The notes under the pieces: model-generated
Told to the model about the DNA's origin: nothing
What the model saw: only the letters and a program-made list of their open reading frames with translations
Databases searched by the model: none
Made by a program: the position numbers and the translations under genes
NCBI GenBank assembly: GCA_951406725.2
Contig: OX597820.1
Location: 115,320,001-115,384,000 of the forward strand
Direction of reading: 5' to 3'
Length of the DNA stretch: 64,000 nucleotides
Source: Octopus vulgaris
Lineage: Eukaryota
Part shown: positions 1 to 64,000 of the stretch, piece by piece
How the letters are laid out: every line of letters begins with the position of its first letter
Numbering within the stretch: the first letter of the stretch is position 1

Positions 1-1468
1 TCACATGCAGGTTGTTCCAGTGATCAGATCAACTGGACCCTTGTCATCATAATTGACATAGTACTAGTTTTGTTGCCATGCAGAACTCAATGCTGCCTGG
101 GGTAATCTTGTGCTTCATCCTTGGCTGTTTCTTCTGAGTCTGTTGATATTTCTATTTCTGTTAAATTAAAGCTTCCAGTTGATGTCTAAATTTTAATATC
201 AATAGTGCGCTTGTCCACCCCAACATCTCATCACCACTATTTTACCCCTCCTTTCTGCTCCACCCTGCTTTCTTTCCCCCACAACTATAATGTGAGTAGC
301 CATGTAGCTCCTCTACAATAAGAAGCCTGTTCTGTTTTGTCCCCTTCTCTCATACTTTAATTTCTCATCTTCTAGTGAAGAGCTACCAACCATTGTAGCC
401 CCACTCAGTTGAAGGGGATCATACTCTTGCAAGCTGGCTTTAAAAAAGCACCCAGTATACTATGTAAACTGGTTGGCATTTGGAAGGGCATCCATCGTAA
501 TGTGAACATTGGAGTCTGATGCCTGTCAGATCTTGTCAAGCCATCCAACCCTCTCCAGCACGGAAGAGGGACATTAAAATGTGATTGTGGTGGTGAAGAG
601 TATTTCCTGCATAGTCCAATCAAATACTCGAAATACTCGTGCCAATACTGATATCGTAAACCATTATGTAATCTTGTTGTTAGAGAAAAGCTCCAACAAC
701 TATATTTTTAAAAATTTTGATTTAATATTCTTTGGTTACTCTATCTTTGTCCGCAAATTCTTTGTTTGATATATTTTCATTAATATCTAGTAATATTTCT
801 TTACAAAGATATATAGCATCCAAGATAATTGTTGTACCTTCAGCCACAAAGGTGAAGATAGTTAACTATTTCAATAGCAGCAACCAACGGCTGCTCATAC
901 TTTTGCCAAATCATTAAATTATAATGTTGCAGACCTGTTTTTCAACTAAGAATTCAGGACACATCCACTCTTTTTCCTTCCCATGTCTTCCATCATCAGT
1001 CTGTGTTCGGCTTCTGACATATGCATATATGTGTGTATGTATATATGTTCCGTGCATGTTTTTGTGTGCGTGTTTACATGCAGAAGTTTGTGTACATGCC
1101 TGTATATAAGAATAAGTATATATAAATGTGTTTATAAGTGTGTGTGCTGGCCTTTGGGTTAAAGAATGATGAGTTAAGAATCTATAGCAGTCACCTAATG
1201 TACTTGGAGAAAAAAGGCCAAGAAAATACTGAACTTTTGGGCAAATAACTAACTCATCTTTGTTCATCTGTGTGTGTACGTACACACACACACACACACA
1301 CACACTATTACTGTAGGATTGAACAAACTCTATAAATTGCAATTGTTTATTCTGCTGAAATGGAATCTTCTACTCCACAACAGAATCAATCCTTGAGTTA
1401 ATTCACACAATTGATTTAATTTATTTATTTAGTGCTTTACTAATGAATCTGTCTCATTTATATTTCAG

Positions 1469-1566
1469 TGCTGGGAAACTTATGTAGGACAACAATTTTA
1501 TAAATTAATTATTTTAGATTTTGCTATTGTTGTTTTCGTCAACATGGTCATCCATACCTTGCGCAG
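1469..1566 (+). CDS. TMC7: TMC7-like channel, internal exon with TMC signature (CWETYVGQQFYKLIILDFAIVVFVNMVIHTLR)
   Basis: tttcag acceptor, gtaaga donor; CWETxVGQ is the TMC family motif; 98 nt, ends phase 2 and matches next exon. Upstream exons not found in window. Confidence 0.93.
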
Positions 1567-1577
1567 GTAAGAAACCT

Positions 1578-1678
<101 letters not shown>

Positions 1679-1890
1679 CCTTTCTAGCTGTTCCTGTTTG
1701 ATGTTGTTCTTATCATTATTAACATTACACATGTGTTTGTACTTACATACACACACATAATGTATACATATATAGACACATATATTCATACTTACACACA
1801 CATACATATGTATTTACTTGTCCCTGTCCCTCTCTCTCTCTCTCTGTATGCATACATGTGTGTGTGTGTAGATACATACACATCTATCTA

Positions 1891-1945
<55 letters not shown>

Positions 1946-1971
1946 CTAGCAGAGATACCCGGCGTTGTCCG
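1946..1971 (-). mobile_element. Helitron 3' terminus fragment
   Basis: Minus strand reads CGGACAACGCCGGG-TATCTCTG-CTAG|T, similar to the 3' end at 9895-9922. Confidence 0.6.
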
Positions 1972-2073
1972 TGTTACATGCAATTGAAGAATTAGACTTT
2001 TCTTTTATATTTTCTGTAATAAAAATGCTGCTGTAATTAATTAATTAAGTAATCTCTCACTTTCTCTCTTCAG

Positions 2074-2298
2074 ACTGGTCTATAATTATTTCCACAAAGG
2101 AGAGGATCAGTTAGATTCTAGCATGGAAGGCAGAGAGGATCAGTTAGATTCTAACATGGAAGACAGAGAGGTTGCAGAAGATGTCGACAGCAATGCTTGC
2201 AAGAGAGGTTTATCGCGTGTTATTAAATTTGTTGGACCTCAAGAATTTGAACTTCCTCAGAATGTTCTGGATATTGTCTATCTTCAGTCTCTCTGTTG
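2074..2298 (+). CDS. TMC7: TMC7-like exon (R-LVYNYFHKGEDQLDSSMEGREDQLDSNMEDREVAEDVDSNACKRGLSRVIKFVGPQEFELPQNVLDIVYLQSLC-W)
   Basis: Pyrimidine tract+cag, gtaagt donor, open frame 225 nt; GxQEFxLPxNVLxIVYxQxxCW matches TMC7/TMC4-5 group. Confidence 0.9.
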
Positions 2299-2719
2299 GT
2301 AAGTAGTTGTGCTACCATGACAACAGTGTTCATGTCATTATTATTAAGGCTTCTACGATATCATCACCTGGGTTGCTTTGACAGTATGACATCATCACTA
2401 GAGATCTTCTGACTGTTGTGTTTGTTGTCATCACCCTTGTCTTTATGACAAGACAACAGAGTGTATACTGCCACCAGTTAATTTTCTAAGACAACAGTGG
2501 CTATATTATCATTAATAAAGTTTGATATAATATTGTGTATGTGGTCATCACCAATGTTATGATAACAATGTAATTGTACAAATTCTGCCAAGATTGACTT
2601 TGCCTTTTCATTCTGTCAGGTTCAATAAAATAAGCATCAGTCAATCACTGAAGTTGATGTAATTGACCAGTCTCCTCCCCCGAAATTTCAGGATTATTAT
2701 TATTATCATTATTATTATT

Positions 2720-3807
2720 TTATTGTCTTTGCACAGCTTCTAATGCTTGAGATGTACTACAGTGTCAGCTGTTCACTACCAGTGAACTAGGGTAACATCC
2801 CTTATTTTTTGAGCACCATCCGGAGTATGGGAGCAATTCCAAGCAGTGCTGTTTTCTGCAAGTGCTCCACCCTTATTGCAGCCCCTATTTGTTCTATGTA
2901 CTTCTCAAGATTTTTTCTCACTATTCCCAGGGCTCAGACAATTATTGGTACTACTACCACCTTTTTCGGAGGCCACAACTGTTTAACCTCCCAAGCTAAC
3001 CTATCATATCCATCGACTTTTTTTCTTCCTTATCGCATACCTTGTTGTCAGCTGGGCTTGCTATATCTGTGATCCAGCATCGTTTGCTTTCTTTCTCAAA
3101 ACTGTCTGGTTCCCTATTCTCTATCTCATGCTCGCACTGAATCATAAAACCCCATAGGATCTTTGCATTATCATTTTTGATGATGCCTTCAGGTTTATGT
3201 TTGTACCACTTTTTTACTCTTTCAAGTCCATACTTGTTACAAAATGTCCAATGGACAATCCTTCCTAAATTGTCATGACGTCTCTTATATTCTTTCTGGG
3301 CTGGTGCCGTACATTGACTGGTGATATGCCATACAGTTTCACCATTTTGTCCACAAATTCGGCACTTATCATTTTCTGATGTGTTGTCTATTCTGTATTT
3401 GATGTAATTGGTTCTTAATGCTTGCTCTCGGATTTCCGGTTTTAAATCACTTTTAGTCATCCATAGCCATTTATTTTTTCTCTGTCTGTCTTATCTTCAA
3501 CATCCCTATGAAATTGTCCATGCGTTCTTTTCTTTATCCACTTATTTTCAGTTTCATTCATTCTCAAACACTTGTACAATGCTTTACTTTGCAATCTTCC
3601 ATCCTACACAAGCCTGACCTTCTTACTTTCAATAATAGTGATTCTGTGGCATTTTTTTACATACCATGCTATGTTGTTTTCTTCTGCTCTAATACTGTGT
3701 TCACATCCAATCAGTCTGCTTCCCCCTCTTTTTTCTTGGTTCATACAGTCTGTCTGTGTCACTTTTTGGGTGGAGTATCCCATATCTAGTCAGCAACTTC
3801 CTTGTCT
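2720..3807 (-). mobile_element. 5'-truncated R4/Dong-clade (restriction-like endonuclease) non-LTR retrotransposon, degenerate
   Basis: CRICG..ETVWHITSQC zinc knuckle, YKRRHD, KILW, PD..(D)IAS RLE motifs, PKSDTDRLY thumb remnant; flanked on both sides by (TAA)n, the known Dong/R4-type target. Confidence 0.85.
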
Positions 3808-4336
3808 ATTATTATTATTATTATTATTTCCTCAGTCTCAAAAGAATGAAAGGCAAAGTTGACCTTGGCTGAATTTGAGCCAAGAGTACTGAGAACTAGA
3901 ATAAATACTGCAAGATGGTTTGTTGACTGTGTCTGTTTGCCACTTTGTTAACTTCTCCATTCTTCCAACAAATCTTGCACCTATGTTGGAAGTCATCTTT
4001 TATTGTTGATTTATGAAAGATTTGAAAATGGATTCTGAATGGTCAGATCCTACTAAAAGTATAATGTTGATCACTGGACAAGACAGCATCACCACCCACT
4101 CTTGCTTCAGGCAATAGACTGACTGTAAAAGTTTTGCCAGTCTAGTTTGATGGGTTTTGTAAAAGACAGAATGACCCCACTGTCAATTTACTTGCACTGG
4201 TTGCAAGATATGATCTGTTGACCTTTTGGTTAATTGTTTGACTTAACTATCAATGTTCCTTAATATTATCTGGTTAATAATGCCCGTAGATGGATTTTAT
4301 CTAATTGATTTAATTAGTTTTATATTTTCATTTTAG

Positions 4337-4412
4337 GCTTGGTACCTTTTTCAGCCCATTGAGTCCTGCTATAATCACTGTGCAGCTTTTCATAATTTTC
4401 TATGTAAAAAGG
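4337..4412 (+). CDS. TMC7: TMC7-like exon (W-LGTFFSPLSPAIITVQLFIIFYVKR)
   Basis: ttttag/gtgagt; resembles TMC7 WIGAFFSPLLPAI...IIFYVK; phase consistent. Confidence 0.93.
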
Positions 4413-5680
4413 GTGAGTAAAATAGCATTGTCTAATGTTTGTAAGTTAAACCAGGGTCTAGGTGTTGAATGATCAACATTGAGGATACTGCTTCGCTTTA
4501 TTGTTCCCAGACCAATTTTATACAGGCAGAGATAATCATCAAAACAGTTCTGTATGAGGTAGTTAGAGATAGACACTGAAATCAGAAGCCGTAAACTCTA
4601 TTATACGATATGTTAAATATACTTGAAGCTATGTTAATGTTAATCTGTAGTAGTCTGTCTAGGACTGCATTATGCACTGGCCTTACATTTTGAAGATGGT
4701 AGGGTGTGATTTGAGGGGATTTTGCTGCTATTTCTTGCAGGTTTCCTCCTTTTCATAAATTAATATAAGTATTATAATGAGATAATTTCAATGAAAAAGA
4801 AGCAATGAGCAATTGCTAGAAGAATATTGAACAAAACCTAGTAACCAGTTGATCTAGCAAATGGGACCCCATCTCAGTGATGGGTAGGGGGCAATAATGT
4901 CATTGTGAGGAAGGCCATAAGCTTGCTAGCATCCAGTATAAGGAGCTTTCAATTGGTATCACCTGCATCTGCAAGTTGTTTGCAAAAGATCTCGCATTCA
5001 TTCACAAGATTTGGTTTTAAACCTTGTTGGAAAGAATCAATATTAATATGGAAGGGAAGTTTAGTGTGTTGTTCTGGACATGGAAGATTACTTCAAGGAT
5101 GAAGATAATAATGATGACAATCATGAATTTTGTTAATATACTAGTAGTAGCATTAAAATAACAATCACTTGTATAGTTGTAGCCTTGGCAAGAGCCAATG
5201 TGATTCTCTGGATCCCTGCAGGAATACATCCCCTGTTCAGGTGTCACATACTTGAAGTTGTTGTCTTCATTGATTACCAATTGACATATATTTCTCTCTC
5301 TCTCTTATTTATTTTGGTGTGTGTAGTGGGAGTACACTTGCCAGGTCATCATTAAATTTGACAGATGAATGATTATGGGCCATAGGGTATAAGTTTACAT
5401 ACCAACACCTAGTCTTTTGTTGTATCTCTTTGTAGAAAATTGTAGAAAAATTAAGTTTTATATATCCTAGTTCACTTAGATATACGAGAATTAGAAATGA
5501 ACTTTTGGAGGAAATGTTATCTGCAACTGACTAACTTCTTACTCAGAAATGAAGTAAAGTTTCAGCTTTTATTGACTTGGTTTTGATAAATCTGGGATCT
5601 AACATCATGCTAGCACTGCTAGAGCATGTAAGAACATTTGCTTCATTGAATTATTTTCATGTTTCTTTTTATTTTTACAG

Positions 5681-5811
5681 TTTACTCTGACATTTAACTG
5701 TGTTCAAGCTCTCCGACCATTCCGCTCATCAAAGTCCAATTCCCTGTTCATGTTTGCTGTACTGCTTTCCTTTACTTTCTGTATATTACCAATCAGTTTT
5801 GTAATTGGCTC
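5681..5811 (+). CDS. TMC7: TMC7-like exon (FTLTFNCVQALRPFRSSKSNSLFMFAVLLSFTFCILPISFVIG)
   Basis: tttacag/gtaagt; RPFRxSxSN motif of TMC domain; phase consistent. Confidence 0.93.
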
Positions 5812-5899
5812 GTAAGTACATTTATCTACTATATACATCTCTCTTCTTGTAGTACCAAAGAGCTGGTACTAAACAGTGTTTGTTTATATAAATTATATG

Positions 5900-6351
5900 T
5901 AACTGTCACCATTGCTGGTGACAGTTATGTAGCATATCTGATATCCTCACTGTTTGAGAAACACAATAAGAATGATCTCGTTTGAGATTATGGTTGGCTG
6001 GCTGTCTTCTGTTGCTCGAACTGGAACATGGCTGAGTAGCTCTGTGGTCAGTGACTAGACCTTAGAAGGTCTAAAGTCGAAAGACGGAGAATAGTGAAAA
6101 CAAGCGCCTTATAAAGCCTGTGGTGGGCTCAGGCCGTGATTGGTTGCTTTTCACTCTGGCGCGAAATAAGTATGGAGCCAAACCACGCTAGATGCCAACC
6201 AATCAGATCAGTGGACACAACAGGGTCGAACTAGCCAAAGATGGCTGTAATCTCAAACGAGATCATTCTTATTGTGTTTCTCAAACAGTGAGGATATCAG
6301 ATATGCTACAGTTATATATGCGAGGATACCAAAATTTATATAACTGTCACA
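5900..6351. mobile_element. Fold-back / MITE-like element
   Basis: 63-bp perfect inverted repeat 5928-5990 vs 6248-6310, plus GTGACAGTTA/TAACTGTCAC outer ends and a small hairpin at 5900-5927. Confidence 0.7.
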
Positions 6352-6604
6352 GACGGCTACACAGCACCAAATTCTATAGAACCTTGACCAGCAAGCTCTA
6401 TGGTACTGACCATCTTGGGCAAATGTCTTTTACTATAGACAACCAAAGCTTTGTGAATGGATTTGGCAGATAGAAATGGGAAGAAGCTCGTCATGTGTAC
6501 ATATATGGGTGTATGTGTGTTTTTGTTTGTACCTTTGTTTTGAAGTTGTGTGATGTTTGTAAATGAGCATCACCATCAAACAAGCCATTTTGTTTGTTTC
6601 CAGT

Positions 6605-6945
6605 CATCATCGTTTCGTTTAGCGTCCGCTTTCCATGCTAGCATGGGTTGGACGGTTCAACTGGGGTCTGGGAAGCCAGAAGGCTGCACCAGGCCCAGTC
6701 TGATCTGGCAATGTTTCTACGGCTGGATGCCCTTCCTAACGCCAACCACTCCATGAGTGTAGTGGGTGCTTTTTACGTGCCACCGGCACAGGTGCCAGGC
6801 AAGACTGGCAAACGGCCACGATCGGATGGTGCTTTTTACATGCCACCGGCACGGAGACCAGATGAAGCTGGCAACGGCCACGATCGGATGGTGCTTTTTA
6901 TGTGCCACCGGCACGGGGGCCAGGCAAGGCTGGCAACGGCCAGAC
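6605..6945 (-). mobile_element. RTE-LINE 3' end / derived SINE with ~3 copies of the 61-bp unit
   Basis: (CAT)n tail, CCATGCTAGCATGG, GGATGCCCTTCCTAACGCCAACC core; same family as 20175-22430. More than 15 related copies in window. Confidence 0.85.
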
Positions 6946-7157
6946 TTCTATGAAAAACATTACCTTGCCTGGAGTAAGTGACAGTTGGTGATAGGAGAGT
7001 CTTCTAGCCAGGAAAATTCTTGGGATGATGATGCTTGAAATACAGCCAAATAAGCTTTGGTGTCAAGTAGAAATGCATTAAGTGGATTTGACCGGATGGA
7101 TCATTTCCTCTCTATCTCCATTATCACTTATACACCCTCCCCCATTGCTAGCTGGAA

Positions 7158-7355
7158 GGGTGGCGAGCTGGCAGGAACGTTAGCATGCCGGGCGAAATGC
7201 GTAGCCATATTTCGTCTGCCGTTACGTTCTGAGTTCAAATTCAACCAAGGTCGACTTTGCCTTTCATCCTTTCGGGGTCGATGTAATCGACTTAATCCAT
7301 TTGTCTGTCCTTGTTTGTTCCCTCTATGTTTGGCCCCTTGTGGATAGTAAAGAAA
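7158..7355 (+). mobile_element. tRNA-derived SINE (GGCGAGCTGGCAG... family)
   Basis: A-box and GAGTTCAAAT B-box; near-identical copy at 59641-59872. Confidence 0.8.
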
Positions 7356-8321
<966 letters not shown>

Positions 8322-8867
8322 TGGTCACTGATTCTAGAAATTACTAATACTTTACTCATGTATTTATATATTATCAGAACTGTTTAAAATAAATAAATAG
8401 ACATAATATGATGTCTAACAACTGATGAATACTACCTCTGGATTCTCTCCATTTTCTTCTTGCCATATAAATTAAGGGTAAAAACCACTTATTACCCTCA
8501 TCATCATCATCATCGTTTAACGTCCGTTCTCCATGCTAGCATGGGTTGGACGGTTCGACCGGGGTTCTGGGAAGCCAGAAGGCTGCACCAGGCTCCAGTC
8601 TAATCTGGCAATGTTAGGGTAATTGCCATGTAATAACCAACACTAGTGTATTAATTAAGTATTTTACTAGCAGCACATTGGATAGATACTATCCCTTAGT
8701 TGGTGGGATTCAGAACCACTAACTTACTATATATTTATATATATATATATATATGTATGGATGTGTGTGTATATATATATATATATATATAAACAAATAC
8801 AAAAAAGGGACAACAAAACATCCATATGTATATATATAAATATATATATTTATATATAAATATATAT

Positions 8868-8900
<33 letters not shown>

Positions 8901-8947
8901 CACACACACATATATATATACATACATATATATATACATACATACAC

Positions 8948-9018
<71 letters not shown>

Positions 9019-9193
9019 TACATTCATACATATATATTATACATATATATACATCCATACATATATATTATACATATATATACATCCATATGTATATATA
9101 TATTTATACATATACATATATATATATGCATATGTATTTATATATATACATATAACTCTTTTCCCTTTTTCTTTACCTTTCTTTACTCTTTAA

Positions 9194-9278
9194 AATCATT
9201 TTGACGATGTTTGTTAAATGTAACGAGGTAAATGTAAATTTACTCCAATTTAATAAACAGAAACAGCTGTAAACGATT
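9194..9278 (+). ncRNA. Minimal type-I hammerhead ribozyme motif (C3U variant)
   Basis: AATCATT-TTGACGA-[12-bp stem II TGTTTGTTAAAT/ATTTAATAAACA]-GAAA-CAGCTG-TA-AACGATT. Confidence 0.7.
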
Positions 9279-9524
9279 CCGAACTACAATTTAAATAATG
9301 ACTCGTTAGCACCAATGCTCCACTTCTCATTCTTAATTATTGTCCCATTTCTTTTATTTTCTATATATATTAAACCACAGTTTTACCTTTAAATTACCTA
9401 CTATCATATACCTTATAGCTAGGACTATACATAGTGAGGTAATATGCCAGGAGTGCCTCCACATACATCTATCCCTTAGATGGTTGCATAACCTCCAACT
9501 TATATCTTGCTTGATGTATATATA

Positions 9525-9922
9525 TCTTTATATATAAAAGAGAGGTTGTGTGAGTGTCTGTCTCCTACGATTTAGATTCCTAACTACTCCCACATTTTGC
9601 GGTGCAGTTTAACCAAAACCGGGTATCTTATAGTCGTGATTCATATTGAGGCCTTCTGGGTATTAGCGCACGTCTACGATGAGTCTACGATTTAAAAAAA
9701 AATTTACCATCATTTTCTCCCATTTTAATGCATTTTTTTGCTATTATATAAGGGAAGTAACTCTCTAAAAATGTCTACGATGAGTCAACGATTTAAAAAA
9801 AAATTTACCATCATTTTCCATTTTTAATGCATTTTTTTGCTACTTTTTGGCTATAACTCTCTAAAAATGCTTATATAGTTATTTCCCTTACAAACCCGAG
9901 CAACGCCGGGCGATACTGCTAG
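9525..9922 (+). mobile_element. Non-autonomous Helitron
   Basis: A|TC 5' end, 3' hairpin CCCGAGCAACGCCGGG then CTAG|T; internal ~100-bp duplication. Confidence 0.85.
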
Positions 9923-10093
9923 TATATATATATATAATTATATATGTATATATTTATATACACACACATATATACATATGTATATACACATATATATACA
10001 CATATGCACACACATATGTATATATAAAAAATACTTGTAATTAATTTTATTTGTTATTTTTTTATGTATTCTTTGCTTCGTGTTTCTTCTCAG

Positions 10094-10261
10094 GATTGAA
10101 CCTTCAAAAAGTTGCGGTCCATTTCGCGTGTACAGTGAGATCGATTTTTCCATGTTCACTACACTCTCCAACCTAATTAACAGCTTGCCAGATATAATTG
10201 CTAAAATTCTGAACCTCGTATTCACCCCAGCCATCATGGTTCCACTGATAGTCATCATATG
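10094..10261 (+). CDS. TMC7: TMC7-like exon (S-IEPSKSCGPFRVYSEIDFSMFTTLSNLINSLPDIIAKILNLVFTPAIMVPLIVII)
   Basis: ttctcag/gttagt; PSxxCGPF motif of TMCs. Confidence 0.93.
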
Positions 10262-10510
10262 GTTAGTAACTCTGCATGTATAAACTTTTTTGTTGTTGTT
10301 GTTGTTGTTGTTCCTCCTCCTCCCACTCAGCCTTGATTCCAGAAAACCCATCATCAAATACATCTCGTGACCAATGTGTTTTCTCATGCATAATATACTT
10401 AGAGCTGCATTACCTATATGTTCCTTTTTTTTTTTTAGACACCAGAATTTGATCTTACAAGATTTCTTTGCTATTTCTAGTAATTGAGATTACTTTGTAT
10501 GAGTGAATAT

Positions 10511-10790
10511 AGGCGCAGGAGTGGCTGTGTGGTAAGTAGCTTGTTTACCAACCACATGGTTCCGGGTTCAGTCCCACTGCGTGGCACCTTGGGCAAGTGT
10601 CTTCTACTATAGCCTCGGGCCGACCAAAGCCTTGTGAGTGGATTTGGTAGACAGAAACTGAAAGAAGCCCATCGTATGTGTTTATTTCCAGGCTTAAAAA
10701 GAAAATAAGTACTGGGGCTGATTAGTTCGACTGAAATTCCTGACGCCAGTGTTCCAGCACAGCCGTAGTCGAATGACTGAAACAAATACA
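10511..10790 (+). mobile_element. tRNA-derived SINE (AGGCGCAGGAGTGGCTGTGTGG... family)
   Basis: A box TGGCTGTGTGG, B-like GGTTCAGTCCC; copies at ~23040, 23605, 25870-26232(-), 39130-39500(-), 41250, 42646, 60120, 62740-63150(-). Confidence 0.85.
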
Positions 10791-10916
10791 AGAATATGTG
10801 TGTGTGTGTGTGTGTGTGTGATTCTGTATCATCTACCCAATGCATCATCTTGTATTCTTTGTTTTATTACAAAAGTCACCTGACATTCAAAATGGTCGTT
10901 ATTTCTCTGTTGACAG

Positions 10917-10995
10917 TTTCTTCATCTACTATAATTTCATCGTCGTAAAGGGCTGCATAAGAATGGAGGATCTCCTGAGAGAACAGCTAGTTTTG
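10917..10995 (+). CDS. TMC7: TMC7-like exon (C-FFIYYNFIVVKGCIRMEDLLREQLVL)
   Basis: tgacag/gtaagt; LREQL motif as in TMC7 C-terminus; phases fit. Confidence 0.9.
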
Positions 10996-11140
10996 GTAAG
11001 TTTTGAACTCTTTTCTGTTTATCAGATTCTTTTGTTTTCACCCAGTTCTTCACAAATCTCTTCTGCTGGAACCCTACCTCTGCAAATATATTCAACTGAA
11101 AAGAAAAAGAATTTACATTAATACTTCTTCATCATCATTA

Positions 11141-11548
11141 AATCTCAGAACAAGATGTAAACAGTAACCGCTCGACAATGTAAAGTATAATAGCCATCTC
11201 AATATGGCTAACCACAAAGGGTGGGTGTTACTGTAGCTTTTAGCCCCAGGAGATCATAGTATTCAGCTGGCTTTAGGCACACTATCTGTGTTCTTATGGG
11301 TATTTGCAAAGCGAGGCCATCCCTTTCTCACCGCCTGTTGATAAGAGGCAATAACCTTGAAACCGCGGTCTGGTGCGTATCACTTAGGCTTACGAGAAAG
11401 GGATGGCCTCACTTTGCAAATACCATAAGGGCACAGATAGTGTGCCTAAAGCCAGCTGAAGACGATGATCTCCTGGGGCTAAAAAGCTACAGTAACACCC
11501 CCCTCCTTTGTGGTTAGCCATATTGAGATGGCTATTATACTTTACATT
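11141..11548 (+). mobile_element. Fold-back element with HHR-like motif in its loop and 16-bp target-site duplication
   Basis: Arms 11177-11329 / 11394-11548; TTCTTCATCATCATTA at 11125-11140 and 11547-11562; TTGATAA-GAGG..CCTT-GAAA-CCGCGG-TC at 11338-11370. Confidence 0.75.
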
Positions 11549-11776
11549 CTTCATCATCATTATCATTTAATGTTTGTTTTCTCTGCTGGTATGGATTGGA
11601 GGGTTTGACTGGAGCTAGTAAGACCAGGGCCCACACCAGGCTCCATTTTTTGTTCTGGTATGGTTTCTACTACTGGATACTCTTCCTATTGACAGCCACT
11701 CCACAGTGTACTGATTGCTGTATATGTGGCACCAGCACCAGTATCAATTCTGCTGTGAGGGATAAGTCTTCTTGAC

Positions 11777-12740
11777 ATTATTTACAATTGACGGATATTT
11801 CTCCTCATCTTGTTTGTTGTTAACACAACGTTTCGGCTGATATACCCTCCAGCCTTCATCAGGTGTCTTGGGGAAATTTTGAACCTGGGTTCTCATTCCT
11901 AAGATATTTTTCGATGTTGTTGTTGTTGTTGTTGTTCAGGACATCCCTATACCACAAACTGACCTTCACTGGACGATACCTCAATTTCAACTCCCACCAT
12001 CCATACAGTGTAAAGAGAGGGATTTCTCAGTGCCTAAAACATTGAGCAATGAATATAAGTAGCGATCGTGATACACACCACAAAGAAATGATCAAGCTAA
12101 GTAACAATCTATTAAGCATCAACCACCCCAAAAGCATACTCTCTACTCCAATTATGAAGAAAAGGGAGGATGAAACTGATAAACTGTCCACAGTCTGTCT
12201 ACCCTATGTGAAAGGCCTCTCTGAAAAGATACAAAAGATATGTGGCCCATACGACATCAGGACAGTATTCAAGAGTAATACGACACTTCGCAAATATCTC
12301 CTTTGGGTAAAACCACCAATAGAGGAGAATATAACCAAAAACTGCATGTACTCCATCCCATGCAGCTGTGGTAGGTTATACAAAGGCAAAACATGCCGCC
12401 CCCTCAAAATAAGGGTAGAGGAACATCGCAAAGCTGCGACACGGGGAGATATTGATAAATTGGGTAAAGCTGATCATGTATGGAAAAATGGAGACCACCT
12501 CCCCCTGTGGGATGAAGTTAAAATAATAGACAGAGAACACCACTGGAAAATACGAAAACTAAAAGAAGCAGCACAAATGCTAGTTCCCCAGCATGTGGGA
12601 ACCGGTATTAAGGATGGATAGGAGAATATTAGATTTATAAGCCCTAAAATTCACTCCATAATTGCCTACAGGCATATGGTGTAGTGATTAAGAGCACAGA
12701 CTACTAACCCCAAGATTCCGAGTTCGATTCCAGACAGTAA

Positions 12741-12778
<38 letters not shown>

Positions 12779-12890
12779 TCGAAAAATACCTTAGGAATGA
12801 GAACTCAGCTGAAACATTGTGTTAACAACAAACAAGATGTGGACAAATATCTGTCAGTTGTAAGTAATGTAAATAATGTACATAATTCCC
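11777..12890 (+). mobile_element. 5'-truncated Penelope-like retroelement: RT C-terminus + GIY-YIG endonuclease (11941-12621), tRNA-like head, inverted pseudo-LTR
   Basis: TGRYLNFNSHHP, LPYVKGLSEKI, NCMYSIPCSCGRLYKGKTCRPLKIRVEEH, RKLKEA motifs; one stop; 11777-11940 is an inverted copy of 12738-12870. Confidence 0.92.
11822..11867 (-). ncRNA. Minimal hammerhead ribozyme, core intact
   Basis: GACAC-CTGATGA-A-GGCTG(10)CAGCC-GAAA-CG-TT-GTGTT on minus strand. Confidence 0.8.
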
Positions 12891-13387
12891 TATATCTTTA
12901 TTTTGTTAAATCTTCTTGAGTACAGCAAGGCACCAGATACTAAAAAGAACAACAATACTGCTAATGATAATTATTATTTCCAATTTAGACAGAACAGTAG
13001 CATTTGGCATGGAAGGATGTTGGGTGAATGTCGGAAAAATGGCCAGTATGAACAGACCAATTCTGAGGTTACACCTGTAAAAAAAAATGTAATATAAAAG
13101 GAGAAAGGTGCTCTCTACCCCTTTTTGACCAGGCTCCCATGGCTTTTATGACTTTTTCCCATTGGGAGTTTTAGTTATATTTTTTGGGGGGAGTTTTAGT
13201 TATATTTTTCGTTGTTATCTTGAATGTTTACACAGACTTTTCTTTTCGGACAAAACCCTTTCTACTTTTCGTCCTGTCTTTGTCCTTGCATGTTTTTTTT
13301 TTATTTATGTTAGCTCTTGTGGCCAATAAACCAGAATTAATTATTATTATTATTATTAATTATTCCTTTCCCTTTTTCTCTTTGTAG

Positions 13388-13453
13388 GATGGCAAAGATA
13401 AACGTTTCCTCCTGAACAAGTTGAAGAAATACAAAACTATCTCAAAACTTTAA
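13388..13453 (+). CDS. TMC7: TMC7-like terminal coding exon (DGKDKRFLLNKLKKYKTISKL*)
   Basis: Long pyrimidine tract+tag; (E/D)GxDKxFL motif of TMC C-termini; TAA at 13451-13453; candidate AATAAA at 13649. Confidence 0.88.
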   Translation, partial: DGKDKRFLLNKLKKYKTISKL

Positions 13454-14129
13454 CTTCAAGGAATATCTGTTGTAACTCTTTCTTCTTCCTTAACTGCCTC
13501 AGCACTTCCTTCTCTCTCTCTCTCTCTCTCTTCTCTGTCTATCCATCTATCTTCCCTCTTCACTGCCACTCTCTCGCCAATTTTTTTGCTGTTCTTGTTT
13601 CTTTCCTTTTCTCCTGATCCTCTGTGGAACTCTGAAATATTTTCTTGAAATAAACAGATTATCAACAGATTATCCAGTTTTGTAAGAGTCTCAGGTAGGT
13701 TAAGACTTGTAGATGGTTGCCTTTCAACCCGATGGTCAGTAGTTCATATCCTGTCAAATAACCAATCTTTCATTGACACAGTCCATATGGTTATGAAGAA
13801 AATTCTGGGACCATTATGTAAAATATGATAGCATTGGTTTTATACTCTCCTGGCACTGAAGCTTGAACTCTTCAAGGGAGCACTACTAGGAATAACCCCT
13901 TCTGAAATCAACAAGGATTAGACTTGGCCTTATATATTGTCTCCACATGATATAAAACATATATAATGATTGCTTGGTCCTCCTTTACTGATGTAGACTT
14001 TCTGAATCTCTTCCCAATGCTCTACTCTCCTTTTGGAATCAGTGAACTAATAAAATCCTTGATTCAACAACAAAGTCAGTGAGTGGTAGATTCTTGTTCC
14101 TCATCAAAAAACGAATTTCTTTATTCTAT

Positions 14130-14346
14130 TTAACCCCTTAACATTCAGATCATTCTGTCATATGTATTGCTTATTTATTCATATTGTTTTGAATTCATCA
14201 TACATCATTTTGCAGCTTTGAGATTTTCACGATGTAGTTACTTGTTTTTAGGACATTGTAGAAGTGCGAGAGGTTGCATTTCGCTGGTTGGAACATAAAA
14301 CAAGTAGAATAGCTGGACATGGCTGGTTTGAATGCTAAAAGGTTAA
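14130..14346 (+). mobile_element. TTAA-flanked (piggyBac-type) MITE family A
   Basis: TTAACCCTT...AAGGTTAA ends; copies at 17837-18065, 30487-30709, 41921-42618 (interrupted). Confidence 0.75.
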
Positions 14347-15292
14347 TAACTATTTGTTTTATCTTCAAAGATAGATACGTGTGTGTGTGTGTCATTGTTT
14401 AACATACACTTTTCCATATTTGTTTGTGTCAGATAAAGTTTATAGAGGTGAATTTTCTATGCCCAGATGCCCTTCCTGTTGCCAACCCTGTCACTTGTGT
14501 TTCCAAACAAGGTAATGTTTCCCATGGCCAGACATTGAAATGAAGAACATGATTTGTGTAACAGTGTTGTTCATTTACAACTATCACATGTTGCCTCAAC
14601 AAGAGTACAAACACATGCAAGACATAATTTTGTCAAGAACTGACCAAACTGTGACTCTGCCCTTGTGCATTCATTTAAAATGAATTTTCAACCTTGCAGT
14701 AGATGACCACACTTTTGGACCCAAAGGACAGCTGACTCTGTTGAAGTTCTATACTTAGAAACATCCTGTGTTGGTCTTTTGATATTTGACTTATGTGTAC
14801 AACATGCATAGCTTTTTAAAGTATGAAGCAACCGCAAACTACAGGCAAGATTTTCTCTAGACACTCTTCAATACAAAACTGCCACAGCCTGTAGTCCTAG
14901 AAGTATCATGACTTACCGTTTGGTGAGCGTTTCAATATTTCTCAAAGAGTAAAGTCTTGTTCTAAGTTACAGTTCACCATTTGCTTTTTTTTTTCAGTGC
15001 CCTCAAGCACTATAAACACATGCAGCAGCAACAACAATAATCATGAGTGCTGCCCACCACTATCCCACACACATAACAATATATGATAAATAGTTAATAT
15101 GTGTATATATATGGAGTGGTTGGCGTTAGGAAGGGCATCCAGCTGTAGAAACATTGCCAGATTAGACTGGAGCCTGGTGCAGCCTTCTGGCTTCCCAGAA
15201 CCCCGGTCGAACCGTCCAACCCATGCTAGCATGGAGAACGGACGTTAAACGACGACGATGACGATGATATATATATATGTATGTATATATGC

Positions 15293-15326
<34 letters not shown>

Positions 15327-18182
15327 ATGGAAAATGGATGTTAAATGACAGTGGTGATGTATCTGTCTGTATGTATGTATGTACGAACGTATATTTGCAA
15401 TGGACGAGTCTGAAAATTAGGGTTTATAAAAAATTTCTGAAATGTAATGTTGAAACAATAAACTATTTTTTTTCCTTTATTTGAATCTGTAAAGTTGGGG
15501 ATGGAGAGGGAGAGGGGAAGGAGGGAGACACACAGACAGACTGATACAGATCTTATTTTTGGCTGTTCAGAGTCTTAAACTGAATGGTTTTGTAAAGGTC
15601 CCAATTATTGTTTGATAATTATCTGTACTGAAGAATTAAAGCGGATCAAGTAGAAGCTGATGTGTCCAGTTGTTTGTTGGGTTTTCCTCTCTCAGTAAAG
15701 TGCCTTAACATAAATGTTACATGGATAGTAAATTAGTCTAATTAAAAGCTAAAGATTAAAGTGCCTTGAGTTTAAGGACCTAAACACTGATACTAGTTGT
15801 AATAAGTATTCTAAAATGATGTCGTTTGCCTAAAGATTTCAATCTTAGAGGTGGAAGCATGTACAAAGGCTGTTGTTTCTGTATTATTTTTAGTCTATCA
15901 GTTTCGGGATTGTTTATATATCTACAGCCTTTGCTATATTGCTTCCACTACCATTAGTTATAGTAGTGGTGGTGGTAGGTGAAGATTTATTTTTATATTA
16001 GAATTACTGTTTTATTTAGAGTACGTGACAAATACACTTCTACATTAATCACACACTGTTTTTTCCTTCCACATTTATACTGCTTTTTATTCTACTGTTT
16101 AAAATCTTTAATGATTATTTTGTAAAACTATATATACAGCTTTCCTTTATTATACCATTTAATACACCATTCCACTACCTGCTGCATGTATACCACTGGT
16201 ACATGAATGTTTAACAAGAGATTAATTTCTAGCAGTGGTGCTGGGGTTGTTACTAAGATATTTTGTACACTATTGTAACCCTTTTGATAGTAACCTTCCT
16301 GAGACTGACCCTGATTTTTTGATTCAAACTTCCTGTTTAAAGTGATCTGATTTAAAAACCTTTCATAAAAAATTTATGTTAATATATACTGACTGACTCC
16401 CCACGCTGGCGGCATGTAAAAAATACCATCTGAACATGGTCGATGCCAATCCCCCCTGACTGGCCCCTGTGCCAGTGGCACGTAAAAAGCGCCATCCAAA
16501 TGTGTTCGATGCCAGTGCCACTTGATTGGCTCCCATGACTGTGGCATGTAAGAAGCACACGCTACACTCTTGGAGTGGTTGGCATTAGGAAGGGCATCCG
16601 ACTGTAGAAACCTTGCCAGATCAGATTGGAGCCTACTGGCTTGCCAGTCCCCTGTCAAACCATCCAACCCATTCCAGCATGGAAAACGGATGTTAAATGA
16701 TGATGATGTATGTTCCAAATATCAACTTAATAATGACAAAATTATTTTACTAAATTCTTCAATGTTTGCAAAATTAATTGAAACAAAAATAGTGCATTTG
16801 AAGGGAAATCCTTTGATTACCGGATAACCATATTTTTGTACTCAGTAGGTTGATGTAAGATATTGACTTACAGGTGGTTTATACTGTATCAGTATACCAA
16901 TTTTGTGTTGAGGGTGATCTGACTAACTTATAAAGAGAAAACAATAGTCTATAAACAATGTTTTGTCGTTTAAAATATAGGGATGATAATTTTGTAAAAC
17001 AGTATTAAAAAATACATTATCATAATGCATTATAATACATTATTATAACATATTATTACCTGTTCCAAATGGCAATTTTTAAAGCTTCTTCTTCACTGTA
17101 ACCAACTGTAACCATTCATATAGAGTGGAGCATGTGGATTTAACCTTTTTGTTACCATACTTCTGTTGAGATTCTCTGTGTTTCTTTCAATTGATTTTAA
17201 ATATAACAAAGAATTTAGTAAAATAACTTAGTTATCATTAAGCTAGTATTAAGAACATAAATTGTGACTAAGGTTTGGTGGAAGATTTTCATTCGGAACT
17301 TTTGAAAACAAGACATTTGTACTGCAGAGCCAGAGGCGGTTTCAGCTGGTGATTGTCTTACCTAAGGACAACTTGCAAGAGCCAAAACAAAATGAAACAA
17401 GTCCTCCACTAAGGTGAATGCCACAGAAAGCCATAACACAGTACATATTTTTTCATTCAGCTATTTTTTTATACAACCTGAATGCTTTATACAGGACTTT
17501 TTGCTCAAATATATTTAACTCTACAGAAATGAATTGTGCATGTATATATATAGAGTGTGTGTATGTGTATGATTTTCAATGTACACTCTTGTAATTGATA
17601 TGTAATAAACATTTTTCTATTGCCTTACGTTGACATTTCTTTATTCAAGTTACTTCAAGTTTCAAGCTTGTAAAGTGCAATAATCATATAGGCTTGTATA
17701 GCATTGCATGCACAATTGGGCAGTTTTCAAGCTCAATGATTGCCAGATCATGCACAGTGAGCTATACAAACCTGTGCAATTACTGCACTAGTCAAACGTG
17801 AGACTTGATGTAGCTCACATATAACTCCTGTATTCATTAACCCTTTAGTGTTCACATTATTCTGCCCAAATTAATGCTTTTTCCTCCACACTGTTTTGAA
17901 CTAATCATGCATTATCTTGTAGCTGTGAGATTTTGATGAGGTAGCTGTTAATTTTTAAAATGATATTGTAGGGTTGGTGTGAGAGACCAGATCTGGTCAG
18001 TTTGAACATAAAACAGGCTGAATACTTTTGGCCGGATTTGGCAGGTTTAAATGCTAAAGGGTTAAATGATGTACATACACAAACACACAGTTTGCCTAAA
18101 TGAAAACACCTTATCACATCCAAAACTAAAAGTATTTTTAAAAATAAAAATAAATCAACTACCTTGACTGGGAGATAACAAT

Positions 18183-18400
18183 TTACTCAAAGTAGCTGCC
18201 CTCTTCTTCCTCTACAGCCTCAAGACGGCTCCAGAACCTGGCACATGCACTCCTCACTGTGTCCTTGGGAAGACCTTAGAACACTTCCTTGATACTGGTC
18301 ACCAGCTCAGCCTTGGTGTTGCAGGCAGAGCGGTTGGTGTCTTTTTTAACTGCACCCCATACTTAGTAATTCATGGGATTACAACTGTGGGAATTAGGAG
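18183..18400 (-). pseudogene. Tc1/mariner-superfamily (maT/DD37D-like) transposase C-terminal remnant
   Basis: Translates PPNSHSCNPMNY*VWGAVKKDTN..NTKAELVTSIKEVF*..VRSACARFWSRLEAVEEEEGSYFE*. Confidence 0.75.
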
Positions 18401-18859
18401 GGTGTTGAGGTTCTGGGCCCTGATAACATACCTAAAATACTGCAGCTTTCTTTTCTTGACAGTTGCCAAAATCTCTGTTTCCATTTCCTCAAGTTCTGAC
18501 TCTGTTCAGTGACCAGGTCAGCTGATCCTCTCTACCCTTTGCTAGTACATTCTTTCAATTGCTTTGTGTTTAGCTGTTTGTTCTCAAGACCCAACTTTCA
18601 CCTTATTTTAAAGTAATCTAATACAGGAAGAGAGAAAATATGAATGTGGTCTCTATAGCAGCATAAGTCTATTCTCCACGCCTGAGACAATTTCTTCGGC
18701 CACTGAACCAATCTGCCAGCACATGATCTGTAAGGTGAAGAATGCGTTTGTGTAGTTGGTGTTTTGGTGAGTGGAGGTGGTGTTTGTGGGGGTGGGGTGG
18801 CAGTGTTTGTGGAATGATGGCCGTGTCAGCAAGTGGCTAAATGTTTTGGAAAAGGCTTT

Positions 18860-19330
18860 TTTTTTGTCAATTGAGACAGACTCTTTTTTTCCTTGAATGT
18901 CCACAGTGAACAGTTTTGGTGTGCTTCTAAGAACGCGATAGGGGCCAGTGCAGGGAGGTGTTAGTGGTCCCTTGACAGCATCATTTCTTACAAACATGTG
19001 AGTCCAGGTAGAAATATCCGGAGGTACTGCAGAGAAATTAGAGTGGTCGCGAGGAAGCATCAGTGGCAGGTCAGCAAAGAATAACCTGAGTTGCATGACG
19101 TAAGATGTGGGTTCCACATTCGGTAAGTTGATGGGTGTGGTCTGGAACATTGTGATCTTCATTTTAGAAGGATAAGTGTCCATGCTGTCAGCGTCGGGGT
19201 TACCATTATAAAAGGATATGTTGTATTTTCCACGTCAGTACTTTAGATGGATAGTTGTCCATGTCGGGTTACCATTATAGAAGGATAAATGTCCACATCA
19301 CGTTGGGGGTCACCAGAACCAACTGATGTT
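18860..19330 (-). pseudogene. Gypsy LTR-retrotransposon integrase C-terminal remnant
   Basis: HMFVRNDAVKGPLTPPCTGPYRVL..LFTVDIQGKKESVSID (GPY/F module). Confidence 0.7.
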
Positions 19331-19589
19331 GAGACTAGTAGGAGGTGAGCTTTTATAGTTGATGGTAGGCTCAAATGCTTGTTTGGAACAGACTGTCTCA
19401 AGTGACTTATTTGAAGGTTACATATTGGCACACGATAGAGTAAGAGACAAATTGTGCCAATACCAACCAATCAGAGTGGTAGACACAATGGGATCCAAAA
19501 CAGTGCCCAAAGGTTAGCTGTTCCTTGCTACATTTGCATGTACTTATATATAATAGAGAGGAAGTTCACTAGAGTTCGCTACAAACACA

Positions 19590-20092
19590 AATCAGGTGAT
19601 TTAGTCCTTGATGAGAAACAAGCTGTCCATTACCCAACAGAGTTCCTTCTCTTGAGCCACCTGGAACTCCTCCACATAAACTTTTTCTGAAGGTAGGAGT
19701 CTTAATAATGCTTCTAAGAAAGTTAGATCCTCTTAAATTATGCAATGGGATAACGTTGATTGTGAAGACATTATCACCTAATGTGATAGAAGCTATCACC
19801 ATCACTGGATGTGCCTCTAGGGAAGAGGTTTTCATCCCAAGAATTCCAATTAAACCAACAGACATGCCATTTGAGTTCAAACAAACAGAATTCCCAGTGC
19901 GACTTTGCTTTGCAATGTCTTTTAATAAAGCTCAAGGTCAGACTGAAATCTCCTGGATTGCACTTCATTGAGCTTTGCTTTTCTCATGGTCAACTTTATG
20001 TTGGTTGCTTCTGGGTTGCTAGTTTGCAAGACTTCTTTCTCAATGCTCCAAACTGGAAAACAAAGAATGTTTACCCAGAAGCTCTTATGTAA
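19590..20092 (+). pseudogene. Helitron PIF1-like helicase C-terminal fragment (frameshifted)
   Basis: YPTEFL, MLLRKLDPLKLCNGITLIV, FIPRIP, FPVRLCFAMSFNKAQGQT, CFSHGQLYV, TKNVYPEAL; Helitron-like 5' end at ~19541 and CTAG|T 3' end at 23461-23464. Confidence 0.9.
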
Positions 20093-20174
20093 TTTCCTTC
20101 AACATAGGTGGTAGAATTTACCTCCTTTCATAAAAATGATAGATTTTGTATTTCCACTAATTATTATTATTATT

Positions 20175-22430
20175 ATCATCATCATCATCATCATCATCAT
20201 TTAGCGTCCGTTTTCCATGCTAGCATGGGTTGGACGGTTTAACTGGGGTCTGTGAAGCCGGAAGGCTTCATCAGGCCCAGTCAGATTTGGCAGTGTTTCT
20301 ACGGCTGGATGCCCTTCCTAACGCCAACCACTCCGTGAGTGTAGTGGGTCCTTTTTACGTGCCACCTGCACAGGTGCCAGACAGAGCTGGCAAAAGGCCA
20401 CGAACGGATGGTGTTTTTCGTGCCACCGGCACGGGGGCCAGGCGAGGCTGGCAACGGACACGAGCGGATGGTGCTTTTACGTGCTACCGGCACGGGGGCC
20501 AGGCGAGGCTGGCAACGGACACGAGCGGATGGTGCTTTTACGTGCTACCGGCACGGGTGCCAGGCGAGGCTGGCAACGGACACGAGTGGATGGTGCTTTT
20601 ACGTGCTACCGGCACGGGGGCCACGCGAGGCTGGCAACGGACACGAGCGGATGGTGCTTTTACGTGCTACCGGCACGGGGGCCAGGCGAGGCTGGCAACG
20701 GACACGAGCGGATGGTGCTTTTACGTGCTACCGGCACGGGGGCCAGGCGAGGCTGGCAACGGACACGAGCGGATGGTGCTTTTACGTGCTACCGGCACGG
20801 GGTCCACGCGAGGCTGGCAACGGACACGAGCGGATGGTGCTTTTACGTGCTACCGGCACGGGGGCCACGCGAGGCTGGCAACGGACACGAGCGGATGGTG
20901 CTTTTACGTGCTACCGGCACGGGGGCCACTCGAGGCTGGCAACGGACACGAGTGGATGGTGCTTTTACGTGCTACCGGCACGGGGGCCACGCGAGGCTGG
21001 CAACGGACACGAGCGGATGGTGCTTTTACGTGCTACCGGCACGGGGGCCACGCGAGGCTGGCAACGGACACGAGCGGATGGTGCTTTTACGTGCTACCGG
21101 CACGGGGGCCACGCGAGGCTGGCAACGGACACGAGCGGATGGTGCTTTTACGTGCTACCGGCACGGGGGCCACGCGAGGCTGGCAACGGACACGAGCGGA
21201 TGGTGCTTTTACGTGCTACCGGCACGGGGGCCAGGCGAGGCTGGCAACGGACACGAGCGGATGGTGCTTTTACGTGCTACCGGCATGGGGGCCAGGCGAG
21301 GCTGGCAATGGACACGAGCGGATGGTGCTTTTACGTGCTACCGGCACGGGGGCCACGCGAGGCTGGCAACGGACACGAGTGGATGGTGCTTTTACGTGCT
21401 ACCGGCACGGGGGCCAGGCGAGGCTGGCAACGGACACGAGCGGATGGTGCTTTTACGTGCTACCGGCACGGGGGCCACGCGAGGCTGGCAACGGACACGA
21501 GCGGATGGTGCTTTTACGTGCTACCGGCACGGGGGCCAGGCGAGGCTGGCAACGGACACGAGCGGATGGTGCTTTTACGTGCTACCGGCACGGGGGCCAT
21601 GCGAGGCTGGCAACGGACACGAGTGGATGGTGCTTTTATGTGCTACCGGCACGGGGGCCAGGCGAGGCTGGCAACGGACACGAGTGGATGGTGCTTTTAC
21701 GTGCTACCGGCACGGGTGCCAGGCGAGGCTGGCAACGGACACGAGTGGATGGTGCTTTTATGTGCTACCGGCACGGGGGCCAGGCGAGGCTGGCAACGGA
21801 CACGAGTGGATGGTGCTTTTACGTGCTACCGGCACAGGTGCCAGGCGAGGCTGGCAACGGACACGAGTGGATGGTGCTTTTATGTGCTACCGGCACGGGG
21901 GCCAGGCGAGGCTGGCAACGGACACGAGCGGATGGTGCTTTTACGTGCTACCGGCACGGGGGCCACGCGAGGCTGGCAACGGACACGAGCAGATGGTGCT
22001 TTTACGTGCTACCGGCACGGGGGCCAGGCAGGGCTGGCAACGGACACGAACGGATGGTGCTTTTACATGCTACCAGCACGGGGGCCAGGCGAGGCTGGCA
22101 ACAGACACGAGTGGATGGTGCTTTACGTGCCTATGGCACAGATGCCAGGCGAGGCTGGCAACGGACAAACGATCGGATGGTTCGCTTAACCACAGCTGCA
22201 ATTTCCACTGATGTTGATTTGGTTTGATTTTGACTGTTCTCACTGGTCTTGCCGGGTCTTCTCACGCACAGCATACTTCCATAGGTCTCGGTCTCTAGTC
22301 ATTTCCTTGGTGAGACCTAAAGTTCGAAGGTCGTGCTTCACCACCTCGTCCCAGGTTTTCCTGGGTCTACCTCTTCCACAGGTTCCCTCAACTGCTAGAG
22401 TGTGGCACTTTTGCACACAACTATCTTCAC
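20175..22430 (-). mobile_element. RTE-clade LINE 3' fragment (ORF end + 3' UTR + (GAT)n tail) carrying expanded array
   Basis: VEGTCGRGRPRKTWDEVVKHDLRTLGL..DRDLWKYAV* at 22240-22430; tail at ~20175. Confidence 0.9.
20345..22180. repeat. GC-rich 61-bp tandem array, ~30 units
   Basis: Consensus CGGATGGTGCTTTTACGTGCTACCGGCACGGGGGCCAGGCGAGGCTGGCAACGGACACGAG. Confidence 0.97.
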
Positions 22431-23790
22431 TATATATATACATATACATACATAAATCTCAAATGATGAAAATGAGTGCTCAACGCCACATTGGTGGATA
22501 TAATTTCTTTATTTGTGAATTAAGGCTACCATTGGTTTCATGTTAAGAAAAGGAGGAAAATATCCTAGTATCTTAATAATTTTTCAAGCCGATTACATGG
22601 CAAACATCACAAAAAACTGTGACTCAGAGGTTTGCATTCCCATTGTTGGACAGTTTGACCACAGATGTCTGACAAATGGAAACGTGAAACTCTAAGTTTT
22701 TTGTGATGTTTTTGCAGCTTTAATAAAAAGGCATATTACTTCAATGTGAAATTAAATGTTTTGCTCAAGAACACAATGCACAACCAATCTGGGAATTGAA
22801 ACCATGACCTTGCAATTGCATGTGTGACATCCTTACCCACATACCTTCACTTAAAAGAACACTGGTTTTCCATATATGTATATATGCATTTATGTTTGGA
22901 AAACCAGTGTTTATTGATTTACAGATGTTTCTTTGTTATTACTCTTGTTGCTAGAAATATAGCAAACCAGCGATTGACCCATTGGAAACCTTTAACCAGC
23001 AATGCTAATGTTCACAAACTGTGATATGGAATATATATAGGCGTAGGAGTGGCTGTGTGGTAAGTAGCTTGCTTACCGGCCACATGGTTCCAGGTTCAGT
23101 CCCACTGCATGGCACCTTGAGCAAGTGTCTTCTACTATAGCCTCGGGTCAACCAAAGCCTTGTCAGTGGATTCGGTAGACGGAAACTGAAAGAAGCCTGT
23201 CGTATATCATCATCATCATCATCATCGTTTAGCATCCGTTTTCCATGCTAGCATGGGTTAGACGGTTCTACTGGGGTCTGTGAAGCCAGAAGGCTTCATC
23301 AGGCCCAGTCAAATCTGGCAGTGTTTCTATGGCTGGATGCCCTTCCTAACGCCAACCACTCCGTGAGTGTAGTGGGTGCTTTTTCTACATAACGTATTTT
23401 GCTTTTTTCTTCCAATATATAACAAACAATTTCATTCCCAAGCAACGCTGTGTGCTTCTGCTAGTTATTTTATAAATGTCTGGTACCTCAGACGCTCCCT
23501 ACATCAGGTTCACTTTCATTCTTACAACATCTCCCTCCCTGATATCCCACTAAGTACATTATCCAATTATTCCTGTTAAGCTGCAATTATCTAGAGTTCC
23601 TTCCAGGTGCAGACGTGTCTGTGTGGTAAGTAGCTTCCTTCCCAACCACATGGTTCTGGTTTCAGTCCCACAGCGTGGAATCTTGGGCAAATGTTATCTA
23701 ATATAGCCTTGAGCTGACCAAAGCTTTGTGAGTGGATTTGGTAGACAGAAACTGAAAGAAGCCTGTTGTACTCACACACACACACACACA

Positions 23791-24600
23791 CATCATCATC
23801 ATCATCATTGTTGTTTAACGTCCGCTTTCCATGCTGGCATGGGTTGGATCGTTTGACTGAGGGCTGGCAAGCCAGAATGCTGTACCAGGCTCCAATCTGA
23901 TCTAGCAAGGTTTCTACAGCTGGATGCTCTTCCTAACACCAACCACTCCAAGAGTATAGTGCGTACTTTCTATGTGACACCGGCACAAGGGCTAGTCAGG
24001 CAGCACTGGCAATGACCACGCTTGAATGGTGCTTTTTACATGCCACCGGCATGGGAGCCAGTCAGGTGGTACTGGCAATGACCCACACTTGAATGGTGCT
24101 TTTAACGTGCCACTGGCATGGGTGCCAGTCAGGCGGTACTGGCATTGACCACGACAATGACTTCACTTGACTCAACAGGTCTTCGCAAGCACAGTTTATT
24201 GACCAATGATTGAAAGGTACTCTTAAATGGGCTGGTTATGCTGCACTGGCATAGGCCATGGTTATGGTCTTCTCAAGCACAGCGTATCTCCAAAGGTCAT
24301 GGTCACTTGCCATCGCCTCCATGAAGCCCAATGTTCGAAGGTCGTGCTTCACCACCTCATCCCATGTCTTCCTGGACTCCCTCTTTCACAAGTTCCTTCC
24401 ATTGTTAGGGAGTGACACTTCTCCACACAGCTGTCTTCACCCATATGCAACATATGACCATACCAGTGCAGTCGTCTCTCTCTTGCACACCACATTTGAT
24501 GCTTCTTATGTCCAACTTTTCTCTCCGGGCACTTACACTCTGTTGTGTATACACACTGACATTACACATCAAGCGGAGCATACTAGCTTCATTCGTCTTA
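23791..24600 (-). mobile_element. RTE LINE 3' fragment, older copy
   Basis: NEASMLRLMCNVS..REKLDIRSIKCGVQER; 3' UTR with diverged 61-bp units. Confidence 0.85.
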
Positions 24601-24802
24601 ACTTTCAAGAAAATTGATATTTTTTAATGAAATTCTATACAAATATATCTCAGACTATGCAGATTCCAAGGACATAGGAATTTTGGGGGTTATTTTTGAG
24701 AACTGTTCCCTACTCGGGGGTGTTTCTGAAAAAGTCGTTCATATTTGTTTCATTTTCTTCATGGTGTACGTTTGTGCATCTGTAGATTTCTAACACACAC
24801 AC

Positions 24803-25700
24803 ATCATCATCATCATCGTTTAACGTCTGCTTTCCATGCTTGCATGGGTTGGATGATTTGACTGAGGACTGGCGAACCAGATAGTTGCACCAGGCTCCAG
24901 TCTTGATCTGGCAGAGTTTCTACAGCTGGATGCCCTTCCTAATGCTAACCACTCTGAGAATGTAGTGGGTGCTTTTACGTGCCACCGGCATGAGGGCCAG
25001 TTAGGCAGTACTGGCAACGGCCATGCTCAAATGGTGTTTTTTTACATTCCACTGCACAGGAGCCAGTCCAGTGGCACCGGCAACGACCTTTCTCGAATGT
25101 TTTTTCACATGCCAGTAAGTCGACGCTGGTAACAATCATGCTCGAATGGTGCCTCTTACGTGCCACTGGCACGGAAGCCAGTTAGCTACTCTGGCAACGA
25201 TCACGCTCGGATGGTGCTCTTATCACTCCACTAGCACAGATGCCAGTCATCGAATTTGATTTCGATTTCACTTGCCTCAACAAGTCTTTGCAAACAGAGT
25301 TTAGTGTCCAATGAAGAAAAGGCACACACAAGTGGACTGGTTACACCCCTGGCATAGGCCACAAGGTTATGGTCTCACTTGCACCTGCTGAGTCTTCTCA
25401 AGCACTGCATATTTCCAGAGGTCCTGGTCAATAGTCATTGCCTCGGTGAGGCCCAGTGTTTGAAGGTCGTGCTTCACCACCTCATCCCAGGTCTTCCTAG
25501 GTCTACCTCTTCCACAGGTTCCCTCAACCGCTAGGGTGTGGCACTTTTTCACACTGCTATCTTGATCCATTCTTGCCACATGACAATACCAGCGCAGTCG
25601 TCTCTCTTGCTTACCACATCTGATGCTGCTTATGTCCAACTTTTCTCTAAAGGTACTTACACTCTGTCGAGTATGCGCACTGACATTACACATCCATCGG
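24803..25700 (-). mobile_element. RTE LINE 3' fragment
   Basis: IRWMCNVS..QERRLRWYCHVARM..GRGRPRKTWDEVV. Confidence 0.88.
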
Positions 25701-25830
25701 ATGTGTGTGTGTGTGTAGAAGGTTGAAAAGGAACACACAAGTTGATATATATATTTGGTAAAAAAGTCAAGGTAGAAAATGCTAAAATAATTTTATAAGA
25801 AACATTTCAGTACCGGTTTCAGTCATTCAG

Positions 25831-25871
<41 letters not shown>

Positions 25872-28843
25872 CTCTCTTTACTCTTTTACTGGTTTCAGCC
25901 ATTTGACTGTGGCCATACTGGAGCACCACCTTTAGTCAAACAAATCGACCCCAGGACTTATTCTTTGTAAGCCTAGTACTTCTTCTTTCGGTCTCTGTTG
26001 CCAGACCACTAGGTTACGGGAATGTAAACACACCAACATCGGTTGTCAAACGATGTTGAGGAGGAAAACACAGATACATACACACACATATACGATGGGC
26101 TTCTTTCAATTTCCATCTACCGAATCAACTTATAAGGTTTTGGTCGGCCCGAGGCTATATTAGAAGATACTTGCCCAAGGTGCCACGCAGTAGGACTGAA
26201 CCCGGAATCATGTGGTTGGTAAGCCAGCTACTTTATTTCATAGAAATTTGCCATAAAGGCATTACACAGAGTAGCTTGCAGGCTAGACATAAACATTAAT
26301 GAAGCAGATGATTATGAGGAAAAATGATAAAGATGGGAGAAAGCAGAAGGCGCCTGCCAACCCTCTGCTTCTCTAAAACATTATTTTTCCAAAAATACAT
26401 AAACTGAGGTAATGACCCTCTTACAAAAATGCAATTTCTTGGACCAAAAGTCCATACAATCAAAATACAGTGTATACACCAATTAGAGGCAAGAAACCTC
26501 TACACTTCCTCCCCCAGCAAATCTCGTGCAATTTGCAGGCACTGTTTCCACCGAAATCGGGAGTTCCACCAGAGAATTCTGAAAATCTCGCCTCTACACG
26601 AGTCAGTTATCATATTGCATTGTTTTCTTCCCAGCACCAGAGCAACCACCTGCGAAGGCCACTCTGAGCTGTCAATGCAATTCAGTTCCCTTAGGATCCG
26701 ACTGTCCATCTTATTCACAACAAAACTGTCGATAGCCCCTCCCTTGAGATAGCAGAACATACATTCCTCACTACCTTCACTGGGAGGGGCCTCAACTCCC
26801 TCACTCAGTGGCACACATCCCACCGGTGAGGTCATATTTTTTGCCCCCTCCGGTGGCACATCCCACCGAAGGGATTTCGGGACATGCCGTAAACAAATTA
26901 ATTTTTGCGAAGGGGCTACACCTCAAAAAAATACAATTCTCACTGCAAAGTGAGTCTTTATGCACGACCACAGGCAGGCAAATGTCTGGAGCAGAGTGGA
27001 GACTGTTGCTGACCAAAAGATATTCAATACAGGGCAACAAACTCCACTAAGCCCTCAAAAATAATACAAGCACCTACCTGTAGTCGAGCCTCAAAGTTCA
27101 ATTTTTCACGAAGGACGGGACTTCTTCGTTTTTTACACCGACAACAAAGAAACATGGGAAGTCTCAAAGCCTCATGGAAAGCAAAACTACTTACCACTCA
27201 GTCACTCCTGTGCCTATGTCCATTCAATCTAAGTTCACAACAACAACAACAAAAATATCCATCTCTGATTTGTTTTTTGGTGTTTTGTAGGTTGAGTTTT
27301 TCAGAAACATTTCCTTTTCTTTATAATAAAAGCAGGTTTTGTTGTTGCTGCTGCTGTTGTTGTTGTTGCTGCTGTTATTGTTATTATTGTTGTTGTTGTT
27401 GTTTCTTTGGGTTGGGTTCTCAGTATGGATTTATTAAGTTTCCCTACGAATTGCTTTTTGCCTTTGTCGATTAAAGTGCTTAGAGTTTAAACTCACCATC
27501 ACAAGAACTTGATCTTACTTCTCAAGTAAGTCTCCATCCACTGCACTCGTATAAATTACCATGTTCTGCAAACTAAACTAAGGAGGAGCAACACTATTTC
27601 TTTTTTACAACCCGAATGCAAAGACTTACTGGCGAATTTATCGTTGTAACTTCTCTTACTTCAGAATACATCTTTATCTGATTATGTACAAATACCCCAC
27701 CCCCACCCCTCCACAAACACACTTTAAAACCAATTTAGCAATGCCATGGAGAAAATGAAATATCGATTCAAGGTTTGAATTTGGATAAGGATCTGAGGAA
27801 GATTCCATAATTTTTCACCTCAGATATTCCGAGATCTCCATCAACCAGTAATGGAACCTTGACAAAAAAAAACCATTCATTCATTAATTTCTTCGTTCAA
27901 TAGTTTAATGTGCATTACTGGTAATAGTCTTCAATCAAAATGATGTGGTCTGGTATTTCCTTTCAGAAGAATATTAACCTAGGAACTTCTTCCATTTCTT
28001 AAATTGTCCTGGCACTTCAATTTCGTCAATTAACATTGAGTGATTAGCATCCATTACATCACAAAAAGCAAGCCATATTTTTTTCCCTTTTAGCAACAAC
28101 AACCCCCAAAACATCTATTTTTATCAGTTTCCATTCTTGCATTAAACTTTTCCAAATTCCAATCAGTGATCCATCAAACCATTTTTGTTAAAGATAATGT
28201 TTCTTTTTCATTTTGGTTTATTCAAATCCCATTGATAAATTCTATTGCATAACCTGATTGCCGGTGGCCGTGTGTTAACCTTATCATTAACATGTTGAGT
28301 TTCTCATTAATCAGTAGAGCGTTTTAGGCCATTTTCATAACTATTTGTGGTATCTTCATTTTCAGCTTCTTCAATTATTTCGACCTGAAAATAATTTTTT
28401 TTATATATATAGATATGTAAGGATATATATGTGTGGGTGTACATAGCAACACTCCTACTATTGAAAAACAAACCCTCTTTTTTCTTCTCTCTTTCCATTT
28501 CTTACAAGTGTCATCCAAAAAATACAAAAAGACCCAAAAAAAGAAAAAAAGAAAAATACAGTTTTAAAACGCACACACCCGTATTCTCTTTCACCTTCTC
28601 CATCCCTCTTTCTCCCTCTCTCTCTTTCTTTCACCCTCCCTCTATTTCCCATTATATATACACACACACTCTCTCTTTCCCCACTTCATTTACCAATAAT
28701 ATAAATACAGGCAAAACTTTACAAACAGACATTTCTGATGAAACTACAGGAGTTGAAAGCGCTAATATGAAGAAATAATATGCGATATGTAAATAAATAT
28801 ATATTTTTACAACCATCCAGCATTCTGAGCACTTTTTTCTTTC

Positions 28844-28877
<34 letters not shown>

Positions 28878-28906
28878 ATGTATATGTATATATATGTGTG
28901 TGTGTG

Positions 28907-28962
<56 letters not shown>

Positions 28963-28970
28963 TATATACA

Positions 28971-29005
<35 letters not shown>

Positions 29006-29189
29006 TTGGCAGGCTCTCCTCCCATTCATTCTCCTCATTCAGCAGTCTTTCATAATGGCTTCTCCAAGCCTCTTTCTTTTCCCTAACAGTAAAAGCAAGT
29101 GCCCCATCATCCATGCGGACACATTTCTCTCCTGTAACATCACTATTTTCTCTGACACACTGTCTGGCAATCCGAAATACCTCAGCTCT

Positions 29190-29220
<31 letters not shown>

Positions 29221-29239
29221 ATATATATATGTGTGTGTG

Positions 29240-29282
<43 letters not shown>

Positions 29283-31751
29283 GTGTGTATATATATATAT
29301 ACATACTGGATATGCTAACCATCCGCATTGTCCTTATTTCCCTATCTCTTTTTTTTTTTTACAGAATTTGAATGCCCAGGAGTGTTTAGGTAATGATTGT
29401 CTTTTTTTTTCTATTATTAAGAAGGTTGTCTCATCTTTAAGGATTTCCAGTACTTCACTGAAGCATAAACAGCAGCTATGTCTCACCCTTTTGTAGAGAT
29501 CTGCAGCAGATATAGTCTAGACCATTGTAATTCATAGTCTATATTTCTTAAACAAATAAGGAAGCAAACTCAATCTGCATTGAGAAATTATGACAAATAC
29601 CATTTTTAAAAACCAAACAATGATTAATAAAATTACCAATCTGAAACATTTAAAACAAAATCATTGCTAACAAACAACAGACACAAATAATACACAGAAA
29701 ATAACAGATAGAAGGGAATAAAATAGAAATATCAAAAGCCAAAGGATGTTAATGAGAAATGTTTTACTGTTTTATTTCAAAATGCTGACAGTAATTTAGA
29801 GTATTTAGTATGATCATTAATAATAACAGGATTTAAAAATTAACTCTGGGATGAATTAAACCAAAATAACATGATTGGGTTAACTGATTATTAATTGAGT
29901 AATCAATTAATAGATTGATTGTTGTCATAACAAACAATATATACAATTTTACAAATCCTATATATTTTTATATATAAAATGTGTCTTTATCTATTTCATT
30001 TGTTGCTTCCTCACATGTGGAAACAGCAAGAGGCGCAAATAACATGTGGGTTTCTATTGAATGGAATCTGCTATTATATTTGATTCCCAGTCCTAATTAT
30101 TTTTTACCTATTATGGCTAATGCCATTAGGAGAGGCAAGAATGTCAAAACTCTTATTCACTCATCACCTGAAATCAATAACATTAACCATTTTCAAAAAT
30201 GTCTCAACAAAAAATTAATTGAAAAAAAAAAATCTGTTGATTGCATTCGTTTATATAACATCTGTTTATTGCATACGATCGTGCTTCATGATTCAAGATG
30301 ATTGGTTCCTAAACTGTTGGATATGCTAAGTTGTAATAATTTTGTTCCTACCAAGTCAATATAAATTCCAATTAGACACAAGTCCAGTAAATTGTGGGGA
30401 GGAGTTAAGGTACCGTATAAGACATTTTTCTAAGAACAAAACCACCCCTGGTTCTGTATGCAGTGCTGGGCCTATATAACATGCTTTAACCCTTCAGCAT
30501 TCAGGGAACCCTGCCAAAGATAATACTTATTTTTGCATTTTGTTTTGAATTAATCATGCATTATCTCACAGATTCGAGATTTTGATGATGTGATAGTTTA
30601 TTTTTACAGTGGCATCATAGGTTAAGTGTGAGAGGCCAGATCCGGCCAGTTTGAGCATAAGACTGAATATTTTGGCCAGATATGGCTGGTTTAAATGGTA
30701 AAAGGTTAATTTCCTGAACATGCATTGCTGAAACTGGAGTATGCCTTGTATGCCCGGGTACCTTTTATGCCACCAACTAAGGTACTTAAATCAATCCCAG
30801 CATCTAGTTGGTACTTTATTGTACTCAGAAGAATGAAAGACAAAGTTCAACTCGGTGGGATTTGAACAAAGAAAGCAAAATAAACATAACTAAAATCCTG
30901 CAAGACATTTGTCAGACGCACCAACAACTCTGCTAATTCATCAACTGAAAAAAAAAATCAGTGAAGAATGTGATATGCGATATCTTTTATCAGTTATTGA
31001 AACCTTGTCAAACACTCAATTACAGAGAGCTTATTTATTAATTTTCATCCCAGGCAATTTCATGGATGAAATTTAGGTGCGATGCCAACTTTCTAGACAC
31101 TGATGGCCCAGAACCTTTTATAATCTAGACTAATTAACACTAATGAATAGGTGACCGTATTTTACTTAATTATTAAAGTAAACTTAATATTTGTTTAATT
31201 TAGAGTGTGTTGGCCAAGGTGACCACAACTGGTTAAAAAAAATCAGTCCTGAAGACCAATGTTGTATCTGTTAGTAATGGAGAATTATGAACTGAACAGA
31301 TCAATACAAAATATAAATATTGATCTTTTAACTGAATAGATCCAGTGAATAACTCAGTCTTGGTTTATTGACAATGGAGGAACGAAAACCAAAGCCAACA
31401 TTGGCTGGATTTAAGCCCAAAACATAAAAGGACAAATTGAAATTCTTTAAAGCATTGAGACTGGTGCTCTGTCAGATATGCCATTTATGCAACTATTCTT
31501 AAAACAAAGAACCAGAACAAGATATTTTGGAGGTGAACATGGTTGATTTAATCAATCCCAGGACTAAAGAGGGACACATTTTATTGCACCCGAGAAAATG
31601 AACAGCAGATCTGACCTCAGAATGGAAAATTAAAAATGATAAACAAATTTGTTTAAAACGGTACCAGTTCTACATTTTGCTGCTCTCTACTTGGTTCTAA
31701 ATATGGAAACTAATTAGTTACAGAAGAATCACCAAAATCTCAATCTCTATT

Positions 31752-31803
<52 letters not shown>

Positions 31804-31849
31804 AAAGCATTAGTAGTTTGTCTATTTAAGGAGAGAAATTTCAACAGAT

Positions 31850-31937
31850 TAAGTGCCAGGCTATTCTAAGTGCCAGGTTAGCCTAAGTGCCAATCTAGCC
31901 TAAGTGCCAATCTAGCCTAAGTGCCAAGCTAACCTAA
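31850..31937. repeat. 17-bp minisatellite, ~5 copies (TAAGTGCCAATCTAGCC)
   Basis: Direct reading. Confidence 0.9.
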
Positions 31938-34900
31938 AAGCAGACATAAACGCACTGAAGATGATGATGATGATGATACTTTGCAAAAATGTGAGATCTC
32001 AGAATTTTAAAAAGAAGAAGAAAAGAAAGAACTATTTGTGATGCAAATGACATTTTTTCTTCTTCCAAAGACCATTAGCAACATAAAGGGAAATAATGCT
32101 TGCGACTGGGAAATATAAAAAAAAAAGGTTCAAAATTATTATGCCACTAAATGATGATGATGATGAAGGTTAATGGTCCCACAAGAAAATCCTAATCAAC
32201 TAATACAAATTACACTTTCTACTTAATTAACAGATGTTGGTTTAAATAATACAGCTACTGTAATAAACACAGAGCTGCCACCTCGTCCCCCCCCCCCCAA
32301 CCACTTTATTCTCGTTTATGTTATCAACCTGTTGACATCACAGACGAATCTCTTCACAACCTTGCACAGAACATATTTTTTCCAGGTTGTGTTAATTAAA
32401 CGTTGGGGGAGGGGGGATGAGGGGGTAAAATTAAGGATCTCGCTTAAATAAATATTATAACTTTTTGGACAGGGCACAAACTGAGAATTAAATAAACAAA
32501 ACAGTTTTAAAATTCCTTTAATAATTTAATGAATCAGAAATGTAAGAAATTAAATATTACATTTGATAATTAAACAAGTCATAATTAATTAGTCTATATT
32601 TCTTCCTTATACAGAATTAACCTCCAGCTTAAACACACTTGATAGGTATCATAATTTAAATTCAGCCCCTAAAGGGGATTTGAAAGTGACTCATGTTAGA
32701 GCAAACCCTCCATCCCTTTTAAAGAGGATCCAGAAACATCCTCCAATCCTGAATTAAAATTAACCCCTAAAAATAAGTTACCTTATAAATGAAAGAATTA
32801 GAAACCCATTTCTCCCCAAAATTAGGTTCAGCCCCTAATGATATGTTTTTTGTTTTTTAATGGGAGTGAAAAGTCGAAGGTCATTAAAGGTAAAATATAT
32901 TTTGCAAGAGTGATTTTTTCCCTAAAATGTAAACTCCTTTGATAGGAAAGAAAGACAGGTATATATAGTAGCCCTTTACACTGTCCTACCCTAAAGGAAA
33001 ATCAGGGGTCTACCACTACTCACATAATATCCCCTTTCTTAGATATTTCCTCATTTATCACCAGTGACACCCCCTAATGACACATACAGGGAGAGTGTGA
33101 CATCCCTCTCTTTTTAAAAGACCCCCATGTTACATCCGAGACACAAATAACAAACATTCCACCCCCCTACGCACCCAGCCAAACCAATATTTCATTCCTC
33201 ATAAATACGTATGCATACGCATACTTGAATATAGACACACACATGCACAAATACATACACACAAGCATATTATTTCACCACACACACCGTTGCCAGTACC
33301 GCCTGACTGGCCCTCGTGCCGGTGGCATATAAAAGCACTCACTACACTCTCGGAGTGGTTGGCGTTCTTCTACTTCTGAACACACCAGAAAGACCAGTAT
33401 TTCATTTCACACACACACATACACAAACGCACGCACTCAAACAGAACAGGGAATCTTAGTCGTTAGTTGTGTCACTAGAAATCTTCCTCAAAATCCTACA
33501 ATTTTATTGGAATGACACATTGGATAATGTAGTCTAATCCTGAATGTAAAAAAGAAAAAAAAAACAGGATGGTCATGGCTGGAATACTTTGATCAAAGCT
33601 TTGCTTGATCAGGGATGATCTGGGGCCAAGTAACAATAGAAATCAAGACACAGACTCACCCAGTTTCCCATTTGACATACAAATGCCAGGAGAAATTTAA
33701 TCCTTCCATTTATGAGACACCAGTTCCAGACACACACACACACACACACACACACCAACTTCTATATACATGTGACAGACCAATGTCACATCCTCCCCTC
33801 CTCTCTCCCCACCTGACCTCCAGATCAAAGACGGATCATTATACCAAACACAGGATTAAGCCATGTCCAACTTAGAATCCAGATTCAGCAGTTAATGGAA
33901 TAATCAATAATCAATAATAATAATAATAAAAAAAGAGAAAACTTTATTAATATGTTAACAATGATGATAAGTTCAATCTTTGGCACTTGGTCCTAGATTT
34001 TATGGGAGGAATGAAGTCAATATAACTGACCCCACTACCTTGAACTTTTTTACTTATTTTTATCAACCCCAGGAGGATGAAAGCTAAGTACTGACCTGAT
34101 GGGATTTGAACTCAAAATATAGAGGGACAAATCTAAGAACTGTTTTATCAATTTAGTCAGGGGCTTTGCTATATCTGCCACCTTAAAAAAAAATATTATA
34201 ATAATAATAATACAGATTTTAAAATTTTGGCACAAGGCCAGCAATTCTGAGGTGGGGTAAATCAATTACATTGACCCCAGTATTCAACTGGTATTTATTT
34301 TATCGATCCCAAAAGGATGAAAGGCAAAGTTGACCCTTAGCAGGATTTGAGTTCAACATTTAAAGAACTGGAAGAGATGCTGCAAGACATTTTGTCCGGT
34401 GGGCTAATGAGTCTGCCTTCTTGCCATTCTTAATGATAATAATAATAATAATAATAATGATGATGATTATAATTTTAATAATTTTTAAAGGAAACATTAT
34501 TTTATCAAAATCTATCACAGAGATCAGAACCAGTAAATTCTTTACAAAGTTCAACAATTGTTATTACGGATTCTTCAAATATATAAAAACTTAGACTCTA
34601 AATTCAAAAAGTCTAAAATTCTTCAACAGTAAAAATTGGATTTATCATAATTATGTCCCATTTCAGAATTTGCTTTTTTTTTTCTTTTATTGTTTTTCAA
34701 TTTTCTTCTGGAAATATTTGTGAGAAGAAAAAATTTTTTGAAGATTTAACAGCGTCAGAGCAATGACTCCCGAAGATTCTGTTCCTGTTCTTGGAACAGT
34801 AAAAACCACTCCAGCACTGTGAGTTCACAAGTGATTTATAGTCATGGAATAGCCATAGGTGCAGGAGGATTCCCAGAAAAGATTAAAGTGTTTGTAAAAT

Positions 34901-36107
34901 GTTAGAAACCAATGTAGACCACAGAGCCTTTAAAAGTTTCCATTGTGGCTTAGCTGTGTGGTATTAAGCTGATGAGAGATAAATTTACATCAGGATAAGT
35001 TTACAAGTCTTTTGCATTCTGAGATAATGAAATCAGATTGGTACCTATGTAGGTGAGACAGCTCGGTGAAGTGAATCATGCAGAACTAAGTGTACGGCTG
35101 AAATACTCCAGAAAACATCTGCAGCAGATCAGAATTCTATATCCCCTTGACAGTCCATAACAATTCAGCTCTTTTGGTTCCACAAACAGATGACAGCTGT
35201 TTAAGACTGAAGGATATATCAGAAAGCCATTAATAATCCATGTTTAAAGACAGATGAGGGGTCAGCTAATCCTTTACAGACCTCAAGAATCCATAGAATT
35301 GGCAAACGCTAAGTGAATGAAACATCAATCCCTTCTTGGATCAGATGCTGGAGTATTTCCGGGACCTTTTCTGACTGAATTGAGCATCGTAAACCAAACA
35401 TTAACACCTATAATATTTCTTTCTACTACAGGCACAAAGCCTGAATTTGAGGGGAGGGGCCTAGTCAATTACATCACCCCTAATATACAATTGGTACTTA
35501 TTTTACTGACCCCAAAAGGATGAAAGACAAAGTCAGCCTTCACAGAATTTGAACTCAGAACACAAAGCCAAAAGAAATATCACAAAGTATTTTGTGAGAC
35601 AAGCAAAGGATTCCAGCAGCTCACTCCGTTTAAGATCTGTAATGTTGCCACTGCATAACTCTCAACAGCCAATTCCATCCAACCCTCAGAGGATACAACA
35701 AGTGTCTGTAATATATTCTACAAAGGTAAGCCATAGGAAAAGTCTGCCTTCAGTTAAACCATTGATGAAGAAGCATGAAAAACAAAAGTCAACAATGGAT
35801 AACTGCTCCTTCTGAAAGAGAGAAAGACTAAATCATAGAAAACTCCTCTTGAGAGGGACAAAAGTGATGATGGACGCTTCGGCTAAATGGAGAAATGAGA
35901 ACCACTCAATGACTCGCAGACCAGTAGCAGAGTTAGCAAAGAGAATTCCTGCCTGTGGGAGAATAACAATAACAATAACATTGATCAGCAATTAATATCC
36001 ACTGATTACATCAACTGACATGTCAACAGACCATGCTCTGCCTGATTGTTAATTGATCACATGAATTCTTCCTTTGTAAGGGAAGCCGAAACAATTCTCT
36101 TTGATTG

Positions 36108-36138
<31 letters not shown>

Positions 36139-36736
36139 CATGCGTGAACGCACGCATGTGTGTTTCTTCACTATAAATGTTCAGAATTTTATTTTCTTTT
36201 CATAATTCTAACAAATGTTAGAGATCAAAAACAGGATTCGGCTGACAGCCCAAAAAATATTAAAAAAAAAAAAAATTAAAAAAGTATCAGCAGAATATTT
36301 TGTCAGCAGAAATATGCAAAAAAAAAAAAATAAAAAAAAATGCAGAGTTTAATCTTCAAACTTCTTTTGAGATTTGGATTACACTGTAAGAAGCTGTTTA
36401 ACTTCCACTTCGGACATTTGTGGTTGCCTGCTGGTGTAAGAACACCACCAAATATTCATTGTGAATGAATATCAAGTATCTTATTTAAATAACGTGTTAA
36501 TATTCTATGAATATTGTATCTTCATATTGTAATTGTATGTTTGAATAAGGAAAATACCAAATATTCATTTCAGCTTTTTGTTAAAATCGGTTCTGTAAAT
36601 GACTCCTTTCGAAAATACCACTGAAGATAAAACATTTTGAAAAAAGAAAAAACCATCCTTAGATTTTTCATTAAAACAGGATTGTGATGTGGCATCACGT
36701 TGCATTTTCTTCTAGATGGAGACAATGGAACTAAGT

Positions 36737-36855
36737 TTAGTTTTTTTTTTTTTCATTTTCATCTTCAATTTCTGACTTGATGTCTTGTGACATTTCCTTT
36801 GTGTTACGTTCACGAGCACAACATCGAGGGAACCATCCTCTCACCCGAGGCTGAT
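36737..36855 (-). CDS. ZDHHC6: ZDHHC6 terminal coding exon (D-QPRVRGWFPRCCARERNTKEMSQDIKSEIEDENEKKKN*)
   Basis: tttgctttcag acceptor; RGWFPRxC SH3 motif; C-terminal dilysine ER-retrieval signal as in vertebrate ZDHHC6. Confidence 0.92.
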
Positions 36856-38057
36856 CTGAAAGCAAAGAACAATACTACAAATTAGAAGAAGAAAAAGCAG
36901 ACCGTTTCAAGGCTGCAGGAACAGTTCTTCATACATCTTTATATTAAAGCTTTGGATGGCACAAGCAATATTTTCTATCAATTGTGCAAACATGAACAAC
37001 AACAATACAAATAATTTTAACATTGTTTTTAAGGGCAACTCAAAGGTCACATGCAGAAAGCATGCTTGTCTCTGAGACAAACCTGCTTTAATCTATCCTG
37101 ACGATAGATTCTTGCTATCTTGATCATCATCATCTTCACCATTTAAAAACCATTTTCCATTCTGCAAAGCTTGGATAGCTTGACAGGAGTTGAGGAGCCA
37201 GAGGACAACACCAAGCCCCAGTGTCTGCTTTGACATGGTTTCTATGGCTGGATGCTCTTCCAAGAGTCAACCACTTTACAAACTGGACTGGGTGCTTTTT
37301 ACATGGCCATGCCACTAGTAAGGTCACCAACTAACTTGCAAGACAAGAACACCTCAACTGAGAGTGATCAAATCCTTTACCAAACACACCCCAGAAAAAA
37401 CAAAGTAACACTATTTCTTTTATAAATCATACAATAAAGTTCTTCACATCTGTTCAAATTCCCACATTTCGGGGGTTCATTCACCCAGCTTAGATAGGGC
37501 TTTTTTCATCAACATTGAGATTTGGGGGTAAAAGCATTATTAACAATTTCTGCAAAAAGAAAAAGTCAGCTTGCTTTTAAATTCTGGTAATCAGATAAAC
37601 CTTTAAAACAGTTACTTACTCTGAGATAAAACTTCCAAAATATTTACCATAAGATGCACCTTTTTTACCCAAAAATGGCTTTAAAAATCCCCCTGCGTCC
37701 AATGCACTCAATGTGGGTTCAAAACTCGCCTACATGTGCTGCCATCTATTGGCAAACAATCGCCTACGGAATGTTTATATTGAATGTGGATGCAATAAAT
37801 TGCTTATAATTACCGGTAATAACATAAAGTTATACAAGTAAGTGGAGGAATTAAAACATTATTTTAGTGGTAATTTATTTTACAAAAGCATAGCCTAGGC
37901 TGGGGTGTGTCCTATGCACTCATGCGTCTTATAAGCCACCAAATACAGTATTAACTGCCCTCACCTTCCTTGATCTAGTAGAAAATAGTGTTTACTTTAC
38001 AAATTGTTGTACTTCATTTTAGTATGTATGCTAAAATTCTCCTATAGATTCAGGTAT

Positions 38058-38790
38058 AAGAACAAAGTCATCAGCATTGAGAAGCTCCCACGGGCAACTA
38101 GTTTTAAATTCTTCTGTTATGGCCTAGATGACAATGATAAATAAAAGGGAACTGGGGAGTGAGCTTTGATGAATTCCTGTCTGCGCTCTAAACTCGTTAC
38201 TAAACCAATGCTGACTTTTACCTTGCTGATAGCATCTCTGTCCACAGCTTGGACAGTTCTCACCAGCCACTCATTTACTCCAAGCTTCCAGTCGACTATA
38301 ATGCTGCTACACCAATCATTGGATATGATCCCTTCCTGGATGACCCAAGGAACTATAATGGGTGACTAGGCTGCACCCTACTTTGCCAGATATTTTAAGT
38401 ATCTTGGCAGTAATTTCTGATGGTTCGGCGGCTTTCCCCATCCTTAATTGCTTTATCAGGCTGCTGTCAACTCAGCTGGACCCTTTGTTGGATCTACAAT
38501 GTTGGGTCCACTCTTCTTATGCATTCTCCACCTTTGGCAGCCTTTCATAGTGGCACTTCCACGTCTCCTTCTTTTCAGATTCACTAAGAGCAAGTGTACC
38601 ATCATACATTTAAACACATTCCTCTCTTACAACATCATGGTTTTCTCTGATACACTGTCTTGCAGCCCAGAACACCTCCTACCTCTGGACCTTCGTGCCA
38701 CAGAATACTGACAAACTTCTTCCTTTCTGCTTTTCCCCAAGCTAAATACACTGGTCACCTAGCTGTTCTTCTAGCTGCTTGGTATAGTTC
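38058..38790 (-). pseudogene. RTE LINE reverse-transcriptase fragment with deletions
   Basis: LLFIIVI*AITEEFKTSCPWELLNADDFVLI (YADD box degenerate); related fragments at ~29000-29190 and 40315-40415. Confidence 0.8.
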
Positions 38791-39900
38791 TGTAGTGGTC
38801 TAGGTAGCTAAATAGTTGAATGATCTCCCTTGCAAGAAAGATTATAGAGTAACCTCCCTTCACTAAGTTTCTTGAAGCATCTGTGTCATGAGATGTGTTT
38901 CTTAATTATTCAAGAAGCTTAGCCTTTCTCTTGGAAGTTTCTAGAATGTCTAGTGTTCCATTAATAAAAACAGCTTGCTAACCCTGCTCTTCACTTCTTA
39001 GTCAATTAAACTTAGAGCCATTCACATCATAGTTATGTCCATCTATTTTTCTACACCACATGATTGAAAGCCACCACTTAGCTGTTATTTCTACATTTTC
39101 TATCTCTGAACTTTCTTGCATACTCTTTCTCTTTTTACTCTTTTACTTGTTTCAGCCATTTGACTGTGACCATGCTGGAGCACCGCCTTTAGTCGAGCAA
39201 ATTGACCCCAGGACTTATTCTTTGTAAGCCTAGTACTTATGCTATCGGACTCTTTTGCCGAACTGCTAAATTACGGGGATGTATACACACCAGCATCAGT
39301 TGTCAAGCAATGTTGGGGGGACAAACACACACATACATATATATGATGGGGCTTCTTTCAGTTTCCATCTACCAAATCCACTCACAAAGCTTTGGTCAGC
39401 TATAGTCGAAGACACTTGCCCAAGGTGCCATGCAGTGGGACTGAATCCGGAATCATGTGGTTGGTAAGCAAGCTACTTACCACACAGCCACTCCTATGCC
39501 TATAAGTCATGCATGGGTTTGTCCAGGATAGATTACTTCATTCAATTCTACATTTTGATTCCATGTATCATCATCAACCAGTAAATAAAATATATTTTTA
39601 TGTAATAAATATATATAAAGGTCTTGAATTTATTCTTCATCTCTATATGAACTCTTGTAATAATACAATCAACACCTGATACTGACTATATATAACCACT
39701 ACAGTTCTCCGCTAGCCCACTCCACTCTTCCAGACCCATTTCTTTGCTCTTATGACATTGTCTGCTTCACTGCTCCATCACTATGTCAACCTGGATCCGA
39801 TAGCAAGTTGGCACCAGCCACAAATTTGGCCTGTGGCCCTTAGTAGAAACAAAAGCAATAAGTCAAGTTTTAATAAGAAAGAAATTTCAGTTCAACTTAC

Positions 39901-39941
39901 CTGTATCCTCTTTGTTGACTTTTGTTCCATATAACCAATAT
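39901..39941 (-). CDS. ZDHHC6: ZDHHC6 small exon (R-YWLYGTKVNKEDT)
   Basis: tttcag/gtaagt, 41 nt; YWLYG motif; phases 2 and 1 fit the neighbours. Confidence 0.92.
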
Positions 39942-40673
39942 CTGAAACAATTAGAATTTATCAAAGATTATTCATGTCAGATGATACGAATTAATATTCC
40001 TTAGTTCCACCATAACACACTGGGATATTAAAGTACAACTAAAAACTTTGTCAACATATTCTGGAGCATGAGACATTCTGGCACAGTCCTTTTAGCACCA
40101 CCTAAATGGCATCACTCATTTCTCTCAGTGTTTCAGCATCTAGTTATTCATGTATGTATGTGTAAAGTCTCTCTCACTCACTCTGTATGTGTATATTTCT
40201 GTATGTGCATGCATGTATGTGTATGTTTGCCTCCAGCACCCAAAGGCAGTGTCCACTCAGCCATGCCAAATCACTAGCGCCCAAATAGCAGTGCCAAACT
40301 GTCTCATTCCAACATATGATGGTTCGGCGGCTTTCCCCATCCTTAATTGCTTCATCTTTCAGGCTGCTGTCAAATCAGCTGGACCCTCTGTTGGATCTAC
40401 AATGTTGGGTCCACTCTAAGGCAAATCAGCTTTGCAGAGCCTGTCTCTTTCCAATCTATAACCTTCCTAGGGCCAATCATTTTACATGACACATGTGGGG
40501 TCACCAAGAAACTTGTAAGACAAGACCCTTCAACTGAGGTGTTGGGGGGGTATGTGAGGAAGGTGGCTTTATCCCAGGTGATGAGATGTGACAGTATGAT
40601 AGAGGGACAGGAACAAATGTTTTGCCATAGGGAAGATACATGACTACCTCCAATACATATATAATATAATATA

Positions 40674-41239
40674 CGAGGGTGAGTCAAAAAGTAATGCTAT
40701 TTTGTTTAGGACAGGTATAATTACCAACACAGGAACATGTATCATACATCAAAGTGAAGCTGATCCTCTGTGGATCACATCCCTACATCTCAACATAGTC
40801 ACCGTTTATCTCAATAGCAATGTTCCACCTTCAAATGAGAGCATGTATCCCTGTCCCGTAAAATTCTGTTGACTGTTCTTTGAGCCACTTCTTCACTACA
40901 GTTTTCAGTTCCTCGTCACCGGAATAATTTAGCACCTTCAGACTATCATCTCTTCGGCCCCATGAAAGAGGGTTTGAGAGGCAAATCATTCCAGTGACGA
41001 GGAAGTGAAAACTGTAGTGAAGAAGTGGTTCAAACAACAGACAACAGAATTTTACAGGGCAGGGATACATGCTCTCATTCGAAGGTGGAACATTGCTATT
41101 GAGAGAAACAGTGACTATGTTGAGAAGTAGGGATGTGATCCACAGAGAACCAGCTTCATTTTGATGTATGATACATGTTCCTGTGTTGGTAATTATGCCT
41201 GTCCTAAACAAAATGGCATTACTTTTTGACTCACCCTCG
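40674..41239. mobile_element. Mariner-derived fold-back element with TA TSD
   Basis: TA|CGAGGGTGAGTCAAAAAGTAATG..CATTACTTTTTGACTCACCCTCG|TA; ~250-bp arms; LAPSDYHLFGPMKEGLRG..RWNIAIERNSDYVEK* transposase tail. Confidence 0.92.
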
Positions 41240-41666
41240 TAGATGCAGGTATAGCTGTAGAACTTTGTTTCCCAACCACATAGTTCCAAGTTCAATCCCA
41301 CTGCATGGCACCTTGGGCAACTGTTTTTTGTTTTTTTTTTGGTGGGGCTGACCAAATCTTTGAGTGGATTTGATAAACAGAAACTGAAAAAAGCCTGTTC
41401 TACATGTGTGTTTGTGTGTGTGCATGTATTTGACCCCCATTACACCTCTTGACAACTGGTGTTGGTTTGTTTACATCCCTAACCCTAACTTAGCAGTTCA
41501 GCACAAGACACCAACAGAATAAATACCAGGTTTTGAAGAAAAGGTGCTGGGGTCAATTTGTTTGACTAAAAAGTCTTCAAGGTGGTGCCCCAGAATGGCC
41601 AGAATCAAACAACTGAAACAAGAAGGTAAAAGAGAATGTAACAGAATCCACAAAGCCATACGATAC

Positions 41667-41854
41667 CTTCTGCCACGACTAACTTCAACGACATCTCCAA
41701 CACTCAGAGGAATTCTGGCTTCGTCACTACAAGGAATATTGTAAACCACACGGCAACCCTTGCTGAACGGAAACCAATAACCAGAGTAGTTTTGGACAAT
41801 ATCCAGCAGAACAACACGTTCTTTCTTTTGAGCCTTTTGAATGAGTTGCTCCAC
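41667..41854 (-). CDS. ZDHHC6: ZDHHC6 exon, SH3-like domain (VEQLIQKAQKKERVVLLDIVQNYSGYWFPFSKGCRVVYNIPCSDEARIPLSVGDVVEVSRGR)
   Basis: cag/gtatcg; EQLxQKAxK..YSG..PCxxExRI as in ZDHHC6. Confidence 0.93.
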
Positions 41855-42036
41855 CTGGTCAGAAGAGAAGAACAAAATGGAGGCACAATATTAAATGGAT
41901 GTCACTGGCAAAGACAACTTTCACCCTTTAACATTCAGGTTTCTCTGTCAAACGTAACACTTATTTATTTATATTGCTTCGAATTAATCATGCAATATCT
42001 CGTAGCTTCAAAAGTTTGACGATTTGATTGTTATAC

Positions 42037-42492
42037 GTTATTTACATTTGACGGATATTTGTCCTCATCTTGTTTGTTGTTAACACAACGTTTCAGCTGA
42101 TACACCCTCCAGCCTTCATCAGGTGTCTTGGGAAAATTTTGAACCTGGGTTCTCATTACTAAGGTATTTTTCGATGTTATTATTATAATTATTATTCAGG
42201 CCACTACTTGGAATTGAACTACGCCATATGCCCATGGACATATGGTGTAGTGGTTAAGAGCATGGGCTACTAACCCCAGATTCCAAGCTCAATTCCAGGC
42301 AGTGACCTGAATAATAATAACATTGAAAAATACCTTAGTAATGAGAACCCAGGTTCAAAATCTCCCCAAGACACCTGATGAAGGCTGGAGGGCACATCAG
42401 CCGAAACATAGTGTTAACAACAAACAAGATGAGGACAAATATCTGTCAAATGTAAATAATGTACATAATTCTCATCTCTTAAATATAAAACT
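42037..42492 (+). mobile_element. Non-autonomous tRNA-headed Penelope-like hairpin element with an HHR on each arm (42082-42127 on -, 42370-42415 on +)
   Basis: Same family as 11777-12890; apex CCATGG at 42232-42237; A box TGGTGTAGTGG; inserted into a TTAA MITE. Confidence 0.85.
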
Positions 42493-43049
42493 GATGTAAT
42501 TGTTATGTTTAGAATAATATTATAGGGTAGATGTGAGGGATCAGATCTGGCTATTTGAAACACAAGACATGTGGAATATTTTGGTCAGATATGGCAGGTT
42601 TAAATGCTGAATAGTTAAGAGTCATGGGTAAAAAAATAAAAAATTTAGGCACAGGAGTGGCTGTGTGCTAAGTAGCTTGCTTCTCCACCACATAGTTCTG
42701 GGTTCAGTCCCACTATGTAGCACCTTGGACAAGTGTCTTGTACTATAGCCTCGGGCCGACAAAGCCTTGTGAGTAAATTTGGTAGACAGAAACTGAAAGA
42801 AGCCCGTCGTATATATATATATATATATGTTTGTGTGTCTGTGTTTTTCCCCTTCAACATCACTTGACAACTGATGCTGGTGTGTTTATGTCCCCGTAAA
42901 AAAGACCGATAGAATAAGTGGTAGGCTTACAAAGAATAAGTCCTGGGGTCGATTTGCTTGACTAAAGGCAGTGCTCCAGCCTCGGAAGGGAACTTTCTAG
43001 GTGCAATCCTATAGTCATTCATGAGTGAAAGGGGTCTCTACCCTCTACT

Positions 43050-43645
43050 TTATGTGTGTGTGTGTGTGTGTGTATGTGTATGCATATGTGTGTGTGTGTA
43101 TGCATGCTCAATGTATAAATATGCCTGTGTGTATTTTTGTGTGTGTGTATACTTGCTTGTATGTATAAATATGTATGTGTGTGTGTATGCATGCTTGTAT
43201 GTATAAATATGCATGTTTTTGTGTGTGTCTGTATGCTTGTATGTATAAATGTGTGTGTGTGTGTGTGTGTGTATGCATGCTTGTAAGTATAAATATACGT
43301 CTGTATGCTTGCGTGTGTGAGTGCATGCTTGTATGTATAAATATGTGTGTGTGTGTGTTTGTGTGTGTGTATGCATGCTTGTATGTATAAATGTGTGTGT
43401 GCATGCTTGTAAGTATAAATATGTGTGTGTTTGTGTGTGTATGCATGCTTGTATGTATAAATATGTGTGTGTGTGTGTGTGTGTGTGTATGCATGCTTGT
43501 ATGTATAAATATGCATGCGTGTGTGTATGCTTGCTTGTATGTATAAATATGTGTCTGTGTGTCTGTGTGTGTGTATGCATGCTTGTATGTATGCATGTGT
43601 GTGTGTATGCATGCTTGTATCTATAAATGTGTGTGTGTGTGTGTG
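43050..43645. repeat. Minisatellite of (TG)n + ATGCATGCTTGTATGTATAAAT units
   Basis: Direct reading; variable TG length per unit. Confidence 0.93.
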
Positions 43646-44239
43646 TACCTTTATCTTGATGTAATGTTTCTAAATAAGCATCACCATCATCCAAGTGAGG
43701 TTGTTTGTTTCCGGTCTTCCATGAAAAACAAGTCTGGCCATAAGAGGGGGGGGTATTACCTTGCTTGGAAACAGGTCGGGGGGTGGGTGGCAACAGGAAG
43801 GACATCCAGCCTCAACAAATTCCATCTGACCCATGCAAGCAGGGAAAAGTAGATGCTAAAATGATGATGATGACGATGATGGCATTCAACTGTTTCCATT
43901 TATCCAACGGTCCAGTAACTTCAATAAACATGACAGTAAAATGGTAACACTAGCAGCAGCAGCAGCCGTCCAAGAATTTGGACCTGGAGACCTCCATTTC
44001 CAGCGACTTCGAGGGCCACCTCCCAGTGGTGTCAGGCGTCAACAAAGAGCCCTCGACTACAACAGGACGATCAAAGTTGCTTTTTTTTTCCAAGGTCTGG
44101 GGTCTCTCGCCCCTAAGCCCTTGACCATCACCTAATCACCCTTACCCATCTTGTTGCTTAACAACAACAACAACAGCAGCAGCAGTGACGACAACAACAA
44201 CAACAACAACAATAAGTAAAGAGGAGCAGAATCCCTTAC

Positions 44240-44401
44240 CGTTAACGTGTATTGATTGCAGGAATCAATGACGGGCCAAGAGATGCCATTCGACTTGATT
44301 TCATCGGTCGGCCAGAAAACGAGTTTCAGATTGTTTTTCCATCCTAAATTATACGGGTAGATGAATTCCGATTCAGATGGGTCCCTTTCACGAGATTTTG
44401 C
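44240..44401 (-). CDS. ZDHHC6: ZDHHC6 exon (AKSRERDPSESEFIYPYNLGWKNNLKLVFWPTDEIKSNGISWPVIDSCNQYTLT)
   Basis: cag/gtaagg; PYxLGxxxNxxxVF PaCCT motif, WPVxxxCxQYxLT. Confidence 0.94.
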
Positions 44402-45095
44402 CTGAGAAGAGGAGAACCAATGACATGTGTCAGACAAGAACCTTAAAAATCAATTTGTCAAAAATATCTCAGTTTAAAGGGATGAATTATCCAGGTGGTT
44501 ACCATGGTAACTCTTGATTTACCCAACAAATTATGTTGTATGACAAACTATAAAAATTAAAGAGAAATTTGATGATATACCAGTCTCCGTATTCTTTATA
44601 ATTATTTGAAATATAGAGACACACAGACCTTCAACCCGTGCCTCGTTAGATAAGTGCCAACACACGAAACTCTCAGACCTTGAGTCACTCCGTTGTTTCT
44701 GCTAAATGTTAACAAATATATATTACAGAATTGTAAAAATGGCACTGTATAAAAAAACCCATTAGCACCGAAAGCACAAAGGAAGTTTGTTTACATATAA
44801 AAAACAAACACAAACTATTATAGTTCTTAAATTTGACAGGAAAAGGGAGGCTGATTCGCTGGTGTAAAGGTAATACACTTAGTCGTGTGAACAATGGGAT
44901 GTAGGTTCGACTCCCACACGAATAGGAGAGCCTTCTTTTTTCTGTCGAGGGCTTATATGCCCCGTTATTAAACTATTTTCCTTAGTCATTGCACGGTGAT
45001 CACTATAAGCTTTAAGCTTATATAAAAATACCATCATTATTATTTAGAGGATTGTAAAAACGGCACCGAATAAAAAAACCATTTGCAACAAAAGC

Positions 45096-45138
<43 letters not shown>

Positions 45139-45382
45139 TTGCGGCCAAAATGTTCAGAACGGTATTGTTTTCGTGAGAAAAGTAGATATAAGTTTTTATC
45201 AAAGTTGTTTTATATTCTATAATTTTCACAGACAATAAATACAATATTAATTGTTATTGTCTGAGATTTTGGTGTAATTTGAGAGGATAATACAAAAGTT
45301 ATAGATGATTTAGTGATACCTGTAATTCAAAAGGGTAGCCTTGTCCCAATCTATGACACACTGAATCTCCCAGGGAACTACA

Positions 45383-45608
45383 TTAACCCTTTTGTTACTG
45401 TATTTTATTTTGAGATGCTCTGTGTGTCTTTCAGTTACTTTTAAATATTACAAAGAATTTAGTAAAATAACTTCGTTATCATTAAGCTAGAGTTAGGAAC
45501 ATAAATTGTGACTAAGGTATGGTGGAAGATTTTAATTCAAAACTTATGAAAACAAGACATTTGTACTACACAGCCAGGTTTCAGCCAGGTTGGTATCAAA
45601 AGGGTTAA
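45383..45608 (+). mobile_element. TTAA-flanked MITE family B
   Basis: TTAACCCTTTTGTTAC..GTATCAAAAGGGTTAA; copies at 17140-17350 and 54799-55022(-). Confidence 0.8.
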
Positions 45609-45971
45609 GAGTATACTTGTCTGTGGAACTTTCAGCCACTTTTACATTAATTTCAAATCAACTGGAACACTTGTCATCATAACCAAAAGAGATCCAGAGA
45701 CAATCCCTCAATGGGCTTCAGTACAGTTTCCATCAGTCCAATTCACGCCCAAAGTATGAGCCAACCAAAGGAAAACAGAAAATGAGATTTGCCTGAATGC
45801 CACACAGTGAGACCAAACCTGGGACCTTGGAGTTACGAAGCAAACTTCCAAAGACAGAGTCACACCTGTCTCTATAATTGCTCTTAATCTGTTTTTCTGG
45901 CTCAGTTTTGCTAACAGGTTTCTGTCTTACCATTCCTCTGATTTACTAATTCTTCATAATTTATTACTTAC

Positions 45972-46025
45972 CTTTTCAATAATCCAAGACTCAATGGCAG
46001 TTTCATTCTTCAGAACTTCATGAAA
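45972..46025 (-). CDS. ZDHHC6: ZDHHC6 exon (FHEVLKNETAIESWIIEK)
   Basis: cag/gtaagt, 54 nt; NxTxIESWI (TTxE-type) motif. Confidence 0.93.
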
Positions 46026-46622
46026 CTGTGGAAAGGAAATGTTAAAAAATTAATAATGTGACACATAAAAAGCAGCATTCGAGGGTGGTTGTTGCCAATG
46101 CCACCTGACTGGCCCTCATGCCAGTGGCACTTAAAAAGCACCCACTACACCCTCGGAGTGGTTGGCATTAGGAATGTCATCCAGCTGTAGAAACATTGCC
46201 AGATCAGATTGAGCCTGGTGCAGCCTCCTGACTCACCAGTCCTCAGTCAAACCGTCCAACCCATGCTAGCATGGAAAATGGATGTTAAACAACAAGGATA
46301 ATGATGAATTAATGATGTTCCCTGTGGGCAAGCCCCAATACACCTCCCACACTATCTACTTCTCTCTCTCTCTCTCTCACCTTCCTCTCCTTCCTTGTCC
46401 TACTGAGAGAGCCCAAGTACCTCCTCTATACTAAGATGACCATCCCTGTCCCTCTGTCAGCCTCTGACCCCATGCCAGGCACACAGCCACTCCCCTAAGT
46501 TCCACTCCCTCTATCAACCAAGAGGTCTTTGTCCTGCAAATTTCTTCATCTTCATTATTGCTCTCAACCAGTCTTCTCTATGGAAAGGGCCATAGTTCAT
46601 AGATCATCACTGAACTAGAAGC

Positions 46623-46659
<37 letters not shown>

Positions 46660-48087
46660 AGTCAACCTTTCTCACTGGCCAACAGTATGACAGAAACAGT
46701 AACTTGACCACCTCTGCTGTAGCTGGGCTGTTTCCAGGAACAAGTACCTAGTCTCCCCCCAACACACACAGCACCTCTCCACCCAGGGATACACAATGAA
46801 AGAAGAACAAGTCAATACATTCACAGCATCATGGTGCTTCAGAGTATGCCAGAGATTGGTTAAATATAACTGGACATATCTGCTTTAGGATCCCTCTCTC
46901 TGGATTATCCATAGGGGCTTTACTCCTTTGGCCCTTTTTTATAAATGCCCAATAAATTACAGCCCTCATCTTTAGTTTTTTCATAATGAGAAGCTCAACA
47001 CAGAACAAGAAGCATACATATACATGCACACACTCACACACAGACACATAAATATACCACATATGTACAAGTGTATGCAGGAAGTACAATCTGTGAAGTG
47101 GAGGGTCCTTGACCCCTCTTGAGGACTATGAGTGCAAATAGAAACTTTTTGTGGGTGTGAGTGCTCCTAGCTCAACATTATAAACACACAAATATATAGA
47201 GAAGAGTTGTGTCCCACCCACATGTGACAACACACTTTTCACCCACTTGACCCTAAGAAATCGAACTACATCTCTTCTAATTGCATCTTTCTCTTCCTCA
47301 CATTTCCTTTTCATAAATTACGATTGTTTTCCAATCCCCTTCCTTGCCCTCACTGCCCCATTCACTGTATTGCCGAACACCCCAACACCCACACCCAGGT
47401 TCTACGTTCATATTCTTCTTACTTGTGAGTAATACCCTAGCACTACACCATCTCGCTTCTGCTCTCTCTCCCCTTCTCATGTTTTTCCTCTGATTAGGCA
47501 ACCAAGTATCTCCTTTACATCAGCACACTTGTTTCTAACCTCTCTCTCTCTCTCACTGGGTAACCATGTACCTCCTCTATAGCAGGACACCTATTTCTGC
47601 CTCTCTATTTCCCTGTTACACACTAACCTTTCATCATTTGATACTGGATCACCTCCTCTAATGAGCTCTCTGTTGTGGCAAGACACCTGCTTCCGTCTCT
47701 CTGTCACATTCTAACCTTTTAATCTCTGACACAAGTTCCCCTCCTCAAATGCCCCTGTCCCTCTCATAATTCCTTGTCTTGTGAGTTACTTGGTTACCCT
47801 GCCAGTGTTGGTGCCACTTACAAAGCATCCAGTCCACACTGTAAAGTGGTTAGCATCTGGAAGGGCAACCAGCTGTAAAAACATTGCCAAAACTGACCTC
47901 GCCTGTGCTGGTGCCACGTAAAAAGCACTGAGTCCACTCTACAGAGTGGTTGGTGTTAGGAAGGGCATCCAGCCGTAAAATCCCTGCCAAAACGGTAGCC
48001 TTGGGTAGATTTTCTACCAGGGCCAGCTCCTATCAACAGTCCTACCCACGAATGCATGGAAGATGGACATTAAACAATGATGATGAT

Positions 48088-48136
<49 letters not shown>

Positions 48137-48163
48137 ATATGTATATATATGTGTGTGTGTGTG

Positions 48164-48196
<33 letters not shown>

Positions 48197-48199
<3 letters not shown>

Positions 48200-48489
48200 A
48201 CCGACCAGTCCATCAGATGTAGTTACACATCGCTGGGCACAATGCGTTCGCATTGTTTTAGCCTTCGAATGACACCACCCCGCTGGCTAAGCGAGCAGGC
48301 CAACAGAAGAAAGAGTGGGAGGAAGAGTGGTGAAAGAGTACAGCAGGGATCACCCCCCCCCCCCCTGCCGGAGCCTCCTGGAGCTTTTAGGTGTTTTCGC
48401 TCAATAAACACTCACAACGCCCGGTCTGGGAATCGAAACCGCGATCCTACGACCGCGAGTCCGCTGCCCTAACCACTTGTCCATTGCAC

Positions 48490-48492
<3 letters not shown>
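48197..48492 (-). mobile_element. tRNA-derived SINE, third family
   Basis: Minus: GAGGTGCAATGGACAAGTGGTTAGGGCAGCGGACTCGCGGTCG..GGTTTCGATTCCC; CpG-rich, flanked by microsatellites. Confidence 0.75.
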
Positions 48493-48532
<40 letters not shown>

Positions 48533-48671
48533 AATAAGAGATAATGGTGTCATTGAGACCCAAAGGTGTCAGGTAATGCTGAATAAGTGCTATAGACAGA
48601 CTATAGTTAAGTTCCAGATTTGGTAATTTTGCAAATAAAGGGGTTCAACGTTGGTTCTCTGTCAGCGTGTG

Positions 48672-49597
48672 TATATAAGAATATTTTGCGTAATAAGATA
48701 AAAAAAACCAAGGCTGTGTAGATATTAGATATCTGTGTTTATAGATAGAAGGTCATACAGCCGTTTCTCGGATATTTATTAATTATATCCCTTCATCAGA
48801 GATGGTGTGAGAGGATAGTTAAGTCATAGTTTAGATGTGATACAAAATAGAGAGCGAGGTGGAGGAAAGAAAATAGATGTAAGATATGTATGGGTATTGA
48901 AGTTGTAAATCCATTTTTTAGGCATAATGGTATATATGCAATATTCCAATATCCTTTGAGTAAAGTCCAAAATTCCAGCAGAGTTTAATATGAGTCATTC
49001 CAAATATAGAGTTTATAAGCAATGTAAGATTCCCTTAGTGAGATCCTGCAGATTTTTAAACTTGGTCGTTTTCTTTCTCTTTCTTCACTCCTCTCTTCCT
49101 GTTTTCGATTTGACCTTACTAATACACTCCCTATTTCTAGGTCACTTTAAATAAAAACCTTTGACTCTGCAACACTGTATATAAATTCCCTACTGGGAAT
49201 GACCAAGTTTAAAAATCGGCTGGTTCTCATTCATAAGGGAATCTTACATTGCTTATAAACTCTATATTTGGAAGGACTCATATTAAACTCTGCTGGAATT
49301 TTGGACTTTACTCAAAGGATATTGGAATATTGCATACATACCATTATGCCTAAAAAATGGATTTACAACTTCAATATCCATACATATCTTACATCTATTT
49401 TCTTTCCTCCACCTCACTCCCTATTTTGTATCACATCTAAACCAACTATGGCTTAATTTTTCCTCTCACACCATCTCCGATGAAGGGATATAATTAATGA
49501 ATATCCTAGAAACGGCTGTATGACCTTCTATCTATAAACGCTCTAATATCTACACAGCCTTGGTTTTTTATCTTATTACGCAAAAAATTCTTATATA
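48672..49597. mobile_element. Fold-back Penelope-like element, ~400-bp arms, HHR-like core in each arm
   Basis: Arms 48672-49070 / 49198-49597; C(T/C)GATGA-AGGGATA..TATCC-GAAA-CGGCTG-TA. Confidence 0.8.
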
Positions 49598-49635
49598 TGT
49601 ATATGAATATATATATATATATATCTATCTATCTA

Positions 49636-49702
<67 letters not shown>

Positions 49703-49715
49703 ATATATATGTATG

Positions 49716-49788
<73 letters not shown>

Positions 49789-50695
49789 GTATATATATAT
49801 GTATATATATACATACAGAAGATGTGAGGAATTTAGGTCAAGGTAACCCAAACTAATAAGTATGCATTCTGAGTGCTCCAAATGGTGTGTAACCAAAATC
49901 CCATTTAGAGCAATGGCTGGAGTTGTGGCCGTGAGAATGTTCTGTTTGAAAACAACTGGCGGTTTCCCATTGAATCAGTAATTATTAGTCAAAGTAGTGA
50001 GGAAGGCAAACAATTAGTCACAGCAGAACTACGACAATTAAATTCATTTAATTCAATCTACTATAACAATACTCTTGTCTTTTTTCTTCTCTCCTCATAG
50101 AATTTTTTGATATTAAAGTTATTATCTATTATTATACATCTGTTCTTTTTTATAAACATGACTCTGTTCTCAAATACCTGACACACCCTGTGTATGTGTG
50201 CATATATATATATTAGTTACTCAACTGTACAAAAATTACGTCATGTATAGAATGGTGTGATGTCAGGTCAGAATAATAAAAGAGGAAACTACATGAAAAG
50301 ATCTGACTTGCTTTTCTATTAAACTTAACATTTTATGAATCTGAGTCTGTTTAGTTGTTAACAGCTTCAAGAAATACTATTTTAAGAAATAAAAGAAAAT
50401 ATACCCAGCCACAACAATAAGGGCTACATACATACATACATACATAGAAACAAACATACATGCATACATAGAAACATACATACACACATACATACATGCA
50501 TACACACACACATACATATATACACATAAATACACACACACACACACACAGATACATACATACATAGCATACATACATAGATGCTCACAGATATACATAT
50601 ATACACACACATACATACATACATAGATGCATACACACACATACATATACATATATACACATACACACACACACACACACATACATACATACATA

Positions 50696-50931
50696 CAGGG
50701 TGGCCCAAAAGTAGTTTTACAGGTATCACGTAGGCACTTTAAATCTCTTTTAAAACATTTTATTACATTTAAATTTCCATCCTACAAACTGAAAAGGGAG
50801 CTTGACAAAATTAACTAAATTAGCATAGAATAATGGTTTCATACTTTTTTTATAATTAAGATCTAATCGGTTAATGTATGGATGCGAAAGAGACAGTTGA
50901 ATAACTGTAAGCCTAGTTTTGGGCCACCCTG
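50696..50931. mobile_element. Tc1/mariner-type MITE
   Basis: TA|CAGGGTGGCCCAAAA..TTTTGGGCCACCCTG terminal inverted repeats. Confidence 0.85.
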
Positions 50932-50964
50932 CATATGAACACAAACGCCACAGTCGTTTCTTAC

Positions 50965-51096
50965 CTGAATACAAAACAACATTCCGACAGCAACAATAAC
51001 TCCAACGGCAAGTCCAATTGAAAAAACAACAATAATGAATCCAAGAATGCTCAGCTGTACCATTGGTTCACCATTCATGTGATAAAGGTAATAAGG
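50965..51096 (-). CDS. ZDHHC6: ZDHHC6 exon, TM4 (PYYLYHMNGEPMVQLSILGFIIVVFSIGLAVGVIVAVGMLFCIQ)
   Basis: cag/gtaaga; GLAxGxxxAVGMLFxIQ matches ZDHHC6. Confidence 0.93.
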
Positions 51097-51904
51097 CTGC
51101 AAAGAGAGAAGAGAAAATAATTCACCTTTACTGCCACAAACAATATTACAATTATTATTATTATTATTATTATTCATAGTTTAACGTCTGTTTTCCATGC
51201 TGGCATGGGTTAGACGGTTCGACTAGGGTCTGGGAAGCTTGAGGCTGCACTAGGCCCCAATCTGATCTGGCAGTGTTTCTACAGCTAGACGCCCTTCCTA
51301 ACGCCAACCACTCTGAGAGTATAGTGGGTGCCCTATATGTGCCACCAGCACAAGGGGCCACAGGAGCTGGCATCGACTACGATTGGATGGTGCCTTTCAC
51401 GTGCCACCGGCACAGAAGCCAGTCATAGTGACACTGGCATCGGCCATGTCTGGATGGTGCTTTTTACGTGCTATCAGCACGGGGGTCACAACTACAATTA
51501 CCATTTGATTTGATTTTGATATTGTTGTACTTGACTCAATAGGTGTAGGTTACAGCTGTAGACTCATTTTATTTCCTGGGTCTTCTCAGTCACAGCATAC
51601 CTCCAGAGGTCTCGATCTTTTTTCTCCATTTTTTTATTAATTAAATATATACATATATGTATCATCATCATCATCATTTAATGTCCATTTTCCATGCTGG
51701 CATGGGTTGGACGGTTTGACTGAGGTCTGGAGAGCCAGGAGGCTGCACCAGGTTACAATCTAAACTGGCAATGTTTCTACAGCTAGATTTTCTTCCTAAC
51801 ACCAATCACTCCAAGAGTGTAGCAGATGCTTGTTACGTTCGGATAGTGCTTTTTATGTGCCACTAGCATGGGTGCCAGTCAGGTGGACCTGGCATCTGCT
51901 GTAA

Positions 51905-51917
51905 GTATGTGTATAAA

Positions 51918-51949
<32 letters not shown>

Positions 51950-52134
51950 CATATATATATACATACATACATACATATATATACATACATACATATATAT
52001 ATACATACATACATATATATACATACATACATACATATATATACATACATACATATATATACATACATACATATATATACATACATACATATATATACAT
52101 ACATACATATATATACATACATACATATATATAC

Positions 52135-52167
<33 letters not shown>

Positions 52168-52263
52168 CACATACATACATATATATATATATATACATAC
52201 ATATATATATATACATACATATATATATATACATACATATATATATATACATACATATATATA

Positions 52264-52295
<32 letters not shown>

Positions 52296-52414
52296 CATAT
52301 ATATATATATACATACATACATATATATATACATACATACATATATATATACATACACATATATATATATATACATACATACATACATATACATACATAT
52401 ATACATACATACAT

Positions 52415-52445
<31 letters not shown>

Positions 52446-52496
52446 CATACATACATATATATATATATATACATACATACATATATATATATATAT

Positions 52497-52537
<41 letters not shown>

Positions 52538-52691
52538 TACATACATACATATATATATATATACATAATATATATATACATACATATATATATATATACA
52601 TACATACATATATATATATACATACATACATATATATATATATACATACATACATATATATATATATACATACATACATATATATATATAT

Positions 52692-52736
<45 letters not shown>
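51905..52736. repeat. (TA)n/(CATA)n compound microsatellite
   Basis: Direct reading. Confidence 0.97.
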
Positions 52737-52739
<3 letters not shown>

Positions 52740-52803
52740 TCAGGGTGAGTACTTGATAATTGTAAGCACCTGTATATACCGTTTGGTGGTGTAGGTGGTG
52801 GAG

Positions 52804-54629
52804 TAAATTAATCAAAATAAAAACATGATGCCAAGGATTCAGCGGTACATATGTTTCGGGCCTTTATTAGACGGATTTATAACAATGCATAATGTGGCTA
52901 TTCTTCAGCTGCGCAACTACTACCTCAAGGACATGTATTACATCAAAAATTCTACGTTGGGGATGCAAATCCTCTCATTCGCGTATGACACAATGCGGCA
53001 ACAGCATAAAAATGAAGCGTCCATCTCGTCCTTCTCTCAATGTAGAATGAGGAAGTTTGGATGTTGAGGTAATATAAATAAATGAATAAATAAATATATA
53101 CATATATAAGTACAGACAGACGTGAAGGAACCTGGTAATAAGAGCAAATAGGGATAAAGATGGAGGGGCGAGAATACAGGACGAAGGATAAAAATATATA
53201 AAAAGTGTAAGTATAGAAAAATATAAAAATGTAGAGTATAAAGATATAAAGAGATATAAAAATATTAAAAAATATAAATGAATATAAAGGTATAAAGTTA
53301 TAAAAAAATAAAATTAAAAATAAAAACAAGGATAAGGGATATATAGTAGTTACGGACCAAACATGGTGGTCAGGAAAATGACAAATTCTGGTTGTAGAAG
53401 CTTTGGGTGTCATAAATCAACCGGGGCGTCTGGGGACCTAGTGTATTGTAAATTAGAGTTGTTGAGCCGCTTATCTAGTTCTTCGTAACGTATTAAGTGG
53501 TCATCATGTACATACGTATACGCCTGGATACATACACCATATACATGCGCACATATATGCAACTACACGCATACAAGCATACATACGTACTCTCGTATAA
53601 ACATATACAGATATATATGGAAAAAGGCGCATGTAGTTGGGTACACGAACCGACGCGCATACGTACGTACGTACATACATACACTCACATGCGTTCATAT
53701 AGGTGTAAGTGCGAGTGTGCCTATATGAACGCATGTGAGTGTATGTATGTACGTACATATGCGCGTCGGTTCGTGTACCCAACTACATGCGCCTTTTTCC
53801 ATATATATCTGTATATGTTTACACGAGAGTACGTATGTATGATTGTAGTTGCGTATGCGTGCGTATATGTGCGCGTGTATATGGGTGTATGTATCCAGGC
53901 GTGTATGTATGTACATGATGACCACTTAATACGTTACGAAGAACTAGATAAGCGGCTCAACAACTCTAATTTACAATACACTAGGTCCCCAGACGCCCCG
54001 GTTGATTTACGACACCCAAAGCTTCTACAACCAGAATTTGTCATTTTCCTGACCACCATGTTTGGTCCGTAACTACTATATATCCCTTATCCTTGTTTTT
54101 TATTTTTTATTTTATTTTTTTATAACTTTATACCTTTATATTCATTTATATTTTTTTATATTTTTTAATATTTTTTTATATCTCTTTATATCTTTATACT
54201 CTACATTTTTATATTTTTCTATACTTACACTTTTTATATATTTTTTTATCCTTCGTCCTGTATTCTTGCCCCTCCATCTTTATCCCAATTTGCTCTTATT
54301 ACCAGGTTCCTTCACGTCTGTCTGTACTTATATATGTATATATTTATTTATTCATTTATTTATATTACCTCAACATCCAAACTTCCTCATTCTACATTGA
54401 GAGAAGGACGAGATGAACGCTTCATTTTTATGCTGTTGCCGCATTGTGTCATACGCGAATGAGAGGATTTGCATCCCCAACGTAGAATTTTTGATGTAAT
54501 ACATGTCCTTGAGGTAGTAGTTGTGCGCGGCTGAAGAAGGCCACATTATGCATTGTTATAAATCCGTCTAATAAAGGCCCGAAACATATGTACCGCTGAA
54601 TCCTTGGCATCATGTTTTTATTTTGATTA

Positions 54630-54634
<5 letters not shown>
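52804..54634. mobile_element. 1.83-kb near-perfect palindrome with a terminal HHR in each arm
   Basis: Arms 52804-53703 / 53720-54634, 16-nt loop; HHR at 54527-54596 (+) and 52842-52912 (-). Confidence 0.9.
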
Positions 54635-54674
<40 letters not shown>

Positions 54675-55187
54675 CATATATATATACATACATACATACA
54701 TATACATGCATGCACACACACCCACACACACACCAACAGCTGCATCCTGGCTTCATTCAGTTGATAAAAATCAAGTATTCAAAATTTATGATTAAAAGTT
54801 TAACTGATTTTATACCAACCCGGCTGAAACCGGCTCTGGCTCTGTAGTACAAATGTCTTGTTTTCATAAGTTTTGAATTAAAATCTTCCACCAAACCTTA
54901 GTCATAATTTATGTTCCTAACACTAGCTTAATGATAACTAAGTCATTTTTCTTTGTTGTATTTAAAATTAATTGAAAGAAACACAGAGCATCTCAACAGA
55001 AATACAGTAACGAAAGGGTTAAGGATTTTAGCAGACTTCTCTCTCTGTATGTGTGCGTGTACACACACACAGAAAACTAGATATCAGTAATTCTCTAAAA
55101 ACTCTCCAGTTGTCCCTATAAACAGTAATTCAATACTCCTCAAACAGTCCTGCGAACGTTCATCTAGCAATCTTTCAACAGACTTTT

Positions 55188-55936
55188 TAATGATGATGGT
55201 GATGATGATAAAGATGGTGACAGTGATGATGATGACAATGATGAAAAAGATGGTGATGATGATGATGACAATGATAATGATGAGTGATGGTGATGATGAT
55301 GATGGTAATGAAGATGATGATGATGATGAAGTCATGTAACAACAGTCTTTTGACTGTCATTCTAACAATCTCCAGCAGACTTCTAAGTTTTATAAGAGAC
55401 ACACTCTTGTAATTAACAGCATGTCTAATAAACCTTTCACTAATTATTACATCTGAAACCAATTATTATATAATTGGAATGATTTCTCACATAAAAAGTA
55501 TCATCCGTGCTGGCGCCACAAAAGGCACGTGTGCCAGTGCCATAGAGAAAAGGGGACTGATGCCACATAGGAAGCACTCATGATGGTGCCACATAAAAGG
55601 CACCCACTACACTCTGTAAAGTGGTTGGCATGTTAGGAAGGGCCTCTAGCTGTAGAAAGCATGCCAAAGCAGACAATTGGGGCCTGGGTGAAGTTCTCTG
55701 GTTTGCCAGCATGGAGAACAGATGACGATGATGATGATAAAGATGGTGATGGCGATGATGATGATGATGACAATGATGATAAAAATGGTGATGGTAATGA
55801 TAGAGAGGATGATGATGATAATGATGATGATGATAGCAATGACTGATGATAAAGATGGTGATGGCAATGATGATGGTGATGATGGTGATGATGTGATGAT
55901 GACAATGCTGATGATGACAATGATGATGATGATGAT
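55188..55936. repeat. Degenerate (GAT)n tracts (55188-55335, 55720-55936) around an RTE-SINE remnant
   Basis: Direct reading. Confidence 0.85.
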
Positions 55937-57196
55937 AGTTTTATTTTTTATTAGTTGAATTACTGTGAGCTTGATGTAAATCAATAACAAAGGACTTGTG
56001 AGTTTGTACTGCTACTGTTGACATTGATGTTTGGAAGTGTTGGCTAAGTTTACCTTGCAAAGTGTGTTAAACATTAGTACTCAACAAACACGGAGACAAT
56101 AAACAGTCAAAAACAGGAGTAAAGGAGGAGGGGGAAGAGGAGGAAGAATGAAATGAACAAAGTGAGAAAGAGAGAGGAAGAAAAAGAAAGAGAGAAGATA
56201 AAAATGAGTGAGAGGAAAAGGGAGAGGGGAAGGAAAGAGAAGAGAGAAAGAAAGAAGTAGGGAGTGGAAGGAAGAGGTAGTAAAGAAGAAATAGGCGATG
56301 TGTGATGTGTGTTGAATTTAATATGCCAATGGTAACAGGATCCTTGTGTAGTCAAGTGCTACTTTGTTTCAGAGCCCAGCAGATCTTAATAGGGCAGACA
56401 CACCCAATATTGAGGTGTGTGTTTGCATGTGTGGTGGCGTCGGGGCTTGTTTGTGCAATGAGTCAGGGGGAAAATTTCTTTAGACAAATATTCCTTACTA
56501 AAAATTTTTGGCTTTTCCCTAATTTTGTCAAATTTCTGTTAAATATATATAAATTACAGAGGTGCAGATATGGCTGTGCAGTGAAGAAGTGTGTGTGTGT
56601 GTGTGTGGTTCAAAATTATGCAACAAACGAGAAACAAAGGGAGACAGGTGAGGAAACAATAAACAAGGTGTAATACTTTGATACTCAGGTAAAATGAGAG
56701 AAGTCTTTGACATTTCCTGCCTATGTTCTTCTACAGAAAAGAACAAGGAGAGAAAGCAGATGGGAAGAGGAAAAAAAACAGAGAGAATATATATATATCC
56801 CTTTCGAAATTACCCTTAATAGTGGTTTGTAGTTTAACTACTCTTTCTAGCGAGTCAGATGTCCTGTTATGGCCATTTCTTATGTGTTTAAATGCACACT
56901 GTATTTTTATATGAATAATATATAGTCTATTGACTAATCTTTCCTTCTCGCTACACCACTGGTAGCAAAGAATTTTTCTTAAAATTTTTGCTACCCTAAG
57001 ATTTATTAATATATATATACAAAATAAGAAAATGATTTCTTTCAATCATCAACTTCCAGATAATACCAATTCATATGATTTATTAACTAATTATTTAGAT
57101 TAAATAGGAACATCCAAATCCAACAGAATAAGACAGAATAAAACAATATACATCAATAAGTAAGATAATACCATAAGAATAATACATATAAAATGG

Positions 57197-57324
57197 ATCT
57201 TACAGCTGTTTCAGCCTGTAGATAAGAGTATCTCATTATGCCCATATTAGTCAGATGTATTGAGGTAATATGCAGTTAAAAATGAGTTACTTATATATAC
57301 ATATCTCAAGGCCTCATCAGAGAT
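57197..57324 (-). ncRNA. Type-I hammerhead ribozyme motif with long stem-II insert
   Basis: ATCT-CTGATGA-GGCCT(~90 nt)AGGCT-GAAA-CAGCTG-TA-AGAT; inside an element with short inverted ends (~57016-57075 / 57605-57675). Confidence 0.78.
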
Positions 57325-57877
57325 TATAAAGTACAATTATAAAGATATAAAATGCAAATATGAATATTAAACAAGGTACACATATACAAGAATATGCATA
57401 TATACATATAAGTGTATATACATATACATATATATAAGTATATACATAATAATATACATACACATAAGGTTACAGTTAATCAGATCTATATACTGGAATA
57501 TACATATATATCCACATCGAAGTGTACATATACAAAGTCCAAAGTTCATTGTATTACATTACTAAAAACTATTATTATTATTATTAATAATACCAATAAA
57601 GGAATATGTGTGAATTGGTATTATCTGTAAGTTGATGATTGAAAGAAATCTATTCCTCCATTTTCTTATTTTGTGTTATGAATTTGCGGTAAAACATTTT
57701 ACCTTCGCCCATATAATACAATAAATGAATTAATTGCATTGCAATTCTTAGCATTTATGTATTAGCCTTCTGGGTACTTTACTGGCAGTATATTGGATAA
57801 ATGATATCCCATAGTGGGTTACACTCATAACCCCTATCTCACTTTGTACTTTTAATATATATATATATATATATATA

Positions 57878-58730
57878 GTGAGAATTTACAAAAGAAACAA
57901 AAGATGAAGACAAGTGGTGTAAAAAACAAACAGATGTATTAGTTTAATGCTCGGGAAATGAGAAAGTCTTTTACGTTTCGAGCCTATGTTCTTCAACAGA
58001 AAGGAACACTGAAATGAACAGGGAGAGAAAATAATAATAGTTTAGTGGCTAGGGATCTATCATGGCAAATGCCGAACAGAGGAATCACACAGGAGAGCTC
58101 GGAAGAAGGGGAGATAATAAAGTAGAGGTGATCCTAAAACGAAGGTGCACGTGTGTATGTGAGAGTGTGTATGTGCATGTGGAAGGGGGCTGGTGACATT
58201 GACGTGTGCATGTGTAGGTGTGTGGATGATAGTGTAGGTGCTGGGAAGTGGTCAGTGCTAGTGTGTGCAGGGTGGTGTGATGTGGTGTGGTATGGTGGTG
58301 TGGTGTGATGGTGTGAGGTGTGGTGGTGTTGGGATGGGGAAGGTGAGAGTGGGGGAAGCGAGGGTGGTGGTCTAAAGGATGGGGTGGGATGAGATGTATA
58401 GGGATAGTGGGGTTGGAATGTGTAGGGGTAGGGTAACGCAGGAGGGGGTGATGATGAAGGGAGAGGGTGGAAGGGAGAAGGTGGGTAGGAGTGAAGAGAG
58501 GAAGTGGGTGCCTGAACAAGATAGAAGAGGTGGGTGGGAGGAAGCAGGTGTGAGAGGAAGAGAGGAGAGAAGAGGAAGGTTAGATGAAAAGGGGAGGAGA
58601 GTTGAGCCCATGTGGTGCAAAAGAGCTAAGAGAGAAGATTAATCTCTGCTCACGGCAAAGATGGGAGTCTGAATGATCCCTGTGCAAGGACAATCTGAAG
58701 ACAGACAATTGTTGTTAAGAGTGACCAGGA
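57878..58730 (-). mobile_element. Penelope-like element 3' fragment: GIY-YIG tail + pLTR with HHR variant (57968-58003)
   Basis: GHS*QQLSVFRLSLHRDHSDSHLCREQRLIFSLSSFAPHGLN (E..I..L....P.GLN GIY-YIG end) at 58598-58726. Confidence 0.8.
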
Positions 58731-58834
58731 GCTACAGTAGAAAGGAAGGATCTAGAGCAGAAAGGAAGGATCTACAGTAGAAGGGAAGGAATGACAGTAG
58801 TTGTAAGAGGGTAAGAGTAACTGAAGTGACTTAC

Positions 58835-58991
58835 ATTATTGAGCAGTTGAATGAGGGAACCAATCAAAATAAAAGCACCATGAATGCAACCGCATGGAGC
58901 GAAGAAAAGAAAATAGATGAAGTTGGCGTGATTGAGGTAGCCACAGCAGGTGTTAATCCAGGGACAGTGATGATCCATTTTCATTACACAC
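58835..58991 (-). CDS. ZDHHC6: ZDHHC6 exon with catalytic DHHC motif (R-CVMKMDHHCPWINTCCGYLNHANFIYFLFFAPCGCIHGAFILIGSLIQLLNN)
   Basis: cag/gtaagt; DHHCPWIN motif; phase consistent. Confidence 0.97.
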
Positions 58992-59035
58992 CTGCAATTA
59001 GAAACAATTAATATAACAAAAACTCAATAAAGATG

Positions 59036-59503
59036 TTACGTTTATATATTTGTTTTGCAAGATTCTTAATGTGAATTCATGTGTTGAAACAGATATTGCT
59101 GTATTTGGGGAGGGTCATGTTGCCAGTTTAGCCAATAAAAACACACACACTATATATTTGGTGTTCACTTGCTTCAGCTTTTTTTTTATATTAATCCTAT
59201 TTCGGCCAGAGTTCTTTCATCACACTTCTGTGACCTCATCAGTGGTCCTTTGCTTTCTTCTTTCTTCTGTATATGTGTTTCTCCTTACTAATGATATGCA
59301 AAAGGATCTACAAAAGAGCAGATCATTAGTAAGGAGAGACACACACATAAAAAAGAAAGAAGAAAGCAAAGGACCAGAGGTCACAGAGGTGTGATGAAAG
59401 AATATGATTAATATAAAATAAATCTGAAGCAAGTGAACACCAAACATATAGTGCGTGTGTTTTTATTGGCTAAACTGGCAACATGACCATCCCCAAATAC
59501 ATT
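59036..59503 (-). mobile_element. Fold-back element with HHR core on one arm
   Basis: Arms 59100-59299 / 59318-59501; AATAAAGATG repeated at 59026 and 59504; CTGATGA-GGTCA..TGGCC-GAAA on minus 59200-59242. Confidence 0.8.
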
Positions 59504-60739
59504 AATAAAGATGATATAAAATCAAATAGATAATTAGTGATACCGTTAGAGAAATAGCACAGTCACATGGGAGGAATCTACTCAGGGTAACACCTTTATG
59601 AGGGTAGCCCTTTTGGGTCTGCTATATACACTTGTAAATAAGGCGGCGAGCTGACAGACACGTTAGCGTGCCGGGCAAAATGCTTAGTGATATTTCGTCT
59701 GTCGTTATGTTTTGAGTTCAAATTCCACCGAGGTCGACTTTGCCTTTCATCCTTTCGGGGTCGATAAATTAAGTACCAGTTACGCACTGGAGTCGATGTA
59801 ATCGACTTAATCCCTTTGTCTGTCCTTGTTTGTTCCCTCTATGTTTAGCCCCTTGTGGGCAATAAAGAAATATATATATACACTTGTAAATAGGGGTGAA
59901 GTTAGGCAGCAAACTGAAGGGTCGCTCCTGGAGGCACAAAATCAAGCCACACCACTTTATTAGAGTTAGTGAATGTCTGTGGCAGATAAGAACTCAGAAA
60001 TTATGTTTTGTTCCAATTCTTCATTCACTTTCTTTGCTCAACCTCCAACAATAATAAATAAAACGGTTTGGAATAAATGAAGCACTTTGCGGATAAAGGA
60101 CTGACTTGCTGACTCCATGGAGGCACAGGTGTGGATGTGTGGCAAGATGTTTGCTTTCCACCTGCATGGATTCTTCAGGTTCAGTCCTACTGCGTGGCAC
60201 CTTGGGCAAGTTTCTTCTTCTACAGCCTCAAGTCAACTAAAGACTTGAGAGCAGACTTGGCAGACGGAAACTAAAAAGCCTTTCGTATACATTTGTGTGT
60301 GTGAGTGTGAGTGTGTGTGTGTGTCGAGAAAGAGAGACAGGTGAGACTGATACAGACCACCTCTTTCCAAAGGTAAAAATGGGTTTGCGTAAGACCAACA
60401 CCACCCCTACCAAGACAGAATGCAAAGTTAGAGAAGCATCGATGACAATCCCAAACCAACAAGACTTGGGAGAGGAAGACAACCCAAAGACAAAAACAGA
60501 GGAGAGATGTCGTCAAAGGCCTGTGCTCCATAAGCAGCAAATGGCTTAATTATGTTATGCTGATGCATTAATTAAATATCAGCTCCAGTCTCTTTTAAAA
60601 TATGATAATTTTTGACAACATGGGTATACTAGTGTGCATGTGAGTGTATTGTGGGGGGGGCGGGGATCATAAATGTATGAATGTATTTTAATGGGAATTG
60701 GTGACAATTCAAAAGAAGACTGAAAGAATATTTGATTAC

Positions 60740-60831
60740 CTTTTACACTTCCGGCAATGGTGAGATCGAGGTGCTTTGTGACCCTTACATTCTACACAAT
60801 ATTGTAAAAATTTCTCCTCACCAGCAACTTT
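60740..60831 (-). CDS. ZDHHC6: ZDHHC6 exon, first half of DHHC cysteine-rich domain (KVAGEEKFLQYCVECKGHKAPRSHHCRKCK)
   Basis: cag/gtaatc sites; LQYCxxCxxxKAPRSHHCRKC as in ZDHHC6; N-terminal exons not seen, presumably beyond window end. Confidence 0.95.
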
Positions 60832-61324
60832 CTGAAAAACAAAATATTTTGGAATATTAATAAGAGAACGAAAACTACAGTTACTGTACTTATAACATAT
60901 TTATAAAGAAGGTGCATGGCTCAGTGGTTAGAGTGCCGGGCTCACAATCATGAGGTAGTGGCACGTAAAAGGCACCCACTACACTCTCAGAGTGGTTGGC
61001 ATTAGGAAGGGCATCCAGCTGTAGAAACTCTGCCAGATCAGATTGGAGCTTGGTGCAGCCATCTGGTTCACCAGTCCTCAGTCAAATCATCCAACCCATG
61101 CAAGCATGGAAAATGGACATTAAATGATAATGATGATGATATCTGCATAAAATCCTAGGAAAACTGGAATTCTCCAAAAAAGAACCAAACAAACTGATTT
61201 GTATTCTCTAAATACAATTGATTAAGGTCATAGCGAAAGTTTCTAAAACATTCCAGGGATTCTCCATTTGAGGTTCCAACTGCATGCATACAATCACATC
61301 ACATGGATGGAATATGTACACACA

Positions 61325-61635
61325 TCTCTATATATATAAATGGCAAAATGTCTGTCTGTGTGTGTGTGTCCTTTATACAAATCCACAATTTTTCAGTTGG
61401 AGGGCTTGCACTTTCTATGGTCATTCAAAACCGTCCAAGGGTGGTCATGCACATCTTTACATTTCCCCAGTCACCCCGCAAAGCCATTAAAAAATCAATA
61501 GAAGTGACTTTTTTGTGAAATTTCTATCCAAAACCCAATCAAAATGCCTGAAACTTGTTACGCCAATTGAATGCCAGCTAGCTGTATATGTATGCACTAG
61601 CCCTATGACTCGGCGTTGCCAGGTCATAGGGCTAG
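61325..61635 (+). mobile_element. Non-autonomous Helitron with palindromic 3' end
   Basis: A|TCTCTATATATATAAATGG 5' end; CTAG|T at 61632-61636. Confidence 0.75.
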
Positions 61636-64000
61636 TAAACAATAATGAAGTGTGCACACACACAAACACACACATTTGTGTACTAAAGTGACTTGGACAC
61701 CCACTGCATGAGTGCTGGTTTATCCACACACACACACCGATTCAGAATAAATGCACAATGGCAACGATGACACTGTATATAAGAGAAGTCTTTATTGTAT
61801 TTATTTGAAAAGGTTCCACTGCACTTGCTTTGGGGAAAGGCATGATTATCACAACTTGTGAAGCTAATTCCCCATTGATAAGCAGTGCTGCTTCTGCACA
61901 AGAAAGCAGGCAAGTGACAGGCATTTGTTCCTGTTTGGTTCTGTTTGGCAGACTTAAGATGAATTAGATAAATCGATGCAATACGAGGAATGAGAGCAGA
62001 ACAGAAAGCAAAGAGACTGAGAGGGGGGAGAGTGAGTGAGAGAGAGAGTGAGAAAGAGAGAGTGGGAGAAAGAGAGAGTGAGAGAGAGAGAGAGAGAAAG
62101 AACCATAAAGAGAGAAGGCATTGTTGCCTTTGATAGAAACAGCAGACTCATCTTCGTTTGAGATTAGTTTAGGCTGATTTCATTGATTACCAATCAGAGT
62201 AAACTAGTAACTAGTAATCAGGTTTGGTGCTAACATATTTAATGCAGTGACCCAAGAAGTTTTTAATATGATTAAAATTGCACGCATATTGATGAGGGGA
62301 GAAAAACCATTAGTTTAATGATTGATTCTGGGGTTAGAATATCAGGGTAGATAACTCAAAATGTTGAGTAATTAAAATTAATTAGAAATAAAATATGCAT
62401 AATATAATTAATGAGGGCAGTGAGATCATCATCATCATCATCGATTAACGTCTGCTTTCCATGCTAGCATGGGTTGGACGATTTGACTGAGGTCTGGTGA
62501 ACCAGATTCCAATCTGATCTGGCAGAGTTTCTACAGCTGGATGCCCTTCCTAATGCCAACCACTCTGAGAGTGTAGTGGGTGCTGCTTTTACATGCCACG
62601 CCCAAATGGTGCTTTTTATGTGCCACCTGCACAGGAGCCAGTCCAGCGGCACTGGTGATGACCTCGCTCGAATGTTTCATGTGCCACCAACATAAGTGCT
62701 AGTAAGGCGATGTGGTAATGATCACACTTGTTTTTTTTTATATTTTACTTGTTTCAGTCACTGGATTGTGGCCATGGTGGAGCATTGCTTTGAAAGGATT
62801 TTGTCGAGCAAATCAATCTCAGGAATTATTTTTTAAGTCTAGTGCCTATTCTGTCAGTTTCTTTTGCCAAATTGTTATGTGAACATAAACAAACCAACAC
62901 CAGTGCTAAGTTACAAGGACATAAACAAACCAACACCATTTGTCAAACAGCGGTAGGAAGACAAACACATCACCACACACACACATATATATATGACAGG
63001 CTTCTTTCAGTTTCCATCTGCCAAATCCACTTAGAAGACTTTGGTTGACCCAAGGCTACAGTAGAAGATACCTGCCCAAGTTGCCACACAGTGGGACTGA
63101 ACCCGGAACCATGTGGTTGGGAAGCAAACTTCTTACCACACAGCCATGCCTGGAACATGTTTTATATATACACACACCAACAGATCATCTTCTACAAGTT
63201 TTTTGCTGTTTACCAAACTTCACTTCGAAGCTGTTCAAGACCAAAGACCGACTCTTGTATGAGACATAATATGTTAAAGACTGAAGCGAATGGGACCAAA
63301 TGATTGCAAAGTAAACATCTTCACCATGTATTAAGGAAAAAATGTCGGTTAATTAAATAAACAACTGTTGGAGTAATTAATTAAATTAATATTTTTCACT
63401 CATTGAAGAAGGGAGCTTTTGTTCTGACTGTCTCCCATATCTGGTTGCATCGACCATATGCCAATGTTCACAGGAAACCAGTTGGAGTTTTATTATTCAA
63501 AAACAAAACAATTCTGTTTCTGTCTGCAAACAATTCTTTTACAAACGTCCGGTTCTCAAAGCTGTCTTGGAAGATAATTGAGAAATCTACTTCAGATTTC
63601 ACTTAAAAAGAGATTTGGTTCAATTGTTTCTAAATAAATAAACCCGTCCATTAAGTACACCAGCCAGAGCCTGTAAATCATCATCATCATCATCATCATT
63701 TAAAATATCCTCTTTTCCAGGCTTGCATGGGTTGGGTGGGGTTTATAGAGACAGATTAGCTCCAGTTTGATGATCTTCCTGTCACCAACCCTCACACGTT
63801 AGCAAGCAAAGAAATATTTCCCCATGGCCAAACATGTTTTGCCTAGAATATTGGAAATGAAGGACATGCCTTTACAACAATTATGGGATGCCAAGACAAA
63901 GAGGCACAAATACACACACACAGACACACACACACAATGGGCTTGTTTCAATTTCCTGTCACAAGGCTTCAGTCAGCCCAGGGCCAAAGATGCCACACAT

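What the first reader, a model, noticed from the sequence alone, without database searches (positions are those of the whole stretch)
11777..12890. Coding Penelope copy carries the same tRNA-like promoter between its ORF and pseudo-LTR
Seen: about 50 bp after the GIY-YIG ORF stop (12621) is GGCATATGGTGTAGTGATTAAGAGCACAGACTACTAACCCCAAGATTCCGAGTTCGATTCC, with a good B box. The same pLTR as at 42300-42490 follows. This ties the non-coding hairpin element to its probable autonomous partner within one window. Inference: this PLE family captured a tRNA-derived internal Pol III promoter in its terminal repeat. The apparent anticodon ACT is not a normal eukaryotic tRNA, so the head is a derivative rather than a gene.
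Basis: partly seen in the sequence, partly recalled or inferred. Interest (0 to 1): 0.75.

Follow-up and report, generated by a model that had tools for sequence, protein, structure and literature searches.

The report
Penelope retrotransposon with built-in tRNA promoter
An abundant family of Penelope-like retrotransposons in this animal carries a decayed tRNA look-alike at the very start of its terminal repeat, in protein-coding and short non-coding copies alike, and this likely works as an RNA polymerase III promoter through which the element would spawn its own SINE-like offspring.

Summary
The tRNA-like head is real. A box, anticodon loop and B box lie in exact tRNA register (1 exact hit in the window, 0 in 25 shuffles), but the stems are decayed and ARAGORN and Rfam find no tRNA.

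Corrections: the stop at 12621 comes from a 35-base deletion (family stop 12638-40). The copy is truncated and dead. Its 3' pseudo-LTR has lost the hammerhead core.

Read depth does not fall between ORF end and head, then about doubles at the head's first base, where ORF-less copies begin.

New here: the head is the 5' end of the pseudo-LTR. It lies 104-126 bases upstream of an ATG that likely opens the ORF through a minimal hammerhead, which is where Penelope keeps its promoter.

Best reading (0.6): a Penelope/Poseidon-type family took a Pol III promoter as its transcript start, and its own RT copies these short RNAs. Pol III transcription is not shown. Rival: a passenger head, with self-priming at a small palindrome. 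Ten literature searches found no ORF-bearing PLE with such a head; Repbase and Dfam could not be searched.

The parts
11775..11943 (-). Inverted 5' pLTR copy, cut before the head. ATG at 11896; ends 122 bases after it.
   Evidence: 2568 and 2013 RNA reads and 272 and 353 contigs leave the family at 11775 into unlike AT-rich flanks
11822..11867 (-). Minimal type I hammerhead motif with intact core: stem I GACAC/GTGTT, CTGATGA, extra A, stem II GGCTG/CAGCC, GAAA, palindromic CG
   Evidence: stem II forms in the fold, z -2.4; read by eye against the consensus in PMC4209133; no Rfam hit
11941..12640 (+). 5'-truncated, dead PLE ORF (RT thumb, linker, GIY-YIG with CxC and two His). TGA at 12043-45; 35-base deletion at 12583; family stop TAA 12638-40.
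   Evidence: 54% identical over 220 aa to full-length P0013, which has RVT_1
12641..12670 (+). 30-base spacer. Its last 8 bases and the head's first 4 form a small inverted repeat (TGCC, four bases, GGCA).
   Evidence: family letter 12667 T>C
12671..12742 (+). tRNA-like head: A box 12677-87, loop CT-ACT-AA 12701-07, B box 12722-30; stems decayed
12743..12776 (+). (AAT)n run inside the pLTR
12777..12898 (+). Rest of the 3' pLTR: ATG at 12797, 48-base deletion removing the hammerhead core, part of the tail
   Evidence: 384 and 393 reads run on past 12889 into the tail
42034..42232 (-). Left arm of the non-coding hairpin element: head with a 38-base deletion, then pLTR; ATG 42156; hammerhead core at 42122; ends at about +122
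42219..42250 (.). Palindromic centre of the hairpin, axis 42234/42235 (14 of 16 pairs), just before the head
   Evidence: the same CCCATG junction before the head in 269 reads (X24) and 75 and 85 contigs (X2, X5)
42237..42308 (+). Second tRNA-like head: A box keeps G18-G19; B box has T54>C
42309..42492 (+). Right-arm pLTR: ATG 42341, mutated hammerhead (core at 42375), about 30-base tail

Best explanation
This Penelope-like family carries a decayed tRNA-like module as the first 70 bases of its pseudo-LTR, in ORF-bearing and ORF-less copies alike, and the module likely acts as an internal RNA polymerase III promoter whose short RNAs would be copied by the family's own RT-endonuclease into SINE-like insertions. 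SHOWN: the order is ORF stop, 30 bases, head, AAT run, ATG, minimal hammerhead, main end at +122, optional tail of about 30 bases. About half or more of the head-covering RNA depth comes from copies that start at the head. INFERRED: (1) A tRNA or SINE head entered a master element once, just after the ORF stop. (2) Pol III starts at or a few bases before 12671. The unit has no T4 run, so transcription runs through the RT binding and start sites into the flank. (3) The PLE protein nicks AT-rich DNA and starts reverse transcription inside the RNA at +122 or about +152, as the anole element PAc does in vitro (RT start at +111-118; templates cut to the pLTR/ORF start still work; PMC11167929). (4) At the RNA's 5' end the cDNA either folds back on the small TGCC..GGCA repeat, giving the hairpin, or joins a truncated inverted pLTR. 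(5) The protein itself probably still comes from Pol II or read-through RNA of tandem masters.
For: Head on ORF-bearing copies: depth does not drop from ORF end to spacer (654 to 784; 341 to 384), then rises to 1483 and 1011 in the head. Only 269 reads have a loose end before 12671 in X24, and none is among the six listed for X23 (smallest listed 300), so most spacer reads must run into the head. 117-125 contigs cover 12615 and 12667 in each of X2 and X5. Fixed 5' end: 4 of the 10 listed joints from an inverted pLTR to a forward site land at 12671-73, in a range of about 760 bases. Boxes kept, stems lost: using window copies and listed majority letters, the A and B boxes match the SINE promoter consensus TGGCNNAGTGG-N30-35-GGTTCGANNCC (PMC8969392) at all but its first B-box G, with 33 bases between, while about 5 of 14 D, anticodon and T stem pairs are broken (my count). 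Promoter position: the pLTR ATG reads TPDEGWRVYQPKRCVNN, 13 of 22 identical to residues 18-39 of full-length P0013 (E 2e-6). In other PLEs the pLTR holds the promoter and the first codons (PMC2377424, PMC3846280). No T4 on the sense strand of head+pLTR.
Against: No RNA evidence for Pol III. In X23 and X24 both orientations are about equal, and no start peak is listed at the head; 150-base cDNA libraries would hardly show one. The lack of T4 is not significant (P 0.12 by base shuffle, 0.82 by synonymous shuffle). No tool links the head to a tRNA. Palindromes at the 5' end of pLTRs and head-to-head junctions occur in rotifer PLEs without any tRNA (PMC3846280). The lay lists are cut: 2270 loose ends and 486 joint rows are not shown, and rows at the AAT run were dropped, so a minor head-less ORF subfamily could be hidden. 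Only copies at least 80% alike were counted. No full-length copy was seen. The P0013 match is partly forced by conserved hammerhead letters.
Confidence: 0.6

Rival explanations
1. The head is a passenger: an old tRNA or SINE fragment fixed in the master's UTR with no promoter role. All RNA is Pol II read-through, and short elements end at the head because cDNA self-primes at the small TGCC..GGCA inverted repeat.
For: The commonest junction before the head is palindromic. Self-priming at pLTR palindromes is proposed for rotifer PLEs (PMC3846280, passages). No Pol III start is seen in RNA.
Against: Boxes are intact while about 5 of 14 stem pairs are broken (roughly P 0.05 if decay were even; my estimate). 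Four listed joints reach 12671-73 from truncated pLTRs without a mirrored head, though deletions from hairpins could also give these.
Confidence: 0.2
2. Pol III started at the head also makes the full-length, ORF-coding RNA in tandem masters, so the autonomous element itself is Pol III-driven. Short copies come from RT starting at the first internal site of that same RNA.
For: The head sits where D. virilis Penelope has its internal promoter and start site (PMC2377424, passages). There is no T4 in 958 sense-strand bases. Internal RT initiation (PMC11167929) would give short copies from a long RNA.
Against: The T4 absence is not significant, and the other ~1.8 kb of the ORF was not seen. Uncapped RNA translates poorly (established knowledge). 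Kojima argues that autonomous partners need Pol II (PMC10886601, passage).
Confidence: 0.13
3. An independent tRNA-head SINE with a PLE tail inserted behind this one ORF copy (or a few), because PLE nucleases cut near their own ORF-pLTR junction.
For: PAc cleaves near its ORF-pLTR junction (PMC11167929). Rows at the AAT run were dropped from the lay.
Against: Hundreds of reads with differing letters and over 100 contigs per run cover the spacer, and the read counts require most of them to cross into the head. This may still be how the master first gained the head.
Confidence: 0.05
4. The head is not tRNA-derived, and the boxes are chance.
For: No Rfam, ARAGORN or BLAST tRNA hit, and no cloverleaf fold.
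Against: Three landmarks in exact tRNA register, 0 in 25 shuffles. Weak nhmmer likeness (E 0.03-0.3) to heads of another repeat in the window.
Confidence: 0.04

Closest known systems
Penelope/Poseidon PLEs (D. virilis Penelope; anole PAc; Adineta Pen families)
   Same: RT followed by C-terminal GIY-YIG; pLTR holding the ORF start and a minimal hammerhead; inverted 5' pLTR; 30-40-base optional tail; AT-rich targets; palindromic head-to-head junctions (PMC8557442, PMC2377424, PMC3846280 passages; PMC11167929 main text).
   Different: Their described pLTR promoters are Pol II-type (DPE, or TATA and Inr). 'tRNA' has 0 occurrences in PMC11167929, PMC2377424, PMC3846280 and PMC4209133, and 1 unrelated one (Sec tRNA) in PMC8557442.
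Schistosoma Sm-alpha / Sj-alpha SINE-like hammerhead repeats
   Same: A Pol III-type promoter followed by a hammerhead (PMC6765202 passage); a tRNA-Glu part in the S. mansoni unit (PMC4918200 figure legend).
   Different: Tandem and non-coding, with canonical hammerheads. No ORF-bearing partner with the same head is named in the passages read. Here the coding family itself carries the head, and the short form is a head-to-head hairpin.
Helenus / Cassandra / Ajax (TRIMp3)
   Same: A small-RNA-derived Pol III promoter inside a terminal repeat; proposed origin by SINE insertion (PMC10886601, abstract and passages).
   Different: These are non-autonomous LTR elements, and their autonomous partners do not share the promoter. 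This one is a PLE and the partner shares it.
Animal non-LTR retrozymes
   Same: Short hammerhead-bearing derivatives of PLE pLTRs, thought to be moved by PLEs (PMC7229834 passages; bioRxiv 10.64898/2026.07.22.740005, part 1 of 5 and passages).
   Different: Head-to-tail tandem arrays making circular RNA. No tRNA head or promoter is mentioned in the preprint (0 occurrences). No tandem array was seen here.
tRNA-derived SINEs, including octopus OR1 and OR2
   Same: A tRNA head with A and B boxes, and a 3' part shared with the mobilising element.
   Different: The partner here is a PLE and carries the head too. OR1 and OR2 are each listed as CORE SINEs (PMC4824008, PMC4758252 passages). The 1994 paper describing the three octopus families was not held, so identity with one of them is not excluded.

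Membership tests
PLE, Penelope/Poseidon clade | C-terminal GIY-YIG with CCHH motif after the RT | tested here: met
   CMYSIPCSCGRLYKG..EEHR..DHVW; full-length relatives carry RVT_1 upstream. Pfam does not score the window piece itself.
PLE, Penelope/Poseidon clade | No CX2-5CxxC linker zinc finger (present in Neptune and Nematis) | tested here: met
   Absent in the window piece and in 28 of 30 relatives; criterion from PMC8557442.
PLE, Penelope/Poseidon clade | pLTR with ORF start, optional 30-40-base tail, inverted 5' copy | tested here: met
PLE, Penelope/Poseidon clade | Minimal type I hammerhead in the pLTR | tested here: met
   Motif read by eye at 11822-67 (-) and 42082-127 (-); no Rfam hit; cleavage untested.
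PLE, Penelope/Poseidon clade | RT phylogeny with named references | not testable with these tools
   The tree of 30 unnamed rows places the window piece with P0022 (100/99) but holds no named reference.
tRNA-derived SINE | A and B boxes at tRNA spacing near the 5' end | tested here: met
tRNA-derived SINE | Homology of the head to a tRNA | tested here: inconclusive
   The register fits; ARAGORN, Rfam and phage BLAST give nothing; no eukaryotic tRNA set was at hand.
tRNA-derived SINE | Transcribed by Pol III | not testable with these tools
   RNA lay shows both orientations and no start peak.
tRNA-derived SINE | 3' part shared with the mobilising element | tested here: met
   pLTR 130-133 of 141 identical between the coding and hairpin loci.
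tRNA-derived SINE | Head of separate origin, absent from the partner | tested here: not met
   ORF-bearing copies carry the head.
tRNA-derived SINE | Target-site duplication | tested here: inconclusive
   8-mers recur left and right of both loci, but about 5 and 20 bases off the right ends.
Non-LTR retrozyme | Head-to-tail tandem units, each with a hammerhead | tested here: not met
   Both loci are inverted, not tandem; arrays elsewhere in the genome could not be examined.
TRIMp3 (Helenus) | Two direct LTRs with PBS and PPT | tested here: not met
   The repeats are inverted PLE pLTRs, not direct LTRs; PBS and PPT were not searched.

The most novel reading that the evidence does not exclude
An autonomous retrotransposon run by RNA polymerase III. 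The tRNA-derived head has replaced the Pol II promoter of this Penelope family and drives both the protein-coding RNA and a mass of short SINE-like copies, so LINE-like and SINE-like elements come from one transcription unit.
Probability: 0.13. Interest if true: 0.88.

Novelty: new variant of a known kind. Interest (0 to 1): 0.6.

Why it matters
SINEs normally arise when a tRNA head is joined to the tail of a separate LINE. Here the autonomous element itself holds the head, at its transcript start. Because PLE reverse transcription starts inside the first 120-150 bases of the ORF, any RNA begun at the head would be a ready template. That offers a direct route to PLE-dependent SINEs and a possible origin for Sm-alpha-like repeats. 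It gives a test of where PLE RNAs start and how head-to-head hairpins form, both open questions. It also matters for annotation: such copies would be split between 'SINE' and 'Penelope'. The family is abundant: 11,441 of 12.9 million reads in X23, and about 40,000 contigs laid per DNA run.

Tried and rejected
No whole genome is held for this window, so no full-length copy or copy count could be obtained.

The search for related loci found nothing in viral contigs or genome contigs, and two distant loci at 28-29% identity in metagenomes, which I did not examine further. The pLTR pattern gave 0 matches in genome contigs and one chance match in a phage-like contig, L003 (rejected).

Rfam on four stretches gave only chance hits. 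BLAST of both heads against phages found no tRNA. The search with the 41-aa pLTR peptide found no candidate, which is weak evidence. PDB gave only weak group II RT hits.

The run search noted 'no RNA holder listed' on record; I do not use this either way. T4 depletion as a sign of Pol III was not significant. tblastn of four long relatives found no other ORF piece in the window. The single end peak at 12811 (13 molecules) sits at this copy's deletion and is treated as an artefact. Searches of earlier findings by sequence and place returned nothing.

Ten literature searches listed no paper on an ORF-bearing PLE with a tRNA head. I read passages of 15 papers, not all hits. Repbase, Dfam and subscription journals were out of reach. 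The O. vulgaris supplement gives class totals only, and repeat libraries or supplements I did not see could already hold this family.

Full report
WHAT IS IN THE SEQUENCE. The locus 11775-12898 is one Penelope-like insertion. From left to right it has an inverted pLTR piece (11775-11943), the last ~233 codons of an RT-thumb/GIY-YIG ORF (11941-12640), a 30-base spacer, a tRNA-like head (12671-12742), an AAT run and a pLTR. The ORF piece is 54% identical over 220 aa to the 847-aa protein P0013 and 66% over 219 aa to P0003; both have an RVT_1 domain. The copy is dead: TGA at 12043-45 and a 35-base deletion at 12583. Relatives end 'LLSRPS..MNSIWEPV', 386 reads leave the copy at 12583, and a contig shows 40 letters in place of 5. 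The family stop is 12638-40. The 3' pLTR lacks 48 bases, including the hammerhead core. The locus 42034-42492 is a non-coding hairpin of the same head+pLTR unit, with its axis at 42234/5. The pLTRs of the two loci are 130-133 of 141 identical and the heads 62 of 72.

IS THE HEAD MORE THAN CHANCE? A loose A+B pair is not: 9 seen, 6.9 expected. But T8, C32 and G53 lie 24 and 45 bases apart, as in tRNA numbering. The joint pattern has one exact hit in the window and none in 25 shuffles (pattern written after seeing the site). Against this, ARAGORN, Rfam and BLAST against phages find no tRNA, and neither copy folds as a cloverleaf. Each window copy keeps one box better than the other. The reads restore G at 12687 (665 of 700 and 755 of 783 in X23; 452 of 469 and 499 of 542 in X24) and show TGGCGTAGTGG in a loose-end row. 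About 5 of 14 D, anticodon and T stem pairs stay broken by my count. Boxes kept and stems lost is the usual SINE pattern (established knowledge). The parent tRNA is not identified. ACT is not a standard eukaryotic anticodon (recalled).

DO ORF-BEARING COPIES CARRY IT? Fourteen listed runs under six coded organism labels hold 45-59% of the words of this stretch. I laid 4 of the 24 listed runs at 80% likeness: X23 and X24 (raw RNA, organism D, one study), X2 (organism A contigs) and X5 (organism C contigs). Depth at ORF end (12615), spacer (12667) and head (12687) is 654, 784, 1483 in X23 and 341, 384, 1011 in X24. If ORF copies lacked the head, nearly all head reads would have a loose 5' end at 12671. 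X24 has 269, and X23 has none among its six listed loose ends (smallest 300). No loose end leaving the spacer is listed in any run. 117-125 contigs per DNA run cover 12615 and 12667. One contig enters in the spacer from an inverted pLTR with 60 letters on its shorter side, so it crosses into the head. Caveats: this argument assumes the lists are ranked by support; 2270 loose ends and 486 joint rows are not shown; rows at the AAT run were dropped; RNA depth weights expressed loci; older subfamilies under 80% likeness were not counted. Three joints have the same coordinates in A and C, so these are close relatives and not independent lineages.

WHERE THE HEAD SITS. The step-up in depth at 12671 marks a large class of ORF-less copies. 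Their commonest left junction ends in TATGCCCATG (269 reads in X24; 75 and 85 contigs), the palindromic centre seen at 42234. Also, 4 of the 10 listed joints from a truncated inverted pLTR to a forward site land at 12671-73. So the head is the 5' end of the pLTR. Downstream, an ATG 104-126 bases after the head's start reads MRTQV.NFPKTPDEGWRVYQPKRCVNN, matching residues 18-39 of P0013 (13 of 22, E 2e-6; partly forced by hammerhead letters). This frame runs through a minimal type I hammerhead with the marks given in PMC4209133 (part 1 of 4 and passages): an extra base before stem II, a G-C first pair, and a palindromic CG. Insertions end sharply at +122 (2568 and 2013 reads), with an optional tail of about 30 bases (300 and 283 reads) and AT-rich flanks. 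This mirrors PAc, whose RT starts 111-118 bases into the ORF and accepts templates cut down to the pLTR/ORF start (PMC11167929, main text read). In D. virilis and Adineta the pLTR holds a Pol II-type promoter (PMC2377424, PMC3846280, passages).

MECHANISM. The most likely reading (0.6) is that a master element gained a tRNA or SINE head behind its stop codon. In the tandem arrangement this is the start of the pLTR. Pol III would begin there and meet no T4 in the unit, making an RNA that holds the RT start sites. The family's protein would insert it at AT-rich nicks. At the RNA's 5' end the cDNA would fold back on TGCC..GGCA to give hairpins, or join a truncated inverted pLTR. The anatomy and the fixed ends are shown. 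Pol III use, trans-mobilisation and fold-back are inferred. The RNA runs say nothing on the polymerase: both orientations are about equal and no start peak is listed. The main rival (0.2) is a passenger head with self-priming alone fixing the boundary, since rotifer pLTRs also begin with palindromes (PMC3846280). A bolder rival (0.13) is that Pol III makes the coding RNA too. The T4 test does not decide it (P 0.12 and 0.82), and most of the ORF was not seen.

COMPARISON WITH KNOWN SYSTEMS. By motif the element is Penelope/Poseidon-type: CCHH present, CX2-5CxxC absent (criteria from PMC8557442, passages). A tree with named references was not possible. The short form works like a SINE but fails one membership feature, since its partner carries the head too. 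It is not a tandem retrozyme (PMC7229834, passages; bioRxiv 10.64898/2026.07.22.740005, part 1 of 5 and passages). The nearest analogues are the schistosome Pol III-promoter-plus-hammerhead repeats (PMC6765202, PMC4918200, passages) and tRNA-in-LTR Helenus (PMC10886601, abstract and passages); both are non-autonomous. I also read passages of PMC4758252, PMC4824008, PMC3531059, PMC8969392 and PMC13282606 (plus a search of its supplement). Ohshima and Okada 1994 was not held and not seen. Ten searches listed no report of an ORF-bearing PLE with a tRNA head. Repbase and Dfam were not searchable, so the family may be catalogued there. Earlier AI notes of this scan describe non-coding tRNA-bearing, PLE-type inserts in other animals. 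They are unchecked leads that the tRNA-PLE link recurs, and I do not count them as support.

VERDICT. A real, family-wide feature and a new variant of a known kind. Interest 0.6. Promoter function remains to be shown.

Noticed in passing
window 20353-22181: Tandem array of 30 copies of a 61-base GC-rich unit, 95% matches, giving long spurious ORFs; similar pieces at 6642-6953 and 16374-16721.
   Followed up: partly
window 19615-19971 (+): Pif1 helicase 2B-domain fragment (PF21530, E 8e-11), probably a Helitron remnant.
   Followed up: partly
window 10095-10262 (+): Exon-like frame IEPSKSCGPF... between AG and GT. It looks like a TMC-family exon (recalled; no Pfam hit), which would put the coding PLE copy in or next to that gene.
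   Followed up: partly
window 41498-41890 (-) and 50863-51180 (-): Exon-like frames recalling a ZDHHC6-type palmitoyltransferase (recalled; Pfam did not confirm). The hairpin at 42034-42492 would lie in its intron.
   Followed up: partly
window 10515-10680, 23043-23170, 41232-41350, 42648-42810; also near 39483, 26226, 63138 (-): Another SINE-like repeat with A/B-box-like head; weak nhmmer likeness to the PLE head (E 0.03-6).
   Followed up: partly
window 44845-44930 (+): Isolated tRNA-like stretch with an exact B box followed soon by a T7 run; not called by ARAGORN.
   Followed up: no
window 2996-3490 (-), 18653-19234 (-), 25367-25792 (-), 40831-41439 (-): Decayed transposon-like frames (non-LTR zinc finger, weak zf-RVT at E 0.04; integrase-, RTE- and mariner-like by recall only).
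   Followed up: partly
window 12357: 342 RNA reads in X23 share one upstream flank (agreement 0.99): one 5'-truncated copy of this family sits in a strongly expressed transcript in that sample.
   Followed up: no
window 11876 and 12701: Loose-end rows (339 and 302 reads; 186 reads) show a diverged sister subfamily with a different pLTR middle and a variant head that still keeps the A box.
   Followed up: no
P0013 residues 15-43: An unrelated-source full-length PLE protein also reads through a hammerhead-like stretch in the same frame near its N-terminus.
   Followed up: partly

Follow-up and report, generated by a model that had tools for sequence, protein, structure and literature searches.

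The closest described counterparts of the octopus feature analysed here are Penelope-like elements (PLEs) and short hammerhead-bearing repeats. The Anolis element PAc, a PLE of the Penelope/Poseidon clade (Frangieh et al. 2024, PMC11167929), shares with it a single ORF in which RT is followed by GIY-YIG, and a pLTR and hammerhead that overlap the ORF start. According to the available part of that report, PAc reverse transcription starts at two sites inside the ORF start, which gives rise to a tail, both target strands are cut and extended, and uncleaved RNA is the main substrate and is the form inserted. The Penelope of the rotifer Adineta vaga (Arkhipova et al. 2013, PMC3846280) likewise has inverted pLTRs, an ORF start within the pLTR, a 31-bp tail and target-site duplications (TSDs) of 8-10 bp, and the palindromes at the 5' end of its pLTRs have already been interpreted as self-priming. 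It differs in its low copy number and in its proposed promoter, of the TATA+Inr (Pol II) type, and the part of the report available describes no tRNA head. An internal TATA-less promoter is reported for the PLE of D. virilis (PMC2377424). The schistosome repeats Sm-alpha and Sj-alpha (PMC6765202, PMC2770079) share a type-I hammerhead downstream of a tRNA-related Pol III promoter, as well as a high copy number. As far as these sources go, however, they are non-coding, are arranged as tandem head-to-tail units released by ribozyme cleavage and are not described as the pLTR of an autonomous element. Non-LTR retrozymes (bioRxiv 10.64898/2026.07.22.740005) are, in the text available, pLTR-derived, hammerhead-bearing short repeats that depend on PLE proteins; they form tandem arrays for which a circular RNA intermediate is proposed.

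The octopus pLTR, unlike that of PAc as described in PMC11167929, starts with a tRNA-derived cassette carrying A and B boxes, at whose start the 5' ends of copies pile up, and the ATG lies ca. 30 nt before the hammerhead. In contrast to the descriptions of Sm-alpha and Sj-alpha (PMC6765202, PMC2770079), the octopus copies are arranged head-to-head, include the start of the ORF and have ends that are not enriched at the hammerhead cut site; compared with the retrozymes (bioRxiv 10.64898/2026.07.22.740005), they occur as inverted pairs scattered through the genome, flanked by TSDs and provided with a tRNA head. The features of the locus and of a second family member in the window, which is the whole stretch of 64,000 nt of Octopus vulgaris DNA analysed here, are as follows.

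42022..42034, unstranded: left target-site duplication, ca. 13 bp, 11/13 matching the right copy
42035..42219, minus strand: left tailless arm with B box, (AAT)n, ORF start and hammerhead, stopping 30 nt before the tail
42082..42127, minus strand: left-arm minimal type-I hammerhead, in which U replaces C11.1 while the core and the palindromic helix III are preserved
42218..42233, minus strand: 16-nt fold-back stub, the inverted head +1..+16, with AGT microhomology to the B box; 37 nt missing
42230..42239, unstranded: apex, the native mini-palindrome at head -6..+4 with a 2-nt loop, here AT
42236..42307, plus strand: tRNA-derived head, closest to tRNA-Arg among 30 genomic tRNAs
42243-42253, plus strand: A box, within the head
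42287-42296, plus strand: degenerate B box, within the head
42310..42321, plus strand: (AAT)n spacer, in many copies expanded or a target of insertion
42341..42493, plus strand: N-terminal 51 codons of the Penelope ORF, with a 1-nt loss near the end in this copy
42370..42415, plus strand: right-arm minimal type-I hammerhead, lying inside the ORF start, with mutations in helix III and in the cleavage triplet
42464..42493, plus strand: PLE 'tail', a 30-nt extension on one arm only
42494..42506, unstranded: right target-site duplication
11775..11936, minus strand: tailless inverted arm of the second family member, hammerhead intact
11937..12640, plus strand: 3' part of the ORF of the second member (RT thumb and GIY-YIG), with one in-frame stop and one deletion
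12641..12898, plus strand: 30-nt 3' UTR of the second member, followed by the family's tRNA head and a pLTR that has lost its hammerhead

The feature consists of two inverted arms with 87% identity, the left at 42034-42233 (minus strand) and the right, of 258 nt, at 42236-42493 (plus strand), flanked by TSDs of ca. 13 bp (42022-42034 and 42494-42506) with an 8-nt exact core. The original prediction had taken the left arm for an inverted copy of the right one; the inversion is real, but the left arm is not a full copy, lacking 37 nt of the head, where it is joined at the AGT microhomology, and the last 30 nt. The fold-back centre had rightly been placed at the head start, the apex reading GCCC-AT-GG (42230-42237) with its loop (42234-42235) directly before head +1 (42236), and the A box, degenerate B box, (AAT)n (42310-42318) and hammerhead were found at the positions first given. 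The statement that no ORF is present, on the other hand, proved wrong, as both arms carry an open Penelope N-terminus, with ATGs at 42341 (51 codons) and at 42156 on the minus strand (40 codons). This copy reads as a tail arm followed by a 16-nt snap-back, after which the second arm is attached through microhomology; it would be explained equally well by a full hairpin that later suffered a deletion.

Several other repeats lie in the window. The hairpin lies between two copies of a different SINE-like repeat that is abundant and dispersed (ca. 41245-41470 and 42650-42960), and this repeat showed no similarity to the tRNA head at E<1. At 20353-22181 a GC-rich 61-bp unit is repeated in tandem, with 30 copies at 95% identity; the array, which also occurs at 6765-6942 and 23994-24150, seems to have originated from a dispersed repeat. 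A 416-nt inverted repeat (52911-53326 and 54111-54526; 85% complementary, 784 nt apart) is possibly a MITE or foldback element.

A DNA search with the feature against the 2.80-Gb assembly, in which the window lies at G000:C7:115.32-115.38 Mb, gave 3332 candidates. Among the best 30 of these, four copies (L004, L007, L012, L013) have coding sequence on the upstream side of the head, and so has the second window copy (11937-12898), whose translation comprises an RT thumb and a GIY-YIG domain. When the search was made from the coding side, the head or pLTR was found downstream of the stop in 29 of 30 GIY-YIG-coding copies, the head beginning 30 nt after the RT/GIY-YIG stop codon. Walking upstream yielded a 569-aa open RT+EN frame together with near-complete decayed copies. 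Homologues of this frame at E<=1e-30 numbered 2744 among 7999 scored, and some of them carry PF01541. The element protein itself matched RVT_1 with an E value of 2.7e-6 and 27.7 bits, below the cut-off of 29.6, and a Pfam scan of it gave no GIY-YIG match; the GIY-YIG domain was assigned from the motif YSIPCSCG..Y.GET, which we take to mark it. At the other end of the element, the fixed 3' end of the feature runs directly into the ORF N-terminus in L105, L097, L133 and L125, and the head precedes the N-terminus in L133, L125 and L121. The frame of L133, an ORF-continuing copy, shares 47% identity with the N-terminus of P0003, an intact relative of 847 aa, along a stretch of 102 aa. Of 30 ORF-start copies, L133 alone starts at the head with an unrelated flank, a scarcity that counts against the reading preferred below. 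The 3' half of the arm is the ORF start. The complete element measures ca. 2.9 kb and reads tRNA head, (AAT)n, ATG, hammerhead and tail, which make up the pLTR, then the rest of the ORF (RT, GIY-YIG), stop, 30 nt and the same pLTR again.

Because the head and pLTR are linked to the ORF, and because the frame is open in both arms and matches P0003, the 258-nt arm is the pLTR of a ca. 2.9-kb Penelope/Poseidon-type element and no free-standing SINE. The separate non-autonomous SINE of the original prediction has accordingly been abandoned: the whole sequence, head included, belongs to an autonomous element (29/30 GIY-YIG copies) and contains its ORF start. Mobilisation by a Penelope RT/GIY-YIG rather than by a LINE was upheld, given the tie between head or pLTR and ORF, the PLE two-site ends and the lack of a LINE-type tail. 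The element has the organisation of EN+ PLEs, namely a single ORF with RT and then a C-terminal GIY-YIG, and a tandem or partially tandem pLTR containing the ORF start; domain order and hammerhead position point to Penelope/Poseidon rather than Neptune/Nematis. The column-majority divergence of the copies is ca. 6%, an estimate biased low, and no intact full-length copy was seen among the copies examined. The closest protein relatives (clusters of P0003, P0149 and P0166) are 55-69% identical; an IMG/VR search returned no relatives, and a PDB search returned weak group II-like RT matches only. One relative with 53% identity, the P0006 cluster, is annotated from the barnacle Amphibalanus amphitrite, and the clade may be patchily distributed among marine invertebrates.

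The same searches brought up other elements. The ORF downstream of L050 was considered as a tandem copy and turned out to be an unrelated LINE, which lies repeatedly at the (AAT)n tract of the pLTR (L050/L061, L424, L211, L228) and whose protein, we presume, resembles Dong/R4. A young, C-rich and different Penelope-like family (L345-L365) comprises many near-identical intact frames of ca. 880-1000 aa, for example at G000:C3:151516148-151520362 and in three copies ca. 6.2 kb apart at C10:97.81-97.82 Mb; it shows no similarity to the tRNA head family and is probably recently active. A third PLE family (G000:C1:37064735-37066069 and 8 similar places) has stop-free frames of 670-775 aa and was matched in two pieces ca. 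45 nt apart in most of its places. A 278-aa Tc1/mariner-like transposase frame lies beside one family copy (L065, oriented 4155-4990).

In the window, Rfam at the gathering score and ARAGORN at default settings gave no match, and Rfam at E<=1 on 8 family loci gave no tRNA match, only microsatellite-driven miRNA noise. ARAGORN with a relaxed threshold gave 20 hits with an ACT anticodon on family loci. Three correctly oriented, better-preserved heads matched genomic tRNA-Arg genes with z scores of 6.8-8.0, compared with z<=1.5 for a mis-oriented fourth stretch, and it is on these better-preserved copies that the tRNA likeness of the window head rests. tRNA-Arg was the best-scoring candidate parent in a comparison confined to 30 genomic tRNAs of 9 anticodon types; tRNA-Ser and tRNA-Thr, which had been considered as parents, were unsupported. 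In 40 head-anchored loci (from the first 100 listed of 2302 exact head matches), canonical A and B boxes at the correct spacing are the majority state. The AAT tract of the family follows the head in all 40, and a downstream pLTR is found within 700 nt in 32; the other 8 break at or just after the microsatellite. The head was thus not seen as the independent SINE that had been named as the alternative outcome. No poly-A, LINE-type or tandem-repeat 3' tail was found, the 3' end being fixed, non-repetitive and inside the ORF N-terminus.

The 28-mer of the tail has 4040 exact matches, and copy geometry was examined in the first 90 of them, which all lie on contig C1. An inverted arm is present in 62 of the 90 tail-anchored loci, and in 49 of these 62 it ends at reference positions 239-259, 24-44 nt short of the tail end at 283; such a one-arm tail is described as a PLE signature (PMC8557442). 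Of the 53 pairs that could be scored, 34 have words resembling a TSD, against 0.58 under the null. The copies are dispersed head-to-head pairs and not head-to-tail tandem arrays of the Sm-alpha or retrozyme type. Short copies far outnumber long ones: exact 28-mers genome-wide number 4040 for the tail, 2302 for the head (with two degenerate positions) and 592 for the 3' UTR just upstream. Minor variants are common to both arms of one insertion 3.5-fold more often than in shuffled pairs (44 pairs; 30 shared in 5223 columns, a value reached in 0/1000 shuffles), which fits one template or one source locus, and gene conversion too.

The 5' ends of the arms are far from randomly spread. Against a background termination of 0.0024 per nt, 46 of the 66 arms that reach +10 end in -19..+10 (4.7 expected), as had been predicted of the inversion junctions, and 20 read through. 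The excess holds for tail arms (25/36; expected 2.9) and inverted arms (21/30; expected 1.7) alike. Among the 40 head-anchored loci, 15 end at -6..-3 and none at -14..-7; four end at -16/-15, all of them fold-backs, and in 5 the sequence continues past the head into the 3' UTR or ORF. The ends thus stop sharply at about -6 of the head, and termination is already raised at +11..+20.

The hammerhead at 42370-42415 is of the minimal type I. Its stems I and II form; helix III, a short palindrome, carries mutations in the right arm, whereas the left arm (42082-42127, minus strand) has kept it whole. The full feature set reported for minimal type-I hammerheads of PLEs (PMC4209133), taken here as an extra base after A9, G10.1-C11.1 and a palindromic 15.2-16.2, is present in 25 of 31 pattern-matched arms. 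Trimming of the transcript by this ribozyme had been proposed. The cut site was suspected of being another point at which 5' ends accumulate, but over all arms examined and with three references the ends were not enriched there (12-15 versus 9-11 expected; P 0.15-0.44), and the ribozyme lies in the middle of the element; the proposed trimming is thus unsupported. Insertion probably uses RNA in which the predicted hammerhead has stayed uncleaved, and the lack of enrichment at the cut site agrees with PAc and its uncleaved main substrate.

The sense strand is poor in runs of four T, at which Pol III transcription would be expected to stop. We counted 48 TTTT against 295 expected (126 segments, 139 kb in total) and, by column majority, 0 in 2632 columns, with no position common to more than 4 copies; this depletion comes from one lineage. 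As a control, ORFs from 80 metagenome PLE loci were used, of which 57 with frames of at least 300 aa were kept and 23 dropped. These contained 580 TTTT against 387 expected, with a ratio below 0.25 in 1/50, and a young PLE family of the same genome (9/21 loci examined) has 5-14 runs per frame. T follows TTT in 0 of 13 cases here and in 579 of 1821 in the control ORFs (P ca. 0.007, calculated by hand). On the other hand, synonymous shuffles of natural frames expect few T4 runs because codon use is TTC-biased (292:124), a first-order Markov model expects only 2.4 runs (P0=0.088), and runs of four G share the depletion (57 versus 150 expected) and are likewise missing from the majority sequence. 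A TATA-like TTTATAA lies at -36..-30, overlapping the ORF stop and ca. 25-30 nt before -6, a position that suits Pol II as well as TFIIIB. Three raw-read RNA-seq runs from one study of another organism showed both strands equally, with no pile-up of read begins or ends, a pattern that says nothing about the polymerase. Pol III initiation at the pLTR, ca. 6 nt upstream of the head, is favoured indirectly and with moderate confidence by the sharp 5' edge and the T4-free sense strand.

The strongest competing explanation, which we regard as unlikely though worth weighing, keeps the same pLTR and places a Pol II core-promoter start at -6, active only in tandem or partial-tandem copies; the tRNA-derived stretch would then be a captured 5' UTR and the lack of T4 a matter of composition. 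The TATA-like motif upstream of the 5' edge and the non-significant T4 absence under the Markov-1 expectation both speak for it, as do the Pol II-type promoters known from the PLEs of D. virilis and A. vaga, and a capped RNA would account for translation. Against it, the A and B boxes are kept at the correct spacing, the absence of T after TTT departs from the control ORFs, and the large excess of short copies starting at the head is hard to explain without termination soon after the first pLTR.

The apex bears on how the inverted pairs arose. The ORF-linked form reads GCCC-AC-GGGC across -6..+4, with a loop of AC in place of the AT of the window copy, a change consistent with CpG decay, and the native junction is an imperfect 10-bp hairpin. 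Exact counts genome-wide gave 268 native junctions and 227 perfect palindromes with the same 2-nt loop, which supports the snap-back proposed at the head start. Among 42 head starts that are intact, the sequence folds back in 13, is native in 7 and belongs to neither class in 22; the folded-back stretch is often just 9-21 nt long, after which the sequence switches to the opposite arm or to flanking DNA. The same junction was found in the RNA reads of another organism (393, 306 and 309 reads in 3 runs of one study). In some copies (L221, L409) the apex loop has the orientation opposite to the simple model; post-insertion deletions therefore blur the junction map.

It is improbable, in our assessment, that there is no start site at the head at all and that reverse transcription on long transcripts stalls and folds back at the hairpin or tRNA-like structure, the short copies being 5' truncations. 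The imperfect hairpin at the native junction could stop reverse transcriptase without a start site, which would go with the termination already raised at +11..+20 and with the 20/66 arms that continue into the ORF; in rotifer PLEs, moreover, the 5' ends of pLTRs have palindromes too, and the part of PMC3846280 available mentions no tRNA head for them. A reverse transcriptase coming from the 3' side, however, would meet the hairpin base at about +10, yet the ends reach the sharp -6 edge with 0 at -14..-7, non-fold-back junctions fall at -6..+1 as well, and the T4 absence is left unexplained. It is very improbable that an independent tRNA SINE family acquired its 3' end from Penelope, or that a SINE driven by a LINE landed in some of the Penelope copies: short copies dominate the counts, and a separate lineage could in principle grow from solo copies by renewed amplification, but the head is integral to 29/30 ORF-bearing copies, 40/40 head-anchored copies continue into the family spacer, and the ends follow the PLE two-site pattern with no poly-A or LINE-type tail.

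The reading that we prefer, and hold to be fairly probable from the sequence evidence, is that the feature is a short head-to-head insertion of a Penelope/Poseidon-type pLTR whose tRNA-derived first 72 nt likely serve as an internal Pol III promoter. Pol III would start at about -6 in any pLTR, solo copies included, and would read through the T4-free sense strand. The element's own protein would bind the ORF-start region, and both target strands would be cut ca. 10-15 nt apart. Reverse transcription would be primed at two sites ca. 30 nt apart, as in vitro for Anolis PAc; the cDNA reaching the RNA 5' end would fold back on the GCCC/GGGC mini-palindrome and self-prime, and the two ends would be joined, often with microhomology deletions, into a hairpin. 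A stronger version, in which the autonomous PLE is transcribed by Pol III end to end from a captured tRNA promoter, the strand of its 2.6-kb ORF is purged of TTTT, the uncapped RNA is translated and the short RNAs of solo pLTRs act as the element's own SINE, is only tentatively entertained.

The novelty claimed at the outset was weaker than stated, as Sm-alpha is a known Pol III tRNA-related SINE with a hammerhead and self-priming palindromes of PLEs had already been described. Fold-backs, tails, pLTR hammerheads and schistosome tRNA-hammerhead SINEs are already known; what is likely new is a Penelope that has a cassette of tRNA origin, likely for Pol III, at the start of its terminal repeat and that gives rise to SINE-like snap-back copies of itself. 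None of the titles and abstracts searched describes a tRNA promoter in the pLTR of an autonomous PLE, and Repbase or Dfam may have a name for the family. Twhin is the name of an octopus SINE; a literature search for it found unrelated papers only. The O. vulgaris annotation paper, in the part available, gives totals for SINEs and Penelope elements and a SINE/LINE burst at JC 0.065, close to the 6% divergence of the family, and its supplement as available mentions neither hammerhead nor pLTR. The family may be split between the SINE and PLE classes in automated octopus annotations.

From the 4040 exact 28-mer tail matches at a divergence of at least 6%, the copy number is estimated at tens of thousands. 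So many copies with a defined RNA 5' end are a natural read-out of the integration mechanism of PLEs, covering the two priming sites, the 10-15 bp stagger and the snap-back at the template end. One sequence would serve both as the start of the master element and as its own SINE-like passenger, and an mRNA made by Pol III, as in the stronger version, would be unusual for any animal gene. If Pol III drives the element, a SINE arises here without a separate partner, through a retroelement capturing a tRNA promoter into its terminal repeat; this would be a candidate origin for tRNA-hammerhead elements such as the schistosome Sm-alpha.

Follow-up and report, generated by a model that had tools for sequence, protein, structure and literature searches.

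The longest inverted repeat in the window (by which we mean the whole 64,000-nucleotide stretch of Octopus vulgaris DNA that was analysed) is a 1.83-kb palindrome, scored at 94.6% over 1856 columns by BLAST, that carries a type I hammerhead ribozyme motif on each strand. This palindrome is very probably a single insertion of a Penelope-like element (PLE) bearing the motifs of the Hydra clade, in which two 5ʹ-truncated copies of the element's 3ʹ end lie head to head within an intronic (TA)n tract. Four observations made for the insertion carry this reading: membership in a repeat family, linkage of that family to a reverse transcriptase-endonuclease (RT-EN) open reading frame (ORF), an asymmetric 3ʹ tail, and (TA)n flanks. 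PLE inversions with a ribozyme on both strands have been published (PMC8557442), and the locus itself is an ordinary truncated insertion. How PLEs form tandem and inverted structures is nevertheless described as an open problem (Craig 2021, PMC8557442), and the family represented in the window offers many young, long-armed examples from which the origin of PLE inversions can be studied. The features of the locus are as follows, where the element assignments carry the strength given above.

51097..58834, minus strand: host intron (7,738 nt) of a DHHC palmitoyltransferase gene; contains the insertion
51926..52736, no strand: left (TA)n/(TACA)n microsatellite; target-site flank
52738..52803, minus strand: putative PLE tail (3ʹ extension), 66 nt, on the left arm only, non-palindromic
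52804..53703, minus strand: left arm; putative 5ʹ-truncated 3ʹ untranslated region (UTR)/pseudo-LTR (pLTR) of a PLE, whose sense strand is the host gene strand
52842..52912, minus strand: damaged type I hammerhead of the left arm; predicted cleavage nucleotide 52846
53704..53719, plus strand: spacer, 16 nt; extra upstream family sequence of the right arm
53720..54634, plus strand: right arm; inverted 5ʹ-truncated copy of the same 3ʹ end, without the tail, ending at the tail start
54527..54596, plus strand: type I hammerhead of the right arm, in the Hydra-clade format; predicted cleavage after 54592
54633..54704, no strand: right (TA)n microsatellite; target-site flank

Arms, flanks and host intron

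Global alignment of the left arm (900 nt) with the reverse complement of the right arm (915 nt) gives 877 matches, 19 internal substitutions and 25 gap columns distributed over 8 indels; a twentieth mismatch, at edge column 52803, is left out of the substitution count. An earlier note on this DNA had described a near-perfect palindrome with arms of about 900 bp and few substitutions, and self-alignment bears this out. The 16-nt loop that it placed between the arms exists as a spacer at the same positions; it is not a purpose-built loop, being ordinary family sequence that continues the right arm upstream. The head-to-head junction itself shows a 1-nt overlap, a G common to both sides. Two ORFs within the arms (86 amino acids at 52807-53067 and 191 amino acids at 53497-54072) were taken to be 3ʹ UTR sequence and set aside.

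At 13 tested sites where the arms differ, it is the left arm that departs from the family letter in six cases and the right arm in seven, which is expected of decay after insertion and not of a fold-back artefact. The insertion is young, with arms about 2% apart that have decayed alike. The (TA)n repeats noted earlier on both flanks directly adjoin the palindrome on the right side only. On the left, the 66-nt tail at 52738-52803 separates the arm from the repeat. This one-sided tail, which was absent from the earlier note, is a hallmark of PLEs, and it contains no significant stem-loop (z -0.66).

The intron is flanked by an exon with a DHHC domain (PF01529, E 2.8e-14 in Pfam), and the exon on its other side is in phase with the DHHC exon. 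The locus therefore lies in an intron of a DHHC gene, as had been claimed. The more specific label, ZDHHC6-like, would follow from an SH3-like C-terminal exon; that exon has no match in Pfam and no usable match in Atlas.

Several other repeats occur in the window. A second palindrome of about 575 bp (89.6%) at 40669-41244 has arms carrying what may be a C-terminal fragment of mariner transposase, and it is probably a MITE-like derivative. Inverted 400-bp arms at 48672-49070 and 49198-49597 (91.9%) enclose a 127-nt spacer and have (TA)n on their right; this pair could be another PLE-type inversion, and no hammerhead pattern was found in it. A tandem array at 20353-22181 holds 30 copies of a GC-rich 61-bp unit with 95% matches; two stretches of short dispersed repeats, at 6765-6942 and 23994-24150, are related to this unit.

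Hammerhead motifs and the predicted rod

The right arm contains a hammerhead motif of the format GCGG / CTGAAGAa / GGCC..GGCC / cGAA / ACATATGT / A / CCGC at the position, and with the predicted cleavage site, that had been proposed. The mirror copy reported for the left arm was likewise found, reading from 52912 to 52842 on the minus strand, and is damaged in the two stems named previously: stem I carries a G>A change and stem II is disrupted. Both copies share the same 8-nt deletion in loop II, in the outer helix II arm, that is present in 0 of 128 other contexts. All elements of a type I hammerhead (CUGANGA and GAAA cores, an NUH site and stems I-III) are present in the right arm and in the family. 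Retention of the core by the family, on which the earlier note had made its reading depend, is seen in 94 of 120 copies with intact stems and core, a proportion biased by the search anchor.

General search and folding methods do not single out these motifs. Within 50000-58000, Rfam returned no hammerhead at E<=1; its 72 matches all fall below the gathering score and none is a ribozyme. They represent miRNA, snoRNA and sRNA classes, mostly on microsatellites and hairpins. When the isolated motif is folded freely, the hammerhead does not form and the stability is no better than that of shuffled sequences (z 0.9 to 2.1), so that folding energy gives no support to the hammerhead. When the fold is constrained to the hammerhead structure, the right copy reaches -10.0 kcal/mol, the left copy -0.5 and a family copy -12.9.

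Sister families, which share about 60% protein identity with the family of the window, carry a hammerhead at the same pLTR position. Stem I varies among them with its pairing preserved, the sequences GCGG/CCGC being replaced by TTAG/CTAA or TCGG/CCGA. Among 11 aligned motifs, all four stem I pairs change on both sides, in 17 cells compared with 6.9 in shuffles; this count is weakened because several rows derive from a pattern that demands stem I pairing and because one row (L219) is misaligned.

A transcript of either strand of the palindrome is predicted to form a rod of about 900 bp, as was suggested earlier, with a folding energy of about -1,525 kcal/mol and 1772 of 1831 nucleotides paired on the plus strand. 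Given its intronic position, this predicted duplex agrees with the further claim that the pre-mRNA of the host gene would hold a very long double-stranded RNA (dsRNA). Every hammerhead nucleotide in the predicted rod is paired with the opposite arm, transcription of either strand makes the antisense arm first, and the host pre-mRNA would carry the damaged left-arm hammerhead in sense orientation. Because they would be buried in the duplex, and because the copy on the pre-mRNA strand is mutated, the hammerheads at this locus are predicted to be inactive. The description of the structure as viroid-like does not hold, since the arms are retrotransposon 3ʹ ends and their hammerheads are buried in the predicted rod; the palindrome is probably inert, a relic and not a viroid-like RNA.

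The dispersed family and its inverted pairs

Searches of the octopus's own genome yielded 1917 first-look candidates with the last 293 nt of the right arm as query (40 scored, 43 matches) and 1998 with the left end plus the tail (40 scored), numbers that are not copy numbers. Many matches to the left end plus tail are 100% identical over 159 nt, and contigs of four sequencing runs contain the family sequence. These similarities indicate that the palindrome arms belong to a young, dispersed retrotransposon family. In many family copies the 66-nt tail comes after the hammerhead region, and in others it is missing.

The coding region was reached through a palindromic copy (L093) whose longer arm includes an endonuclease C-terminus. 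A search with this segment recovered open frames of 835-842 codons in family copies elsewhere in the genome, each with a YRDD motif and, at the C-terminus, a VIY..YIG endonuclease. On the basis of motifs and homologues, the 842-codon frame appears to encode a reverse transcriptase (RT) and a GIY-YIG-type endonuclease. The family ORF itself has no significant RT or GIY-YIG match in Pfam and none in PDB. It has 399 homologues, two of them labelled Argonauta and one named GIY-YIG endonuclease; the domain marks among the homologues are RVT_1 (E 4e-5, on P0041), GIY-YIG (E 0.012, on P0001) and a source label (on P0083).

The ORF and the arms are physically linked. In tandem copies, the hammerhead and tail run directly into the 5ʹ leader of the RT-EN ORF, this pLTR-to-ORF junction being present in several copies, and the likely ATG follows about 85 nt downstream of the tail. 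Two loci (L214 and L215) are complete pLTR-ORF-pLTR units in which hammerhead-bearing repeats flank the ORF on both sides; the distance between the hammerheads is 4,759 nt in L214 and 4,684 nt in L215, and the ORF is broken in both. Identity between the window arms and the 3ʹ ends of ORF-linked copies is 74-89%, and it reaches 94% with one copy (L133) over the last 330-430 nt. Copies with an intact ORF match the arms at no more than about 74% identity in the 3ʹ UTR and thus represent a more distant subfamily, such that the direct donor of the insertion was not found. The family therefore shows the features of an endonuclease-bearing (EN+) PLE, namely a single ORF with RT and C-terminal GIY-YIG domains (in family copies outside the window), hammerhead-bearing pLTRs, an inverted 5ʹ-truncated copy at the 5ʹ end and a tail at one end only.

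To describe the architecture of the family, we used 10-kb segments around 40 tail-bearing copies, 39 obtained with the left-end-plus-tail query and one with the right-arm query, a sample biased toward copies most like the 3ʹ end in the window. A pattern search located an inverted partner upstream in 26 of the 40, and a 27th (L084) that the pattern missed was seen by BLAST. The question of whether other copies are also palindromic is thereby answered in the affirmative, and the persistence of the palindrome in the window, which had been thought notable, is not special, inverted pairs being the majority outcome among the sampled copies. Nearly all partners (25/26) end no more than a few bases from the tail start and give way to TA-type repeats; one carries half the tail and none the whole of it. 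In most of the 40 copies, TA-type repeats are also found at a distance of up to about 20 nt from the tail. Among 26 loci selected by their ORFs, 8 have an inverted pair, and in all 8 the tail is on exactly one arm. The fold-back point and the palindrome length vary from copy to copy, which implies that each insertion makes its palindrome anew instead of inheriting it as a unit.

Some loci depart from the common arrangement. Three of the 14 copies without a partner (L078, L080 and L092) have the same truncation point and the same downstream flank, and thus probably spread inside another repeat rather than as independent insertions. A few copies (L066 and L140) have ends well past the usual tail, at the ORF leader, suggesting that further minor RT start sites exist. 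At L178-L180 (G000:C4:23557630-23561212), short units are clustered in mixed orientation. Each unit joins the hammerhead 3ʹ end, taken from around the cleavage site, to the tail and to some 80 nt from the beginning of the ORF region; the units are possibly products of repeated template jumps. The sister families (L216-L226, e.g. G000:C2:37620313-37624590) contain intact asparagine-rich frames of 940-1090 codons and hammerheads of their own, and they too show the inverted architecture with a tail on one arm.

Origin of the inverted pair and known relatives

In the mechanism that we favour, the RT-endonuclease of the element would cut both strands of the (TA)n tract and prime two cDNAs. Synthesis of one would begin where the 66-nt tail ends, and synthesis of the other where the tail starts. 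Each cDNA would extend for about 900 nt before stopping, and the two growing ends would then be joined. The inversion would put one hammerhead on each strand as a by-product, because each hammerhead is the standard pseudo-LTR ribozyme and the opposite orientation of the two arises from the inversion. A PLE protein has been found to cut and extend both strands of AT-rich DNA, with reverse transcription starting at two internal sites that delimit the tail and without a need for hammerhead cleavage (Frangieh 2024, PMC11167929). The locus, with one arm beginning at the tail end and the other at the tail start, fits these two start sites, as does the rule for the whole family that the tail is on one arm, either arm may be longer and partner arms are alike. 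Priming at two sites on both strands, followed by joining of the cDNAs, is in our estimation the more probable origin, preferred over folding back of a single cDNA.

Fold-back supposes that one cDNA folds back or takes itself as a new template, with copying continuing as far as the tail boundary, a self-priming process that has been inferred from palindromic junctions of rotifer Penelope elements (Arkhipova 2013, PMC3846280). Among 27 pairs, one of them the pair in the window, the arm without the tail is the longer in 11 and the tailed arm in 10, and the remaining 6 have near-equal arms (within 20 nt) where 2.0 are expected by permutation (P 0.0085; 0.007 without the window). This excess, which accompanies a correlation of arm lengths (Spearman 0.57, p 0.002, n=27), is not predicted by simple independent priming and counts against the two-cDNA reading. 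In addition, of the 21 pairs long enough for comparison (6 were dropped as short), 14 have the partner arm as their nearest sequence, and in 20 the partner is nearer than the median other copy. Both arms thus come mostly from one template or source, or were homogenised later, and the loop II deletion common to both window arms points the same way. However, a shared template RNA or subsequent gene conversion would also make partner arms alike, and fold-back alone leaves unexplained why the second arm stops at a fixed tail boundary that is a known RT start site and why either arm can be the longer. We accord fold-back an appreciable chance of being correct, although a lower one than two-site priming.

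Readings that deny a retrotransposon inversion, or that assign the hairpin a function, fare far worse. No public contig bridges the junction, whose letters were skipped as repeat so that placement is blind there, and a fold-back artefact of sequencing or assembly might be suspected on these grounds; yet the substitutions, indels and two-sided departures described above distinguish the arms, whose outer ends differ exactly at the family tail boundary, and the same rule is seen at 26 + 8 other loci, making such an artefact highly improbable. Co-option of the hairpin by the host gene as regulatory dsRNA, for editing or splicing control, draws on the intronic position of the duplex and on the very high hyper-editing and dsRNA potential of octopus (Porath 2017, PMC5625713). 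We regard co-option as very unlikely because the insertion is young and its two arms have decayed alike. A viroid-like or retrozyme-like replicon, in which a ribozyme on each polarity processes a rod or circular RNA, would account for the two-strand motifs and the predicted rod, and animal retrozymes have been reported as PLE derivatives (bioRxiv 10.64898/2026.07.22.740005). Such a replicon is scarcely credible here, given that the locus lacks tandem monomer repeats, the centre and length of the palindrome differ in each copy and so the rod is not inherited as a unit, both hammerheads are buried and one is damaged, and the arms are the 3ʹ ends of an RT-encoding element.

The family is a candidate source of long dsRNA, and in addition to its octopus data the study of Porath 2017 (PMC5625713) describes heavy editing of Penelope in lizard. 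It is conceivable, if doubtful, that the family seeds on the order of a thousand near-perfect palindromes, that those in introns are a major self-renewing source of the dsRNA behind octopod A-to-I hyper-editing, and that the insertions record the second-strand step. In that reading, the palindromes would be so numerous because every insertion event would start two cDNAs on the same template, at two fixed sites. If true, these insertions would preserve a record of the unsolved second-strand step of PLE transposition. Moreover, a two-strand ribozyme rod in an animal genome can be a PLE inversion, and screens for viroid-like RNAs should therefore filter such loci.

The rod of the window resembles those of viroids, viroid-like satellites and non-LTR retrozymes in its hammerhead motif, its predicted fold and the presence of the motif in both polarities. 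Viroids, however, exist as circular or tandem monomers of fixed length with ribozymes able to fold. Non-LTR retrozymes share these properties (bioRxiv 10.64898/2026.07.22.740005), whereas the rod described here is a near-perfect DNA palindrome of variable size that would be made at insertion.

Among PLEs, the family fits the Hydra clade as assigned by motifs. This clade is defined by RWK and DKT motifs, no CCHH, a CxCX5C linker, CxxC and CxH motifs, (TA)n targets and a hammerhead (Craig 2021, PMC8557442). The family ORF contains PADKTG, the linker CNCICASEC, and CQLC and CIH around the conserved E and N, and it lacks the CCHH zinc finger, having a single cysteine between VIY and YIG. The window insertion is flanked by (TA)n. 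The N-terminal motif is RWA in place of RWK, the latter being present in the sister family with ~60% identity. The Neptune and Nematis clades, of which Neptune was the first guess, were rejected because the linker is CxCX5C rather than CX2-5CxxC and CCHH is absent. Hydra hammerheads in the table of Craig 2021 (PMC8557442) have the format of those in the window: stem II is bordered on either side by one additional base, and stem III is short and nearly palindromic. One tabulated element, Penelope-13_HM, likewise combines an inverted 5ʹ-truncated partner with a motif on both strands. The same paper describes PLE insertions as 5ʹ-truncated and tailed at one end, and as frequently joined at the 5ʹ end by a truncated copy in inverse orientation. 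Unlike typical Hydra elements, most of which are <3 kb (a general description, not a diagnostic length), the unit of the family is 4.7 kb with a repeat-rich 3ʹ UTR of about 2 kb; its tail is 66 nt rather than the published 30-40, and its hammerhead has a long helix II arm. The octopus Hydra family Hydra-1_Obim differs in protein and hammerhead when compared by eye. Short strings of the window family were not found in the portions of the Craig 2021 supplement covered, where line breaks could hide matches, and literature searches that covered sources other than bioRxiv supplements retrieved no published account of it.

The hammerheads resemble the minimal type I motifs of PLEs (Cervera and De la Pena 2014, PMC4209133) in their 4-bp helix I, the extra nucleotide before stem II and the short palindromic helix III suited to cleavage of dimers. 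Those minimal hammerheads have low activity in vitro and need dimers, and metazoan PLE hammerheads occur in pairs on opposite strands 100-700 bp apart (PMC4209133). Position 10.1-11.1 is A.C in the window rather than the usual G-C, and mismatches at this position are also present in the published Hydra table. Finally, Poseidon from Anolis (PAc; Frangieh 2024, PMC11167929) belongs to a different clade, and its tail lies inside the start of the ORF, not about 85 nt before the likely ATG as in the family of the window. The lack of a strong stem-loop in the tail of the window is a further difference. PAc nonetheless shares with the family of the window the order of hammerhead followed by tail, an AC-rich tail, an AT-rich target, and a tail whose two ends correspond to the two insertion end points.
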